A stretch of 64,000 bases of DNA from an uncultured Acidobacteriota bacterium (GCA_963700145.1 OY969474.1:3168001-3232000); one strand, 5' to 3'. Positions 1-64,000 are shown, counted from the first letter of the stretch. The notes: generated from the letters alone by a model not told the origin. Numbers and translations are program-made.

Positions 1-2143
1 CAGTTACTCGGACGGCGCCTGTCCAATTGACCACTTGCTTCGGCGTCCCCTGCTCGTGAATGGTCATGTCCGGCACATCAGGGTCCGGCGGCCAAGGCTT
101 GTGTAGAAGCAGGTGAGTGTCGGGGCCGATCTGTAGGCTGAAGCGACTGGCGTGTGCCGAAAGGATCGAGGCGGTGGCGCTGTAGTAGATCAGCACGTAC
201 CCTTCGGGGACTAAGAAGTCCTTCGCCTCCATAGCGACCGCCTGCCCAAGACCCACCCCTTCCTTTATCAGCGAGATGCCGATGTACTTGTGGAGCTGCG
301 GCGGCGGCGTCACTCCGGCGACGTTGTAGCGGCTGGCATAGAGGAGATAATCGGTCTCGGTGATATCTGCGACCGTGAGCGGCCCGTCAGACGTGTTGAG
401 GAAGGCGGCCGGCGGCGTCGCATTCACCGACTTCAACGCGCGCCGGAGCTGCGAGGCCCGGAAGAAGGCGGCGGGCTCCGGCACGACGAACTCGAGCAGC
501 AGGCGGACGCCGTAGTTGTAGACCTGCGCCCGGTATCGCTTGTCCACCCAACGGTAAACTCCGATCACGTGGTCAGCGCCGGGTTGTGCGTTGTCCACCA
601 GATGAGTGTTAATCTCCTCGACTTCGTTCAAAGTCTTTGTCGTCCGCTCGGTTCGGGTCTTGATCTGCACTTTGCTGACGGACCGGTCCACTAGATCGCG
701 CGCGAAGTTGCTGCTGCTCTTCTGCGAGTCCTGCTTTGAGGTCGAGTAGGCGAAGTCGCCAGTAGCCGTAGTGACGACGGGACCGAAAGAGGCGGTGACC
801 GTGAGGCCCGCCTTGACGCTCATGTCTTCCTTGACCGTTTGTTCCGTCTCGCGCTTGAGCTCGAAGCGGTCCGTGGACTGCGTGTCGCGCTCGGTCTCCT
901 TCGTCTCTTCCACGGAGGCGAACAGGGTCGTCTCCGTCCGGTCGAGTTTCCGATGCTTCCGTTCCTTTGATTCACCCTTGAGCACGTTCTCAATATGGGC
1001 GACTTCGCCGGGTAGGTAGGCAAGGAGCGTCTGCTTGACGACCTTAAGGTCGCCGACACCGAGCGGCGTGATGTGCCCCGCCACGTTCACGTCGGGCGAG
1101 GTGCCGGGATCGTCGAGCAGCGCGCTGATCTTCGGGCCTTCATACAGGGAGGGCACTAGGATGCCTCTCAGCTCCCGCACGTACCCTTGGTACTCCCGGT
1201 CGTCAGCGAGGATGATGGCCTGCTCGCTCAGCTTCATCAAGTGCGACTGCAGCGCCTGGGCAGCATCAGTGACGGGCGATGTCTCGGCCACGCGTAACCG
1301 ATCCAGGATTGCCGCCTGCTCGCGAGAGATTTGGCCGGACAGCGCGTGATGCAGCGCTGGCGCGTTGCGCAGGTCGAACTCGCTGCGTACCCATCCGCCG
1401 GTCTGTTCTGTCGGGCCCGCGATCACCCGGGCAGTAAGGGCAGGCGCGGTCGCCACAGTCGCGAGCAGCCGCTCTGTGGCGTCGATCTCCTTTGCGAGCT
1501 CGCGCAGCCGAGTGCTGCGCTCTGGGTTGTTGGCTTCCCTAGGGCCGCCCTGGGCCGTAACACCCGTTGTGCCGGGCGCTGCCCCTGCTGGGAGCCGGAT
1601 GGAGTCATCGAACACGGTCGGAATTGCGGGTGTGGCGCGGAGTGCTTCCAGCGCTGCGGTCGGAGCGGGGTACTGGTCCTCGTCGAGGAGACGGGCGAAG
1701 TGCAGAACCCGAAGAGCTGCGATCGGCTTCTCAAGCAGCGGCCCGGCATCCGGCCCGGTAAGGTGGGCTGTGTAGAGCGCATCCCACGCGACGCGGAGAA
1801 GTTGCGGGTCGCGACCGGTGCGCGCGCGCGGCGCAGCCTCATTGAGCAATTCCCTCCCGTCGGGCGCGTGCTCGTCAGCGCTGAAGTTCTCATAGCGCAG
1901 CACAAGCTCGCGATGCGCCTCCGCCAGCGACTCGATTGGTGAGAGATCGAGTTCCCGCCAGCGCCCCGGGGCTACGCCGGAGTGCGATAGCTCGCGGGCG
2001 AGCTGCGCCAGCTTGACCGCGCCGTCCGGATTGTCGGCGCGCTCGTCGCGAATGATGGTACGGCGCGTCTCTTTCTCCGTGACGCGTTGCGCGGGACGAA
2101 CGGCAACGAACTTGAACAGGTCCGTTGTAATCGGCTCGGCCAT
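1..2143 (-). CDS. Large conserved hypothetical protein (3' end beyond window, >=714 aa)
   Basis: Not in the ORF track because it runs off the edge. ATG at 2143 after GGAGG; reads MAEPITTDLFKFVAVRP...ITPLGVGDLKVVKQTLLAYLPGEVAHIENVLKGESKERKHR...VYRWVDKRYRAQVYNYG; frame consistent at the points checked down to base 1. Confidence 0.8.
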   Translation of the reverse strand, partial: MAEPITTDLFKFVAVRPAQRVTEKETRRTIIRDERADNPDGAVKLAQLARELSHSGVAPGRWRELDLSPIESLAEAHRELVLRYENFSADEHAPDGRELLNEAAPRARTGRDPQLLRVAWDALYTAHLTGPDAGPLLEKPIAALRVLHFARLLDEDQYPAPTAALEALRATPAIPTVFDDSIRLPAGAAPGTTGVTAQGGPREANNPERSTRLRELAKEIDATERLLATVATAPALTARVIAGPTEQTGGWVRSEFDLRNAPALHHALSGQISREQAAILDRLRVAETSPVTDAAQALQSHLMKLSEQAIILADDREYQGYVRELRGILVPSLYEGPKISALLDDPGTSPDVNVAGHITPLGVGDLKVVKQTLLAYLPGEVAHIENVLKGESKERKHRKLDRTETTLFASVEETKETERDTQSTDRFELKRETEQTVKEDMSVKAGLTVTASFGPVVTTATGDFAYSTSKQDSQKSSSNFARDLVDRSVSKVQIKTRTERTTKTLNEVEEINTHLVDNAQPGADHVIGVYRWVDKRYRAQVYNYGVRLLLEFVVPEPAAFFRASQLRRALKSVNATPPAAFLNTSDGPLTVADITETDYLLYASRYNVAGVTPPPQLHKYIGISLIKEGVGLGQAVAMEAKDFLVPEGYVLIYYSATASILSAHASRFSLQIGPDTHLLLHKPWPPDPDVPDMTIHEQGTPKQVVNWTGAVRVT

Positions 2144-2470
2144 ATGATGTCCTCCATCGTCTCGATGCTGGACAGCCAAAGAGGAACTTTCAGGAGCCTG
2201 GAAGCGACCACTGCAGCTACCGCGAGTAGTGAGTAAAGTTTCAAACCTCGAGGTCCGCGTCCCCACTGTCGCCGACCCGGCGCTTGCCCCGGCGGGACAT
2301 CACGTCGTCTCGGATCCTCGCCGCCGGTCCCGTAAGGCGCAAGAAACATTCCGCGTTGGCCTTCACTCCACTCACGCGGGATCGCGAGGTGAAAACCGGC
2401 AGGCGGCGTCGAGAACTCCGGTCCAAGCCCTCAATGTCTTACAATTGCAGCAGACTCCCGAGCTTTTCTC

Positions 2471-3052
2471 ATGAGCGCAGGCGCTGCCCCCGACGACGTC
2501 ACAGGTCTCCTCTTTGCCTGGTCGCAGGGCGACCGCGCCGCGCTCGACCGGCTAGTGCCGCTCGTCGAGCGCGAGCTGCAGCTCCTCGCGCACCGCTACC
2601 TGCGCCGGGAACGCACGGACCACACGCTGCAAACCACCGCGCTGGTCAACGAGGCCTATCTGCGCCTCGTCGATCAGCGCGAGCCACGCTGGCAGAGCCG
2701 CGCGCACTTCTTCGGCATCGCGGCGCAGATGATGCGGCGCATTCTCATCGACCACGCTCGCAAGGTCGCCTACGCCAAGCGCGGCGGTGGTGCGCAGAAG
2801 GTCTCGCTCGACGAGGCATGCTTGCTCGCAGAAAGCCGCGCGTCCGAGCTCGTGGCGCTCGACGATGCGCTTACCACGCTCGCCCGGGTGGACGAGCGCA
2901 AGAGCCGGGTGGTGGAGCTGCGCTACTTCGGCGGCCTCAGCGTCGACGAAGCAGCGGAGGTCCTCGGCGTCCACCCTGACACCATCACCCGCGAGTGGCG
3001 GCGGGCGAAGACCTTCCTCCGCCGCGAGCTCGAAGCCGACGGCGGCGGTTGA
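2471..3052 (+). CDS. ECF RNA polymerase sigma factor (TIGR02999-type, kinase-associated)
   Basis: [24 protein letters not shown]...[16 protein letters not shown]...[10 protein letters not shown] signature; directly upstream of a Ser/Thr kinase. Confidence 0.93.
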
Positions 3053-3059
3053 GCCGCCG

Positions 3060-5933
<2,874 letters not shown>

Positions 5934-5965
5934 CCCGTCCGCTCGCGTCGCCCTGCGCTAGCGGT

Positions 5966-7453
5966 CTACTGGCCCGCGGCGTGGGCGGCGAGCGGGAACG
6001 AGATCGTCTGGTCCTTCAGCTCGCGGGTGTCCAGCACCGAGTTCCTCGCGTCGCAGTTGCAGTTGAGGATGTTGCAGTCGGTGGAGAAGTTGGTGAGGCG
6101 GGCCTGGCTCTCCTCGAGCAGGAGGCTCACCGAGAGGTCGATTCCCTGCAGCCCCTGGCGCCGGCCGCCGGGCAGGCGGTAGATCGCGTACTGCTTGCTC
6201 TCCATCGCGCCGCGCTGGACGGGATAGGGCATCTGCAGGAGGTTGTCGCAGTTCGTCGACGGCCCGCCGTAGGCCCGGAGGTCGTTCACCGTCCGCATCT
6301 GGGGCATCTCGAAGCGCCAGCCGGCGACCTCGGTGGCGGGGTTGCTGATCCCCACCAACGTGGCGTCCTTGATCGTCACCTTGCTGCTGCGGCTGAACTC
6401 GGCTCCGGCGCTCAGCTCGACACCCCCCTTCGCGCCCTTGTCGTCGTAGCCGGCGGTGACCTTGCCGCCGAGGGAGAACTTGCTGCTGTAGGTGTACTCG
6501 TCCTGCACGCGGTCGGAGTCCGGGCCGTAGTAGACGAGCTCGAGGCCGTTGGTCTTCGGCGCCACCTTCACTTGCACCTTGGTCGCGAAGCGGTCCCGCT
6601 TGCACGAGGACTTCACGATCGCCCGGCAGTGGGTGTCGTTCTTTTCCCACTCGTCCCAGGGAAAGGCCGCGCTGTAGGTCGCGAAGTTCAACGGCTGCGA
6701 CGTCGTGGTGAGCTCGAAGATGTACCAGTCCTCGTTCTGCGCGGGGGAGTAGGCCGCCCACGACTTCACGACCGTGGCCATGCTCCCCTGGTCGAACTGG
6801 AAGCTGACCTTGCGCACGATCGCGCTGGTGAGATCGTCGATCGCCGGCCGGCCGCCCTCCTTGGCGGCCGTCAGCGCCCGGCGCGCCGGCGCGTCGGCCT
6901 GCGGCGCCTCGCGGACCCATTCCGCGATCGACGCCACCAGCGCCGCGTCTTCGGCCTTCTCCTCCGCCGCCGGCCCGTCGCCGTCGTCGAAGGCGACCCA
7001 GAACTCGGCCGTATCGGCCGCGGCGCCGCCCCGGCGCTGGAGCCCGATGGCTTCCAGCCGGGGCTCGCCGGAGGAGGGGTTGCGTGCCGACACACCCTCC
7101 GGGAGGTCGACCTCCCCGCCGGTCACCTCGTCGAGGAAGCCCTGCGTCTCGGCCGTCGGCTCCACGACGACCACCGGCAGGCCGGCTTCGTAGGCGGCCT
7201 TGATGCCGGCCACCGCGGTGCCGAGCCCGGCGCCGTCGCTGCCGTCGACGACGATCGGATGCTGGAGCCGCCCCTTCTCCGGCAGCGCGACGCTCTCGAA
7301 GGCCGACCCGAGCTCGTCGGCGATCCGCGCGAAGAGGTCCTTCTCCACGTGCGCCTTGATCTTCGCCGTCTCCTGCCCCCCCGCCGGGGAGACGACGAGC
7401 AGCCAAGCCAGACACAGCCACAGCGTTCTCGAAGACAAGCTACGAGTCGACAT
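5966..7453 (-). CDS. Secreted protein with leukocidin/alpha-hemolysin-like beta-pore-forming domain
   Basis: Signal peptide MSTRSLSSRTLWLCLAWLLVVSPAGG; YGPDSDRVQDEYTYSSKFSLGGKVTAGYDDKGAKGGVELSAGAEFSRSSKVTIKD resembles the amphipathic stem of the leukocidin/VCC family. Confidence 0.6.
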   Translation of the reverse strand: MSTRSLSSRTLWLCLAWLLVVSPAGGQETAKIKAHVEKDLFARIADELGSAFESVALPEKGRLQHPIVVDGSDGAGLGTAVAGIKAAYEAGLPVVVVEPTAETQGFLDEVTGGEVDLPEGVSARNPSSGEPRLEAIGLQRRGGAAADTAEFWVAFDDGDGPAAEEKAEDAALVASIAEWVREAPQADAPARRALTAAKEGGRPAIDDLTSAIVRKVSFQFDQGSMATVVKSWAAYSPAQNEDWYIFELTTTSQPLNFATYSAAFPWDEWEKNDTHCRAIVKSSCKRDRFATKVQVKVAPKTNGLELVYYGPDSDRVQDEYTYSSKFSLGGKVTAGYDDKGAKGGVELSAGAEFSRSSKVTIKDATLVGISNPATEVAGWRFEMPQMRTVNDLRAYGGPSTNCDNLLQMPYPVQRGAMESKQYAIYRLPGGRRQGLQGIDLSVSLLLEESQARLTNFSTDCNILNCNCDARNSVLDTRELKDQTISFPLAAHAAGQ

Positions 7454-7588
7454 TCTCCCTCCCTTTGACGGCCTTGCGGCCGAGCTGGATTGGCCGCCTA
7501 GCCTAACAATCTCGGCGGCCTGGCCCGAACCCTGAACGATCCACAGGCCGGGGGATTTGCGCGAACCGAATAGCCGGCCCGTGTTACA

Positions 7589-10189
7589 GTGCAACCGAAT
7601 CTTCCAACAGGGAGAGTTTTCTTGACCTTGATCGGCTCGATGGTGGGCCGTATCCGTGTGGAATCACTGCTCGGGCAGGGCGGCATGGGGGAGGTCTACG
7701 TCGGCTACGACGAGACGCTCGACCGCCGTGTCGCGCTCAAGTCGATCCTCGCCGACCGGCGGCTGCACGCCGACGCCAAGGCGCGCTTCCTGCGCGAGGC
7801 GCGGGTCCTGTCGCAGCTCGATCACCCGAACATCTGCCGCATCTACGACTACCTCGGGTGGGGCGAGCGCGACTTCCTGGTGCTCGAGCTGATCGCCGGG
7901 CGCAATCTTCAGACCGCGATCCGGGAGGGGCTCGCCCGCGACCAGCAGCTGCGCATAGCCGAGCAGATCGCCGCGGCGCTGGTGGCGGCGCACGCCGAAG
8001 GGGTGGTCCACCGCGACCTCAAGCCGGGCAACGTGATGCTGACCGAAGCGGGCGAGGTCAAGGTGCTGGACTTCGGCATCTCGCGGTCGCTGCGCGAGCG
8101 GCCGGCACCGCCGCCTCCCGTCCCGGCGGAGCGATCGCTCGAGCCGGCGTTGCCGCCCACGGAGCTGGCGCGCGGCGGCCCCCCGCGGGCGCCGGCATTG
8201 GCGGCGCCGACCTTCGTCGAAACCACCGGCGCGACGCTCGCGGAGATGCGCTTGCCCCGCCCGGAGGCAGGCACGGCCAAGGACGACGAGTGGCTGGAGA
8301 CCGAGGGCGGGAAGATCACGGGCACCATCGCCTACATGAGCCCCGAGCAGGCGCGCGGCGAGCCGGCCACCACGGCCAGCGACCTGTACTCCTTCGGGCT
8401 GCTGCTCCAGGCGCTGTTCACCGGCCGCCTCCCCCACCCGGCGGGCCTCGACAGCACCGAGCTCCTGGCGCGCGCGCAGCGCGCCGAGACGCTGCCGGTC
8501 GCCGGCCTCCCCAAGGAGCTGGCGGCGCTCGTGGAGCGGCTGAAGGCCGTCGCCCCGGCGTCGCGCCCGACCGCGATGGAAGCCGCGGCGCGGCTACGCT
8601 GGATCCGCGACGCGCCCAAGCGCCGGCTGCGCCGCCTGGCGGCCGCCGCCGTCCTCCTCGTCGCCGTCCTGGGCGGGGTCAAGTACACCCTGGACTTGCG
8701 GCGCGAGCGCGGCATCGCCGTCGCCGCGCGCCAGGAGGCGGAGCGCCGCCGCGACCAGGCCGAGGACCTGATCCAGTTCATGCTCGGCGACCTGCGCGGG
8801 CGGCTCGAGCCGGTGGGCCGCCTCGACGCCCTCGACGGCGTGGCGGACAAGGCCCTCGACTACTTCGCCACCCTGCGCTCGGAGGAGCTGACCGACGCCG
8901 ATCTCTTCCGCCGCTCGCGGGCGCTGACCCAGATCGGCGAGGTGCGGACCGCGCAGGGGAACCTGCCGGCGGCGCGGCGCTCGCTGCTCGAGGCCCACGC
9001 CCTGGCGCGGGACCTGGTCGCCCGGCAGCCCGACAACGGCGAGTGGCTGATGGGGCTGGGGGCGATCGAGTTCTGGATCGGCAACGTCCACTGGCTGCAG
9101 GGGGACCTGGCGGCCGCCGAGGACCGCTTCGAGGCCTACCTCGACGTCGCCGACCGCCTGGTGCGGCTCGACGACGTCAAGCCCGACTGGCGGCTCGAGC
9201 AGGCCTACGCGCACAGCAACCTGGGCTCGGTGCAGGAGGCGCGGGGGGACGTCGACGGAGCGCTCGCGCACTTCCACCAGACGGTCGCCGTCAAGCGCCA
9301 GCTCGTGCGCTCCGATCCCGCCAACGCGCGCTGGCAGAAGGAGCTCGCCAGCAGCCTCTCCTGGCTCGGCGAGGCGCTCCTCGGCCGCGGCGACCTGGCC
9401 GGGGCGAGCGAGCAGTACGAAGCGGGCCGGGCGGTGGTCGCGCGGCTCGCCGCTCTCGAGCCCGAGAACGCGCAGTACCAATTTCTGCTCGGCATCGCCC
9501 ACAACAAGCTCGGGTCGGTCCTCGAGAGCCTCGGCGCGGAGGCGGAGGCGCACCGGCAGTTCGAGCTGAGCCTCGCCGTGCACCGGCGGCTGGCCGAGCT
9601 CGACCCGGCCAACGCCGACTGGCGCCGCGAGCTCGCCGCCGCGCAGCAGCGGCTGGGTGTGGCCCTCGTCCACGGCGATGCGGCCGCCGGGCTGCGCCAC
9701 CTGCGGCGCGCCGCGCAGAGCCTCGGCGAGCTGCATCGGGCCGACGTCTCGAACACCGAGCGGCGGCTCGATTTCGTGCGCGCCCGCAAAGACCTGGGCC
9801 GCGGTCTGCTCGCCGCCGGCGACGCGGCCGCGGCCGCCGCGGAGGTGCGGGCGGCCCTCGCCGCGCTCCCGCCGATGGCGGCGGCGAGCGCCGACGACCG
9901 CCGGCGGCGGATCCTCGAAGCCGAGGCACTGGTGGTGCTCGGCGAGGCCGCGAGCGCCGCCGGGCGCACCGGCGAGGCCCATGCCGCCTGGCAGCAGGCC
10001 GCGGCCGTCCTGGAGCCGCTGGCCGCCGGCGGTCACGACCCGCGGGTGCTCGCGCCGTTTGCCCACGCCCTGCTGCGGCTCGGCCGGCGGGAGGAGGCGC
10101 GGCCCGCCGTCGAGCGGCTGCGGAGCAGCGGCTACCGGCGCCGGGACTTCCCGGCGGCGGCGCGGCAGCAGGCTTCTCAGAGCAGTTGA
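7589..10189 (+). CDS. Ser/Thr protein kinase with TM helix and TPR-rich C-terminal region
   Basis: GQGGMGEVY, VHRDLKPGN, DFG, GTIAYMSPEQ; TM LAAAAVLLVAVLGGV; helical repeats (P.N..WQ.EL). Start position uncertain. Confidence 0.92.
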   Translation: MQPNLPTGRVFLTLIGSMVGRIRVESLLGQGGMGEVYVGYDETLDRRVALKSILADRRLHADAKARFLREARVLSQLDHPNICRIYDYLGWGERDFLVLELIAGRNLQTAIREGLARDQQLRIAEQIAAALVAAHAEGVVHRDLKPGNVMLTEAGEVKVLDFGISRSLRERPAPPPPVPAERSLEPALPPTELARGGPPRAPALAAPTFVETTGATLAEMRLPRPEAGTAKDDEWLETEGGKITGTIAYMSPEQARGEPATTASDLYSFGLLLQALFTGRLPHPAGLDSTELLARAQRAETLPVAGLPKELAALVERLKAVAPASRPTAMEAAARLRWIRDAPKRRLRRLAAAAVLLVAVLGGVKYTLDLRRERGIAVAARQEAERRRDQAEDLIQFMLGDLRGRLEPVGRLDALDGVADKALDYFATLRSEELTDADLFRRSRALTQIGEVRTAQGNLPAARRSLLEAHALARDLVARQPDNGEWLMGLGAIEFWIGNVHWLQGDLAAAEDRFEAYLDVADRLVRLDDVKPDWRLEQAYAHSNLGSVQEARGDVDGALAHFHQTVAVKRQLVRSDPANARWQKELASSLSWLGEALLGRGDLAGASEQYEAGRAVVARLAALEPENAQYQFLLGIAHNKLGSVLESLGAEAEAHRQFELSLAVHRRLAELDPANADWRRELAAAQQRLGVALVHGDAAAGLRHLRRAAQSLGELHRADVSNTERRLDFVRARKDLGRGLLAAGDAAAAAAEVRAALAALPPMAAASADDRRRRILEAEALVVLGEAASAAGRTGEAHAAWQQAAAVLEPLAAGGHDPRVLAPFAHALLRLGRREEARPAVERLRSSGYRRRDFPAAARQQASQSS

Positions 10190-10230
10190 AACCCACGCCC
10201 GCTCGCGCGGGCTTTTCAAGAGGAGAGCAG

Positions 10231-10533
10231 ATGGCCGATATCACCGTCACCGTCACCGGTACCCCCCCGTCGGGGACCTACAGCCCCGCGGGACCGATCG
10301 TGGTCAGCCCGGGGACGACCACCATCCAGTTCCAGCGCGGCAGCGGCCAGAGCTGGGCCTTCGAGTCGCCGTACTTCACGACCTCTCCGTCGGGGCCGTT
10401 CACCATCGCCAGCCACTCCGACGGCCAGGTGACAATCACGGACACCGACCCGGGCGGGACGACCGTGGATTACGAGTACACCCTCTACACCACGGAAGGC
10501 CCCTTCGACCCGGAGATCATCAACAAGGGCTAG
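10231..10533 (+). CDS. Small beta-rich protein, DP-EP (DUF1888)-like
   Basis: AGGAGAG RBS; MADITVTVTG...VTITDTDPGGTTVDYEYTLYTTEGPFDPEIINKG, with C-terminal DP-x-I-I-N motif. Confidence 0.6.
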   Translation: MADITVTVTGTPPSGTYSPAGPIVVSPGTTTIQFQRGSGQSWAFESPYFTTSPSGPFTIASHSDGQVTITDTDPGGTTVDYEYTLYTTEGPFDPEIINKG

Positions 10534-11966
10534 CGCTGCCGGCGCCGGACGGTCCCGGCGGAAGGCTCGGCAGCTCTGCGCCGCATCATCCGCGCCGCGC
10601 TCAGCGCCAGCAGGGCGGCCAGCACCGTCAGGCCGAGCCCGTCGAGGGCCGGAATGGCCACGGCCGTGCCCGGCAGCTGGAAGGAGGTCGGGTCGTCCTC
10701 GGCCGCCGTCCCCGGATCGTCGGTCACCGCCGAGGCCTCGTTGGTGCCGTTGCCGTCGGCGTCGTAGGCGATCGTCCCCTGGTTGGAGATCGTCGTGCCC
10801 GGGCCGGCGCCGGCGTCGATGACGGCGTCGATGGTGATCGTCACCGAGGCGCCGTCGCCGAGCGAGCCGTTCCAGGTGACGGTGTTGGTGGCCACGGTCG
10901 CCGTCGCCGTGCCGGAGGTCGCCGTGGCGTCGACCAGGGTCAGCTCCGCCGGCAGGACGTCGGTGAACTCGTCGCCCGGGTTGTCGCCCTGGCTCTCGGG
11001 ACCGCTGTTGGTCAGCACCACGGTGTAGGTCACCGCGCCGCCCGGCACGAACGTGCCCGCCACGGTCTTGGTGCCCGCGAGCGTCGCCGGCGAGACCACC
11101 GTCGTCGAGGCGCTGGCGCCGTTGTCGGTCTCGTCGGGGTCGTCGCTCGAGGAGGAGACCGTGGCCGTGTTGAAGATCTCGGCGCCCGCGGCCCCGCCGG
11201 CGTCGACCGCCACGGTCAGGGTGAAGACCGCGCTGCCCACGTCGAGCGAGAAGATCGTGCACAGGACGTCGCCGGGGTCGCCCGGCGCCGGCGTGGCGCA
11301 CGACCAGCCTGCCGGCGCCGACAGCGACACGAACGTCGTCCCGGGCGGCAGCGCGTCGATCAGGCTGGCGCTGACCGCGGAGTCCGGACCGCCGTTGGTC
11401 ACCGTGATCGTGTAGACCAGCTCCGCCCCCGGCGTCACCGGATCGGGGTCGTCCACCTTGCTCACCGCGAGGTCGGCCCCCGGGGGCGGGCTGCCGACCG
11501 TCGTCGAAGCCAAGCCGTCGTTGTTGCCCTCGACGGGGTCGCCCTCCTCGGCGCCGGCCGTCGCCGTGTTCTCGATGACCGTGCCGGGGGCGAGGTCCGC
11601 GTCGACCGCCACGGTCAGGGTGACGGCGGCGCTGCCGTCCACGACGAGCGACGCCAGCGAGCAGTCGACCGTGCCGGCCGACCCCACCCCCGGCGCGGTG
11701 CAGCTCCAGTCGGGGTCCGCCACGAGCGAGAGGAACGTCGTGCCGGCCGGCAGGGTATCGGTGAGCGTGACCCCGGTGGCGTCGAACGGGCCGTTGTTGG
11801 TGACGACGATGTCGTAGGTGATGCTGCCGCCCGGCAGCACCGGGTCGGGGCTGTCGGTCTTCACCGTCTGCAGGTCGGCGGTCTGGGCGGCGGCGGGCTG
11901 CGCGGCCGGCAGACCGAGCGCGAGCGTCGTCAGCAGGATGAGCGACAGGCGAGAGACGTAGCGCAT
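10530..11966 (-). CDS. DUF11 repeat surface protein with IPTL-CTERM sorting signal
   Basis: Signal peptide; three ADL.V.K.D.PDPV.PG..L.YTI.VTN.GP-type repeats; C-terminal AIPALDGLGLTVLAALLAL...RRR. Confidence 0.88.
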   Translation of the reverse strand: MRYVSRLSLILLTTLALGLPAAQPAAAQTADLQTVKTDSPDPVLPGGSITYDIVVTNNGPFDATGVTLTDTLPAGTTFLSLVADPDWSCTAPGVGSAGTVDCSLASLVVDGSAAVTLTVAVDADLAPGTVIENTATAGAEEGDPVEGNNDGLASTTVGSPPPGADLAVSKVDDPDPVTPGAELVYTITVTNGGPDSAVSASLIDALPPGTTFVSLSAPAGWSCATPAPGDPGDVLCTIFSLDVGSAVFTLTVAVDAGGAAGAEIFNTATVSSSSDDPDETDNGASASTTVVSPATLAGTKTVAGTFVPGGAVTYTVVLTNSGPESQGDNPGDEFTDVLPAELTLVDATATSGTATATVATNTVTWNGSLGDGASVTITIDAVIDAGAGPGTTISNQGTIAYDADGNGTNEASAVTDDPGTAAEDDPTSFQLPGTAVAIPALDGLGLTVLAALLALSAARMMRRRAAEPSAGTVRRRQR

Positions 11967-12088
11967 GCGAAAGGTCCCGCAAGGATAGGGGATTGCTCGC
12001 GGCGCCACAACGGCCCGCCTGCGGTGGCGACGAAAAACCACCCACCCCCGGCGACATGTGAGCCGCGTCGCCGGGGGTGGGCTGGGAG

Positions 12089-13819
12089 TCACTTGCGGAC
12101 TTCGGGGACCTGCTCGACGTCGATGCTGACGGAGTCATCCCTCAGACCGGAGGCGGTGTAGACCGCGGTCACGGTCAGCGGGACGTCGCTGACGATCTCC
12201 AGGAAGCCGACGGTGAGCGGACCGTTGAGGCTCACCGGCTGCTTGAGCAGCTCGGCGAGGCGGCAGCAGTCGTCCATCGTCGCCGTGCGCGGCGGCAGCT
12301 CGATCTTGTCGCGGGCCATCTCCTTGCCGTGGCGCGGCTCGCGCCCGATGGGCTCTCCCTTGACGACCACCGGGACGACGTGCTTCTCGATCACCGCGGC
12401 GGAGCAGTGGCCGTTGTAGATGTTGATCTCGGTGGCGTAGCGGCCGGGCCGGAGCGGGCTGCAGCGCTCGTCCGACGTCTCGTTGAGGCCGCAGACGAAC
12501 TTGGCCGTGTAGTGGTAGCGGCACTTGGGGATCGTGATCTTGGTGGGCTTCTTCGCCACCACGACCTTGTCCATCACGACGTCGATGGATCCCGTGAAGA
12601 CCTGGTCGCGCAGCGCGCAGCGCTCGGCGCCGCGCTCGAACACGACCTCGAACGTGAGCGTGTGCGCCTTGGTCGGGTCCAGCGGCCCGAAGCCGCCGGC
12701 GGGCGTGATCGAGGTCACGAACGGGGCGATGGCGCCGGAGGGCACCAGGCTCACGTTCTGGATCTGGATGGCCTTGATCAGCGCGTCGAGGATCGTGGTC
12801 GCGACGGCCGACGGGTCGATGTTGGTGGACAGCGAGCCGCCGCTGGCGGCGGTAATGCTCGTGGCTTGGCCGGAGAGGCCGTTGCTGGGGCAGCCGGGGT
12901 AACCATCGGTGCTGGCCCCATCCAGACCGGTGCTGCCGGTGTTGACCGAGATGGCCAGGACCGCGATGCCGCCGGGCTGGTTCGGCGCGACGACCGCTTG
13001 GAGAGCGGAGATCACCGTCGCCCGGGTGATGTTGAAGCCGCCGCCCCATACCGCGGGGCAGATCGGCTCATGGCCCGGAGCGTCCCCGAACCAGACGATG
13101 AACTTGATGGCTCCCGGGCGCCAGCCGGCGACGCTCGCCACCTGCTGCAGGCCGTACAGGTTGGCTTCGGGGGTATCGGCCCCGCCGCCGGCCGACCAGT
13201 TGTTGATGGCGTTGGTGACGGCCGCCTGGCTGGCGGTGATCACCTGCTGGTTCTGGAAGGCCGCCGCATCGGTGAAGTCCCGGTAGTTGCCCACCCCGAA
13301 CTGGATGTCGAGGCCCATCCCCAGCAGGGTGTTCATGATCGCGCTCGCGCCCGCCTGCACGTTCGCGATCGCGGAGCCCATGCTGCCGGTGTTGTCGGCG
13401 AGGAAGTAGACGTCGACCCTCTCGCCGATGGCCTGGGCCGGGATCGAGACCTTGATCTTCTCCCGGAAGCCGCACTCGGTGAGCTGAATGTCGTTGACCT
13501 TGGGATCGATCTTGACGAGCTTGTCGAAGATCCCCTTCGGCAGATCGACCTTGAACGGGGGCACGGCGAAGAAAGCCCTGCCTTCCACCCGCGCCAGCTT
13601 CGTCAGGTCGACGTGCTTGCCCGCCGCGTCCAGGACGATCGTCGCGTGGGACGCGTTCGGCTGGTCGGCCGGCCGGACCGTGAACCGGTGGAGGGTCTGC
13701 TTGGAGGAGGGAACAGTATCGGTCTCCTCCGCGACGATCTCCGGCTTCTTGCCCTCGAGCTGCTTGGCGAGCGACTCGAGGGCCTTGGCGCGCAACGCCT
13801 TGATGTCTACCTTGGCCAT
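12089..13819 (-). CDS. von Willebrand factor A (VWA) domain protein with Cys-containing C-terminal domain
   Basis: DVYFLADNTGSM (MIDAS), GGADTPEANLYGL, WRPGAIKFIVWFGDAPGHE; ATG after AAGGAAAG. Confidence 0.85.
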   Translation of the reverse strand: MAKVDIKALRAKALESLAKQLEGKKPEIVAEETDTVPSSKQTLHRFTVRPADQPNASHATIVLDAAGKHVDLTKLARVEGRAFFAVPPFKVDLPKGIFDKLVKIDPKVNDIQLTECGFREKIKVSIPAQAIGERVDVYFLADNTGSMGSAIANVQAGASAIMNTLLGMGLDIQFGVGNYRDFTDAAAFQNQQVITASQAAVTNAINNWSAGGGADTPEANLYGLQQVASVAGWRPGAIKFIVWFGDAPGHEPICPAVWGGGFNITRATVISALQAVVAPNQPGGIAVLAISVNTGSTGLDGASTDGYPGCPSNGLSGQATSITAASGGSLSTNIDPSAVATTILDALIKAIQIQNVSLVPSGAIAPFVTSITPAGGFGPLDPTKAHTLTFEVVFERGAERCALRDQVFTGSIDVVMDKVVVAKKPTKITIPKCRYHYTAKFVCGLNETSDERCSPLRPGRYATEINIYNGHCSAAVIEKHVVPVVVKGEPIGREPRHGKEMARDKIELPPRTATMDDCCRLAELLKQPVSLNGPLTVGFLEIVSDVPLTVTAVYTASGLRDDSVSIDVEQVPEVRK

Positions 13820-13948
13820 CGTTCTTTCCTTTCGGCGATCGCGCGGAGCTCGGCCCATCCGGCTCTGCAGCGACCTCCAGAAAGGGCATTCGCGGCCCGC
13901 GCCGGCTTTCTGACACGGGAGCCTGCTGGAGCGAGCGGTAGAAGCGCG

Positions 13949-15343
13949 TCAGTGCGTCTGCAGCCAGCTCAGGATCGCCTGCCAGCTCAGGGACTCGGCG
14001 TTGGCGGCGGTGAAGAGGTCGCCGTGGCCGAAGTCGAAGAGGCGGGTTGCCGGGGGCTCGAGGTCGACGAGATGGACCTGGACGTCCGTGCTGCCCAGAA
14101 GCGTCGTCGTGTAGACCCCGAACTCGCCGAAGCCGCCGCCGCCGCCGACGTAGAGGACCGGGACCGTGATCTCGCCCAGGTGGTCGTCGAATGCCACGTC
14201 GGTCTCGTCGCAGAGCACGCGGTCGCCGTCGACGACCTCCTGCTCGGGCTGGAAGGGGGAGGCGCCGGTCAGGAAGTCGAACCACAGGGCCTCGTCCGTG
14301 TAGAGCAGCCCCGTGGGGACGCCGAATTCGTCGAACGTGCCGGCCGTGAAGTGGTAGACGGGCACGATCTGCTGGTCCGGTGGGAAGAGGGCGAAGGTCG
14401 CTGCGCCCAGCAGGAGGGCCGCCTGGCGATTGGTCAGGCCGGGGAAGACCGGCGAGGGGTCGTTCGGCGCCGCCTTGGCGAGCTGGCCGAGCGTGATGAC
14501 CAGGACGCCGATCGTGCTCTGGTAGGTCCCGCCGTCGATCAGCGCCTGCCCCGCGTCCGCCCGCGTGCAGGCCGCCTCCCGCAGCTCCTCGACGGCGGTC
14601 TTCAGAAAGATGTCTACCGGGATGAACCCGGCCGCGTTGCGCAGCCCTGGCGGCACCTGCGTCTCGGCGTTGAGATAGGCGTAGCCGATATGGCCGCCGC
14701 GGCTCCAGCCCAGCAGGTGGACGCGGCCGTGGCCCTCGCCCGTGCGGGTGCGCACGGCGCGCGCCAGGGCCAGGGCGAGCCCGACGTCGCGCGCGTCGCG
14801 CTCCATCCCCCAGCCGGCGAAGAACGAGAAGTCGGTGGTCGAGGCCGGTACGAAGCTCCAGCCGAGATCGATGCCCCAGACGTCGACGCCGTTCTGCGCC
14901 AGGAAGACCGGCAGGGCGCGGTCGTCGGGCGCGGCGGGCGAGTCGACGTTGGCAAGGAAGGCGGCGTCGAAGCCCCAGACGTCGCCGTGGGTCATGAGCA
15001 CGGGCGGCCCGGTGGGCGCGAGCTCGTAAGGCGCGGTCTCCTGGACCACCCGGTGGATGCCGATCGAGTCGAACGCGCCCGGCCCGGTCGCGAGCCGGAA
15101 GGCGTACTCGGCGATGCCGGGGACGATCTCGCGGCGGGTGAAGGCGGAGACGGTGCAGTCGCCCTCCAAGGCCGGCAGGGTGCCGGCGAAGAACGTCTGC
15201 ACCTGCACGCAGGCGAGCGCGGCGGCGTGCTCGACGTCGGACTGCCACCGCTCGGCAGGCGTGGGCGCCTGGGCCGCGGCGGCGGCCGGCAGGACGGCGA
15301 GACCGAGGGCGAGGAGCAGGCTGTGCGTGGTCACGGCTCTCAT
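13949..15343 (-). CDS. Secreted alpha/beta hydrolase
   Basis: Signal peptide; LMTHG, GVDVWGID, nucleophile elbow GWSRGG, C-terminal FGHGDL. Confidence 0.85.
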   Translation of the reverse strand: MRAVTTHSLLLALGLAVLPAAAAAQAPTPAERWQSDVEHAAALACVQVQTFFAGTLPALEGDCTVSAFTRREIVPGIAEYAFRLATGPGAFDSIGIHRVVQETAPYELAPTGPPVLMTHGDVWGFDAAFLANVDSPAAPDDRALPVFLAQNGVDVWGIDLGWSFVPASTTDFSFFAGWGMERDARDVGLALALARAVRTRTGEGHGRVHLLGWSRGGHIGYAYLNAETQVPPGLRNAAGFIPVDIFLKTAVEELREAACTRADAGQALIDGGTYQSTIGVLVITLGQLAKAAPNDPSPVFPGLTNRQAALLLGAATFALFPPDQQIVPVYHFTAGTFDEFGVPTGLLYTDEALWFDFLTGASPFQPEQEVVDGDRVLCDETDVAFDDHLGEITVPVLYVGGGGGFGEFGVYTTTLLGSTDVQVHLVDLEPPATRLFDFGHGDLFTAANAESLSWQAILSWLQTH

Positions 15344-15524
15344 CGGCGTCCACCTCCTGTTGCTTAGATAGTGCATGCAGACGCCGCAACGGCGACAGTC
15401 GCCCGTGAGCGGCTAGGCGCCGCCGCTCGTCCCGCAGCGAGCATCCTCTGGTCCTGTTCCGCCGACTGCTGGAGTAGCTCCAGAAGCTCCCGCTTCGCCC
15501 GCACGAACTAGCTTCGGCCGGTAG

Positions 15525-15705
15525 GAGCTCAGCTTCGACCTCGACGTCGTCTTCGAGACCTCGGCGGAGAACCGTGCGCGCCTCCTCGCGGCCCTCGAGG
15601 AGATCGACGCCGTCTACCTCGACCCGCTCGACCGCCGCATCCCGCCGACCGACGAGCGCCTCCAGGCCCACCGTCTCAACCTCTTCACGACTCGCCTCGG
15701 CCACG
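15525..15705 (+). pseudogene. Internal fragment of a nucleotidyltransferase (TA-associated type)
   Basis: Reads FDLDVVFETSAENRARLLAALEEIDAVYLDPLDRRIPPTDERLQAHRLNLFTTRLG; in-frame TAG at 15522 upstream and no start codon. Confidence 0.55.
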
Positions 15706-15735
15706 CCGGCAGCGGTGAACCTCTCGCGCGGCGCC

Positions 15736-18369
15736 CTATTCGGCCACCAGGGCCTCGAGCGGCGAGACCCGCGCCGCGCTGCGGCCGGGGAGCCAGCAGG
15801 CGAAGAGAGCGGCGCCGAGCAGGCCCGCCGCGACGGCGGCGAGCGTCAGCGGGTCGGCCGCGCCGACGCCGAAGAGCAACGCCTGGAGCAGGCGCACCTC
15901 CAGCACCGCAAGTAGGAGGCCCAGCGCCAGCCCCGCGACCGCGACGCCCATGCCGCGCCGGACGATCATCCAGGTCACCGACTGCGGCCCGGCGCCGAGG
16001 GCGATCCGCACGCCGATCTCGCGCCGGCGCTGCCGCACCGAGTAAGACATCAAGGCGAAGACACCGATCGACGCGAGCAGGACCGCCGTCGCGCCGAAGG
16101 CGCCGACGATGGCGGTCCAGCGCCGGGGGTCCGCCAGCTCCCCCGCCAGCCGCTCCGCCAGCGTCGCCTGTGCCACCGGGAGATCGGGGTCGAGCCGGCG
16201 CACGACCTCGCGCAGCGCGGCCAGGGTCTCGGCCGTCGTCCCCCGGCCGCGCGCCACGAGGTGCCCGTCCCGCGGCCCGCCCTGCGCGAACGGCAGGTAC
16301 ACCGCCTCGCCGGCGTTCTCGAGGCCGAGGTACTTGACGTCGCCCACCACGCCGACGATCGTCGTCCGCGGACACTCCACGCAGCCGCCCTCGATCATCT
16401 GCCGGCCGACCGGCGACTCGCCCGGGTAGAACCGCCGCGCCCAGGACTCGGTAACGATAGCCACCGGCGGCGCCTCGGCGGTGTCGCCGACGCGGAACGC
16501 TCGGCCGTCGACGAGCGGCACGCCGAGTGCCGCGAAGTAGCCGTTCGTCGCGTAGACCCACGGCGAGGTGGGCTGCGAGGCGCCCGCCGGCACCGGGCGG
16601 TCCACCAGGTCGAAGTTGTTCTCGTTGCCGGGCTGGCTCGGCGGCAGCTCCGTCGACAGCCCGAACGCTTCGATGCCGCCGAGCTCGGCGACGAGCGCTT
16701 CGGCGCGCCGCCAGAACGCCGGCGTCGCCTCGTCGGGGTGGCGGGCCTCCGGCAGCGCGACCGACGTGGTCACGACCCCGGCCGCATCGAACCCCGGATC
16801 GACCCGCTGGAGCCGCAGGAAGCTGTTGAGCAGCAGCCCCGCGCCGAGGAGCAGCGGCAGCGCCAGCGCGAACTCCGCCATCACGAGAGCCGTGCGCACG
16901 GCGTGCGTGCCGCGGCCCGGTCCGACGCGCCGGTCGCCGGCGCCGAGCCCCGCGGCGCGCCCGGGCCGGAGCGCCGCGAAGAGCGGCGGCAGGCTTACCA
17001 GGACGCCGACCGCGAGCGTCGCCGCGGCGATGAACGCGAGCGCGCGCCAATCGAGCCCGACCTCGGCCTGCCGCGGCAGGTACGGCGCCAGCGCCCCGGC
17101 CAAGCGCACGCCGAGCGCGGCGACGAGCAGGCCGGCGAGACCCGCGAAAGACGTCAGGGTCAGCCCCTCGACGAGCACCATCCGCACCAGCCGGGCGCGC
17201 GGCGCCCCGAGCGCGACGCGGACGGCGAGCTCCTGGGCGCGCGCCGAGGCGCGGACGAGGACGAGTGTGGCGACGTTGGCGACGGCGATGAGGAGGACGA
17301 GCGCGACGGCGGCGGCGAACAGCCCGAGGCTCCTGCCGGCGTCGCCCACGAGCGCCTCGCGCAGCGGCACCGGCGTGAAGCGCGCGTCGCGATCCTGGAA
17401 CCCGGCCGCCCAGAGCGGGAAGATCCGCTCGCTGATGCCCGCGAGGTCGCGCCCCGCCTCGGCCAGGGTGACGTCCTCCTTCAGGCGCGCGATGCCGCGG
17501 ATCCAGAACGGTCCGCGCCGGGTCGGCGTCTCCATCTGGACCGCGGGCCAGAGGCCGAGGTCCCAGCCGGCCAGGCCGGCCGCCGCCGCCGGGCCCCCGG
17601 GCAGGACGCCGACGACCTCGTGGCTCCTGCCGTCGAGCGTGACCGCCCGCCCCAACGCCGCGCGCGCGCCGCCGAACAGCTCTCCGGCGAGCGCGTGCGA
17701 CAGCACGACGACCGGCGGCGCGCCGAGCGCCTCGTCGCGCGGTTGGATCAGTCGGCCCACGGCGGGGACGACGCCGAGCGCCTGGAAGAATCCGGTCGTC
17801 ACGCGGCCCGCGTAGACCAGCTGCGGCTCGCCCGCCCCCGACAGCGCCATCGTGGCGAGCTGGACCCCGCCGAAGGCGTCGAAGCTCCGCTGCTGGTCGC
17901 GGATCGCCTGGAAGTCGACCGTCGAGAGGTTCCCGAAATTCCGCGTCACCCGCGGGTAGACGCGCACCAGCCGGTCGGCGTGGGGGTGCGGCAGCGGCGC
18001 CAGAACCACCGCGTCCACCACCGCGAACGAGGCCGCGGTCGCCCCGATCCCGACGCCCAGGACCAGCACCGCGCCGCAGGCGAAGCCGGGGTTGCGCCGC
18101 AGCCCGCGCAGCGCGTGGCGCACGTCGGCGGCGAAGTCCTGGAGGGGGCGCACGCCGGTGGCGTCGCGGACCTCCTCCTGGAAGCGCTCGGCGCCGCCGA
18201 AGGCGAGCGCCGCCTCGCGCCGCGCCGCGTCCGGGCTCGCGCCCCGCCGGCCGCGCTCCTCGGCCTCCCGCTCGACGTGGAAGCGCATCTCCTCCTCGAG
18301 CTCGCGCCGGTGCCGCCGCGGGAAGAGCAGCGCGCGCAGCCGCTCGGAGAGGTCGGAGAGCGCGCTCAC
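15736..18369 (-). CDS. ADOP-family duplicated ABC permease (MacB/FtsX domains)
   Basis: RRELEEEMRFH...AFGG...ALRGLRRNPGF; duplicated ELAVRVALGA / REIGVRIALGA; GTG start overlaps the PadR stop. Confidence 0.93.
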   Translation of the reverse strand: MSALSDLSERLRALLFPRRHRRELEEEMRFHVEREAEERGRRGASPDAARREAALAFGGAERFQEEVRDATGVRPLQDFAADVRHALRGLRRNPGFACGAVLVLGVGIGATAASFAVVDAVVLAPLPHPHADRLVRVYPRVTRNFGNLSTVDFQAIRDQQRSFDAFGGVQLATMALSGAGEPQLVYAGRVTTGFFQALGVVPAVGRLIQPRDEALGAPPVVVLSHALAGELFGGARAALGRAVTLDGRSHEVVGVLPGGPAAAAGLAGWDLGLWPAVQMETPTRRGPFWIRGIARLKEDVTLAEAGRDLAGISERIFPLWAAGFQDRDARFTPVPLREALVGDAGRSLGLFAAAVALVLLIAVANVATLVLVRASARAQELAVRVALGAPRARLVRMVLVEGLTLTSFAGLAGLLVAALGVRLAGALAPYLPRQAEVGLDWRALAFIAAATLAVGVLVSLPPLFAALRPGRAAGLGAGDRRVGPGRGTHAVRTALVMAEFALALPLLLGAGLLLNSFLRLQRVDPGFDAAGVVTTSVALPEARHPDEATPAFWRRAEALVAELGGIEAFGLSTELPPSQPGNENNFDLVDRPVPAGASQPTSPWVYATNGYFAALGVPLVDGRAFRVGDTAEAPPVAIVTESWARRFYPGESPVGRQMIEGGCVECPRTTIVGVVGDVKYLGLENAGEAVYLPFAQGGPRDGHLVARGRGTTAETLAALREVVRRLDPDLPVAQATLAERLAGELADPRRWTAIVGAFGATAVLLASIGVFALMSYSVRQRRREIGVRIALGAGPQSVTWMIVRRGMGVAVAGLALGLLLAVLEVRLLQALLFGVGAADPLTLAAVAAGLLGAALFACWLPGRSAARVSPLEALVAE

Positions 18370-18716
18370 CGCGCCTCCCCGGCGAGCCGGCCGCGCAGGA
18401 TGCCGGCGATGACCTCCACCGTGCGCTCCCAGGCCTCGGTCTCGAGAGCGAGCTGGCGCTCGCCGGCCTTGGTGAGCCGGTAGTAGCGCGCGCGCCGGTT
18501 GTTCTCGCTGGCGCGCCACTCCGCGCGGATCCACCCCTTGCGCAGCATGCGCTGCAGCGCCGGGTAGAGCGATCCCTGCTGCACTGCGAAGGCGCCGCCC
18601 GCGAGCTGCTCGATCCGCTGCCCGATCCCCCAGCCGTGCATCGGCTCGAGCGACAGGGCCTTCAAGGTCAACATCTCGAGCGTGCCCTGCAGGATCTCGG
18701 CGGTTCTGGTCGTCAT
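18366..18716 (-). CDS. PadR family transcriptional regulator (acidobacterial type)
   Basis: LQGTLEMLTLKAL...MHGWGIGQRIEQ...GSLYPALQR...SENNRRARYYRLT. Confidence 0.95.
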   Translation of the reverse strand: MTTRTAEILQGTLEMLTLKALSLEPMHGWGIGQRIEQLAGGAFAVQQGSLYPALQRMLRKGWIRAEWRASENNRRARYYRLTKAGERQLALETEAWERTVEVIAGILRGRLAGEAR

Positions 18717-18725
18717 CGGGCCTCT

Positions 18726-18779
18726 CCTCTAGATGAGCTAGAGGGATGATACACGGCCCTCTTCTAGACGGTCAAGAGG
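18726..18779. promoter_or_regulatory. Two PadR operator-like inverted repeats overlapping a minus-strand promoter
   Basis: CCTCTAG-N5-CTAGAGG (18726-18744, perfect) and CTTCTAG-N5-CAAGAGG (18761-18779); minus-strand TTGACC-18-TATCAT. Confidence 0.7.
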
Positions 18780-18850
18780 AGGCGAGATGCGAGGGGTGGG
18801 CAGGAAGGCGGCGGCCGCTCCGGCGACGGCCGCCGCCTCGGGGGGTCAGC

Positions 18851-20230
18851 TCACTGCGCCGCCGCCACCGCCGCTTCGTAGGCATCGATGTGGCCGGCGC
18901 CGACCTCGAACGCCGCACGGCCCGGCATCGGGTTCGCGGTGCTCGCGAGGATCTGCTTGACCTCCGCCGGCGTCAGCGCCGGGTCGGCCTCGAAGAGCAG
19001 GGCGGCGATGCCGGCCACGTGCGGCGTCGCCATCGAGGTGCCGCTCATGTGCGTGTAGTACGCCACGTGGCCCAGGTCCAGAGAGAGGTCCTGCGGGAGC
19101 GCCAGGACGGGCAGGGCGCCGGTCAGGGCGCGCGTCGAGACGATGTCGACGCCGGTCGCCACCAGGGTCGGCTGGTTGACGTAGGTCCACTGCTGGCCGT
19201 CGGGCATGGTGAAGGTGCCGGACTCGCCCGGGTTGCCGCGCGAGGAGAAGTCGGCGAGCGTGCCGTCCTTGTTCCCGGCGCCGACCGAGACGACCCACGG
19301 CGCCTGGGCGTAGGGATTGTGCGTGTTGGCCCCCGGTCCTTCGTTGCCCGCCGCGAAGATGGACAGGATGCCTTCCTTGAACGCCGCGTAGCTGGCGACG
19401 TTGACCGGATCGGTGGGATCGAAGGCGCCGGAGCTGCCCCAGGAGTTGCTGATCACCCGGATCGGCGCCGCGAAGCGGTTCTCGTTGGCGATCGCGTAGT
19501 CGAAGCCGCCGATCGCGTCGAGGATCGAGATCACCGCGCCCGACCCGTAGCCGACGAGCAGCGAGTCGGTCGCGACGCCGCGGTAGAGGCCGCCGGCCTG
19601 CCCGCCGCTGCCGCCGACGATCCCGGCGCAGTGGGTGCCGTGCCCGGAGCTGATGTCGGAGTTGGGCTGGCCTTCGAGATAGGTCACCGGCAGGATGGTG
19701 ACGACGGCGCTCAGATTGGTCAGCGCCTGCACGTTCTCGACGACGTGGCTGCCGAACGCGAGGTCGCCGTGCGTCGCGTCGATCCCCGAGTCGTTGACCA
19801 GCACCGTGACGCCGGCGCCCGTGTAGCCGAGGTCGGGATCGGCCTGCACGAGGTCCACTCCCGACAGGCGCCGGGCGTCGTCGTTGTAGTAGCTCAACGT
19901 GCTGTTGGCGGTGATCGACAAGACGTCGCCGCGCCGGGCGAGCTGGTTGATGGCGTACGGCGTCGCGAGCGCGCCGACGACCGGCAGCGCCCGGAAGGAG
20001 ATCCCGCGGTTGATCCCCAGGGACTTGAGCGCTTGCACCTGGGCCGCCTGTACCGGGCCCGACTGCCTGTAGGTGACCACGATCTCGAGCTGCTGCAGCG
20101 GCAGCGCCGCGGCCATCTTGCCGGCCAGCTCGGCGCTGATGCGCGCGTCGGCCATCGCGGGGCCGGGCCCCAGAACGGCGGCAAGCGCGAGCGCGACAAA
20201 CACAACCCTGCTGAACGATGGATGGTTCAC
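18851..20230 (-). CDS. Secreted S8 (subtilisin-like) serine peptidase
   Basis: Catalytic motifs NDSGID, HGTHCAG, FAAGN, SGTSMATPHVAG; signal peptide. Confidence 0.95.
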   Translation of the reverse strand: MNHPSFSRVVFVALALAAVLGPGPAMADARISAELAGKMAAALPLQQLEIVVTYRQSGPVQAAQVQALKSLGINRGISFRALPVVGALATPYAINQLARRGDVLSITANSTLSYYNDDARRLSGVDLVQADPDLGYTGAGVTVLVNDSGIDATHGDLAFGSHVVENVQALTNLSAVVTILPVTYLEGQPNSDISSGHGTHCAGIVGGSGGQAGGLYRGVATDSLLVGYGSGAVISILDAIGGFDYAIANENRFAAPIRVISNSWGSSGAFDPTDPVNVASYAAFKEGILSIFAAGNEGPGANTHNPYAQAPWVVSVGAGNKDGTLADFSSRGNPGESGTFTMPDGQQWTYVNQPTLVATGVDIVSTRALTGALPVLALPQDLSLDLGHVAYYTHMSGTSMATPHVAGIAALLFEADPALTPAEVKQILASTANPMPGRAAFEVGAGHIDAYEAAVAAAQ

Positions 20231-20355
20231 GTTCCCCCTCCTTGTTGGGCTCGTCCTTCGTTGACTCCATGAATGCTGGCACCGCGCCGGCGGCGCGGCG
20301 ATGAGGGAAACCCCTCAGGCGGAGGGGGGAATTCACCCATCGCGCCGCGGATAGG

Positions 20356-21519
20356 ATGGAGCGCATGGCGCCCGTGAGGACCCGCCGCGCCCTCCTCTGG
20401 GTGATCGCCGTGAGCCTGGCGGTGATCGCCGCCGCCAGCGCGGCGCTGCTCTGGCTGCGCGTCGAAGAGGAATCCGCCTTCGAGGTGACCGGCGAGGAGC
20501 CGCCCCCGGCAGCGGAGCCCGAGTCGCCGCTCGCCGAGCTCGCCACCGCCATCGGCTTCGACGAGGACGACTGCGGCCGCGACATGCTCTACGCCGCCAC
20601 CGGCGGCATCACCGGCAACGCCGAGGGCGAGAGCCCCGTCGAGAGCCCGCGCGCGCCGTTCTCCCTCAAGTTCAAGGACGAGGTGAGCCCGTACAGCCTG
20701 ATCTCGACCTTCGTGCTCCCGGGCGAGACGCTCGAGGTCGAGGCGGTCTTCACCGACCAGCCGATCGCGCTCGAGGCCTCGGCCGAGGAGGGCGAGCTGG
20801 AGCGCCTGGGCCCCGACCGCTGGCGCTGGACGGCGCCCGAGGAGACCGGCGGCGTGCACTGCCTGGCGGTGCGCGAGGTCGGCTCGGCGCACAGCACCTG
20901 CCTCAACGCCTTCGTGATGGTTCCGTACGCGGGCGAGGAGGAGGTCAACGGCTACCGCGTCGGCCGCTATCAGCCGACGGCGCTGCGCGGCCAGCCGACC
21001 TACGAGCGGCCGCGCGGGCTCGTCGAGGTGACGCGCGAGACCCTCGGCACCTGGGTCTCGCCCCACTTCCGGCTGGCGCAGTTCGTCGGCAAGCAGGAGA
21101 GCGACTATCCCAAGTACCTCGTCCTGCGCACGCGCCTCCTGCTCAAGCTCGAAACGGTGCTCGAAGAGCTGCGCGAGCGCGGCATCGACGCCGACACCCT
21201 CTTCGTGATGAGCGGCTACCGCACGCCCTTCTACAACGCCGCCATCGGCAACACGACCACCTACAGCCGCCACTCCTACGGCGACGCCGCCGACGTCTTC
21301 GTCGACCTCGACGACGACGGCCGGATGGACGACATCAACGGCGACGGCAAGGCCGACCTCGGCGACGCCCTGCTCATCTACGGCATGGTGGAAGAGCTGT
21401 CGAAGGACACCTGGTTCCAGCCCTTCGAAGGCGGCCTCGGCATCTACCCCCCGAACCCCCGCTTCGGCCCCATGGTCCACATGGACACGCGGGGGGAGAA
21501 GGCGCGGTGGAAGGGGTAG
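20356..21519 (+). CDS. Membrane-anchored peptidase M15A (D-Ala-D-Ala carboxypeptidase family)
   Basis: N-terminal TM; SPHFRLAQF, SGYRTPFYN, SRHSYGDAAD, VHMDTRG. Confidence 0.88.
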   Translation: MERMAPVRTRRALLWVIAVSLAVIAAASAALLWLRVEEESAFEVTGEEPPPAAEPESPLAELATAIGFDEDDCGRDMLYAATGGITGNAEGESPVESPRAPFSLKFKDEVSPYSLISTFVLPGETLEVEAVFTDQPIALEASAEEGELERLGPDRWRWTAPEETGGVHCLAVREVGSAHSTCLNAFVMVPYAGEEEVNGYRVGRYQPTALRGQPTYERPRGLVEVTRETLGTWVSPHFRLAQFVGKQESDYPKYLVLRTRLLLKLETVLEELRERGIDADTLFVMSGYRTPFYNAAIGNTTTYSRHSYGDAADVFVDLDDDGRMDDINGDGKADLGDALLIYGMVEELSKDTWFQPFEGGLGIYPPNPRFGPMVHMDTRGEKARWKG

Positions 21520-21548
21520 GGGCCGCAGTCGCCGTGACGGGCGTCGCG

Positions 21549-22031
21549 ATGGACGTCAGAGCCGCCGCAGAAGCCGAGATCGGTCGCTTGGCGAAGATCT
21601 GGCACGAGGCCTGGCACGATGCGCACGCGCGGATCGTGCCGGCGGAGCTGACCCGGCTGCGGACGCTGGAGAGCTTCGAAGACAGGCTCCGGGCGGCGCT
21701 GCCGGACGTGCGCGTCGTCGGCCCGCCGGGCGAGCCCCTCGGGCTCTGCATCGTCAAGGGCGACGAGCTCTACCAGCTCTTCGTCGCGCCGCAAGCCCGC
21801 GGCGCGGGCGTGGCAGCCGCGCTGCTCGCCGACGCGGAGACCCGGCTAGCCGAGCGCGGCGTCGAGACCGCCTGGCTCGCCTGCGCCATCGGCAACGACC
21901 GCGCCGCGAAGTTCTACGAGAAACACGGCTGGCGGCGAGCCGGGACCATGATCAGCCAAGCGGAAACCTCGGCCGGCCCGTTTCCTCTGGAGAGCTGGCG
22001 CTACGAAAAGCCGCTGACGCGCCCGGCCTGA
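21549..22031 (+). CDS. GNAT family N-acetyltransferase
   Basis: LYQLFVAPQARGAGVA...GNDRAAKFYEKHGW. Confidence 0.9.
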   Translation: MDVRAAAEAEIGRLAKIWHEAWHDAHARIVPAELTRLRTLESFEDRLRAALPDVRVVGPPGEPLGLCIVKGDELYQLFVAPQARGAGVAAALLADAETRLAERGVETAWLACAIGNDRAAKFYEKHGWRRAGTMISQAETSAGPFPLESWRYEKPLTRPA

Positions 22032-22043
22032 AGAAGAGCTCGC

Positions 22044-24458
22044 CTACGGCTGCGTCGGCTGCGCCCGCACCCCCGCCACCCACTCCTCGATGCTCTTCTG
22101 CAGCAAGTCCAGCGGCAGCTGCCCGCTGCCGAGGACGCGGTCGTGGAAGGCGCGGACGTCGAAGGCGGGGCCCAGCTCCTTTTCGGCGTAGCGGCGCAGC
22201 TCGCGGATCTTGAGCTCGCCGATCTTGTAGGCGGTCACCCCGCCCGGGTGGGCGATGTAGCGGTCGACCTCGTTGACGATCTCGCGGTCGGTCCTGGCGG
22301 AGTTGGCGCGGCAGTAGTCGATTGCCTGCTGGCGGGTCCAGCCATAGGCGTGCAGGCCGGTGTCCAAGACCAGCCGGATCGCCCGCCACATCTCGGCGTT
22401 GAGCTGGCCGAACTTCGAATAAGGGTCCTTGTAGAGCCCGAGCTCGCCGCCGATCGTCTCGGCGTAGAGCGCCCAGCCTTCGGAGAAGACCGGGTAGACG
22501 TCCCACTGCCGCCAGGCGGGCAGCGCCTCCAGCTCCTCGACGAGGGCGTACTGCAGGTGGTGCCCCGGCACCGCCTCGTGCGCCGCCAGGCTCTCCATCG
22601 CCCACTTGGGCCGCGCCTTGAGGTCGAACGTGTTGATCTGCATCCACCCCGGGCGCCCCGCGGCGAGCGAGCCGTTCTCGTAGAGGGCCGAGGGCGCCAT
22701 GTTCGCCTCGTCGCCCATCGGCTTGACGCCGTAGGGCAGGCGCGGCAGCCGGCCGAAGAGCTTGATCAGCTCGGGGTCGATCCGCTTGACGATGTCGCGG
22801 TAGCCCGCGACCATGTCCTCGGGCCGCTCCCAGAAAAAGCGCGGATCGGTGCGCAGGTGCTCCAGGAACTCCGCGAAGCTCCCTTCGAAGCCGGTCGAGG
22901 CGACGACCGCGTCCATCTCCTTGCGGATCCGCGCCACCTCGGAGAGGCCGAGCTGGTGGATCTCGTCGGCGGTCAGGTCGGTCGTCGTGTAGCTGCGCAG
23001 CAGGCGGGCGTAGTAGGCCGGGCCGTCGGGCAGCGCGCTCGCCGCGATCGACTCGCGCGCCCGCGGCACGTAGCTCTTGGCGAGGAAGTCGTGGAGCCGG
23101 CGCAGGGCGGGCTCGACCTGCCGCCGGAAGACCTCCGCCGCCTCGGCGCGCAGCCGCTCCCGCTCGGCCGCCGGGACGGTCTCGGGGATGCGCTGGAAGG
23201 GCTCCAGCGTGGGGCTCTGCAAGGGATCGTCGGCGAGCGGCGCGAGCACCTGATCGGCGACCCCATCGAGGGTCACTTTGGGCGGGGTAATGCCGCGCCG
23301 CGCGCCCTCCTCGAGCAGGGCGATGCCCTGCTCCACCAGCCGGGGAAAGCCGCGCAGCCGGGCGAGCATGTTCTCGTAGTCGGCGACGGTGCGGGCGGGC
23401 ATGTAATAGAGGAGGCCGAGCGCCGCGGTCAGCCGGTTGCCCTGGCGGCTGACCAGGAGGTACCTGCCGGGGGACGGCTCGCCGGTGGACGACCCGCTTT
23501 CGGCCTCGAGCCCCACCTCGAAGCCCCGGCGCAAGAGGTCGTAGCTGAGCTGCTCGGCCGGCGTCAGCCGCGAGCGGTCGATCGAGGCGAGGGCCGCGCG
23601 CTCGAGCTCCAGCAGGCGCTGGGAGTGCGCGAACGCCTCCGGCGAGTAGTCCGGCAGGCGGTCCTCGACGCCCGCGTAGCCGATGTACGACGCGAAGTCC
23701 GGCGCCTCGCGCATGGTCGCCGCCCAGTAGAGGTCGAAGAACCTCGCCAGCCGCGCGCTCTCGCTCGCGCTCCCCGCCGCGCTCTCGGGGAACCGCTCGA
23801 TCTGCCGCGTCAGCTCGGCGAGGTCCGGGGCGACTTGGGAGCGCGCGGGGAGCGCGAGCAGCAGGGCGGCGAGTAGGTAGGCGGCGAGCCGCTCGAGATC
23901 GCGTATGAACTTACGGAATGAGCCGGCCCGGTCGGCCAGCCGGAAGTCGAGCGCTTGCGCGAGCGCCGCCTGGTCGACCCGCGGGCCGTAGATTCTTCCC
24001 GTGGTCATGCGGGCGGAAAGCCAGCCCTTGGCGTCGCGCACGGCTTCCGGATCGGGCGGCGATTCGATCTGCACCGGCAAGCCTCGGTGGCCGCCGAGGG
24101 ATTCGGCCGAGGCGAGGAACCAGGCCTCGAATTCTCGGACGGGCAGAACGACCGCGATGTCGCGGTCGGCGCGCGCTTGTCGCGCTCGCTCACGCAGCGA
24201 TCGGCCCAACTCCGCCGCACAGTCGTCGTCAGCGTCGACGAGAACCAGGACGGCCCCGTCGGTACCCGCCTTGCGTGCTGCCTGCTCGACCGTTCGCTCC
24301 AGCTCGCCCGCGGCTAGCAGCCTGCTCTTTGGAACACGGATCGGCCGTGGAAGCTCAGGCGCGAGCAGCCCTCTGGACTCGAACCACCGGCGGATGAGCA
24401 GGGGTACAGCCTCGACTTCTCCGAAGCCCTCGACGATGGCGACGATCGTCCTAGGCAA
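22044..24458 (-). CDS. In-frame fusion of DUF4276 (TOPRIM-like) and DUF885 family protein
   Basis: N-terminal IVEGFGE...LVDADDDC...REFEAWFLA (DUF4276); hydrophobic LAAYLLAALLLALPARSQ; DUF885 HEAVPGHHLQ, EGWALYAE, RAIRLVLDTGLH, AYKIGE. Confidence 0.85.
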   Translation of the reverse strand: MPRTIVAIVEGFGEVEAVPLLIRRWFESRGLLAPELPRPIRVPKSRLLAAGELERTVEQAARKAGTDGAVLVLVDADDDCAAELGRSLRERARQARADRDIAVVLPVREFEAWFLASAESLGGHRGLPVQIESPPDPEAVRDAKGWLSARMTTGRIYGPRVDQAALAQALDFRLADRAGSFRKFIRDLERLAAYLLAALLLALPARSQVAPDLAELTRQIERFPESAAGSASESARLARFFDLYWAATMREAPDFASYIGYAGVEDRLPDYSPEAFAHSQRLLELERAALASIDRSRLTPAEQLSYDLLRRGFEVGLEAESGSSTGEPSPGRYLLVSRQGNRLTAALGLLYYMPARTVADYENMLARLRGFPRLVEQGIALLEEGARRGITPPKVTLDGVADQVLAPLADDPLQSPTLEPFQRIPETVPAAERERLRAEAAEVFRRQVEPALRRLHDFLAKSYVPRARESIAASALPDGPAYYARLLRSYTTTDLTADEIHQLGLSEVARIRKEMDAVVASTGFEGSFAEFLEHLRTDPRFFWERPEDMVAGYRDIVKRIDPELIKLFGRLPRLPYGVKPMGDEANMAPSALYENGSLAAGRPGWMQINTFDLKARPKWAMESLAAHEAVPGHHLQYALVEELEALPAWRQWDVYPVFSEGWALYAETIGGELGLYKDPYSKFGQLNAEMWRAIRLVLDTGLHAYGWTRQQAIDYCRANSARTDREIVNEVDRYIAHPGGVTAYKIGELKIRELRRYAEKELGPAFDVRAFHDRVLGSGQLPLDLLQKSIEEWVAGVRAQPTQP

Positions 24459-25650
24459 CGGGAGCGGGCTCCTCGAAGAGCTTCACATCCGGCAGGTCCG
24501 CCTGGGCCGGGTCGGGGAAGAGCTGATCCATGCGCAGCAGCTCGCCCGGAGTCCGAAGGTGGTCCTGCAGAAGCCCCCGAGTCACCTCGTCGAGCTGCCC
24601 AACTTGCGTGCGACCTTTGAGCTGCTCGACCACGAGCACTTCGTCCGCTCCGATCGACGAGTCGTCCAGGAGATCCGGGCTGTGGCTCGTGACGACGATC
24701 TGTCTCTTCAGGCCCGCCTCCCGCATCGCGTCGAGCAGCACGCCGAGGGCCGCGGGGTGGAGCGCGTTTTCCGGCTCCTCGATGGCTACGAGGGGCGCCG
24801 ACGGCCGCGGTAGGCCGTTCGGCTGGAAGAGCGCGACCAGGATGCCCAACGCGCGGAGCGTTCCGTCAGACATGTTCGCCGCCAGGAACCGCCACGGGCT
24901 GTCGGTGTCGCCCACCTCCTGACGAAACTCGATCGTCTCGCGCGGCCCCAACGTCTTTCGGGAGATTCCTCGCACTCCGGGAACGATCTTTTCCAAGTAC
25001 TGCTCGACGCGCTCCTTGGCGGCCGGCAGCTCCTCCTGGAGACGGCCGACGACGCTCGCGAGATTGCTCCCGTCGCGGCGGAGGATCGAGCCCTCCTCCG
25101 GGGGTTGCAGCTCCCGAATCTCCTCCGGAATCAGGTTGTAGAACCCGGCGCGCCCGAAGCTGTCGTAGAGCTCCCGGAACTCCTCGCGCCCGGCTGCCTG
25201 GCCGAGGTAGAGACGGTCCGCTGCCGCCGGCGGAGGAGAGGGCATGGAGCTGCGCGCCACGCGGCCACTCTCCACGCGGTAGTGACCAGTAGCCGTGCCG
25301 TGGATGAAACACTCTTCGAGCTGCACTTCAAAGCCACCTCGCGAGCGGGCGGCGACCTCGAAGGCATAGCTGCCCGAAGCTCCGCCGGCAAGTCGAAAGT
25401 GGTATCGCGCGCCGAAATGGGTGGGATGACCGGCCGAGCGCCGCCGGACCTCGTTGATGCCGCCACGCTCGCGGATGGCGTGGTCGAGGGAAGCGGTAAG
25501 AGCGTCGGTGACGAAACGAAGTGCGTCGATGAAGTTGCTCTTGCCGGAACCGTTGCGGCCGACGAGGAATGTCGGGGAGCCCAGCGGCACGTCGCATGCC
25601 GCGATGCTCTTGTAGTTGCGGAGAACGACTCTCTCTATGAAGACTGGCAT
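24451..25650 (-). CDS. AAA_21/ABC-type ATPase (partner of DUF4276)
   Basis: LRNYKSI, Walker A GRNGSGKS, MSDGTLR, IEEPENALHP, VTSHSP. Confidence 0.92.
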   Translation of the reverse strand: MPVFIERVVLRNYKSIAACDVPLGSPTFLVGRNGSGKSNFIDALRFVTDALTASLDHAIRERGGINEVRRRSAGHPTHFGARYHFRLAGGASGSYAFEVAARSRGGFEVQLEECFIHGTATGHYRVESGRVARSSMPSPPPAAADRLYLGQAAGREEFRELYDSFGRAGFYNLIPEEIRELQPPEEGSILRRDGSNLASVVGRLQEELPAAKERVEQYLEKIVPGVRGISRKTLGPRETIEFRQEVGDTDSPWRFLAANMSDGTLRALGILVALFQPNGLPRPSAPLVAIEEPENALHPAALGVLLDAMREAGLKRQIVVTSHSPDLLDDSSIGADEVLVVEQLKGRTQVGQLDEVTRGLLQDHLRTPGELLRMDQLFPDPAQADLPDVKLFEEPAPVA

Positions 25651-25747
25651 CGGCAGTCGAGCCCTTGCAGAGGCATCTTCCCACAGCGACAACATCAAGG
25701 GTGCCGAAGGCGGCGGGAGCGTGGTCCGCTGCTCGCCCTGCCGCGCC

Positions 25748-27577
25748 CTACGGCCGCACCGGCGGGTTCGGCCGGGCGCGCGTCGTCGCCTCGACGTAGA
25801 TCACCGCCTCGAAGCGGTCGGGGAGCACCAGCTCCGTCGCCATCTCGGGCTCGCCGCGGAAGACGGCGCCGATCTCGCGGATCGGGTGCGGGGCGCGGAA
25901 CCAGTCGGCGACCGGCCCCTCCGCCGGCAGGCGGCGCAGGTCGAGGAGGCTGAGCGGCCAGCCGGCGCGCTCGAAGGCGTCCTCGAGCGTGCCCGCGGGG
26001 GGCGGGCCGACGGTGTGCTCGATCAACCCGCGCCGTCCCCCGGTGCCGTCGAGCGCCTGGAAGCCGCCGTGGTGGAAGAGGAACCCCACCGGCAGGTAGT
26101 CCTCGCCCAGCTCCGCCTCGAGGTGGCGTCCCAGCGACGTGAAGCGGAGGCCGGCCTTGGCGATGTGCCCGTTGTGCGCCCACAAGACGATGCGCGACCC
26201 GGGCTCGGCGACGTCGGCGATCCAGTGCAGGTTGTCGGCCATGCGGCGGTCGCGCACCTCGGAGTTGCCCAGGGGGTCGCTCCCCAGCTCGACGTACTGG
26301 CGCAGCACCTCCACGTACCGCCGGTCGACGAGGGCCTGCCGGTCGGCCGCGGCCGCCGGCTGCGGCAGCCGCTCGCCGATCCGCGGCAGCAGCGCGCCGA
26401 CGGCGGCGAGGCCCTCGTCGGTGGGCCCCGTTTCGGCGCGCTCCTCCGCGACGAGCCTGGCGAGGGCCGGCCCCGCCGCCGCCGCGAGCGCCGGGTCGAT
26501 CTCCCCGAGCCGCGCCGCCAAGCGCTCGGCCGCCACCGCGCCCGCCTGCATGTCGATGCCGTAGAAGCGGACCTGCCGGCGCCCCGGCACGGCGTTCCAC
26601 TGCCGCATCCAGCGGATGAGGTCGAGCACCTCCTCGGTGTTCCAGGTCCAGAAGTACATCCCGGCGAGCGCCGCGGCGGGGTCTCCCTGCCCCGTCCGCA
26701 CGTACTCGTCCACCGCCTCGGACTCCGGCCAGTTGGCCTCGATGGCGAAGACGCTGAAGCCGAGCTCCGAGACGAGGTACTCGAGCATCCGGTGCTTCAT
26801 CTGGAAGTGCTCGCGCGTGCCGTGCGTGGACTCGCCGAGCGCCACCACCCGCGCGCCGCCGACGACCTCGCGCAGCGGCGCCATGTCGGCGAAGCCGTGC
26901 CCGGCGCGCGTCGTCAGCAGCGGCACCGCCTGGCCGCGGATCCAGTCCACCACCGCCTCCGGCGGCGGCGCCGGCCGGCGGATCACCAGGTCCTGCCGCG
27001 CCGCGCCGGCGGCGACCTCGAAGTGGGCCGAGCGCTCCTCGCCCGCCACCGCGCGGCAGACGTGCGGCGCCGCCGGCAGGCGCAGCGCGTAGCGCCCGGC
27101 GCCGTCGGCGCGGACGACAAAGAGGTCACTCCGGAGGAAGGAGCGCATGCACCGCACCTGCGCGCCGCCGAGGGCGGCCCCCGTCGAGTCGCGGACCTCG
27201 CCGGCCAAGAGGAACCCCTCGGCCGGGGCCAGGAGGCGCAGGTCGCGCACCACCTTGCCGCTCGCCTCCGCCGGCGGCGAGTAGGCGGCGGTCCACTGCG
27301 GATGGGTCGCGGTCAGGGCATAGGAGCCGGCGGGGACCGTCGCGGCGAACGCCCCGCCGGCGCCGGCGACCACGACCGCCGCCGGATCGGCGCGGTTGCG
27401 GGGGACGACGGCAACGATCGCCCCCGCGGCCGGCTCGCCGCCGGGCCCGAGGACCGTGCCGCTCACCTCGGCGCTCGCGGGCGCGGGCGGCTCCTCCGCG
27501 CCGGCGAGCGGCGCGCCCGCGGCCCCGGCGAGCCCGGCGGCGCAAGCGAGGACGAAAGCTCTGCCGCGGCGGATCAC
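25748..27577 (-). CDS. Erythromycin esterase family protein with N-terminal carboxypeptidase-regulatory-like domains
   Basis: GTG start overlapping the upstream TGA; signal peptide; VVALGESTHGTREHF, IEANWPE, FYGIDMQ, RDRRMADN, LWAHNGH. Confidence 0.88.
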   Translation of the reverse strand: MIRRGRAFVLACAAGLAGAAGAPLAGAEEPPAPASAEVSGTVLGPGGEPAAGAIVAVVPRNRADPAAVVVAGAGGAFAATVPAGSYALTATHPQWTAAYSPPAEASGKVVRDLRLLAPAEGFLLAGEVRDSTGAALGGAQVRCMRSFLRSDLFVVRADGAGRYALRLPAAPHVCRAVAGEERSAHFEVAAGAARQDLVIRRPAPPPEAVVDWIRGQAVPLLTTRAGHGFADMAPLREVVGGARVVALGESTHGTREHFQMKHRMLEYLVSELGFSVFAIEANWPESEAVDEYVRTGQGDPAAALAGMYFWTWNTEEVLDLIRWMRQWNAVPGRRQVRFYGIDMQAGAVAAERLAARLGEIDPALAAAAGPALARLVAEERAETGPTDEGLAAVGALLPRIGERLPQPAAAADRQALVDRRYVEVLRQYVELGSDPLGNSEVRDRRMADNLHWIADVAEPGSRIVLWAHNGHIAKAGLRFTSLGRHLEAELGEDYLPVGFLFHHGGFQALDGTGGRRGLIEHTVGPPPAGTLEDAFERAGWPLSLLDLRRLPAEGPVADWFRAPHPIREIGAVFRGEPEMATELVLPDRFEAVIYVEATTRARPNPPVRP

Positions 27578-29229
27578 CCCGGAGCGCGGCGGACGCAACG
27601 GACCTTGAGCGTCCCTTCCTTGTCCCACTTCCAGGTGGTGTAGACGCTCCCGTTCGAGGTCTGCGCCTGCCACGCCGACTCCGGTCGGTTTTCCCCTTCC
27701 GTCGAGCTCCAATAGGTGCCGGTGGTCATTCCCAAGGTCGCTCGGTTGTCCATCAGGCAGCGGAGCTCGTTGCTGGCCGGTAGATACCAATCCTCCCGGT
27801 TGGCGGCGTTGAGGGCCGCGCAGACGGCGGCCGCCGAAGCCGGCCCGCACTCGTGTTTCCCGATCGCCGCCGTGTTCTCGTCGCCGTTCCACTCGGAGCG
27901 CGCGCCGGTGGAGACGCCGGTCTGGCCGCGTCCGGGATCCGGCCGCCAGCAACCCCAGTCTCTGTTCGTCGCCGAATCGTTGGGCATGACGACGAGCGTG
28001 CGATCCCCGCAGCGGAGGCGCGGATAGCCCTTGAACGAGACTTTGGTGTCCGAGGTCGTGGTGCCGCACTCGTTGGCCACCGTCCAGCGGAGCGTGTAGG
28101 TCTCGTTCTCCGAGCCGGTGAAGCCGCTCGCCGGATCGGTCGGCGAAGCGATCCTCCCGCGGCCGTCCGCCGCCCCGACGATCGACCACCGTCCGGCCCC
28201 CGCTTCGCGGCTCGCCGCCAGGGACGCCGACGGCGCGGCGAGGTCCCGCTGGTCGGCGCCGGCGGCCGCGGCCCGGTCCTCGACCTTGAAGGGGGCCGAG
28301 GAGACGCGGCAGCCGTTGCGGTGGGTCGTGTGCACGGTGTACGTGCCCGGCTGGGACACGGCCAGGGTTTGACCCTTGCCTCCGGTCGACCAGACATAGC
28401 CCTCGGCGCCGTCGCCGATGAGCTCCACCTGCCGCCCGGGACAGAGCAGCGGCGGTTGGTTGGTCCTGATCGTGGGCTTCGGCGCCGGGTGGATGACGAC
28501 CTCCGTCGCGCTCCGCGCGCTCGAACAGCCGCCGACGATGGCGCGGACGTTCCACGTCCCGCCGGCCGCCGCCGCGACGTCGTCGATCCGGACCGTCGGT
28601 CCGAACGGCTTCTGCCCGTTCGGGCCGGTCCAAAGGTGGAGGACGCCGGGAACCTCGCTCGCCGCGAGCTGGAGCCGGCTCCCCGCGCACTGGGGCCCGT
28701 CGTTCGCCGCCCTCGGCGCCGGGGGCGGCGTGCCCGGGCAGGCCGCGCGGACGCAACGGACCCGAGCGCGCGTGTCTTTGAAGGTGTTGCGGCTGGTACC
28801 GGTGCCGAAGAGCATGGCAAGGGCGTACGAAGGGTCGAACGCTTCGGTCGAAGACCAGTACTCCTCCCGTTGGAACCCGCCGATCCGGGCGCGGTTGTCG
28901 AAGAGACACTTGAGCTCTTGGTTCGAGGGCAGATACCAGGGGGTGTCGCCGCTCGCGAGCCCATCGCAGACGCCCGCGCCGCCCGCGTCGGCGCCGCACG
29001 TCAGGAAGATGGCCTGCCCGTTGAAGAGACCGTCGTCGTGGGAGCCGGCGTTGGTCCTTTTGCGGCAGCCCCCGGTCGCGGTCCCACTGTCCTCGGGCTG
29101 CACCTGGAGCCTCCGGCCGAAGCAATCGATCTCCGGCAGAGCGGCGCCGAGAGCGGGACCGGCCGGCAACGCGCCGAGAGCGAAGAACGCCGTGACGAGG
29201 ATCGACCGGGAAACCGGCAAGGTCCGCAC
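27574..29229 (-). CDS. Secreted protein with two Lcl/DUF1566 (CLec-fold) domains and Ig-like linkers
   Basis: GTG after GGAGG; WYLPSNQEL...YWSSTE...VRCVR and WYLPASNEL...YWSSTE...VRCVR; YVWSTG...VSQPGTYTV. Confidence 0.8.
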   Translation of the reverse strand: MRTLPVSRSILVTAFFALGALPAGPALGAALPEIDCFGRRLQVQPEDSGTATGGCRKRTNAGSHDDGLFNGQAIFLTCGADAGGAGVCDGLASGDTPWYLPSNQELKCLFDNRARIGGFQREEYWSSTEAFDPSYALAMLFGTGTSRNTFKDTRARVRCVRAACPGTPPPAPRAANDGPQCAGSRLQLAASEVPGVLHLWTGPNGQKPFGPTVRIDDVAAAAGGTWNVRAIVGGCSSARSATEVVIHPAPKPTIRTNQPPLLCPGRQVELIGDGAEGYVWSTGGKGQTLAVSQPGTYTVHTTHRNGCRVSSAPFKVEDRAAAAGADQRDLAAPSASLAASREAGAGRWSIVGAADGRGRIASPTDPASGFTGSENETYTLRWTVANECGTTTSDTKVSFKGYPRLRCGDRTLVVMPNDSATNRDWGCWRPDPGRGQTGVSTGARSEWNGDENTAAIGKHECGPASAAAVCAALNAANREDWYLPASNELRCLMDNRATLGMTTGTYWSSTEGENRPESAWQAQTSNGSVYTTWKWDKEGTLKVRCVRRAPG

Positions 29230-29274
29230 GTTTCGCTGTCCTCCGAAAGGGTGGCGGGAGCGTAGCATGGTGCC

Positions 29275-29892
29275 ATGCCAAGCACCGGGCGCTCGCGCGA
29301 CACCCTTCTCCTCCTCGCCGTTCCCGCCCTCCTCTGTGCCGTCGCGGCCGTGCAGCTCTATCTGGTGGAGCAGCGCTCGCTGTCGCGCTGGAAGGGCGGC
29401 GGGTTCGGGATGTTCTCGACGGTGGACTCGCCGAGCGCGCGCTTTCTGCGGATCTACCTGAAGTCGGACGAGGGCGAGGTGCCCGTCCTCGTCCCCGACG
29501 AGGTCCGGGAGCTGTCGCACAAGGTGCGGGTGATGCCCTCGCAGCGGCGGTTGGCGGAGCTGGCGGACACGCTGCGCAACGGCACCTGGGTGCACCTGTC
29601 GGTGGTCTCCGCCACGCAGCATTACCACGACCTGCTGCGCGCGGCCGGCGGGGAGTACCAGGACTCGGCGGACGACATCCAGGTCCAGACCCAGCCCGGT
29701 CCCGCCCGCATCGACTTCGAAGGGATGAAGCTCGTCCGCATGCTCGGCGAGGACGAAGGTCCGTCGGACGACAAGCCGCTCGTGGTGACGGGCGCCCGCG
29801 TCGAGGTCTGGCGCTACGTCTTCGACCGGGAGGGGCTGGTCCTGCGCGCCCGCAAGATCGCCGAACACGCGTCGCCGGGCGATGGCCGCTGA
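29275..29892 (+). CDS. Single-TM partner of HTTM protein (putative C-terminal half of a split VKGC-like enzyme)
   Basis: N-terminal TM followed by LSRWKGGGFGMFSTVDS; overlaps the downstream HTTM gene by 11 nt. Confidence 0.6.
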   Translation: MPSTGRSRDTLLLLAVPALLCAVAAVQLYLVEQRSLSRWKGGGFGMFSTVDSPSARFLRIYLKSDEGEVPVLVPDEVRELSHKVRVMPSQRRLAELADTLRNGTWVHLSVVSATQHYHDLLRAAGGEYQDSADDIQVQTQPGPARIDFEGMKLVRMLGEDEGPSDDKPLVVTGARVEVWRYVFDREGLVLRARKIAEHASPGDGR

Positions 29893-30796
29893 CCTCGCGC
29901 CGGCCGAGGGCCTCCCCGCCCGGCGGCGCCGGCCGAGCGCCCTCGAGCGGGCGGCGGCCGAGATGGACCGGCTGGAGCTGAGCCTGCTCCTGACGCTGCT
30001 GCTGCTGGTCTTCCACCCGCCGCGCTACCTCTACGTCAGCCTGCCGCTCTCGGTGATCGCGCTGGTGGCGATCCTGATGCCGCCCCTGCGCCGCAGCCGG
30101 CTCCTGTGGCTCCTGGCCGCCCTCCTCGTGGGGGCGGCCGCCGTCGGCCACTGGCAGACGACCGACAACCACAAGTACCTCCTCGCCTACTGGTGCCTGG
30201 CGATCGCCTGCGCCCTCTGGACGAGCGACCCTAGCCCGTCGCTGGCGCGCATCGCGCGCTGGCTGGTCGCCGCCGTCTTTGCGTTCGCGGTGCTGCAGAA
30301 GCTCCTCTCGAGCGACTACCTGAGCTCCGACTTCTTCTACTTCGCGCTGCTCTTCGACGAGCGCTTCGCCAGCCTGGCCCGGCACCTCGGCGGCGTCTCG
30401 GAGTTCAGCGGCGAGCTCAACGAGTCGGCGCGGCGCGCCCTGGTCAACTACGACAGCGCCCTCGAGGCGGTGAAGCTCTCAAGCCAGAGCGGCACGCTGC
30501 CGGTCGTGGCGGCGTTCGTCACCTGGTGGACCGTCCTGCTGGAGGCGGCGATCGGCGCCGCCCACCTGGCGCCCCAGACGACGTGGCTCGCGCGCTGGCG
30601 CCACCCACTGCTGCTCCTCTTCGTCTTCAGCACCTACCTCTTCGCGCCGGTGATCGGCTTCGGCTGGCTGATGATCGTCCTCGGCGTCGCGCAGCTCGGC
30701 CCGGCGGCCACCCGGATGCGGCTGGCCTACCTGCTGTCGATCGTCGTCCTGCAGGCCTACCGGTACCCGTGGTCCAGCCTCTCCGACGGCGGCTGA
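29882..30796 (+). CDS. HTTM-domain membrane protein, vitamin K-dependent gamma-carboxylase-like
   Basis: Multi-TM; DNHKYL (His97), VFAFAVLQKLLSSDYL (Lys140) and PVIGFGWLM parallel the GGCX motifs NNHSYL, YFIAGVKKLDADW and IGMFSYVM. Confidence 0.7.
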   Translation: MAADLAPAEGLPARRRRPSALERAAAEMDRLELSLLLTLLLLVFHPPRYLYVSLPLSVIALVAILMPPLRRSRLLWLLAALLVGAAAVGHWQTTDNHKYLLAYWCLAIACALWTSDPSPSLARIARWLVAAVFAFAVLQKLLSSDYLSSDFFYFALLFDERFASLARHLGGVSEFSGELNESARRALVNYDSALEAVKLSSQSGTLPVVAAFVTWWTVLLEAAIGAAHLAPQTTWLARWRHPLLLLFVFSTYLFAPVIGFGWLMIVLGVAQLGPAATRMRLAYLLSIVVLQAYRYPWSSLSDGG

Positions 30797-30832
30797 CGGC
30801 GGCGCCGCGGGCGGGCGTATACTCGGGCCAAC

Positions 30833-31528
30833 TTGCGAACCAGACAGGCGCTCGCGGCGCTGTTCCTGCTGGCCGTCGGCCCGACCGGGTGCAGTCAACC
30901 GCCCGACGCCGGCGGCGAGACGACCGTCGACATCGAGCCGCGCCCCGGGCTCCCCTTCCCTGACGGCGACGCCGGTCGCGCCGTCGCGTCGCACCTCGAC
31001 GCGATGTTCGCCATCGGTCCCAATGCCGAAGCGAGCTACCAGGCGTCGCTCGCGGCCCTGCGCGCGCGGGGCGGCGAAGCGATCGCGGCCCTCGTCGCCA
31101 CCTACAACCAGGCCGACGAGACGCTGTACAACGAGCGCGCGGCCCTCGTCGAGACCCTGGCGGCGCTGTGGCTGCCCGAGGCGCGCGACGCGCTGCTCGC
31201 GATCGCCAACGAGCCCCTGCCCGAGCGCGTCCCCGCGCCCGACGACACCATGCAGCCGATCGGGCCGGAAATCGTCATCCGGACGACCGCGATCCGCGGC
31301 CTGGGGAACCTCGCCGAGCGCGACGACGCCGCGGCCCGGGCCCTCGCTGCGCTGGCGAAGCATCGCGAGCTGGCGCTGCAGGAGCAGGCCAAGCAGTCCC
31401 TGGCCATCGTCATCGCGCAGGAGAAGAACCGGATCCGGCGCCAGCTGCTGATCCAGCTCTTCCCGGGCGAGCACCAGGACTGGGTGCCGCTCCAGGACCT
31501 CGCGCCCCCGGCGCCGAGCCGCAACTAG
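30833..31528 (+). CDS. Lipoprotein with HEAT-like helical repeats
   Basis: Lipobox-like GPTG-C20; ERAALVETLAAL...EARDALLAIA...IRTTAIRGLGNL. Confidence 0.7.
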   Translation: MRTRQALAALFLLAVGPTGCSQPPDAGGETTVDIEPRPGLPFPDGDAGRAVASHLDAMFAIGPNAEASYQASLAALRARGGEAIAALVATYNQADETLYNERAALVETLAALWLPEARDALLAIANEPLPERVPAPDDTMQPIGPEIVIRTTAIRGLGNLAERDDAAARALAALAKHRELALQEQAKQSLAIVIAQEKNRIRRQLLIQLFPGEHQDWVPLQDLAPPAPSRN

Positions 31529-31544
31529 CAGGGAGGCCGATCCC

Positions 31545-32573
31545 ATGCGAACGAAGGTGTCGCGGACGCTGTCGCTGATCGCGCTCCTGACCCTGGCGCT
31601 GCCGACCCGCATGGCCAACGCCGACTTCGAGGAGGAGTGCGTCGAGGAGGAGTGCGACGGCGAAGAGCTCGAAGAGATGCACGAGGACTACGCGGACGAG
31701 TGCCTCGAAGAGGAGTGCGACGTCGAGGAAGTGCGCGAGCTCGCCGGGACCCGCGGCAACATCAACGCCCTGCTCGACGCGTTCCAGAGCCGGGGCTTCC
31801 AGATCGACGCCTGCAGTCGCGTCGGCGCCTGCTCCCCCTCCCCGGGAGACAACAACGCCAGCCTCGACAACTTCTTCGACGGGTTCTGCAACCAGTCCTC
31901 GATCGACCAGCACTGGGACGACTTCGAGATGTCGAAGGACGACTGGGACGGCACCTTCGGGTGGGACGCCCCCTGCGACCAGAACCTGCCGCTGGGCCGC
32001 ACCTTCAACGCCCTGAACCTGCTGGACTTCTTCGGCACGTCCAAGCGCGAGCGCAGCGACAACTTCCTGCCCTTCTTCTACGAGTACACGGCCGGGACCG
32101 ACGAGCTCCTCGGCCGCTGCGGGTCGGGATGCCCCGGACAGTGTCCCGGCTGCAATCAAGCGATCTTCGGCTGGCACTTCGGCGGCATCGACGAGTACAC
32201 CGAGCTGTACTGGCCCTTCTTCTATGGCCAGAACGTGTTTCAGCGGGCCGGCTGGATCGTGCACGAATCGCGTCACGACGACGTGGGCCACGACGGCGGG
32301 ACCACTTGCGGCAACGGCGGCTCGTGCGACACCACTTGGGGACACAACGGCGCGAACCGCTACCAGATCCTCTACCTCTGGTGGCTGAGCGCCTGCGCCG
32401 ACGGCGAGCTGCTCGCGACGACCGGCTTGCGCGCCCAGGTCGTCGCCTACGGCAACGGCCTGTGGAACATGTTCAACACCCGCCCCACCCGCGCCGTCGT
32501 CTTCGGCCCCAACGTCACCAACCCCGGGGCGCCCGCGGTCATCCCGCCGGCGTCGGCGTGCCCGGCGCTGTAG
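31545..32573 (+). CDS. Secreted Cys-rich HExxH metalloprotease-like protein with tandem Gla-domain-like N-terminus
   Basis: GGGAGG RBS; signal peptide ending A-N-A; DFEEECVEEECDGEELEE / DYADECLEEECDVEEVREL; RAGWIVHESRHDDVGH. Confidence 0.75.
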   Translation: MRTKVSRTLSLIALLTLALPTRMANADFEEECVEEECDGEELEEMHEDYADECLEEECDVEEVRELAGTRGNINALLDAFQSRGFQIDACSRVGACSPSPGDNNASLDNFFDGFCNQSSIDQHWDDFEMSKDDWDGTFGWDAPCDQNLPLGRTFNALNLLDFFGTSKRERSDNFLPFFYEYTAGTDELLGRCGSGCPGQCPGCNQAIFGWHFGGIDEYTELYWPFFYGQNVFQRAGWIVHESRHDDVGHDGGTTCGNGGSCDTTWGHNGANRYQILYLWWLSACADGELLATTGLRAQVVAYGNGLWNMFNTRPTRAVVFGPNVTNPGAPAVIPPASACPAL

Positions 32574-32626
32574 CACTGGCCCCGACCGAATCGCCGAATC
32601 TGCGATCTGCGCTACACTCCGTCCAG

Positions 32627-33124
32627 ATGGCCGAGTACGAGGAATGGCTGGAGCGGTGGATCGCCGAGGACGGCGAGCGGGTCCTCGAGCTGCTGCGCAA
32701 GGTGGTCGTCACCTGCGGCCTGACGCGCAAGGACCTCGACCAGCGCCTCGGCCGCGGGGCCGGGTACACGAGCGCCGTGCTGACCCGCCGCATCGAGCTC
32801 AAGCAGGAGCACGTCGCGGCGATCCTCCTCGGGCTCGGCGTGCACCCCGGCCTCTTCTACGACGTCCTCTACCCGAAGGACCGCCCCGTCGGGCCGGTCG
32901 AGGCCACGGATGACATCGCGCGGCGCGTGGCGCTCGCCGGCGCCTCCCTGCCCGACGCCGCGCCCCCGCCGGTCCCCGCGGCGGCGGCCATGACTCCCGC
33001 CGAGATCAAGGCCCTGGTCGACGACGCCGTCCAGCGCGCCCTCGCCGCGGCGGAGGCGGCCAAGGCGCACAAGGCCCCGCCGCGCAAACGCAAGCGCGCG
33101 ACCGCGGCACCGCGCCGCGGCTAG
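32627..33124 (+). CDS. XRE-like HTH protein
   Basis: LLRKVVVTCGLTRKDLDQRLGRGAGYTSAVLTRRIELKQEHVAAILLGLGVHPGLFY. Confidence 0.7.
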   Translation: MAEYEEWLERWIAEDGERVLELLRKVVVTCGLTRKDLDQRLGRGAGYTSAVLTRRIELKQEHVAAILLGLGVHPGLFYDVLYPKDRPVGPVEATDDIARRVALAGASLPDAAPPPVPAAAAMTPAEIKALVDDAVQRALAAAEAAKAHKAPPRKRKRATAAPRRG

Positions 33125-33130
33125 CTCCTC

Positions 33131-34438
33131 TTAACGCTCGATCTTCTGCAGGTCGGCCGCCGCGCTCTGGAGGATGGCGACGGTGAGGCGGTCCTCGCGG
33201 ACCGCGTGGCTGAGGAGGAGGACGGCCATGATGGCTTCGCGCTCGATGCGCAGGACGCCGAAGGTTGCGACGGTTTCGCTGACGAGAGCGCGCGCCTCGG
33301 CGGTGCGGCCGCGCTCGAGCCAGAGAGCGGCCAAGTCGAGGGCGACGACGCCGGCGGTGTAGGGGAGCTTGCGGGCGAGGAAGACGTCGCGCGCCCGCTG
33401 GAAGCAGCGCTCGGCGCGGCCGAGCTGGCCGAAGCCGGCGGCGATGCGGCCGTCGAGCCAGACGAGCTTCGCCTGGTTCAGCGGCTCGGGATGGTCGCCG
33501 AACAGCTTGCGGCTCTGCACCGCGAGATCGCGGGCCTCCTCGAGCTGGCCGCAGTCCGCCGAGGTCCACGCCAGGTTGTGCAGGCAGGCCGCGATGGCCT
33601 TCGGCTCGCGCTCGGGATCGAGACGGGGGAGGGCGGCGAGGAAATGGTCTACGGCCGCCTGCGAAGCGGGCTCGTACATGGCCGCGAGGCCCATGTGCAT
33701 GAGGGCCACGCCGGCCTCGTGTCTCCGGTTCTCTCTCTCGTAAAGGCGCAACGCCCAGCCGAGGACCCGCCGGGCGTCCTCAAACCGGCGCTCGTACCTA
33801 TAGACAATCCCTAGGCCCTCCAGAATCTCCGCTAGGACAAGCGGGTCTCCCGTCCCGGCAGCGGAGCGCTCCAGCGCGGCGAGGAGGTCGGCTTCGGCCG
33901 TCTGAAGGTCGTCCCGGACGCGGCGCGCGTTGCCGAGCGCCACCCACGCGCGGGCCTGGAGGTCGGCCAGGGCGCGCGGGCCGCGGAGGGCCGGGTCGAT
34001 CGTCTCGGCGGCGGCCACCGCGATGACGGCGAGCCAGAGCATCTGCTCCGGGTCGTCGTGCCGCATCTTCCAGCTCTCCTCGAGCAGCGTCTCGCAGTGC
34101 CGCCACGCCCGTTTCCCTCCGGGCGGGAGCGGCGGGAGCATCGCGGCGTAGAGCTCGCGCGCCGGCGCCGGGATGGCCGCAGGGGCAGGGCGTCGCCGCG
34201 TGGCCTCGCGGTGGACCGCGCGGAAGGCCTTGCGGATCGGAAACTCGTACTCGCTGCCGTCCGAAAAGGGGCGTGGGGGAAAGAGTGCCGCGGCGAGCGG
34301 GGTGGCGCACTCGGCGCAGCCGCGGACCAGGTGCGCGACGACGGCTCGGACCGAGGCGCGATCGAGCGTGCCGAGCAGGAACCGGCGCAGATCCTCGCGC
34401 GACGGGTGGGCTGCGGCCTGCCGGTCTCCCTCGGACAT
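33131..34438 (-). CDS. TPR-like protein with N-terminal zinc-finger (H-x4-C-x2-C) motif
   Basis: HPSREDLRRFL...HLVRGCAEC; helical repeats ARAWVALGNARR, CLHNLAW, WLDGRIAAG, VALDLAALWL. Confidence 0.8.
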   Translation of the reverse strand: MSEGDRQAAAHPSREDLRRFLLGTLDRASVRAVVAHLVRGCAECATPLAAALFPPRPFSDGSEYEFPIRKAFRAVHREATRRRPAPAAIPAPARELYAAMLPPLPPGGKRAWRHCETLLEESWKMRHDDPEQMLWLAVIAVAAAETIDPALRGPRALADLQARAWVALGNARRVRDDLQTAEADLLAALERSAAGTGDPLVLAEILEGLGIVYRYERRFEDARRVLGWALRLYERENRRHEAGVALMHMGLAAMYEPASQAAVDHFLAALPRLDPEREPKAIAACLHNLAWTSADCGQLEEARDLAVQSRKLFGDHPEPLNQAKLVWLDGRIAAGFGQLGRAERCFQRARDVFLARKLPYTAGVVALDLAALWLERGRTAEARALVSETVATFGVLRIEREAIMAVLLLSHAVREDRLTVAILQSAAADLQKIER

Positions 34439-34489
34439 CTCCCCTCCGTCAGTTACGCAAGTGGATTCATTCTCTCATAGGGAGAGCAT

Positions 34490-34514
34490 CCGGAGGCGGT
34501 GGTGCCGCCTCCGG
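34490..34514. terminator. GC-rich hairpin (terminator or processing stem)
   Basis: CCGGAGGCGG-TGGTG-CCGCCTCCGG, a perfect 10-bp stem just after the peptide gene; no strong U-tract. Confidence 0.4.
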
Positions 34515-34527
34515 CTATCGACGCACG

Positions 34528-34749
34528 CTACCCCCAGGGGTCGATCCCGCCCCCATCGTCTGCCCAAGTTGCCGTGATGCCCTTCCAGGCATCCGCCACC
34601 CGGCTCCACACGCTCTCGATCCAGCTCTCGTGACGCAGCGCGGCGGCCGGGCCGCGGGTTGCGGCCGCCGCGTGAAGTGGTGCCGCCAAGTGCATTACCG
34701 CCGCCACCGCGAGGGCAGCGGCGAGGCGCGAAGCTCTCTTTCCGTTCAT
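34528..34749 (-). CDS. Small secreted peptide ending DDGGGIDPWG
   Basis: GGAGG RBS; Sec-type signal, amphipathic Trp helix (WIESVWSRVADAW), C-terminal IDPWG. Confidence 0.7.
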   Translation of the reverse strand: MNGKRASRLAAALAVAAVMHLAAPLHAAAATRGPAAALRHESWIESVWSRVADAWKGITATWADDGGGIDPWG

Positions 34750-35018
34750 CTCCCATTCCTCCGATCCGGGAGGCGGCGGAGAGCCCTATTGCCCCCGCGC
34801 CCCGCCGGGGCAACGCGGGTCGGTCGCGTTGCCCCGAGTCTCGCACCAACTTGCGTAAAACGCCTTTCTTCCAACCCTCCCGCGGGCCCCTGATCGTGGC
34901 CCGTTCCGGCAACAAAGCTAGATCAGGTGACAACAAATCCTCCCGAACCTGCGCAACGTTCCCCGTTCGGCGCGTCCGGGTAGGCGTTTCACGCAGGAAA
35001 AGGAGAAAAACACCAGGC

Positions 35019-35047
35019 TTGACGCTTCGTGGACTCGGTCGTAGAGT
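35019..35047 (+). promoter_or_regulatory. Sigma70-type promoter
   Basis: TTGACG-17 nt-TAGAGT upstream of the XRE gene. Confidence 0.6.
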
Positions 35048-35056
35048 TTGCGATCA

Positions 35057-35479
35057 GTGCAGAATCACCAACGATCAGAGCGCTTCCCTGCGGTGCCGCC
35101 GCTCGCCCCCTCCGGCCCCGAGAAGAAGCTCCTCAAGGCGCTCGGCCGGCGCCTCGCGCACGTCCGCGGCGAGCGGGGGTTCTCGCAGAAGGCGCTCGCC
35201 CGCGAGCTCGGCATCGCCGAGGAGCTGATCAGCAAGTACGAGCGCGGCCGTCACGCCCCGAGGATCGGCACCCTCCTCCGGCTCCGCACCCTCCTCTCCG
35301 TCAGCCTCGACTACCTCCTCGCCGGCGCGTCCCTGAACGGCATCACCGATACCCGCCTCCTCCAGTGGGCGCGGGCGGCCAACCAGCTCTCCCCCGGCCA
35401 CCGGGACCACGTCGCCTTGCAGCTCGAGAGCATGGTGCGGGCCGCCCAAGCGCTGGAGGAGCGCATGGAGGAGGACTGA
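35057..35479 (+). CDS. XRE family transcriptional regulator
   Basis: LGRRLAHVRGERGFSQKALARELGIAEELISKYERGRHAP...VSLDYLLAG; start uncertain. Confidence 0.9.
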   Translation: MQNHQRSERFPAVPPLAPSGPEKKLLKALGRRLAHVRGERGFSQKALARELGIAEELISKYERGRHAPRIGTLLRLRTLLSVSLDYLLAGASLNGITDTRLLQWARAANQLSPGHRDHVALQLESMVRAAQALEERMEED

Positions 35480-35482
35480 GCA

Positions 35483-35800
35483 ATGCGGCAGCCGAAGGCC
35501 CTGAGCGCGCGGACGTTGCGGAAGTACTTGGTCGCCTTGCCGGACTGGCAGGCCGTCGGCGGCAATCGTGAGCTCGTCTGCCGCCTCCGGCCGCCCGACC
35601 TGCCCTCCGCCACCCTGGCCGCCGCCACCGCCCTGCTCCTGGCCAAGGTTTGCGGCGGGCACGCAGAGGTCGAAAGCTGCGGCGTCGAGCTCGTCGTGCG
35701 CTTCACGACCCCCGAGGCCGGCGGCGTCACCCGCAACGACCTGCGGCTCGCCGCGCTGTTCTCAAAAAACCAGGGCAGCGTGCGGATCTGGAAGGACTGA
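35483..35800 (+). CDS. Pterin-4a-carbinolamine dehydratase (PCD)-fold protein, degenerate
   Basis: LPDWQAVGGNRELVCRL...VRFTTPEAGGVTRNDLRLAA; lacks the canonical HHP motif. Confidence 0.6.
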   Translation: MRQPKALSARTLRKYLVALPDWQAVGGNRELVCRLRPPDLPSATLAAATALLLAKVCGGHAEVESCGVELVVRFTTPEAGGVTRNDLRLAALFSKNQGSVRIWKD

Positions 35801-35856
35801 GACGCGATCTTCCGGCCCGGACATCCCGTCCGGCGCCGGTTCACAGGAGAGATGAC

Positions 35857-36072
35857 ATGGCCAAGCCCAGGAAACAGTCCCCCACCCCCGTCACCGAGCA
35901 CCTGAAGGCCGAGCGCATCCAGGTGCTCCTCGCCGGCCTGCCGGAATGGCGCGTCAGCGGCGTCCAGATCGCCGCCGGCGTCGTCACCCTCACCCTCACC
36001 ACCGCCAAGACCGCCCGCGGCCTGACCCCGGAGGAGCTGGAGCTCGCGGCGGAGCTGGAGAAGGTGGCGTAG
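35857..36072 (+). CDS. Internally shortened PCD-like protein
   Basis: AGGAG RBS; LKAERIQVLLAGLPEWRV joined directly to VVTLTLTT...GLTPEELELAAELE. Confidence 0.55.
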   Translation: MAKPRKQSPTPVTEHLKAERIQVLLAGLPEWRVSGVQIAAGVVTLTLTTAKTARGLTPEELELAAELEKVA

Positions 36073-36110
36073 GGAGGATTCCGGTGCGGAAAGCGCTCCG
36101 AGGCGGTCGG

Positions 36111-36320
36111 CGAGATTCATCTTCCCGGGCCCAAGATCTATCTCGACGTGCCGGAGATCTATTTCCCGGCCCGCGAGATCTATCTCGGCGCCCCGGAGAT
36201 GAATCTTCCAGCCGCCGAGATCTATCTCGGAGCGCCCGAAATGAATCTCCTATAGCTCGAGATCTATCTCCGGGCCGCCGAGATCTATCTCCCGGTCCTC
36301 GAGATCTATCTCCGGCGACC
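36111..36320. repeat. Ten tandem 21-bp units with near-palindromic core GAGATCTATCTC and variable flanks
   Basis: Units start at 36111, 36132, 36153, 36174, 36195, 36216, 36237, 36258, 36279 and 36300. Confidence 0.95.
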
Positions 36321-36347
36321 AAAAACCCTCAATCGAAGGAGCCGATC

Positions 36348-36731
36348 ATGCCAACGAACCTCAGCTCTACCGCCGATAAGTTCAAGACCTGGAACACCTT
36401 AGTCGAAGGGATGAAGCCTCGCCAAGAGGAGCTCGCCCACCTCAAGGAGGACCACGCGGAGCTCGGCGGCATCGTCCAGGAGATCGAAGCGCTCGTCACC
36501 CAGACTGACCAGCACGAGGCCCGCTTCCGGGAAGCCACCCAGAAGCGGCTCGACGCCGAGATCCGCGGCGCCGAGCTGTACGGCCGCCTCGTCGCCGCCC
36601 TCCGGGGCAAGTACGGCAAGCGCGCCCTCTTGCTCCACGAGTTCGGCATCCAACCCAACGCCCTGCCGGGCCCGCCGAAGAAGGATGAGGTCCCGGCCCC
36701 TGCTCCGGAGCCGACCTCCGGCGGAGCCTGA
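36348..36731 (+). CDS. Small coiled-coil hypothetical protein
   Basis: AAGGAG RBS; MPTNLSS...FREATQKRL...LRGKYGKRALLLHEFGIQP. Confidence 0.75.
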   Translation: MPTNLSSTADKFKTWNTLVEGMKPRQEELAHLKEDHAELGGIVQEIEALVTQTDQHEARFREATQKRLDAEIRGAELYGRLVAALRGKYGKRALLLHEFGIQPNALPGPPKKDEVPAPAPEPTSGGA

Positions 36732-36747
36732 TCGCGGAGCCACAACG

Positions 36748-36780
36748 GCCGCCGGCGGAGATCTGACCTCCGCCGGCGGC
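36748..36780. terminator. GC-rich hairpin
   Basis: GCCGCCGGCGGAG-N7-CTCCGCCGGCGGC, 13-bp stem after the 36731 stop. Confidence 0.45.
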
Positions 36781-36827
36781 GCACCGCTCTCCCACAACGC
36801 GGCGCGTCGAACGAGAGGACCTTCCGG

Positions 36828-37568
36828 ATGAACCGCACCAACTCCGCCTTCCGCCTCCACCGCATTCTCCTCGCCCTGCGCGGCGCGGCCCGCGACGGCC
36901 GCCCCATCCGCGACATCTTGGGAGAAGTCTTCGAGCTCGACCCCGCCGACGACCTCGCCCTCCGCCGCCGGCTCCTCGCCGTCGACGACCTCTTCGCCCA
37001 GTCCGAGGCCGCGATCCGGTCGATCCCCGGCCTCGACCCGCCGCCCTACCTCCGCTACTTCCCCGCGGCGCGCAAGGGCCTCCTCGCGGCGCGCCTCGAC
37101 CAGGACTCCCGCCGCTACGCCCCGTTCCAGGAAGGGCTCAGCGACATCGTGCTCCAGTCCGTCGAGTTCTGCGGCGTGCGCATCGCCGAGGAGCTCCCCG
37201 AGTGGATGATCCCCACCGACGACCTGGCCGAGCTCGAGGCCCGCCTCAACGCCCTGTTCGCCTACACCGCCCGCGCCGAGCTCGACCCCGCGCTCCGCGC
37301 CGTCGCCCTCGACATCCTCCAGGCCGTCCGCACCGCCGTCGCCGACTACCGCATCCACGGCGCCCGCGGCCTGCAGGAAGCCGTCGAGAGCGCCGTCGGC
37401 AAGCTCACCGTCCACTACCTCCGCGCCCAAAAGCACGGCACCCCGCTCAACCTCGACTACCTCGAACGCCTCTTCGACCTCATCATCAAGGCCGAGGCCC
37501 TGCTCGCCAAGGCCCACGTCTACCTCCCGGCCCTGACCGAGTACCTCCCCAAGCTCCTCGGAGCCTGA
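36828..37568 (+). CDS. Hypothetical protein
   Basis: GAGAGGA RBS; 246-aa ORF with strong GC3 bias; no motif recognised. Confidence 0.7.
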   Translation: MNRTNSAFRLHRILLALRGAARDGRPIRDILGEVFELDPADDLALRRRLLAVDDLFAQSEAAIRSIPGLDPPPYLRYFPAARKGLLAARLDQDSRRYAPFQEGLSDIVLQSVEFCGVRIAEELPEWMIPTDDLAELEARLNALFAYTARAELDPALRAVALDILQAVRTAVADYRIHGARGLQEAVESAVGKLTVHYLRAQKHGTPLNLDYLERLFDLIIKAEALLAKAHVYLPALTEYLPKLLGA

Positions 37569-37572
37569 CGCG

Positions 37573-38156
37573 ATGGCCGACCTGCGCTGGCTCCGTGAGC
37601 ACCGCACCCTGATCGGCGTCCTCCACACCACCGAAGGCGACACCGTCGAAGCCGCCTGGCGCACGCTAGGGCAGCAGAATGCGGCGCCGCACTTCATCGC
37701 CGGCGAGCACACGATCGTCCAGTGCCGCCCCCTCAACGTCGAGGCCTCCACCCTCCGCCCCCGGCAAGAACAACACCGCCAACGTCCAAGCCCAGGTTCA
37801 GATCGTGGCGCGGAGCAAGCAGACGCTGTGGCTGCCGAAGGCGGCGACGCTCGATCCAACGGTCGCGATCCTGGCCTTCTGCGCGAAAGGCGCTCGGGAT
37901 TCCTCTGAGAGTCCCAAACGGCTGGCCCGACGACTGCTCGGGCATGCCACTGCCGTGGGCCGCGAACAACCAGCGCCGGAGACAGGCCGTCAAGGACCTG
38001 TGGCCCAAGGAGAAGGGCTGGTGGATGTGCCTGGAGGTGCCCTACCAGGGGCCGATGTGGCATTGGGACTGCGGGACGCTGCGGAGGAGCAGAATGCTTG
38101 CGATGGCGAGCCTGGACCAGATCGCCTTCGAGCGGCGGATAGAATCGTCTGAATAG
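37573..38156 (+). pseudogene. N-acetylmuramoyl-L-alanine amidase (phage-like), twice frameshifted
   Basis: VLHTTEG...PHF...QCRPL (frame 1), then NVQAQVQIV...ILAFCAK (frame 2), then LGIP...GWWMCLEVP...HWDCG (frame 3); shifts near 37760 and 37888. Confidence 0.6.
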
Positions 38157-38199
38157 GTTCAACCTGTGCCGATGCCGAGGGCCATTGGAGTGCTACCGG

Positions 38200-41100
38200 A
38201 TGCAGTATTCGCTGTTTGATGGAAGCGGGGAGGGCTTGCTCTTCGGGCACGTCGTGCTCAGGCGTTATCTCGATGATCATCGAGTGACTGCCATACCAGG
38301 TCTAGACGCGACCGGAGCGATCATCCGTGACTGGATCAAGGCGGTCCGAGGAACGTCGGTCAGCAAGGAAACCAGCCTCGAACAGAAGTTTGGGCACGAC
38401 ATCCTCGGGGGGGCGCTGGGGTACCGCCTCTGGCCGCCGAGCCCAGGCGCAACCGCCACGGCTTGGCCAAAACCGCCCTCTTCGGAAACAGAGATTTCTG
38501 GAGAGCCGGACTTTGCCCTCGGCGCTTTTGACTCAGATCAGCGTGCATTCGCCGCGATCCTTGAATTGAAGTCTCCCGGTACCGACCTTGATGCACCGCA
38601 ATCACGCTCTGACCACCGCACTCCTGTGGAGCAGGCCTTTCACTACGCGCACCAGCTTCTTGGTGTCCAATGGGTCCTAGTTTCCGACATGATTCAGATA
38701 CGACTTTATTCCGTCGAATCCGCGCGCGAGTTCGAGCGGTTCGCTCTCGACTTCGATGGTCAGCTATCGCAAAGCACCACGATCGACAAGCTCCGGCGCC
38801 TCGTCTTATTGCTTCATCATGATTATCTGATTAGCGGTGGTAACGACTCTCCGGTGGCACGCTTACACCGCAAGTCGGCATCACGGCAGCTGCAGATCAG
38901 GCAGGGCTTCTACAGGGTCTATTTCGAGATCCGGCGCGATCTTTTCCATAGCATTCGGGAAGCAGTGTCTCAGGGCGGAGTCGAAGTAACTCGCAATGAG
39001 CTGCTCGAGGCCACACAGCGCCTTCTCGATCGACTTATGTTCATCTACTACTGCGAAGATCACCCCCAGAAGCTACTCCCTGATGGGCTGATTGAACGTA
39101 TTACTGCGGCTGCACGCCAACTTCCTGGCCGGAGCGATAGGAGGGTTTTCGACCAACTAAAAGAACTGTTCCATGAGATTGATAGCGGCAGTCCTTACGC
39201 GAGCGGTGCCCAGGTACCAGGCTACAACGGTGAACTCTTTAAGAGACATCCGGTCATAGATTCTATCTCTCTCCCTGACGCGCTGCACGATCGCGTCTAT
39301 GACGCCGTAGACCCCGATGGGAGGGTTCGGCAGGTGCGGGGAGCATGGGGCCTGCACGTTTACGACTTCTGGTCGGAGCTGAACGAACACCTTCTCGGCC
39401 ATATTTTTCAGGAGTCACTGTCGGATCTGGTGAGCCTGGCTGCCGGCCATGACGTCTCACTTGCGGACAAGCTGCATGAGCGGAAGCGGAAAGGAATCTA
39501 CTACACCGATCGGCTTCTTTCCGACTTTGCGTCTTCGAGCGCAATCAAGGCACTTTTGGGAGAGTTCCCCACTATTGCACCAGAGGCTAGTTCTCTGGAG
39601 CTGGTCGACCACCTCGAAGGTCGACTCCAACAAATCGCGACCCTCCGAATCATCGATTTCGCTTGTGGTTCTGGCGCATTTCTGGTGTCTGCCTATCACG
39701 AACTGCTAAATGAGACCTGGCGCAACCGCGATCTGTTGGAGGTATTGCGAGCGCAGTCCAATAGGGGTCAACTCCCTTTGCAGCCCGCAGATATCGGATT
39801 GACTCAGGCGCGCGTGCTGCGGGAGTGCCTATTTGGAGTCGATCTTCTTCCACAGGCCGTCGAAATCGCGAAACTCGCCCTCTGGTTACGCTCGGCGCGG
39901 AAGGGCGAGAAGGTTGCCGACCTCGGCTCTAATCTGATCGCGGCCGACAGCCTCGATGTTGATACCCTCTCTAGACTCATCGGCGAGAATCGGGGCAGCT
40001 TTGATCTGGTCATTGGTAATCCCCCGTGGGGAGGAGAGGTCGATTCCAGCTCTCACAGCCGTATAGCCTCATGGCTCGGCATAGACACAGATTACGATTG
40101 GGACTCCTGGGAACTATTCGTCTTGGTAGGCATGCGCGCTCTGCGCGAGGGCGGCCGGCTGGCGTTACTTGTGCCGGACAGCTTTCTTTACCCAGAGAAG
40201 CAGAGGCTGCGCCAAATCCTCCTTGAGTCGGCAACTGTCGAAAAGGTCTACAGCCTTGGGCCCGATTGGTTTGGAAGCTCGGTGCGAATGTCCACGGTCT
40301 TCCTACAAGTACGGAACGGCAAACAGATGGCCCATTCGATCCGAGGCCTTCTGCTTGCAGGCCCTCTTCGTCTCAAGGCCATCAAGGGTGAGGTACCCCT
40401 CCAGCAAATCGAGGCCCGCCTAAGCCGAGACTTGCCTTACGAGCGCAGTCTCAGTCCAGGGTACCCCATCGAAGTATTCCGGGGTGGCCGCGATGACAAA
40501 CTCCTTGCCCAAATGGAAGACGGGGGGATTCCATTGCGGGAGCTATGCGACCACTTTCGTGGCGAGGAGATGAGTAAATTCGGCCTCGTGTGGGTTTGCC
40601 CTGGGTGCCTGTCACCGAACACCCCCGGCGAAAAGAGCAAGGGCGGTGGATTTGACTCAAAGACCTGTTCCTTCTGCGACTTGTCGCTCTCGCCTGACAC
40701 CGTTCAAGCTCTTCGCCTTGTTAGAGAGTCGCGAGAAGGCCCAAGCTACGATCCATTCATAGATGGCGACGACATAACGCATCGATATCAAAGGGTCGAG
40801 AATTCTAAGTGGCTTTGGCTTGGGCTAGAAGGCTGGAAGTACAAAAAGGCGGCCATATATGCGGCACCCAAGATACTGATCCGTCAAGCAGGTATCGGCG
40901 TACTTGCAACATACGACGAGAGCGGTGCGCGGTGCCCGCAGTCAGTCTATGTATATCGCCTCAAGGAGCGTTGGGCCAAGGTTGGCTATCGCCATGAATT
41001 TGTGCTTGGTGCACTCCTGTCGCGAACCATGGCCTATTACATCTTCAAGCGATTTGGAGAGGTTGACCCCGCAAAGGCACATGCGAAGCTCACGCACGAA

Positions 41101-41379
41101 CGACTCAGGGACCTCCCGATTCCGAAGGTGGACCACAGTGAGAAGTGGGAACGAGCGGCTCACGCTAAGGTGATCGACAATGTGGGGAAGCTGCTGGACG
41201 GCAGCGCACGCCTGGGAGGTCCGGAGGACCGCGAAGTGGAGAGCGACTTGAGGAAGCTGTGGCGTGTTTCGCCAGAAGATGGCGCATACCTCCACAGGGA
41301 ATTGGCAGGTCTACCCGATAGCCGCATTCTCTCCGGTTTATTCCCTGACGGGCGACCAGGAGCGCCGGCTGGCAGTTAG
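38200..41379 (+). CDS. Type IIG-like restriction-modification enzyme (N6-adenine MTase, nuclease, TaqI-C-like TRD)
   Basis: PDFALG...LELKSP, GIYYT, IIDFACGSGAFL, GVDLLPQAVEIAKLALW, VIGNPPW, PKILIRQ; visibly lower GC. Confidence 0.88.
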   Translation: MQYSLFDGSGEGLLFGHVVLRRYLDDHRVTAIPGLDATGAIIRDWIKAVRGTSVSKETSLEQKFGHDILGGALGYRLWPPSPGATATAWPKPPSSETEISGEPDFALGAFDSDQRAFAAILELKSPGTDLDAPQSRSDHRTPVEQAFHYAHQLLGVQWVLVSDMIQIRLYSVESAREFERFALDFDGQLSQSTTIDKLRRLVLLLHHDYLISGGNDSPVARLHRKSASRQLQIRQGFYRVYFEIRRDLFHSIREAVSQGGVEVTRNELLEATQRLLDRLMFIYYCEDHPQKLLPDGLIERITAAARQLPGRSDRRVFDQLKELFHEIDSGSPYASGAQVPGYNGELFKRHPVIDSISLPDALHDRVYDAVDPDGRVRQVRGAWGLHVYDFWSELNEHLLGHIFQESLSDLVSLAAGHDVSLADKLHERKRKGIYYTDRLLSDFASSSAIKALLGEFPTIAPEASSLELVDHLEGRLQQIATLRIIDFACGSGAFLVSAYHELLNETWRNRDLLEVLRAQSNRGQLPLQPADIGLTQARVLRECLFGVDLLPQAVEIAKLALWLRSARKGEKVADLGSNLIAADSLDVDTLSRLIGENRGSFDLVIGNPPWGGEVDSSSHSRIASWLGIDTDYDWDSWELFVLVGMRALREGGRLALLVPDSFLYPEKQRLRQILLESATVEKVYSLGPDWFGSSVRMSTVFLQVRNGKQMAHSIRGLLLAGPLRLKAIKGEVPLQQIEARLSRDLPYERSLSPGYPIEVFRGGRDDKLLAQMEDGGIPLRELCDHFRGEEMSKFGLVWVCPGCLSPNTPGEKSKGGGFDSKTCSFCDLSLSPDTVQALRLVRESREGPSYDPFIDGDDITHRYQRVENSKWLWLGLEGWKYKKAAIYAAPKILIRQAGIGVLATYDESGARCPQSVYVYRLKERWAKVGYRHEFVLGALLSRTMAYYIFKRFGEVDPAKAHAKLTHERLRDLPIPKVDHSEKWERAAHAKVIDNVGKLLDGSARLGGPEDREVESDLRKLWRVSPEDGAYLHRELAGLPDSRILSGLFPDGRPGAPAGS

Positions 41380-41469
41380 CTCCTAGCCGCGACCGGCACC
41401 GGTTTGCGGCCGAAGGTCTCGAAGGGTTCGGCGAGATGCCCTGACGCTGTACGAGACCGTCAGTATTAA

Positions 41470-41498
41470 TTGACACAGCTTAGGAGTGCACCTAATCT
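41470..41498 (+). promoter_or_regulatory. Sigma70 promoter, probably leaderless to the TIR gene
   Basis: TTGACA-17 nt-TAATCT, ending 6 nt before GTG 41505. Confidence 0.65.
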
Positions 41499-41504
41499 AG
41501 GTCC

Positions 41505-42404
41505 GTGAGCGATATCCGCGACGTGTTCATCTGCCACGCCTCCGCTGATAAGGAGGAGGTCGTTTATCCTCTCGTGAAGCTACTCGAGGCGGGGGGTGTC
41601 TCGTGCTGGTTGGATGAGGCAGAGATTGCCTGGGGAGATAGCGTCACGCAGAAGGTCAACGACGGCCTGCGAACCTCACGACTCGTTATAGTCGTCTTGA
41701 GCCCAAACTTTGCGCGACACTGGCCACAGCGCGAACTCTACTCAGCCCTAGAATTGGAAGCCTCGTCAGGCGCTGTGAGGGTTCTGCCGCTCTTGACGGG
41801 ACCTGCCCAACACCGATCGGAAGTCATAGACCGTTATCCTCTCCTACGCGACAAACTATATTTGCTTTGGCCCGGGGGTCAGGAGAGGATAGTACCGGAG
41901 ATACGGAGGCGATTGGGAGCAGATCGAGATCCAGGCCAGCCAGCTCCACCTCCGGTGCCGAAGCGATTCGACATCCCGATTCCACAGGTGAGAACGGAGC
42001 CGAGCCAGCTGGATCGAGACCGATTCGCGCAGGAGGGGTTCGAGACGGTGAAGGCCTACTTCGCAGACGCCCTCCAAGAGCTCCGCGCCGCGAACCCAGC
42101 GGTACAAACAGATTTCTTGGAGGTGCATGCGCGGAAGTTTGTGGCGAAAGCATATGCGGGAGGTGATTTAAAGGCGCAGTGCAAGATTTGGTTGGGCGGG
42201 CCGTTCAATGACGTTCAGATTTCTTACAGCGCAGACGCCAGAGATGTTGATCGTGATAATGCATACAATGACTGGCTTTCTCTGAAAGCAGGTAGCTTAG
42301 CCTGGGAACCTAGTATGCCGCCGTACGGCAGTGAGCGCGGGCCTTTCGATCATGAGGGCGCTGCTGCCTACTTGTGGGAACGGTTCATCGAAGGACTGCG
42401 ATAA
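41505..42404 (+). CDS. TIR domain protein
   Basis: DVFICHASADKEEVV...WLDEAEIAWGDS...VVLSPNF..WPQREL (catalytic Glu position retained). Confidence 0.9.
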   Translation: MSDIRDVFICHASADKEEVVYPLVKLLEAGGVSCWLDEAEIAWGDSVTQKVNDGLRTSRLVIVVLSPNFARHWPQRELYSALELEASSGAVRVLPLLTGPAQHRSEVIDRYPLLRDKLYLLWPGGQERIVPEIRRRLGADRDPGQPAPPPVPKRFDIPIPQVRTEPSQLDRDRFAQEGFETVKAYFADALQELRAANPAVQTDFLEVHARKFVAKAYAGGDLKAQCKIWLGGPFNDVQISYSADARDVDRDNAYNDWLSLKAGSLAWEPSMPPYGSERGPFDHEGAAAYLWERFIEGLR

Positions 42405-42417
42405 AGGAGTACGTTCG

Positions 42418-42564
42418 ATGGAGAAGAGACGATTCCATTGCCGGCACTGCGGGTGTAAGTTCGAAAAGGATGTTTTTGAACCCGGAGAGGCGGAGGACAA
42501 GAACCTTCCGAGTGGGCCAGTCCGCTGTCCCGAGTGTGGTAGCACGGACGTTGAGCGACGGTAA
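42418..42564 (+). CDS. Small zinc-ribbon protein (FmdB-like)
   Basis: AAGGAG RBS; FHCRHCGCKFE...VRCPECGSTDVERR. Confidence 0.8.
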   Translation: MEKRRFHCRHCGCKFEKDVFEPGEAEDKNLPSGPVRCPECGSTDVERR

Positions 42565-42627
42565 TCGACTAGAGAATCCCTACCGCTCCTCGCCTGTACC
42601 CACCGCAGCTCTTTAGCTTGGTTCAGC

Positions 42628-43224
42628 TCAACCCGGCGGGCGGCGGTTACGACGTCGTGAGCGTCGAGCGAGCGGGGATCGGGCACCCCGAGCGGTCGGA
42701 GCGACCGCGAGTAGCTCCCTGGCCAGTTGCGCGGGCGCGGCGATCTTGTGTCTGGCGTAGAGCGCCTTGGGGTCGGTTTCGCCCTGCTGCTGGGCGATCC
42801 GCTTGAGCCGGTCCCAGGGGTCCTCTGCCGGTCTGGGCGCGGTTCGCAGAAGCCATACTTGTGCTTGGTGCCCGTGCTTCCGCTTAGCGATCCAGGGGAG
42901 GTAGGCCAGCACCAAACCGGTCGCCTTGATGGGGTCATCCCCTGCTGCATCGGCTACCACGAGGGTCAGCTTGGTCTGGATCAGCACCGCCAGCTCTCGC
43001 TCCTGCAAGAGCATTGAGTTGTCGGTCGTCACCAAGCCATCGCACGCAGGGGACTCGCGGCTGAGCACGACGAGCAGTTGCCAGTCGTCCAAAGTTGGCA
43101 GCCGCGGGTGGATGTCCCCGATCGCCACAAGGTCCGCCTCGACGATGTAGTCGCGGAGAGCTGCGACAATCGGAGCGGGGAAGTTCTGATCGAGAGCGAA
43201 GCGCGGGCGCCGAGGCAGGCTCAC
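42628..43224 (-). CDS. PIN-like toxin (VapC45-like)
   Basis: FALDQNFP...LDDWQLL...LVTTDNSML..EREL; start overlaps the antitoxin stop. Confidence 0.75.
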   Translation of the reverse strand: MSLPRRPRFALDQNFPAPIVAALRDYIVEADLVAIGDIHPRLPTLDDWQLLVVLSRESPACDGLVTTDNSMLLQERELAVLIQTKLTLVVADAAGDDPIKATGLVLAYLPWIAKRKHGHQAQVWLLRTAPRPAEDPWDRLKRIAQQQGETDPKALYARHKIAAPAQLARELLAVAPTARGARSPLARRSRRRNRRPPG

Positions 43225-43883
43225 GCGGCCCTGCGGAGGTTGCTGGCGAGCTGCTGCTCCAGATCCAGCGCCTCTTCGATCGCCTCGCTGGTGACCGCCG
43301 GATAGAGAATGCCGATGCGATCGGCCGAGTAGCCGCGGGTCGCCAAGGCGGCCAGGGCCCGCGTTTCGATGCGGGTTCCCTCCACGTGTGGAGAGCCCGC
43401 CAACTTCAGCGGGAGAATCCGCAGGTGCTGGCGCGGCGACTGGAGATCCGGCCCACGCAGCCCTTCCGCGGTCTTGAAGGGCGCCACCACGTCCAGGAGG
43501 TCCCGCGAGACCGTCTGCCCGGTAGGAGTCTGCAGGGCAAGGCCCGGCGGATCCAGGAGGACGTTGCCGCTCCGATCGATGACCACTAGCGGCCGCCCAT
43601 TTTCAAACAGCTCGAGGTCGAGAGCGCGCAACGCTTCCAGCGAGCGTCGAACTGCCGGCATCGTGCTCGAAGGGATCTCCTGGCCGTCGCTCGTGCGCTT
43701 GGGCTGCCGCAGCCAGTAAATCGTTCGCAACGCCAGCAAGTCGGTGTAGGACCAGAGCTTGACGCGCTCGGGCGAGATGGAGGGCACCAAATGCCCCTTC
43801 CGCGCCCAATAGTGGACGGTCGACTTCGGCACACCGGAGAGGGCGGCTGCCCGGTCGGCGGTGTAGGCCCCGGCGCGATCCAT
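43221..43883 (-). CDS. MerR-HTH/DUF433 antitoxin (VapB45-like)
   Basis: YTADRAAALSGVPKSTVHYWAR...WSYTDLLAL; GSPHVEGTRIET...YPAVTSEAIEEALDLE. Confidence 0.85.
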   Translation of the reverse strand: MDRAGAYTADRAAALSGVPKSTVHYWARKGHLVPSISPERVKLWSYTDLLALRTIYWLRQPKRTSDGQEIPSSTMPAVRRSLEALRALDLELFENGRPLVVIDRSGNVLLDPPGLALQTPTGQTVSRDLLDVVAPFKTAEGLRGPDLQSPRQHLRILPLKLAGSPHVEGTRIETRALAALATRGYSADRIGILYPAVTSEAIEEALDLEQQLASNLRRAA

Positions 43884-43926
43884 GGGTGCAGTATACGTGG
43901 GCGCGAGCTTGATCCTCACCTTCTTG

Positions 43927-44211
43927 CTACACAGCTCGAATCGTGAGCTGCCCCGCCCGGACCTCGATCTCGTAGTGCTGGCCGCGGTCGAAGCCGGCGT
44001 GCTGGAGCCAGTCGCCGGAGATGCGGAGGTCCGGGACCACGCGGCGGTAGCCGCGGCTGCGGCAGCAGATCGTGCCGAAGCGGTGGCCTTTCGCGCGGGC
44101 GGCCGCGGCGCGGGCGAGCTTGCGCTCGCGCCACTTGTCGGGCTGAGGGAGCTGGTCGGGTTGGGGGGCGGAGAAATCCGGCGACGTAGAATGACTGGCA
44201 CGTCCACGCAT
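43927..44211 (-). CDS. symE: SymE family type I toxin
   Basis: VPDLRISGDWLQHAGFDRGQHYEIEVRAGQLTI. Confidence 0.85.
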   Translation of the reverse strand: MRGRASHSTSPDFSAPQPDQLPQPDKWRERKLARAAAARAKGHRFGTICCRSRGYRRVVPDLRISGDWLQHAGFDRGQHYEIEVRAGQLTIRAV

Positions 44212-44280
44212 GAGGTGACTCTCCTGTGTGGGCCAGGGCCGGCAGAGGCTCCACCCTCTGCCGCGCCCGCTTATCGTTCT

Positions 44281-44351
44281 CGGCCCGGAGCGACCGGGCC
44301 GGCTGCACGCGCTACGGGTCTCACTCTACTTACGCCTGCGTTGCGGGTCAA
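44281..44351 (-). promoter_or_regulatory. symE promoter and 5'-leader hairpin
   Basis: Minus-strand TTGACC-17-TAGAGT (44351-44323); CGGCCCGG-N5-CCGGGCCG stem at 44281-44301. Confidence 0.55.
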
Positions 44352-44377
44352 GGGGAAGGGGTGTACGCTGCTCTTCG

Positions 44378-44635
44378 ATGACGTGGCAGGAGATTCGTAG
44401 CCACTACCCCCACCAGTGGTTGGTCGTCGAAGCCCTGGAGGCTCGTTCCGAGCAGGGGAGGCGGGAGCTCGACGATCTGGCCGTCGTCGACGCGCTGAGT
44501 GACGGAGAGACCGCCTTTCGCGCCTACTTGAAGCTCCATCGCGGCGCGCCGGAGCGCGAGCTCTACGTGCTTCACACCGACCGCGAGGAACCGGACATCA
44601 CCGAGCGGACCTGGCTGGGCCTCCGCACCGCCTGA
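44378..44635 (+). CDS. Small hypothetical protein (DUF5678-like partner of aspartyl protease)
   Basis: MTWQEIRSHYPHQWLVVEALEA...LYVLHT; TGATG coupling to the next gene. Confidence 0.7.
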   Translation: MTWQEIRSHYPHQWLVVEALEARSEQGRRELDDLAVVDALSDGETAFRAYLKLHRGAPERELYVLHTDREEPDITERTWLGLRTA

Positions 44636-45066
44636 TGAAGATCCGCCTCGAGCGCGGCCTGGCTTACGTCGAGGCCACGCTGACCTATGGCGGCCGCAGT
44701 CTGCAGATCGCGGACGTCATCCTGGACACAGGCTCCGCGGGGACCATCTTTTCGGCCGATCGGCTGTTCGAGATCGGGGTCGCACCCGAGGGAACCGATC
44801 CGCTGCGGCGCATCCGCGGGATCGGTGGGGTGGAGCTGGTGTTCATGAAGCGGTTGGAGCGGTTGGCGGTCGGCGAGCTCGAGGTTCCTGACTTCGAGAT
44901 CGAGGTGGGTGCGATGGACTATGGCTTTCCGGCGGATGGGATCCTCGGGCTCAATTTCCTCGTCGCGGCAGGCGCGCTCATTGATTTCCGTCGTCTCGAG
45001 CTTGGCGGGGCGACGGGCCCATCCAGCATGAGTGACAAGCCGAAGCCCGAGGTTGCACAAAACTAA
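44635..45066 (+). CDS. Retropepsin-like (clan AA) aspartyl protease
   Basis: ILDTGSAGT, GIGG, DGILGLNFL. Confidence 0.88.
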   Translation: MKIRLERGLAYVEATLTYGGRSLQIADVILDTGSAGTIFSADRLFEIGVAPEGTDPLRRIRGIGGVELVFMKRLERLAVGELEVPDFEIEVGAMDYGFPADGILGLNFLVAAGALIDFRRLELGGATGPSSMSDKPKPEVAQN

Positions 45067-45087
45067 AGCCTGGCTTAAGGTTTGTGC
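45055..45087. promoter_or_regulatory. Inverted repeat, AbiEi operator-like
   Basis: GCACAAAACTAAAGCC-T-GGCTTAAGGTTTGTGC (14/16 pairing) immediately before abiEi. Confidence 0.6.
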
Positions 45088-45090
45088 GCC

Positions 45091-45663
45091 ATGGCCGTCC
45101 CCGACTGGGATGCTCTGTTCGAGGTCGCGCAAGCGCAGGCCGGCTACTTCACAACCCGGCAAGCAGCCGCCACGGGCTACTCGCCGCAGCTGCTCGCCTA
45201 TCTCGGCAGCAAGAAGGTCGCCCGCATCCGGAGGGGCATCTATCGCCTCGTGCACTTCCCGGCCAGCGACCACGAGGACCTCGTCGTCCTCTGGCTCTGG
45301 AGTGAGCAGGCCGGCGTGTTCTCTCACGAGACGGCGCTGGCGCTCCACGACCTCTCCGACGTGCTTCCCGGCAAGGTCCATCTGACGCTGCCCGCGGCCT
45401 GGCGCCGGCGACGCCTCCGCGTTCCGGCGGGCCTCGTGCTCCATTTCGCCGACGTCGGCGACGCCGACCGCGCGAGCTTCTCAGCCGTGCCCGTGACAGC
45501 CCCGCTCCGAGCTCTCAGAGACTGCATCGAGGCCAACGTCGCTCCGAGCCTCGTCCGGCAGGCGATCCTCCAGGCGCGGCGGCGGGGTCTCATCACGGCG
45601 AGGGAGGAAGCTCGCCTCGCGGCAGAGCTCGGCGACCAGAAGGGCGCGGCGGTCGCGCGATGA
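45091..45663 (+). CDS. abiEi: Type IV TA antitoxin AbiEi
   Basis: AQAQAGYFTTRQA...RIRRGIYRL...SHETALALHDL...PVTAPLRALRDC. Confidence 0.88.
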   Translation: MAVPDWDALFEVAQAQAGYFTTRQAAATGYSPQLLAYLGSKKVARIRRGIYRLVHFPASDHEDLVVLWLWSEQAGVFSHETALALHDLSDVLPGKVHLTLPAAWRRRRLRVPAGLVLHFADVGDADRASFSAVPVTAPLRALRDCIEANVAPSLVRQAILQARRRGLITAREEARLAAELGDQKGAAVAR

Positions 45664-46568
45664 CCGCGCGCCAGTACGCGACGCCCCTGGCCTTCAAGCA
45701 GGCGCTGGAGCAGCGGCTCAGGTCCGCGTCGACCACGGGGGCGGACTTCGCGCGCCGTCGCCAGCTGCTCGTCTTCGATCGGTTTCTCGCACGCCTGACC
45801 CAGGTCGCCAGCGATGCGGTCATCCTCAAAGGCGGGCTGGTTCTCGAGCTGCGCCTCGCCCGGGCTCGGACGACGAAGGACGTCGATCTGCACATGATGG
45901 GTTCGTCCGGCGACGTGCTCGAGCGCCTCCAGGAAGCCGGGCGGCTCGACCTCGGCGATCACATGCGGTTCGAGGTTCAGCCGGACAGGGAGCACCCGGA
46001 CATCCAGAACGAAGGGATGCGTTACGAGGGCTTCCGCTACCGCGCCGAGTGCCGGCTGGCCGGGATGATCTACGGCCGTCCGTTTCGGCGTCGACGTGGC
46101 CTTTGGTGACCCGCTCGTAGGCGAGCCTGACGTCGTCATTGCCGACGACATTCTCGGCTTCGCCGGGATCGCTCCTCCATCGCTGCGGCTTTATCCCGTC
46201 GTCTCGCATGTCGCCGAGAAGCTGCACGCGCTGACGTGCCCCGAGCGAGGCCGAACACGCGAGTGCGCGATCTCCCCGACCTTGCGCTCCTGGCCACGAC
46301 CGGACCGATCGAGGGGGCTGCGCTTCGCCGGGCCATCGAGAAGACATTCGAGTTCCGCGGCACTCATCCGGTGCCGGTTGCGGTTCCGCCGCCTCCCGAG
46401 TTCTGGGAAGCCCCGTACGCCGCGATGGCTACGGGCGACGAGCTGATTTGGAGGACCCTGGCGGAAGTGACGCAGGCGGTGACGAGCTTCCTGGATCCCG
46501 TCCTCGCGTCAACCGACTGCGGCTCCTGGCAACCTGCCGCGTGGACTTGGAACGGCGTGGTGCCCTGA
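45660..46568 (+). pseudogene. abiEii: AbiEii nucleotidyltransferase with two frameshifts (or sequencing errors)
   Basis: FDRFLARL...LKGG...ARTTKDVD, then +1 near 46084 to DVAFGD...AEKLHA, then -1 near 46237 to PNTRVRDLPDL. Confidence 0.8.
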
Positions 46569-46622
46569 TGGGAGCTTCGGGGACGCATACGGGATTCGAA
46601 CTCTGAGCCGAGCTGCTGAAAG

Positions 46623-46880
46623 AACGTCGGCACTTGACAGTAAGTGCCGACGTTTGGCGATCTCGGCGCCCTCGCTCAATACGCACACGACGTCATCGTG
46701 AAGAAGGTCTGATCGACGCCGCCACCCAGGCGGTCCGCTACAATTCCTCGGCATTTAGCCATGAATGCCAAGGTATCGTGACAGGTAGCACTCCCCCCGA
46801 CCGCGCCCTCGAGCTTCTCGAGCGGTCCTTGACGAACGTCGCCGCGTCCGTACGGGCGCGCCTGCTCCAGCTCAGGCGTC
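46623..46880 (+). pseudogene. Remnant of another AbiE locus (operator IR plus AbiEii N-terminus)
   Basis: Perfect IR AACGTCGGCACTT-N6-AAGTGCCGACGTT overlapping TTGACA; TNVAASVRARLLQL at ~46830-46875 is a typical AbiEii start. Confidence 0.55.
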
Positions 46881-47429
46881 AGCGGAGTCTGGGGCCAGCC
46901 ACCCTTCTTCGCGGAGTCGTTCCATGGCCGTCTGGATCTGGCCACGACTGAACTGCCGTTTGGTCGGTCCCCAGGCGTAGGTCGCCTCGGCCACGGATTC
47001 TTCGCCGGCGGCGTCTTCCTCGGCTACGACCCAGTGGACGGTCGCCAGCAGCTCCATCCCGAAGGGAGTCTCGAATCCCTCGACTAGACGAGCCACTCGA
47101 TCAAACCGTTTAAGCGTCTCTGGGTGCTCCTCCAGGAATCGCTCGGCCTCGGGGACTGCCCCCGGGACGAGCACCAGGTGCTTTCCAGGGGCGTCTCCAC
47201 CATCGGCGTAACCGGCCACGAGATGGCCCTCGATGTCGCGGATGACGTGACGTAGGTTCTCGGCGTACGGACCATATAGGCCCTTCTTGAACTGCAGCCG
47301 GAGAGGCTCGCCGGCGACCTGAAGGAAGTACATCAGCTTGTGGACTTCGAGCAGGGTGATGGCCGGGTCCATCAGACCCGCGAGGTAGCGGCCCATCAGG
47401 CTCACGAGGGCGGCACGACCCGCGGTCAT
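46872..47429 (-). CDS. C-terminal domain of DarG antitoxin (macro domain absent)
   Basis: MTAGRAALV.LM.RY...LLEVHKLMYFLQ.AGEPLRL...YGPYAENLRH...GFETPFGMELLATVHWV. Confidence 0.8.
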   Translation of the reverse strand: MTAGRAALVSLMGRYLAGLMDPAITLLEVHKLMYFLQVAGEPLRLQFKKGLYGPYAENLRHVIRDIEGHLVAGYADGGDAPGKHLVLVPGAVPEAERFLEEHPETLKRFDRVARLVEGFETPFGMELLATVHWVVAEEDAAGEESVAEATYAWGPTKRQFSRGQIQTAMERLREEGWLAPDSADA

Positions 47430-47551
47430 GCGCGCTCCGGCGGCTCGGCGATGACGATGACTTCCGCCTCGCCCGCTGGACAGTCAGAAGGCAACGTCAC
47501 CTTGACCTCGTGATCCTCCGTGACTCTGGCTCTGGTCCGATGTGCTTGCAT
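47426..47551 (-). CDS. 41-aa AbrB-like antitoxin N-terminal fragment
   Basis: MQAHRTRARVTEDHEVKVTLPSDCPAGEAEVIVIAEPPERA*; ATGA overlap with the DarG-C ORF. Confidence 0.5.
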   Translation of the reverse strand: MQAHRTRARVTEDHEVKVTLPSDCPAGEAEVIVIAEPPERA

Positions 47552-47576
47552 GACGTTCACCCGCGCCGCGGGGCTC

Positions 47577-48416
47577 TCAGTCGAAATCGAGGGACGTCGA
47601 GAGGTCCCGCTCGGCGTCGATCTGCGCCTTCAGGTCGGCGATCTTCTGCTCCGCGGTGGCGATGGCGTCGGCGCCGGCGATGAAGCGGCGCGGCGGCGGG
47701 TCTTGGCCCGCAATGGCGATGAGGGCTCGCGCGAGCTTCGCCGGGTCGCCGGATTGCTGGCCGTTCTGGGCTTTCCAGAACTCCAGCTGCTGCGCTCTGC
47801 GCTCGTCGTAGTCCTCGATGGACGGCTCGGCGTAGTTGGTCGATTGCTCCGTGAGGAGCTCCGTGCGGAAGAACCCCGGGTTGAGGATGGTGGTGGTGAT
47901 GCCGAACGGCGCGACCTCGGCGTGCAGCGACTCCATCCAGCCCTCGAGGCCGAACTTCGAGGCGGCGTACGCGCTGACGAACTCGAAGCCGGCGGCGAGG
48001 CCCGCTGAGGAGGAGATCGAGATGACGTGCCCCGAGCGCTGCCGGCGCATCACCGGCAGGACGGCGCGGGTGACGTTCATCGGGCCGATGAGGCTCGTCG
48101 CCAGCTGCCGCTCCATCTGCTCCGGCGTCAGCTCCTCGAAGTAGCCCGCGTAAAAGCTGGCGGCATTGTTGACCAGCACGTCGATGCGGCCGAACCGGTC
48201 GACAGCGGCCCGCACCGCCGCCTCGGCATCGGCGCGGCTGGTGACGTCGAGCTTGACGGCCAGCAGGTCGTCCGACGGTCCCAAGGCCTCGGACACGCGG
48301 CCGCTGTCCCGGCCCGAGGCCACAACCGCGTGGCCGGCCGCCAGGGCGGCCTTGGCGAAATCGGCGCCCATGCCGCGGCCGGCGCCGGTGATGAGCCAGA
48401 CCTTCTTGTTCGTCAT
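47577..48416 (-). CDS. SDR family oxidoreductase
   Basis: WLITGAGRGMG, DVLVNNA, YAASKFGLEG, PGFFRT. Confidence 0.95.
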   Translation of the reverse strand: MTNKKVWLITGAGRGMGADFAKAALAAGHAVVASGRDSGRVSEALGPSDDLLAVKLDVTSRADAEAAVRAAVDRFGRIDVLVNNAASFYAGYFEELTPEQMERQLATSLIGPMNVTRAVLPVMRRQRSGHVISISSSAGLAAGFEFVSAYAASKFGLEGWMESLHAEVAPFGITTTILNPGFFRTELLTEQSTNYAEPSIEDYDERRAQQLEFWKAQNGQQSGDPAKLARALIAIAGQDPPPRRFIAGADAIATAEQKIADLKAQIDAERDLSTSLDFD

Positions 48417-48439
48417 GGCATGCGGATCAGCGAACAGCA

Positions 48440-48685
48440 CTAGAGCTTTTCGCCCTTGGCCGATTGCCCGCGAAGCAGAAAGGTCCTGGGAAACTTGCCC
48501 TCACCGCAGATCTTGAAGGAGCCGAAGTCCTTGTACCAAGGGCCCTCCGGGGCCTCGGGCTCGGATTCTCTCCATTCCTTCAGCCGGTAGAGATCCTCTA
48601 CTGTGATCTTCCTTTCCCGGAGGCGGTCGAAGAGATGGTCGCGAAGCTGGGGAGGTAGCTGAGTCCACTGGATCTTCGGCATCAT
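48440..48685 (-). CDS. Small hypothetical protein, putative toxin
   Basis: MPKIQWTQLP...WYKDFGSFKICGEGKFPRTFL; coupled to the RHH gene. Confidence 0.7.
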   Translation of the reverse strand: MMPKIQWTQLPPQLRDHLFDRLRERKITVEDLYRLKEWRESEPEAPEGPWYKDFGSFKICGEGKFPRTFLLRGQSAKGEKL

Positions 48686-48957
48686 TCACCGAAGGTCATG
48701 CGGGCCAGTTCCTCCTTGAGGCTCCGCTGCTCCTCCGGATCGCCGCTGCTCGCTAGGCGGTCGGCCAGCTCGAAGAAGCGTTGCCGCTCCTTCTCCCTTG
48801 CCTCGAGGCCGGACTCGATCAGCTCGACGAGGATGCGGTTGGCGCTGGTACGGCTGGAGTCGGCAAGCGCTTTGACGCGGCGAGCGACTTGCGGAGGGAG
48901 GCTGACGCTCTGACGGACTGTCGTCTTCGACCGAGCTGCCTGCGCCGTCCGCCTCAT
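48682..48957 (-). CDS. Ribbon-helix-helix protein, putative antitoxin
   Basis: VRQSVSLPPQVARRVKALADSSRTSANRILVELIESGL. Confidence 0.75.
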   Translation of the reverse strand: MRRTAQAARSKTTVRQSVSLPPQVARRVKALADSSRTSANRILVELIESGLEAREKERQRFFELADRLASSGDPEEQRSLKEELARMTFGE

Positions 48958-48976
48958 GAGCCGAGGATACACCGAA

Positions 48977-48992
48977 GTGCACCATGGTGCAC
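48977..48992. promoter_or_regulatory. Perfect palindrome GTGCACCATGGTGCAC (RHH operator candidate)
   Basis: 16-bp palindrome just upstream of a minus-strand TATCCT -10 box and the RHH ATG. Confidence 0.6.
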
Positions 48993-49016
48993 CAGGAGCG
49001 CCGTCCCCTCCGGGGA

Positions 49017-49829
49017 TCACGCGCCCTTCCAGGCCTCGCCAGGGAGACGCGGCGTGATCTCGTCGAAAACGAGTCGCGCCGCGCGCTCCAGATCCCACTC
49101 GACGCCCGGCGCCAGCAGCGGCTGAAGATCGGCGGTAAACACGCGATCCTCGAGCTTGCCCATCAGATTTGCCTCGAGCTCGGCCCGAGAGACGCGAAGT
49201 CCGTCTGACCGCAGGTACTCGCGGAAGCAGGCGACAACGCGATCGATGTCGATCGCGGCGTGGCTTGCCGCCCACCAGAGGTCGAAGAGGTCCCTGCCCT
49301 TCCTGCGCTGGTAGAGCGCGCGGAGCTTGGTGCCGAGCAGCTCGTCGAGGGCGTAGGTCGAGATCGAGGCAGCTCCCGAGAACCAGCGGGAGCGTACGGC
49401 GTACGGTCGGCTCTCGAGCCCGAGGACGCTGAAGTGCTCGCGTGAGTTGATCTCGACCTTGAGACGAAGCGGGAGAGGCTCGGCGTCTTCCGAGGCGAAT
49501 CGATAAAGGAGGGTGACCCGGCCCTCCGTGAGCGTTCGCTTCGGCGGGCCGAGCCAGGGGTCGAGCCGCGAGCGCAGGCGATCGAGCGTCGCTCCGATCG
49601 GTTCGGCTCGCGTCTGGACGAGATCGATGTCCTCCGAGTACCGGGGAGCCGGCGTCAGGTGCAGCTTGAAGAGCGCGGTCCCTCCCCGGAAGGCGAGGGC
49701 TTCCGCGAGGTCCGGTTCGCCGAAGATCTCGACCAGGACCCGGCTGAGGACGAGATCCTGCTCAACCTGAGAGCTCGGCACCCAGGCGACGTGCTGCCGC
49801 CACTCGGCAATGTAGTCCGCCGGGATCAC
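49017..49829 (-). CDS. abiEii: AbiEii nucleotidyltransferase toxin
   Basis: QVEQDLVLSR, FRGGTALFKLH, RYSEDIDL, LKVEIN, KLRALYQRRKGRDLFDL. Confidence 0.93.
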   Translation of the reverse strand: MIPADYIAEWRQHVAWVPSSQVEQDLVLSRVLVEIFGEPDLAEALAFRGGTALFKLHLTPAPRYSEDIDLVQTRAEPIGATLDRLRSRLDPWLGPPKRTLTEGRVTLLYRFASEDAEPLPLRLKVEINSREHFSVLGLESRPYAVRSRWFSGAASISTYALDELLGTKLRALYQRRKGRDLFDLWWAASHAAIDIDRVVACFREYLRSDGLRVSRAELEANLMGKLEDRVFTADLQPLLAPGVEWDLERAARLVFDEITPRLPGEAWKGA

Positions 49830-50629
49830 AGGTCGGGCTCCACGTCCGCGTTGACGCGGAGCTTCCAGCGCTCGTCGCGCGGCGCATTCTTGAGCTCATC
49901 TCCTGGGATGAGCGAGGCCGTCTCGGTCGCATGCCGGGCGACGAACGCCGCCAGCGGCTCGCTGCGCGACGACTGCCCGACCCGATCGAGGAGGTAGCCG
50001 AGGCGCTGTGCCCAAGGAATCGGCGAGAGTGGACCAAGGGCAGCGAGCCGGTCCGCGTCAAGCTTCTCGGCCAACTCCGCCAGGACGGTGGCGACGTTGT
50101 CGAGACCACCGCAGCGCTCCTGGTAGCCGACCAGATCGAAGGCTGTGGCCTCGGGAGAGGAGACACGAAGGAATCCCCGCGGGGTGTTCACCTTGTCTGT
50201 CGGCACGGCCTCTGCGTTGCGCCGCGCCACGAAGTCGACCCCCACCCGGCCGCAACGGATCGGCGGCCGGTTCTTCGGCACGACGACCTGGAACTGCTGC
50301 GGCTGCTGATGTGCGGCACCGTGGTAGCGCGCCGCCGTCAGAAGTCCGGCGTAGTGGACGACCGAGAGACGATCCATCAGCTGAGGGACGAACTGCTCGG
50401 GGGGCAGGCAGCCGAGCGACTGGTATTCAGGGGGAACGAAGAGATGGAAGCCCCGGTACGGAGTGGCGATCTCCCCTCTCGCCTTCAGCCGGCGGAGAGC
50501 GGCACGCGCCGCAGTGCCCGCGACCCCGAGCTCTCGGACGACCTCGTCTGTCGAGAAGAGGTATCGCCCGCGAGCGGCCCACTCCCGAACCAGATTACGT
50601 GCCGCGAGGCGGCCAGTCTCCGGATTCAC
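49826..50629 (-). CDS. abiEi: AbiEi antitoxin
   Basis: GRYLFST...VPPEY...LLTAARYHGAAHQQPQ...SSPEATAFDLV...QRLGYLL. Confidence 0.9.
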   Translation of the reverse strand: MNPETGRLAARNLVREWAARGRYLFSTDEVVRELGVAGTAARAALRRLKARGEIATPYRGFHLFVPPEYQSLGCLPPEQFVPQLMDRLSVVHYAGLLTAARYHGAAHQQPQQFQVVVPKNRPPIRCGRVGVDFVARRNAEAVPTDKVNTPRGFLRVSSPEATAFDLVGYQERCGGLDNVATVLAELAEKLDADRLAALGPLSPIPWAQRLGYLLDRVGQSSRSEPLAAFVARHATETASLIPGDELKNAPRDERWKLRVNADVEPDL

Positions 50630-50630
50630 G

Positions 50631-50663
50631 CGACGAAGGTAACGTAAAACGTTACATTTGTCG
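50631..50663. promoter_or_regulatory. AbiEi operator-like inverted repeat
   Basis: CGACGAAGGTAACGT-AAA-ACGTTACATTTGTCG (13/15 pairing) immediately upstream of abiEi. Confidence 0.6.
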
Positions 50664-50687
50664 AGTGAATCCGGAGCTTACGCGCAC

Positions 50688-50866
50688 TCAGCGCCCTAGC
50701 ACCACGTCGATCCCCGCGAACAACAGCTCCAGTTGGCGGGTGCCTACCTTGCCTGCTTGTTCGGTCAACTGCCGTGCACCACGACCACCGGCCGGCGGTA
50801 TCCGGGGCCCGACCCGAGCGGTTCGCCGAGGTCGGCCCACCAGACCTAGCCCTGGCCGATCACCAC
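50688..50866 (-). pseudogene. mazF: MazF/PemK toxin remnant
   Basis: VIGQG*VWWADLGEPLGSGPGYRRPVVVV joined by a deletion to LTEQAGKV...GIDVVLGR*. Confidence 0.75.
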
Positions 50867-51060
50867 TCGCTGCGCTCGAGCACACTCCGCGCGGCCCGCC
50901 GCGTGAACTCGTCGACCTCGGCTCCGGCCTCCTCGACCGTGCGATCCATCGCTTCGGTGATGCGGTCAGGCGCGTGCCGTGCCACGAACTCCGTCAACGC
51001 GCGGCTGTAGAGCCGGCTGCGCGAGGTCTTCAGCTCCGCGGCCAGCCGCTGCCAGACGGA
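50860..51060 (-). pseudogene. mazE: MazE/ChpI-type antitoxin lacking its N-terminus
   Basis: RLAAELKTSRSRLYSRALTEFVARH...ITEAMD...AARSVLERSEW*. Confidence 0.7.
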
Positions 51061-51140
51061 CTTCGCGCGCCGTCGCCATATACTCCGCCGCTGCGCGACA
51101 TGACACCGCTCCTGTCGACCACCAGCGAAAGGGGATTGAG

Positions 51141-52196
51141 ATGAGCCATCGGTTCAGGGCCTTCGCGTCGTTGTGCGTCGCGCTCGCAGTTGGGTCGATC
51201 ACCGGCTGTAACGGGAACAACCCGCCCGCCAGCGGGCCATTGCCGACGCCGGTGTTCACCCTGCTGGAGATTCCCGACCCGAACGGGGCCCCCGTTTGGC
51301 AGCCGATTCCGATCCCTCCGGCGCCGACAGTGCTGCCCACACGGGGACGCGGCGTGCGCGTGTCTTTCTCCGCGCCCGTCGGCAGCTCCTTCAGCGTGTC
51401 GCTTCGGCCCCTCGGCGGCACCCTGACGCCGGTGCCTGAGAACCAGGGAGCTCCAGCGCCGCCGGAAGCCGGTTACTTCCAGGTCTTGAACGTGAATACC
51501 AGCGCCAATCCGCCGGTCTACCGCATGTACGTGCGCGCGCCGATGTCGCTGTCGGACCCGGCGAACTACGACGTGGAGATCGTCAACCGCAGCCTGCGCA
51601 CCGACGTGACCGACAGCAGCCCCCTGGTCGTTGGTCTGCGCCAGCGCCCCGTCTTCACGGTGACCGTCATGGTGCAGGGCGATGGCCACGTGACGAGCAC
51701 GCCCCCCGGCATTCAGTGCGGCCGCTCGCCGGGCGGCTCGACATTGACACCGTGCAGCTACACCTTCGGGCCTGGCCCGGTGAGCCTCGCGCCCAACTCG
51801 AACGATCCCAATACGACGAAGTTCATCGGCTGGAGCGGTAACTGCGCGCCCAACGTTCAGGTGTGCACGTTCGCGCTCGCCGGTCTGTCGGCGATCAGCG
51901 CGACGGCGACCTTCGGCCCGCGCGCGACCAACGTGCCGGTATCCGCTTGTCCCGCCGCGGCGGCGATACCGGGACTCAGGTGGACCGACGTACCGCAATG
52001 CGACATCACCCATACGGGCATCAACCTCAGATGCGACGCGCAGGGCTTTTTTTGCTGTGAACCGGCGCCTATGAACGCCAACGCGCCACGCTGTGGTGGT
52101 CAGGGGCAGCTCGAGACCAGCCCAAATTGCCAACATCTCGCACCGCGGGGCCTGCTACGCCCCGGCGGATGCTACGAGGTCGACAGCGGGCCGTAG
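51141..52196 (+). CDS. Lipoprotein with divergent InlB B-repeat-like domain and Cys-rich tail
   Basis: Lipobox ITG-C; GDGHVTSTPPGIQCG...FIGWSGNC. Confidence 0.7.
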   Translation: MSHRFRAFASLCVALAVGSITGCNGNNPPASGPLPTPVFTLLEIPDPNGAPVWQPIPIPPAPTVLPTRGRGVRVSFSAPVGSSFSVSLRPLGGTLTPVPENQGAPAPPEAGYFQVLNVNTSANPPVYRMYVRAPMSLSDPANYDVEIVNRSLRTDVTDSSPLVVGLRQRPVFTVTVMVQGDGHVTSTPPGIQCGRSPGGSTLTPCSYTFGPGPVSLAPNSNDPNTTKFIGWSGNCAPNVQVCTFALAGLSAISATATFGPRATNVPVSACPAAAAIPGLRWTDVPQCDITHTGINLRCDAQGFFCCEPAPMNANAPRCGGQGQLETSPNCQHLAPRGLLRPGGCYEVDSGP

Positions 52197-52202
52197 CTGG
52201 GG

Positions 52203-54137
52203 CTACTTCCCGGCGATCACGGGCAGCTCGATCGCGCTCGCGCTGCCCGGCGCATGCCAGATTCGCTGGGTCGCCTTCACGTAGCTTTCGGGCTTGGCGT
52301 ACATGATGTTCGGCACGAAGGTCTGCGGATTGCGGTCGTAGAGCGGGAACCAGCTCGACTGGATCTGCACCATGACGCGGTGCCCGGGCAGGAAGGTATG
52401 GCTCGCGTGCGGCAGCCGGATGCGGTACGGCAGGGCCTCGTTCGCCGCCAGGGGCTCGGGCTTGGCGGGATCGACGCGGAAACGGCCGCGGAAGATGTCG
52501 GCCGAGAGCATCTGCTGATAGCCGCCCAGGCCGGGCTGCTCGGGCACCTCGTCCGGCCACACGTCGACGATCTTCACGACCCAGTCCGAATCGCTGCCGC
52601 TGGTGGAGGCGTAGAGGTGCGCGACGGGCTCGCCGGCGATGCGCAGCGGCTCCTTGAGGACGTCGGTCTGATACACCAGCACGTCGGTGCGCGAGGCGGC
52701 GTTGCGCTGGTCGTCGAGCAGCCATTCGCCCCAACCGGAGCCCTCTGCGCCGGTGGGGAGCGTCGGGCGCGTCCGGTACGGCACCGGCTTGGCGGGATCG
52801 GAGACGTACTCGTCATAGCGCTCGCCCGCCGCGGCCGGAGGCTCGAAGCCGAGCCGGCCGCCGGGCAGCAGGAACAACGACCGGGACCGCTCCGCGCAGC
52901 CTTCGCCGCAGGAGCGCGGCCAGTGGTCGTACCGCCGCCACTCGTCGGCGCCCGTCTCGTAGACCAGCACCCGGGGCGTGTCGGGCTTCGGCGCGTCCTT
53001 GAGGTGGTGGTCGAGGAACGGCTGCATGACCGTGCGGCGAAACCGTCCGGCGGTATCGCCCTCGAACTGGATGGCGCCGATGCCGCGGCCCGCCCGCCGG
53101 CCCTGGCCGTGGTTCCACGGCCCGAGCACCAGGTGCACGAGCTCGCCGCCCGGGTCCTTGGGCGCCAGCGCCCGGTACAGCGCCGGGCCGCCGTAGATGT
53201 CTTCCTGGTCGAAGAGCCCGCCGACGATCATCAGCGGCACCGTCAGCGGCTCCTTGGCGAGCAGCTTGTCGACGGCCTGGTGCCGCCACCACTCGTCGTA
53301 GCTGGTGTGCGCGGCGAGGGCGCGCCAGAAGCCGAGCTGCTCGAGGCCGCGCGAGGCGGCGAGGGCGCCGGCCGAGCCGGCCCGCAGGAACGTGTCGTAG
53401 GCGTCGTACTCGCCCGTCCACCACTCGTGGTCGCCTTTGCGCGCCGCCTGCTGGTCGTAGATGAACTCGAGCGCGACGGCCTGCCGGAAGGCGCCGTTGT
53501 GGAACCAGTCGTCCCCCATCCACCCGTCGACCATCGGCGCGAACGCTACCGCGGCCTTGAGGGCCGGATGCGGGCCCACCGTCGACATGACGGTGGTGTA
53601 GCCCTCGTAGGAGCCGCCGATCGTTGCGACGCGCCCGTTGCTCTCCGGCACGTTCTTCACCAGCCAGTCGATCGTGTCGTAGCAGTCGGTCGCGTGGTCC
53701 ACTGCCGTCGGGTTCAAGGGGCCGCGCAGCGGGCGGGTCAGCACGTAGTCGCCCTCGGACCCGTGCTTACCGCGCACGTCCTGGTAGACGACGATGTAGC
53801 CGGCCGCCACCGACGTGTCGTTCATGTGCGGCACGGCCGCCGCGAGGCGCGGGCTGTTGAAGCGAGAGACGCGCCCCTCCGCGCCGTACGGCGTACGAGT
53901 CAGCAGCAGCGGTGCGTTGGCGGCGCCTTTGGGGACCAGGATGAGGGTCTTCAGCTTGACGCCGTCGCGCATCGCGATCATGACTTCGCGCTTCTCGAAA
54001 TCGAACGCTTCGGTGCGGGGCGTGAAGGTCTCGGGCGTCTCGCTCGGCAGCGAGCGCACGCGCTCGTCGGCGGCGGCGTACGCGGCAACGCCGACAACCG
54101 CGACCGCGACGATGCAGGCGCCGCGCAGTGGGTTCAC
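52203..54137 (-). CDS. CocE/NonD (S15) hydrolase, alpha-amino acid ester hydrolase-like
   Basis: MRDGVKL, RTPY, QDVRGKHGSEG, GGSYEG, DDWFHNGAFR, GPWNHG, WFPLYDRNPQ. Confidence 0.95.
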   Translation of the reverse strand: MNPLRGACIVAVAVVGVAAYAAADERVRSLPSETPETFTPRTEAFDFEKREVMIAMRDGVKLKTLILVPKGAANAPLLLTRTPYGAEGRVSRFNSPRLAAAVPHMNDTSVAAGYIVVYQDVRGKHGSEGDYVLTRPLRGPLNPTAVDHATDCYDTIDWLVKNVPESNGRVATIGGSYEGYTTVMSTVGPHPALKAAVAFAPMVDGWMGDDWFHNGAFRQAVALEFIYDQQAARKGDHEWWTGEYDAYDTFLRAGSAGALAASRGLEQLGFWRALAAHTSYDEWWRHQAVDKLLAKEPLTVPLMIVGGLFDQEDIYGGPALYRALAPKDPGGELVHLVLGPWNHGQGRRAGRGIGAIQFEGDTAGRFRRTVMQPFLDHHLKDAPKPDTPRVLVYETGADEWRRYDHWPRSCGEGCAERSRSLFLLPGGRLGFEPPAAAGERYDEYVSDPAKPVPYRTRPTLPTGAEGSGWGEWLLDDQRNAASRTDVLVYQTDVLKEPLRIAGEPVAHLYASTSGSDSDWVVKIVDVWPDEVPEQPGLGGYQQMLSADIFRGRFRVDPAKPEPLAANEALPYRIRLPHASHTFLPGHRVMVQIQSSWFPLYDRNPQTFVPNIMYAKPESYVKATQRIWHAPGSASAIELPVIAGK

Positions 54138-54496
54138 AGGCGGCGCCAGAAGAAGTACGAGAGCCCCCAGAGCACGCCGGCGCCCGCCGCCCAGCCCCAC
54201 GCCTCCGGGCCGTCGCCCACCGCGAAGTGGGCGATGAGCGCCGAGGCGAGGGTGATGGCGAAGCCGGCGTAGGCCCACTCCTTGAGCCGCGCCGGCACCG
54301 GCGCAAGCAGCAGCACCACGCCGAGGAGCTTGGCCAACGCGAGCTCCACCCGGAAGTAGCCGGGGAAGCCGAGGTGGGTGAACGCCTCCGCCACCACCGG
54401 CAAGGTCAGTTGCGCGTAGGCGGTGAAGCCGATCTGCAGGCAGAAGAGCGCGGTGGCGATCCAGTAGACGATGGTCTTGGCTTTGGGGGTGGCCAT
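54134..54496 (-). CDS. DoxX family membrane protein
   Basis: YWIATAL...FTHLGFPGYF...KLLG...RLKEWAYAGF. Confidence 0.9.
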   Translation of the reverse strand: MATPKAKTIVYWIATALFCLQIGFTAYAQLTLPVVAEAFTHLGFPGYFRVELALAKLLGVVLLLAPVPARLKEWAYAGFAITLASALIAHFAVGDGPEAWGWAAGAGVLWGLSYFFWRRL

Positions 54497-54540
54497 ATTC
54501 GTCAATCCTATGACGGGCCGCGATGGGAGAATGTCGCCCG

Positions 54541-57183
54541 ATGCGAACCGCGGCCGCGGCACTCCTCCTCGGTCTGCTCTGCCTACTGGTCTACAACGCG
54601 AACCTGCGGTGGATCGGGGCCGGAGACACGTTCCCCGCCCGCTACCTGCCGCTCGGCATCTGGCGCCACGGGACGCTCGAGCTCGACCCGGTCGCACGGC
54701 TCGTCGCCCACGGTCACCCCTCGGCGGAGACGTGGAGCGAGCCGCCCGGCCCCGGCAATCCCGGCACGTTCTTCGAGCCCTGGGCCTACTGGATGATCGA
54801 GACGCGCCGCGAGAATCTCGCCTCGATGTATCCGATCGTGACGCCGGTCCTGGTGGCGCCGCTCTACCTCCCGGCCGTGGCCTATCTCCGTGCGCGGGGC
54901 TGGCAGCCGTGGCAGGTCGACTGGGTCGCGACCATCATGGAGAAGCTCTCGGCGTCGCTGCTGGCCGCGCTCACGGTGGTGATCGTGTATCGGTTGCTGC
55001 AGCGCGAGGCCGGACGATGGGCCTTGCCGCTCGCCGTGGCGTTCGCCTTCGGCACCAACACCTGGATGATCTCGAGCCAGGCCCTCTGGCAGCACGGAAC
55101 GGGCGAGCTCCTGGTCGCGCTCGCGCTGCTGCTGGCGACGTCGACGCTGACGCCGGCGCGCTGCGCGGCGCTCGGCGCCGTCTGCGTCGCGATGGCGGCG
55201 AACCGTCCTCCCGACGCGCTGATCGCCGCGGCCATCGCGCTCTACGCCGCGTGGGCCGTGCGGCGGACGGCGGCGTGGCTGGCCGCCGGGGCTCTCGTGC
55301 CGCTCGCGCTGGTGGTCGCCTACAACCTGCAGGTGACGGGGAGTGTCTTCGGCGGGTACGGCACCGTCGAGGCGCCCGGCTTCCTCGAGCATCCGCTGTG
55401 GGCCGGGCTCGCCGGGCTGCTGGCCAGTCCGATGCGCGGTCTGTTCGCCTTCTCGCCGTTCCTCCTGTTCGTGCCGCTGGGGCTCGTCCGGCGCCTCCGC
55501 ACGCCGGGTACGCGGCTGCTCGCGGCGCTGTTGGCGGCGGCCGTCGTCGGGCAGCTCGTGCTCTACGCCAAGGCGGACTGGCGGGCGGGGTTCTCCTGGG
55601 GGCCGCGCTGGCTGACCGACATCTTGCCTATCCTGATGTGGATGCTCGCGCCCGCGCCGCTCCTCCTGCGCACCCCGGCGCGCATCGCGCTGGTGGCGAC
55701 GATGGCGGCCTCCATCGCGGTGCAGACGATCGGCGCCTTCTGGTACACGGGGGCGAGCGACCAGCCTCTCTACGCCGGCGCCGACGGCTGGATGCGGAGA
55801 GCCTGGCAGGTCGCCAACGCGCCGGTGGCGGCCGAGCTGCGCCACCCGCGCCCGCGCGGCGACCTCGCGTGCTCCGCTCGCGGCCATCTCGACTTCGTCG
55901 GCGCCGCGCCGGCGTCCGAGCCGGGAGGACGCCCGCTGGTGGTCGCTCCCGGCACGAGCTTGCGGGGCTGGGCCCTCGCCTGCGGGAAAACGCCCGCCTA
56001 CGTGCTCCTGCTCGCCGACGGCCTGATCATCGGACAGACGAGCCGATTCGCGCCGGCACGCCCCGACGTCGCCGCGGCGATGCAGACCACCGCGCGCTCG
56101 ACGTGGCGCATCGCAGCGGACACGCGCGGCCTCCCGCCCGGCGAGCACGTGGTGCAGGTCGCCGTCCGCGCCGGAAAGGACAGCGACATCCGCATCGCGA
56201 GCGAGAGCCGCGTGCTGATCGCGCCGCCCCTGGCGGCGCTCGCCCACCGTGCCGCCGCGCTGCTGCGCGAGCACCAGAGCCCGGCAGGCTACTGGCTGAC
56301 GACGCACACCATCGAGCCCCGCTTCGCGAGCCCGCTGCAGGAGATGAACACGTACCTGACCGCGACGCTGGTCGACCTGCTGGCGCCGGTGGCCCCGCGC
56401 CACGGCCTCGAGGACGTGCTGGACAAGGCTCGCCGCCACCTCACGGCCCAGATCGAGCCCGACGGGCTGGTGCGGTATCACGGGCTCCCTGACGGCCCCG
56501 GGATCGGCACGCTCGGCTGCGCCATCACGCCGGACGCCGACGATTCGGCCCTGACGTGGAGGCTCGCCCCCCCGCCCGCCGGGGATCCCCGGCGCGCGTC
56601 CATGCTGCGTATCTTGGAGAGCTATCGCGACGGGCGCGGCTTCTACCGCACCTGGCTGGCGCCGCAGGGGCGTTACCAGTGCCTCAACCCCGGGCGCGAT
56701 CCCAATCCTCCCGACGTGGCCATCCAGATGCACGTGCTCCTCATGCTCGCGGAGGCGGACCCCGCGGCCGCCCGGCGTCTGTGCGCGGCGCTCGCCGCCG
56801 AGGTCTCCGACGAGAGCCTCTGGGTCTACTACGCGCGGGCCCCCCTCGTGCCGCTGCTGCGCACCGCGGACCTGCGGAGGGTCGGGTGCGGGGTGGAGAT
56901 CGCAAGCGAGCGGCTCGCGGGAGCTCCCGGCCAGGAGCGCTGGATCGAGGCCGCACGGCGCCTGGTGGACGCGCAAGCGAGGACCGCGGCCGCGAGCCCG
57001 GACGATGCGCCCGCCACCCTCGCGCTGCTCGCCGAGCTCGGCCGGGACGACTTCGCGGAGCTGCGCCGCACGCCGCCGCTGCTCTACCACAACGACCTGA
57101 CGGCGACGGTGTCGCGGTACTACTGGTCCGAGGATTTCGGCTACGCCCTGTGGCTGCGTCTCTGGGAAACGACACTCCGATGA
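54541..57183 (+). CDS. GT-C-like membrane protein fused to class II terpene cyclase/prenyltransferase-like domain
   Basis: GDTFPARYLP, SQALWQHG, GLLASPMRGLFAFSP, WGPRWL; C-terminal QSPAGYW and ITPDADDSAL (DxDD). Confidence 0.7.
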   Translation: MRTAAAALLLGLLCLLVYNANLRWIGAGDTFPARYLPLGIWRHGTLELDPVARLVAHGHPSAETWSEPPGPGNPGTFFEPWAYWMIETRRENLASMYPIVTPVLVAPLYLPAVAYLRARGWQPWQVDWVATIMEKLSASLLAALTVVIVYRLLQREAGRWALPLAVAFAFGTNTWMISSQALWQHGTGELLVALALLLATSTLTPARCAALGAVCVAMAANRPPDALIAAAIALYAAWAVRRTAAWLAAGALVPLALVVAYNLQVTGSVFGGYGTVEAPGFLEHPLWAGLAGLLASPMRGLFAFSPFLLFVPLGLVRRLRTPGTRLLAALLAAAVVGQLVLYAKADWRAGFSWGPRWLTDILPILMWMLAPAPLLLRTPARIALVATMAASIAVQTIGAFWYTGASDQPLYAGADGWMRRAWQVANAPVAAELRHPRPRGDLACSARGHLDFVGAAPASEPGGRPLVVAPGTSLRGWALACGKTPAYVLLLADGLIIGQTSRFAPARPDVAAAMQTTARSTWRIAADTRGLPPGEHVVQVAVRAGKDSDIRIASESRVLIAPPLAALAHRAAALLREHQSPAGYWLTTHTIEPRFASPLQEMNTYLTATLVDLLAPVAPRHGLEDVLDKARRHLTAQIEPDGLVRYHGLPDGPGIGTLGCAITPDADDSALTWRLAPPPAGDPRRASMLRILESYRDGRGFYRTWLAPQGRYQCLNPGRDPNPPDVAIQMHVLLMLAEADPAAARRLCAALAAEVSDESLWVYYARAPLVPLLRTADLRRVGCGVEIASERLAGAPGQERWIEAARRLVDAQARTAAASPDDAPATLALLAELGRDDFAELRRTPPLLYHNDLTATVSRYYWSEDFGYALWLRLWETTLR

Positions 57184-58079
57184 ACGGGCCGGCGGGGTTT
57201 CGTCAAACGGGGCGTGCGCTCCGGCACGTGGCGGGCGGGCGCTGGCTCGAGGTGCTCCTGCTGCAGGCGTCGCCGCTTCTGGGAGCGGCCTTCGGCGGCG
57301 GCGCGAGCGCCATCGGGCTCGGACGGCTGGCGACCCTGGCCGCCGGCAGCGTGCTGCTCACCGCGCACGTGTTCGTCTTCAACGACTGGGCCGGCCGCCA
57401 CGGCGATCTCAACGACCCTTACCGCGCTCCTCGCGTCTTCGCGCACCACGGCATCGGCAGCGGCACCGTCGCGGCGATCGCCGTCGCGCTGCTCGCCAAC
57501 GCGATGGCGGCGCTCGCCGCGCTCGGCTTCACCGCCGCCGGGCTGGGCGCGGCGATCGCGTGCCTCGGCATCCTCTACTCGGACACCGAAGCCGACGGCA
57601 AGGGAGTGCCCGTGCTCGCCTCGCTCATCCACCTGGTGGGCGGCGCGCTGCACTTCCTGCTCGGCTACACCGTCGCGCGGCCGATCGACCTTTCGGGGCT
57701 CGCCATCTCGCTCTTCTTCGGGCTGGTGTTCGCCGGCGGCCATCTCAACCAGGAGGTGCGGGACCGCGACGCCGACTTGCGCAACGGCATCCGCACGACC
57801 GCCGTCGTCTTCGGACCGCGGCGCGCCTTGCTCGCCAGCCTCGCCGTCTTCTCGGCCGCCCTCGGCGAGCTCGCCCTGCTCGCCGTGCGCGACGTCGTGC
57901 CGCGGCCGGTGCTCTGGGCGGTGGCGCTGCTCTGGCCGGTCCAGGTCGTGTGGACGCTGCGCGCGCTGCGCGGCGAGCCCGGCAGCGAACAGGCCCGCTG
58001 GCTGCAGCGGCGCTACCGGCTCCTCTTTGCCATTCTCGGTGTGGTCATGTTCTCCTCACTGGTCCGGTTCGAGCACTAG
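57180..58079 (+). CDS. UbiA family prenyltransferase
   Basis: FVFNDWAGRHGD, NQEVRDRDADLRNGIRTTAVVFG; ATGA overlap with the previous gene. Confidence 0.85.
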   Translation: MNGPAGFRQTGRALRHVAGGRWLEVLLLQASPLLGAAFGGGASAIGLGRLATLAAGSVLLTAHVFVFNDWAGRHGDLNDPYRAPRVFAHHGIGSGTVAAIAVALLANAMAALAALGFTAAGLGAAIACLGILYSDTEADGKGVPVLASLIHLVGGALHFLLGYTVARPIDLSGLAISLFFGLVFAGGHLNQEVRDRDADLRNGIRTTAVVFGPRRALLASLAVFSAALGELALLAVRDVVPRPVLWAVALLWPVQVVWTLRALRGEPGSEQARWLQRRYRLLFAILGVVMFSSLVRFEH

Positions 58080-58660
58080 GTCGAACCGGACCCTCCAGCC
58101 GGGCCTGCCGCGTTCCGCCTCCTCGGGCTGGAGCGGCACGACCAGCGATTCCTTCACCCACGGATCGCGACGCAGGTAGGGATCGCCGGCGAAGTAGAGC
58201 TGGGTGACGAGCCTGCGGTGGCCGGGGCAGGTGACGAGGAAGTGCACGTGCCGCGGCCGCGTGAGAACCCAGAGCGGATAGTGGCCCGGGATTCTGGAGA
58301 CGAAGCGATAGCGACCCTCGCCGTCGGACCGCAGGCGCCCGCGCAGGCGGTACCCTCGCGGATCGCCCGGCCTCGCGAGCCCGAGGAGGTTGGAGTAGAG
58401 CCCGCGGGCATCCGTTTGCCAGACGTCGAGCAACGCCGCCGGCAGCGGTACGCAGGTGCCGGCGGCGGTCACGGTGCCTTCGACGACCAGCCGCTGGCCC
58501 GGCTCGGAGGGATCGCAGAGAAGCTCGCGAAAGGGCGCGCCCCGTCGATAGACGGGACCCTTCACGCTGTCGGCGGTGGGAACGCACGCGACCGCCAGCC
58601 GGCGCGCGAGCGGGAGTAGGCGACTCACCACCGACGCATTCGAGTGCACGAGGCGTGCCC
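58056..58660 (-). CDS. Intradiol ring-cleavage dioxygenase-like protein (start unclear, possibly truncated)
   Basis: KGPVY, LDVWQTDARGLY, LRGR, PGHY, RPRHVHF, LVTQLYF. Confidence 0.75.
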
Positions 58661-58714
58661 CGAGGGCGCGGCACACGGCTTGCTCCCTTGCCTCGTGGCG
58701 CGGAGGTGGAGGCG

Positions 58715-59061
58715 ATGCCAGGACAAAGCGGGAAGGCGCGGACGAGGAAGAAGGGGCGACTGGCAGCCCAGCCCGGTCCAGGGGCCCATCGCGCCAGCGG
58801 TGGTCGGCGCGCGTTACCTGGGAAAGCAACGCGCTCGACTTGCGACCAGGGGTCTTCACGCTGGACGACCCGCGGGCGATCGCCCGCTCGCTCAAGCGAT
58901 CGGCCGAGCGCAGCCGGCGCCGCAAGAGCGATCCCTACCGGTCGGCGATGTCGATGCTGACCTTCTATCTCAACCGCGCCGGCAAGAGCCTGCCGGCGCG
59001 CCGGCGCCGCGTGCTGGAGCGGGCCAAGGAAGAGCTGCGCGACCTCTACCACCGGCGCTGA
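58715..59061 (+). CDS. DUF3175 family protein (possible frameshift near the 5' end)
   Basis: RWSARVTWESNALDL...SAMSMLTFYLNRAGK; the RBS-linked ATG at 58715 is in a different frame from the domain. Confidence 0.7.
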
Positions 59062-59359
59062 GCGCGGGCCTCGGCGCACCGCCGCAACGGTGCCAACTCA
59101 GCATACGGGATTCGCTCCCGAGCGCCCGAGCCGAAGGCGAGGGCGCGACGACCGAAGCCCGAATGCGCTGCTAAACCGAGCGAAGGCGAGGTTTGGTAGC
59201 CCATCCGGTGCTGAGTTCGAACCAAGTCTGGGATTCGAACCGCATTTTCGCCTGGCTCCATGAAGTCGCGGCCCTGAGGCCGGCGGCGTGAAGCGAAGCC
59301 TACGCCAGCTGCGCCTTCAGGTGCCCGTGCGCGTCTCCGGCCCCTGCCCTGCGGGCAGT

Positions 59360-59640
59360 CCGGGCGGCGCCGTGCGGTCCCTGAAAGCCAGATGCAGTCC
59401 TGGTGCGATCACTGCGGCGAAGTCCGGTTCGAGGTCCCGCAGCGAGCCCCCGCGATCCTCCGAAAAAATCGGTGGCATCAGGAGTCGACGGTCACCTTAC
59501 TCTTGCGCCTCGAACTTCCATCGCTGCCGCGTCGGGTTCCCGGCTTGGTTCTCGTCTTGGGCGAATCCGGACCGTCTCAGTCGATCCGAGATTTCTCGGT
59601 ACCTCCCTTGGTCGAAAGGGCGGTGGCGAGGCCGCCGCCG
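59360..59640 (-). pseudogene. Nucleotidyltransferase (AbiEii-like) fragment
   Basis: YREISDRLRRSGF..DENQAGNPTRQRW / KVTVD / LMPP...DFAAVIAPGLHLAFRDR spread across shifted frames. Confidence 0.45.
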
Positions 59641-59729
59641 TCCGTGAGCTCGGCCGGGAGGCACGCGCCGAAAACGGACGCCGCCGACCGTCTTCACAGG
59701 AGCTCATCCGACACAAGTGCGCTCGCGCA

Positions 59730-61844
59730 TCAGGTCCGCACCGAGACGTTCCTGAAGGTCGCCGTCGCGGGCAGACGGCTATCGTCAAGTCGCCCAGCGA
59801 GCTCCTTGGATCGGGGCACCCACAGGTTCGCATGCAGCCTCATCGGGAGATGGGGAAGCGGGGTGGGGTCCCAGCCTACGCGCTCGTGAACGACTCTGCC
59901 GTCTACGAACCAAGTAATGCAGCCGGGTCGCCATTCGGTGGCGTAGCAGTGGAAGTCGCGAGTGGCATCAAAGCCGAGGTCGATGTGGCAAGGGGAGCCC
60001 CGATAGCCAAAAGCCATCGTCGTCCCCTCGTCGCCTGGATTGAAGTACACATTCACCAGCATGCGAGTTGGGTCGCCGCCGGCGAGTTCAACGTCGATTT
60101 CCTGGCGTGGCGCATCTCGATGGAGGAAGAAGCCGGTGACTAGGCCGGCACCGGCAGCCGCCTGAATTTCCGCTTCGAAACGTCCGTACATGAACGAGCG
60201 GACGGAGGCGAACGCCCCGGAACGATAGGGCCTGCTTCCGAGCCCCGCCTTGGTGACAACGAGGCGCGCACCCTTTTCATCGTGCACAAGACCTTCCTTG
60301 GCGAAGGTCGCCAGATTGCCCGGGAAGGTTTCAACGAGCGGACGGAAGCAACTCGATGCCTGCCCCATCGGTGCGTGGATCAGGCGGCGTCCTGCAGACG
60401 GAGTCCTCCGCGCAGTCGGGATCGCCGGCTGCCAGCCGCTCCTAGGCGGCAAGACCCATGGCGAGTCGTCCATAGGGGGGACATTCCGGTGGAACAGAGT
60501 GGCGACGGCGCGCGGTGGAGCGTCGCGACGATCGTCTCGGAAAACCCGGAGGTCTGGCGCCGCTCCGCTAGGGAACGGCTGCGCAGGCTCCTCGAGGCGC
60601 AGGAAGGAGCAGAGAGGCTTCCAACGCTCTTGATCTCGCAGGTCGGCCGGAAGAATCAAGGTCCTATCGGAGGGGAACTGATCTCGCAATCTTGACGTTG
60701 AACGTGCCCCCTCCTCGATCAGGAACTTAGACTCACTCGTCGCAAGAGTTGCGGCCAGCGCGTTTGGGCTTAGCCGTGGATTGACGAGAGCGTCGAAGGT
60801 TTCAAAGGCAGTTGAGAGGGCCTCAACCTGAACCTCACCCTCGTCGTCATCGAAAGCTCGAACGCGGAGCCCAATCATCGACAAGGCCATGGAGAGGCTT
60901 TCCTGCTCGCCAGGTGTGGTCCACGCGAGCACGTGCCCGCCCTGCGGCCGATCGGATGGCGCTGGCTTCGAGCCCGCATCAGTGGTTCCAGCGCGCGCGA
61001 GGTAGGGCATGATTGAGTAGGAATTGTCAGAGCCGGCGTCCCGCCGCTGCAGGATCACCGGGGAAGAGAGCGCAAGCGCGCCGAGCGCCTCGAAGCGGTA
61101 ATTCATCCACAGGTCTACGGGACCAACTACGGGCATTGCCCGCAACAGTGCGGCCGCACCCTCCCGCGACAAAACATAGCCCGAGAGGAACCAGAGACCA
61201 CGGACCGGTCGGAACAGTCCGTCGGCCAAATCGGCGCGCTCCGCCGTGCCGCCAGCGTCTAAGTAAGAGAGGTAGAGAAGCGTCGGTCCGTCTCCAGGAC
61301 CGCAGTGCTTGAGCGCGGCGGCCCAGCCGCGGTCGATAGCAGCCGCTGCGCCAGGCCTGAACCAGACATCATCCTCAAGCACGAGCACGTAGTCCTCCGA
61401 GCCCGTCGCGACCGTTTTCCACACCTCAACGTGCGATCTCGCGACGGCCACCTCCTGCCGCGTCATCCTGACGGGCTCCTCGGCGCCAAAGCACGCAGCT
61501 AGCCTGGCGTCAGGCTGCACATGCAGCTGGTCCCCGACGCGATACACCGTGTCCACATCGGCGGTGGCCGCCACCGCTCGGCCATCGCGAGCATCCACCG
61601 CCGACAGCCTCCGTGTGATCGACGGCAGGGGCGCACCGTCGCAGGTTCTAAAGCGGCCAAGTTCGCGGCAAGTCCTTCGCCATCGCCGCGGCTGACGGTC
61701 AAGATTCACAACGACTATCGCTCCGATCCTGCATTTGCCCGCCCCGAACGCCGAGATCCGGCCTCCTGGAAGCAGGCCCGACACCGCTCGCGTGATCCGA
61801 AATCCAAGCCCCCGCAAGGGCCCGGAGGTCTTCGCGAGATTCAT
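59730..61844 (-). CDS. GT25 glycosyltransferase fused to C-terminal GH16 glycoside hydrolase
   Basis: VVNLDRQPRRW, EVAVARSH, VLEDDVWF, GYVLSREGA; YRSG...YGRFEA...QEIDVE...FHCYATEW...WFVDG. Confidence 0.85.
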   Translation of the reverse strand: MNLAKTSGPLRGLGFRITRAVSGLLPGGRISAFGAGKCRIGAIVVVNLDRQPRRWRRTCRELGRFRTCDGAPLPSITRRLSAVDARDGRAVAATADVDTVYRVGDQLHVQPDARLAACFGAEEPVRMTRQEVAVARSHVEVWKTVATGSEDYVLVLEDDVWFRPGAAAAIDRGWAAALKHCGPGDGPTLLYLSYLDAGGTAERADLADGLFRPVRGLWFLSGYVLSREGAAALLRAMPVVGPVDLWMNYRFEALGALALSSPVILQRRDAGSDNSYSIMPYLARAGTTDAGSKPAPSDRPQGGHVLAWTTPGEQESLSMALSMIGLRVRAFDDDEGEVQVEALSTAFETFDALVNPRLSPNALAATLATSESKFLIEEGARSTSRLRDQFPSDRTLILPADLRDQERWKPLCSFLRLEEPAQPFPSGAAPDLRVFRDDRRDAPPRAVATLFHRNVPPMDDSPWVLPPRSGWQPAIPTARRTPSAGRRLIHAPMGQASSCFRPLVETFPGNLATFAKEGLVHDEKGARLVVTKAGLGSRPYRSGAFASVRSFMYGRFEAEIQAAAGAGLVTGFFLHRDAPRQEIDVELAGGDPTRMLVNVYFNPGDEGTTMAFGYRGSPCHIDLGFDATRDFHCYATEWRPGCITWFVDGRVVHERVGWDPTPLPHLPMRLHANLWVPRSKELAGRLDDSRLPATATFRNVSVRT

Positions 61845-61863
61845 CGCGACGTGCGACCCTGCT

Positions 61864-62703
61864 TCATGACTCGGGGGCGTCCATGTTGCGCCAGTTACGA
61901 TGGTCACCCCGATACGAGAGGTCCCAGCGCGTCTCCGCGATAGCTTCCCAGTCCTCCAGTAGTTCGAAGTCGAAAGGCGCGCCCGCGAGAATGAGATCGC
62001 GGGCGTGCGCAACCAAGGCTGCCGTCAGGTTTCCCGGACCAGTCGTCGCTTGGATTTCAGGACGCGGATCATTGCCCAACAGCTTCCGGGTCGCACGCGT
62101 TAGGGCGCGGCGCAGGACGGGATGGCCGGCTGGTGCCGCGATTGGGTCGTTGTTCACGTAGAAGATGCGCGCCTCGGTAGGCAGATCGCGTCGCCAGATC
62201 TCAGCGACGGGGACCATCCGACCGGCTGGGATGTCGTAGCACAGCGGCTGCAGCTTCAGCTCGCCATTCCGGAAGATGGTCTTCCAGCCGTCCCCCAACA
62301 GCACGTCGTCCGCATCGACGTAAAATCCTCCTTCCGCAAAGAGGAAGCACAGTCTCAGGTAGTCGCTGCGCATCGCCGGATGCCGACAGCGGGCAAATGC
62401 GGCGCGCGTCCGCGCGTCGTATCGCATCGCAATGTAGGCGGCTGCCGACGCCTCGCTGAACGTTCGGAGTTCGAAGCCCGCTTCCGCCAGTCGGTCCCAG
62501 CTGGCGAGGCAAGTTCCCACGTCGTCAGGCAGATCATCCGGGTCGTTCCAATACCGGATGAGCGTTTTGGGGACAACGGGAGATCGGCTCGGGTGGTCGG
62601 CGTCAGGGGTCGTGGAGCGCTCCGCTTGTTGCAGTGTAATCGCCCGCATGAAGGTCGATCTGAGCAGATCATCCTCCTCGAACCCAGGTGAAAAGGTCTC
62701 CAT
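61864..62703 (-). CDS. DXD-motif glycosyltransferase (GT32-like)
   Basis: VPKTLIRYW, AMRSDYLR, GGFYVDAD, TTGPGNLT. Confidence 0.85.
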   Translation of the reverse strand: METFSPGFEEDDLLRSTFMRAITLQQAERSTTPDADHPSRSPVVPKTLIRYWNDPDDLPDDVGTCLASWDRLAEAGFELRTFSEASAAAYIAMRYDARTRAAFARCRHPAMRSDYLRLCFLFAEGGFYVDADDVLLGDGWKTIFRNGELKLQPLCYDIPAGRMVPVAEIWRRDLPTEARIFYVNNDPIAAPAGHPVLRRALTRATRKLLGNDPRPEIQATTGPGNLTAALVAHARDLILAGAPFDFELLEDWEAIAETRWDLSYRGDHRNWRNMDAPES

Positions 62704-62705
62704 GC

Positions 62706-64000
62706 TCAGCATGTCACGCGCTTGCCGGCCGGAAGCACTGATGTGTGCCGATAGCGTTGATACGGCTTGGAGGCTCTCCTGAGATAAGCGCGCCCTTCGA
62801 CGACAAAGCCGTCCAGGGCACGCTCTGACGCGTAGGCAGCGAGATCGCCTATATTGTTGATGAAGCCCCTCCCATTGAAGTTAAGAGAGGTGTTGCACAG
62901 CACGCCGTAGCCTGTGCGCGCTCTGAATGCGACAAGCAGGTCGTGCAGTCGTCGGTTGCTTGCTGGGGTGACCGTCTGGATGCGGGCGGTGCCGTTCACA
63001 TGCGTAACCGCTGCGAGCGCATCCGTCGTCGCCCGGTACGTGAAGAGCATGTAAGGGCTTGCATGATCACAGTCGAACCACTTGCCGGCCTCATCCAGCA
63101 GGCAGACCGGCGCGATGGGACGGAACTGTTCGCGTTGCTTGATCTCGTTCAGGCGTACTCGGCTGCTATCGTTGAACGGCGCTGCGAGGATGGACCTGTT
63201 GCCAAGCGCCCGCGGACCAATCTCATAGCGGCCATTCGCCCATCCTAAAATGGGTTCGTTCGCCAGGAGATCGGCGATTCGCTCATCGTCCGCTTCGTGG
63301 ATCTCGTACAGACCGGGATCGACCGCCCCCTCGGCCTGAAGCGGCAGGCCGGAGTAAACGTCCCACTCGATCGTCGGGTCCCCAGTGAAACGGAGCTGGG
63401 CGTCAATCGCCGTACCGATGGCGGATCCCGAGTCGTTGGCCACAGGTGGCACAAAGACTTCGGAAAAGTAGCCCGTCTCTCTCCACCGACTGTTCCAGTC
63501 GCAGTTGAGGCCACATCCACCGGCGATGACCAGAGGGCGCCCTGGCCTCAGATTCTTTTGAGCGAACCGGTAGAAGATGTCGAAAATCGCATCACTGTAG
63601 ATTCCCACGAAGTTTCGGAACTCCGGATCTTCAACGCCGACGTCCAAGTGTGGCGCGCGCTCGAGATCCTCGTAGGCGCTCAGCTCCCGATATGGCCCTT
63701 CCAGGAGGAATGTGAGCAGCTTTTTTTCCCGGGGGGACGGTGCGCTTCTGGTCGAGAATGACGCCAGCGCCATCAGCTTCCCCGCATCCGAGAGGCGCGG
63801 ATACAAGCCGGTCTTGGGGAAGGTCGGGTCAGCCAGTCCGTACAGCAGGGCGAAGCGGTTGCCCGGTTGGTTCAGGACGTCGGCGATGAGCTTGACGTTA
63901 AGCTCCGCATCGATTTCGTAGAAGGCGCCGATCGCACCTTCCCAGACCAACGCATAGCATGGCGCACCCTTGGGCAGACGGGACATGCCGAAAGCGCACA
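62706..64000 (-). CDS. O-carbamoyltransferase (NodU/CmcH family), 5' end beyond window
   Basis: AGKLMAL, IAGGCGLN, NDSGSAIG, EIGPRALGNRSIL, REQFRPIAP, HVNGTARIQT, NTSLN; frame open to the window edge. Confidence 0.92.
   Translation of the reverse strand, partial: CAFGMSRLPKGAPCYALVWEGAIGAFYEIDAELNVKLIADVLNQPGNRFALLYGLADPTFPKTGLYPRLSDAGKLMALASFSTRSAPSPREKKLLTFLLEGPYRELSAYEDLERAPHLDVGVEDPEFRNFVGIYSDAIFDIFYRFAQKNLRPGRPLVIAGGCGLNCDWNSRWRETGYFSEVFVPPVANDSGSAIGTAIDAQLRFTGDPTIEWDVYSGLPLQAEGAVDPGLYEIHEADDERIADLLANEPILGWANGRYEIGPRALGNRSILAAPFNDSSRVRLNEIKQREQFRPIAPVCLLDEAGKWFDCDHASPYMLFTYRATTDALAAVTHVNGTARIQTVTPASNRRLHDLLVAFRARTGYGVLCNTSLNFNGRGFINNIGDLAAYASERALDGFVVEGRAYLRRASKPYQRYRHTSVLPAGKRVTC

Follow-up and report, generated by a model that had tools for sequence, protein, structure and literature searches.

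A candidate split HTTM-type enzyme encoded beside a Gla-like module in an uncultured Acidobacteriota bacterium

Do bacteria carry a protein gamma-carboxylation system comparable to human gamma-glutamyl carboxylase (GGCX) and its Gla-domain substrates? This question is raised by four genes in a 64,000-nucleotide stretch of DNA (hereafter the window; GCA_963700145.1 OY969474.1:3168001-3232000) from an uncultured Acidobacteriota bacterium. The source is a soil bacterium. A first-pass annotation of the window had read genes 1 and 2 as a split carboxylase acting on the Glu-rich N-terminus of a secreted protease encoded by gene 4. Our analysis suggests that a split HTTM-type enzyme would modify Glu residues of a module in the gene 4 protein, most likely by gamma-carboxylation, and we give this explanation as a whole a probability of roughly 45%. 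The enzyme-substrate system itself is apparently real and seemingly undescribed.

Layout of the locus

The ORF list revealed four co-oriented genes on the plus strand, in which gene 1 and gene 2 overlap by 11 nt and the next gaps are 36 and 16 nt, reproducing the arrangement claimed earlier (Table 1). The quoted motifs were all found as well: gene 1 has WKGGGFGMFST, gene 2 has DNHKYL, AVLQKLLSSDYL and PVIGFGWLM, and gene 4 has two copies of ECxEEECxxEE, both directly after the signal-peptide-like N-terminus. The conservation figures given below show that these motifs did not arise by chance. It had also been suggested that a TATACT hexamer could give genes 3 and 4 their own promoter. The hexamer is present, but a sigma-70 scan of positions 28900-33200 revealed no promoter-like sites.

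Gene 3 matched HEAT_2 at E=0.0022, below the cut-off. Of 68 genomic loci with a gene 4 relative, 23 have a gene 3 relative immediately before it, irrespective of whether genes 1 and 2 are there. Gene 3 is putatively the usual lipoprotein companion of the gene-4-type HExxH family, and in the mechanism proposed below it would stand outside the modification step.

Table 1. Positions of the genes and sequence features in the window
Feature	Position	Strand	Description
Gene 1	29275..29892	+	ORF, 205 aa; partner subunit, N-terminal TM helix followed by a predicted periplasmic alpha/beta domain
Gene 1 loop W39-K-G-G-G-F-G-M-F47	29389..29415	+	Near-invariant in 120-sequence alignment
Gene 2	29882..30796	+	ORF, 304 aa; polytopic membrane protein, divergent HTTM-superfamily candidate catalytic subunit
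Gene 2 N96-H97	30167..30172	+	Putative counterparts of GGCX N159-H160; N96 in 195/197, H97 in 196/197
Gene 2 K140	30299..30301	+	Putative counterpart of GGCX catalytic base K218; K in 193/197, R in 4/197; predicted interface with gene 1
TATACT hexamer	30818..30823	+	Only 9 nt 5' of the gene 3 TTG start
Gene 3	30833..31528	+	ORF, 231 aa, TTG start; putative lipoprotein
Gene 4	31545..32573	+	ORF, 342 aa; exported: signal peptide, tandem Gla-like module and HExxH domain
Gene 4 signal-peptide-like N-terminus	31545..31622	+	Residues 1-26, ending A-N-A; cleavage site inferred by eye from the sequence
Tandem Cys-loop Glu-rich (Gla-like) module	31614..31820	+	Gene 4 residues 24-92, HMM envelope
Gene 4 H240-E-x-x-H244 ... 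H249	32262..32291	+	Putative zinc site

Genes 1 and 2 as a candidate HTTM-type pair

The gene 2 family comprised 1641 representative clusters at E≤0.001, and the AF2 model of gene 2 had a pLDDT of 90.8. On comparing 197 sequences of this family with 15 Pfam-verified HTTM domains by hhalign, the two profiles matched at 94.8% (P=5.1e-8, 154 columns), the aligned part of HTTM being its second, catalytic half only. Controls gave P=0.21 for the reversed template and P=0.71 for DoxX, while HTTM itself matched DoxX at 90.1%. The earlier description of gene 2 as a VKGC-like HTTM protein agrees with this profile-profile link, but the other searches missed it. Pfam HTTM (PF05090) did not match gene 2 at E≤1 and had no match in the whole genome; 8 of the 21 genomes searched (G000 among the 21) have one, and B. 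subtilis is among the control genomes with a match. A PDB profile search with gene 2 did not find GGCX. Foldseek, which handles all-helical membrane folds poorly, returned no PDB match to the gene 2 model at E≤0.001, so that the expected structural match to GGCX was not obtained; GGCX was absent among the matches listed, for which the best E was 0.14 and TM was ≤0.22 throughout. The profile evidence supports the view of gene 2 as a very remote member of the HTTM superfamily, with putative counterparts of GGCX N159/H160 and K218.

Residues were mapped in two steps, from gene 2 to L070, a canonical bacterial homologue from a related genome that matches human GGCX in both domains (E=6.3e-55), and from L070 to human GGCX. 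In addition to the residues in Table 1, F260 was aligned with GGCX F299 (kept in 192/197), position 146 with W223 (Y or F in 197/197), and E221 with D263 (E in 170/197, Q in 27/197). T251 occupies the position of N290, which is not kept (Thr in 180/197). According to the available part of PMC12647623, the substrate Glu is bound by N159, H160 and Y395 of GGCX, H160 together with F299 traps CO2, and the substitutions N159A, H160A, W223A, F299A and Y395A impair carboxylation. The available part of PMC13486548 assigns deprotonation of KH2 to K218 and D263 and reports 25% of the activity left in D263E. As judged from conservation, catalysis is favoured by the polar N-H...K...E set, which stays near-invariant in 197 sequences although it lies inside the membrane domain.

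Gene 1 had 298 relatives, and its AF2 model (pLDDT 78.8) consisted of a helix at residues 5-34 followed by strands and helices. In the loop, W39, G41, G43, F44 and G45 were present in 118 of 120 sequences, and M46 and F47 in all 120. Gene 1 is an obligate upstream partner of gene 2: it was found in 58 of 81 loci, and the remaining 23 have ≤493 nt of sequence on that side. One fused form of the two genes was found (P0091, 454 aa). Against an ipSAE of 0.01 for the best control, the predicted complex of genes 1 and 2 scored 0.87; of 80 solved complexes, 58 attained that mark, as did 2 of 110 mismatched pairs. Contacts agreed by at least 89% between runs, the partner pLDDT was at least 73, and residues 135-140 of gene 2 were predicted to touch residues 40-51 of gene 1. 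These results bear out the two genes as a pair and suggest that their products very probably form a complex.

The loop of gene 1 resembles W390-x-x-G-x-Y395-G of GGCX, and it had been likened to the W..G.YGYSWDMM segment of that enzyme. This likeness did not extend beyond the motif. Gene 1 contains TM-Q-L ... W39-x-x-G42-x-F44-G45, and hhalign against VKGC-like C-termini placed it on GGCX segment 374-418 at P=0.18, which is not significant, and F44 lacks the hydroxyl of Y395. Foldseek with the gene 1 model revealed no fold match in the PDB (best E=0.31) and no luminal or propeptide-binding domain. Since gene 1 had no Pfam hit at E≤1, it matches no family in that library. DUF5819 was considered and rejected, as PF19136 had no match in the genome at E≤1 and hhalign against 7 DUF5819 members gave P=0.15.

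The Gla-like module of gene 4 and its co-occurrence with genes 1 and 2

Gene 4 had 41 relatives, and the tandem module, which begins 1-3 residues past the signal-peptide-like A-N-A, was kept in 17 of 17 aligned long-form relatives. Each module contains E-C-x-x-E-x-C-x-x-E-E-x-x-E twice, with these Glu and Cys residues invariant or present in at least 90% of 10 aligned modules; E31, C32, C37, E40, E41, E44, Y49, E52, E61, E62 and E65 (gene 4 numbering) were invariant. Pfam Gla (PF00594) matched 9 of the 10 modules at E≤1 (best 1e-6). It scored 20.3 bits with the gene 4 module alone (E=6.3e-4) and 15.9 bits with the whole protein (E=0.015), and the match spanned only positions 12-26 of the 41 in the profile. 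In a PDB profile search with the module, 24 of 27 matches at E≤10 were vitamin K-dependent Gla proteins (best E=0.0027), and the module aligned with the Cys-loop stretch of protein C, FVII, FIX, FX and prothrombin. The Gla-like character claimed for the gene 4 N-terminus is thus visible in the Cys-loop/Glu pattern and the PDB matches, but neither gene 4 nor its module reached the Pfam gathering score of 27 bits. A propeptide with a carboxylase recognition site, an N-terminal omega-loop and a C-terminal aromatic stack were not encountered in the module. Because the module is short and Glu-rich, its similarity to Gla could have arisen by convergence.

Downstream of the module, H240, E241 and H244 were invariant and H249 was present in at least 90% of 25 gene-4-type sequences. 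The HExxH domain had no Pfam or NCBIfam match, and the nearest named Atlas clusters (zinc peptidases M26, M85 and M35, 0.87-0.89) are leads only. The label of protease, drawn from the invariant HExxH and these leads, is weaker than claimed in the first-pass annotation.

The strongest evidence for the enzyme-substrate link is co-occurrence. The module was present in 3 of the 68 genomic loci with a gene 4 relative, and genes 1 and 2 were found within the 8-kb flank in all three, compared with none of the other 65. The phyla represented by these three loci are Bacteroidota and Acidobacteriota; in one locus the gene order is convergent. Four genomes contained one module gene each, always the one beside genes 1 and 2, and in four metagenome loci the module was carried by unrelated smaller proteins encoded directly upstream of gene 1. 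The proposed association therefore holds across phyla and carrier proteins, and the gene 2 tree agrees with it. A branch with SH-aLRT 99 had all 11 module-linked rows on one side and, on the other, all 20 rows whose partner is a different Glu-pair repeat protein. The repeats of this sister-clade partner contain no Cys, and conserved Glu pairs are shared by both partner classes. On the module side of the tree, at least six loci (L091, L100, L102, L116, L117 and L160) had no module although their sequence extends at least 2.9 kb upstream or far to either side. The 3/3 versus 0/65 distribution and the partner-specific clades fit binding or catalysis alike. We consider it probable that genes 1 and 2 act on the module.

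Candidate chemistry, alternatives and known systems

In the mechanism we propose, genes 1 and 2 would together encode a two-subunit enzyme of the inner membrane, a highly divergent member of the HTTM/vitamin K-dependent carboxylase superfamily whose active site faces the periplasm. Gene 2 would supply N96/H97, K140, Y/F146, E/Q221 and F260 in the roles of GGCX N159/H160, K218, W223, D263 and F299, while gene 1 would contribute a TM helix together with the invariant WKGGGFGMF loop, packed beside K140. The substrate would be the exported gene 4 protein, in which the invariant Glu of the N-terminal tandem module would be modified. Gamma-carboxylation to Gla dependent on menaquinol, O2 and CO2 is the best candidate chemistry, an assignment that we make tentatively. 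The modified module might then serve Ca2+-dependent folding or anchoring for the HExxH (metalloprotease-like) domain. PF02621, of the futalosine route to menaquinone, had two matches in the genome, and VKOR (PF07884) had none at E≤0.01. Homology, conservation, the complex prediction and co-occurrence were computed; the topology, the cofactor, the chemistry and the role of the module are inferred. As first put forward, the split carboxylase acting on gene 4 keeps its gene pair, its HTTM link and its co-occurrence, but not the link of gene 1 to GGCX; the Pfam HTTM and fold searches gave no match for gene 2, and the Gla score stayed below the cut-off.

Genes 1 and 2 could also mature the module protein, as an HTTM-type pair, by a reaction other than gamma-carboxylation, which we consider rather unlikely. 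This might be SdpA/SdpB-like processing, or quinol oxygenation driving another base-dependent modification of Glu. The sdpABC architecture of partner, membrane protein and secreted precursor parallels this locus, all three of the other genomic clusters enclose an S41 peptidase gene, N290 has given way to T251, and no match of gene 1 to GGCX 374-418 was obtained. Such a reaction is harder to reconcile with the Glu pairs common to both partner classes and with the module's invariant Glu, which fall on the Gla positions flanking the clotting-factor Cys loop. Precedents for other chemistry exist in the available parts of the literature, where MloH carboxylates Asp, not Glu (bioRxiv 10.64898/2026.08.19.745780), and viral homologues keeping K218 are suggested to act as epoxidases that supply a desaturase (PMC13486548); on the other hand, the best-kept residues, N96/H97 and F260, would correspond to GGCX residues for the Glu carboxylate and CO2, not the quinone (PMC12647623, available part).

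That no catalysis is involved appears improbable. The module would then be an acidic, disulfide-stapled Ca2+-binding or docking segment, and genes 1 and 2 would only bind it, e.g., as a membrane anchor or receptor, or be co-regulated with it. The sub-threshold Gla similarity is consistent with this, as are the size of the gene 2 family, many members of which have no module nearby, and the lack of Foldseek support for the enzymology of either gene, but the near-invariant N-H...K...E set maps onto GGCX catalytic residues. We regard as very improbable a VKOR/DsbB-like role, in which genes 1 and 2 would be a quinone-linked thiol oxidase making both Cys-x4-Cys disulfides in the module. The two conserved Cys pairs and the missing VKOR would suit such an enzyme, and DCC1-like thiol-disulfide oxidoreductase domains occur fused to some HTTM proteins, according to the available text of bioRxiv 10.64898/2026.08.19.745780. 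However, the invariant columns of genes 1 and 2 include no Cys or CxxC pair, and the Glu-pair repeats of the sister-clade partner are free of Cys.

Extending the gamma-carboxylation reading beyond this locus is slightly more doubtful than the reading itself: bacteria may possess ribosomal protein gamma-carboxylation through a large, hitherto unnoticed two-subunit HTTM branch (~1600 clusters at 50% identity) that converts conserved Glu pairs to Gla in exported proteins of at least two substrate classes, which co-diversified with the enzyme. If true, one class would be the tandem Cys-loop modules, either ancestral to the animal Gla domain or its convergent twin, and the other the 'GEEGYAAVGRRGAVV'-type repeats of DUF6515 proteins. 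This would place the beginnings of the Gla/VKGC pair outside animals, or show that it was invented there repeatedly.

Compared with GGCX, the gene 2 family keeps counterparts of N159, H160, K218 and F299, and W223 and D263 conservatively. The active-site residues of gene 2 are likewise predicted at the extracytoplasmic face, and the Cys-loop Glu repeats of the adjoining candidate substrate match almost exclusively Gla domains in the PDB. Unlike GGCX, the present system is split in two genes with the small subunit first, gene 2 is invisible to Pfam HTTM and Foldseek and has Thr for N290, and the cofactor would be menaquinone in a genome where no VKOR was found. Gene 4 differs from Gla proteins in having two tandem Cys loops and no vertebrate-type propeptide, and the rest of the Gla domain is missing. 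A two-gene complex of DUF5819 and HTTM has been described in an August 2026 preprint (bioRxiv 10.64898/2026.08.19.745780). In its available text, a small protein of one TM plus a domain is encoded beside an HTTM membrane protein, and loop residues reach the quinone pocket in a predicted GGCX-like assembly, with which the predicted contacts between genes 1 and 2 agree; that text names no substrate, whereas a candidate substrate class is identified here. Gene 1 is not DUF5819, and gene 2 is not Pfam HTTM and has no DCC1 domain.

SdpA forms a Pfam family of its own, whereas gene 1 matches none. The B. subtilis SdpA/SdpB/SdpC and YitP/YitO/YitM operons likewise combine a partner, a polytopic membrane protein and a secreted precursor, and SdpA and SdpB are both required to process secreted SdpC into SDP toxin (PMC6818787). 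SdpC yields a hydrophobic toxin peptide, in contrast to the Glu-rich Cys-loop module found here. HTTM-type carboxylases do exist in bacteria, an example being MloH of malonomycin biosynthesis, and L070 is a further fused VKGC homologue. Each of these is one fused protein that clears the Pfam cut-off by a wide margin, and the substrate of MloH is Asp in a PKS-NRPS intermediate, not a ribosomal protein (bioRxiv 10.64898/2026.08.19.745780; PMC12647623; available parts). The gamma-carboxylase-like epoxidases of giant viruses are also truncated HTTM proteins with the K218 counterpart kept and E at D263 (PMC13486548). The available part of that source argues that such homologues are epoxidases only, proposes lipid chemistry, and reports no Gla-type substrate and no 374-418 segment, whereas the locus described here has both a Gla-like neighbour and, encoded by its own gene, a subunit containing a W-x-x-G-x-F-G loop.

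Organization of the locus

The four co-oriented genes, their spacing, and the motifs quoted for them in the first-pass annotation were all present in the ORF list: genes 1 and 2 overlap by 11 nt, and the following intergenic gaps are 36 and 16 nt. The GC content of the locus (0.71-0.72) was the same as that of its flanks. High GC produced long shadow ORFs on both strands, and the four genes were accepted as real because each has conserved relatives. The TATACT from which a separate promoter for genes 3 and 4 had been proposed was present at 30818-30823, 9 nt ahead of the TTG start of gene 3, but a scan for the sigma-70 consensus revealed no promoter-like or terminator-like site between genes 1 and 4; the genes may or may not be co-transcribed.

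Coordinates of the genes of the locus and of associated genes at related loci
Feature	Position	Strand	Description
Gene 1	29275-29892	+	ORF, 205 aa
Gene 2	29882-30796	+	ORF, 304 aa
Gene 3	30833-31528	+	ORF, 231 aa, TTG start
Gene 4	31545-32573	+	ORF, 342 aa
DUF6515 repeat protein	L130:6777-7454	+	metagenome locus
DUF6515 repeat protein	L167:4143-4856	+	metagenome locus
DUF6515 repeat proteins			18 further metagenome loci
Glu-rich protein	L091:11332-11796	-	small, exported (genome G037)
Peptidase_S41	L002:2727-4265	-	genomic locus
Peptidase_S41	L007:8967-10661	+	genomic locus
Peptidase_S41	L003:5047-6948	-	genomic locus
Peptidase_S41	L102:4482-5156	-	metagenome locus

Pfam assigned no family to gene 1 and only noise to gene 2 (Doppel, CrtO, and MauE, E 0.02-0.46; no HTTM). 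Gene 3 gave a sub-threshold HEAT_2 match, and the whole of gene 4 matched Gla at E=0.015 (15.9 bits, below the 27-bit cut-off). NCBIfam provided nothing useful for the four genes. The host genome had 0 matches to PF05090 (HTTM), which was present in 8 of the 21 genomes searched (genome G000 included). Elsewhere in the window, GC fell to 0.575 at 38001-42000 compared with 0.69-0.75 around it, and the 2-kb bin at 36001-38000 showed a strong negative GC skew (-0.168); the 38001-42000 segment may be an island or a foreign segment.

Gene 2 and its small membrane partner

The gene-2 family comprised 1641 representative clusters at E≤0.001, of which 871 remained at E≤1e-30. A 197-sequence alignment of this family was compared with 15 Pfam-verified HTTM domains cut from the genomes of relatives. 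The hhalign probability was 94.8% (P=5.1e-8) over 154 columns, with gene 2 residues 85-273 aligned to HTTM positions 119-287. The gene-2 family gave P=0.21 against the reversed template and P=0.71 against the clan relative DoxX, while HTTM itself matched DoxX (90.1%) via its first half; the gene-2 signal is therefore specific to the second, catalytic half of HTTM. As judged by these profile alignments, gene 2 is distantly but specifically related to HTTM. GGCX was not found in PDB by phmmer with gene 2 or by the gene-2 family profile, and Foldseek with the gene-2 model (pLDDT 90.8) returned no match (best E=0.14). Atlas offered a weak HTTM-cluster lead (rank 19, score 0.84). The proposed HTTM likeness of gene 2 thus stood on the hhalign result and on counterparts of the N, H, K, and F residues of GGCX, but not on Pfam HTTM, PDB-profile, or Foldseek matches.

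One of the HTTM templates, the canonical fused bacterial VKGC homologue L070, matched human GGCX in PDB at E=6.3e-55, so that residues could be transferred from GGCX to gene 2.

Gene 2 residues, their GGCX counterparts, and conservation in the 197-sequence alignment
Gene 2	GGCX	Conservation
N96	N159	195/197 kept
H97	H160	196/197 kept
K140	K218	193/197 K, 4 R
Y/F146	W223	197/197
E221	D263	170/197 E, 27 Q
T251	N290	180/197
F260	F299	192/197 kept

The consulted passages of one GGCX study assign N159, H160, and Y395 to binding of the substrate Glu carboxylate and H160 and F299 to trapping of CO2, and report that carboxylation is impaired in N159A, H160A, W223A, F299A, and Y395A (PMC12647623). Passages of another describe deprotonation of KH2 by K218 with D263, 25% of activity left in D263E, and a requirement of residues 374-418 for carboxylation (PMC13486548). 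When the positive-inside rule was applied to the helices of the gene-2 model, N96/H97 and K140 were predicted to lie where helices 96-112 and 117-142 end on the periplasmic side, and the gene-1 domain would likewise be periplasmic. Such a placement would be the site of an exported substrate and would agree with the luminal active site of GGCX.

Relatives of gene 1 numbered 298 at E≤1e-3. In 58 of 81 loci the gene immediately preceding gene 2 is a gene-1 relative, and in the other 23 no more than 493 nt are available ahead of gene 2; gene 1 is an obligate partner of gene 2. Complex prediction for genes 1 and 2 scored 0.87 compared with 0.01 for the best control, with at least 89% contact agreement between runs and a partner pLDDT of at least 73. 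Of 80 solved complexes, 58 reached that 0.87 mark, as did 2 of 110 mismatched pairs. The model supports binding of the two proteins to each other, and both the upstream adjacency and the predicted complex agree with the pairing read from the sequence alone. In the predicted complex, the gene-1 TM helix (12-28) packs on the gene-2 helices bearing H97 and K140, and the invariant gene-1 loop 40-51 contacts gene-2 residues 135-140.

The gene-1 loop W39-K-G-G42-G-F44-G45-M-F resembles GGCX W390-T-N-G393-L-Y395-G396, and Q-L is common to the TM helices preceding the two segments. hhalign aligned gene 1 with this loop segment of VKGC-like proteins non-significantly (P=0.18), and the gene-1 model (pLDDT 78.8) had no fold match in PDB. 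The equation of gene 1 with the W..G.YGYSWDMM segment of GGCX was thus a likeness of motif, but was not sustained by alignment or fold. Three other identities were rejected: the C-terminal region of HTTM (P=0.47), DUF5819 (no family match; P=0.15), and a relative of gene 2 (P=0.38), all non-significant by hhalign.

Two longer proteins were observed. P0091 (454 aa) is a gene 1-gene 2 fusion with a divergent C-terminus, which could be an assembly-indel artefact because genes 1 and 2 overlap out of frame. P0090 (427 aa) is related to gene 2 and carries an additional C-terminal stretch with the annotation PF03116. Each of the two may be genuine or may result from misassembly. As for the cofactor, the host genome contained two PF02621 (MqnA/MqnD-type) matches, so the host probably makes menaquinone; no VKOR was found in this genome at E≤0.01.

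The Gla-like module and its association with genes 1 and 2

Gene 4 was aligned in 25 rows, namely 24 of the 41 relatives found and the window's own protein. The Glu-rich N-terminal module (69 aa, residues 24-92 of gene 4) was present in 17 rows (long forms), whereas 8 short forms (~250 aa) were without it. Across 10 modules from different loci, E31, C32, C37, E40, E41, E44, Y49, E52, E61, E62, E65, and G68 (gene-4 numbering) were invariant, and E30, E35, C53, E56, and C58 nearly so. Scanned alone against Pfam Gla, 9 of the 10 modules matched at E≤1 (best 1e-6), and the window's own module scored 20.3 bits, below the cut-off. The module profile matched 27 PDB sequences at E≤10 (best E=0.0027), 24 of which were vitamin K-dependent (protein C, FVII, FIX, FX, prothrombin, and TMG2). 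The matched region is the Cys-x4-Cys loop with flanking Glu, which we take to be Gla 17, 21, 26, 27, and 30 in factor IX numbering. Propeptide, omega-loop, and aromatic stack were absent from the module. By these comparisons the module is Gla-like and lies outside the Pfam Gla family; the Gla-like N-terminus described earlier was upheld by the conserved module and its PDB matches, but not by the Pfam score.

In the body of gene 4, H240-E-x-x-H244 and H249 were conserved, and most relatives read H-E-x-x-H-x-x-G-x-x-H, presumably a metzincin-like spacing. Pfam, NCBIfam, and Atlas gave no family or fold for this body, the Atlas peptidase leads for the C-terminal domain remaining below 0.9. The earlier assignment of gene 4 as a protease is consistent with the HExxH motif, and gene 4 may be a protease.

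Scanning a single genome for each species yielded 68 loci with gene-4 relatives, three of which contained the module by tblastn: L002 (Saprospiraceae) and L003 and L007 (Acidobacteriota), the genome of L003 being flagged unpublished. Genes 1 and 2 were present within the 8-kb flanks of all three module loci and of 0 of the 65 others. The chance of this split is 1 in 50,116 assuming independent loci, which related loci are not. Each of four genomes had one module gene, the copy beside genes 1 and 2. Gene order varied, genes 1 and 2 of L007 being convergent with gene 4. The neighbourhood profiling suggested in the first-pass annotation therefore bore out its expectation that genes 1 and 2 track the module. 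Gene 3 was found beside gene-4 relatives in 23 of the 68 loci irrespective of genes 1 and 2; genes 3 and 4 are therefore the older pair, to which genes 1 and 2 with the module are an add-on. None of 40 host relatives yielded gene 4; three yielded gene 2, as one full-length and two partial copies.

Short-form gene-4 relatives (HExxH without the module) were widespread among the genomic loci L004-L069, with hosts including Sorangium, Aquimarina, Tahibacter, Cystobacter, Nocardia, and an archaeal MAG, and were often preceded by a gene-3-like lipoprotein. The gene-3-like and short gene-4-like genes are an uncharacterised two-gene cassette in their own right. Each of the three genomic module loci other than the window, and one metagenome locus besides, has a Peptidase_S41 gene within or next to the cluster; two of these genes were scanned with Pfam (E=2e-15 and 4e-16) and the others identified by tblastn. 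No such gene was found in either the window or the metagenome loci L092-L095.

The module HMM matched 8 of 80 metagenome loci collected via gene 2. L092-L095 retained the gene order of the window, and in L098, L101, L107, and L110 the gene directly preceding gene 1 encodes a smaller protein, headed by the module and followed by an unrelated C-terminal part, Cys-rich or other. The module switches carriers yet stays with genes 1 and 2. A weak match in L106 (E=1.4e-4) was treated as spurious, its ORF overlapping the coordinates of the gene-2 homologue. At 20 further loci, where the gene 1-gene 2 pairs form a sister clade, the gene directly preceding gene 1 encodes an exported DUF6515 protein that carries four to six 'GRRGAVVxGEEGYAAVG'-type repeats. 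Both partner classes have conserved Glu pairs in common, and the DUF6515 proteins may be a second substrate class. In a gene-2 tree of 85 rows (quick IQ-TREE maximum-likelihood run, SH-aLRT support only; gene 2 of L007 left out by the length filter), 11 of 11 module-linked rows fell on one side of a branch with SH-aLRT 99 and 20 of 20 repeat-linked rows on the opposite side. None of 500 label shuffles (0/500) was as clustered.

At least six loci that fall on the module-linked side of this tree (L091, L100, L102, L116, L117, and L160) had no module, and these have 2.9 kb or more of sequence upstream or long flanking sequence in both directions. In L091, from a same-order relative without the Gla-like module, the gene immediately ahead of the gene 1-gene 2 pair encodes a small exported protein that is rich in Glu and has a Gly-run and a Cys-rich tail. 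No other small Glu-rich secreted ORF was convincing in seven module-negative loci. Loci without an assigned partner were mostly short contigs. The substrates of module-negative loci may be encoded elsewhere, or their functions may be different.

Significance and comparison with known systems

Gamma-carboxyglutamate occurs in animal proteins such as clotting factors, osteocalcin, and cone-snail toxins, and we know of no bacterial VKGC homologue with a protein substrate. Our search of openly available papers, confined in part to the best-ranked titles and abstracts, revealed no bacterial protein substrate of the Gla type. At the present locus a candidate enzyme is linked to its putative substrate by co-occurrence, beyond resemblance. 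This enzyme-substrate link between genes 1 and 2 and the module is well supported computationally; carboxylation is the candidate chemistry of genes 1 and 2. Since both candidates are paired here, protein carboxylation in prokaryotes and the origin of Gla and VKGC, a long-standing question, become directly testable. If the reading is true, about 1600 protein clusters that Pfam leaves unplaced would gain a function, and a CO2-fixing post-translational modification would join the bacterial repertoire.

Genes 1, 2, and 4 fell outside the Pfam families HTTM, Gla, and DUF5819. In the available passages of one preprint, the substrate of MloH is a PKS-NRPS intermediate, and a DUF5819+HTTM pair, for which those passages name no substrate, is predicted to reconstitute an assembly like that of GGCX (bioRxiv 10.64898/2026.08.19.745780). 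A giant-virus study, in the part consulted, sought Gla-domain substrates and found none (PMC13486548). In layout, the DUF5819+HTTM pair shows a two-gene split like that of genes 1 and 2, and the split arrangement of sdpABC also resembles this locus. In proposed working, the system of genes 1 and 2 with gene 4 is closest to GGCX with its Gla substrate.
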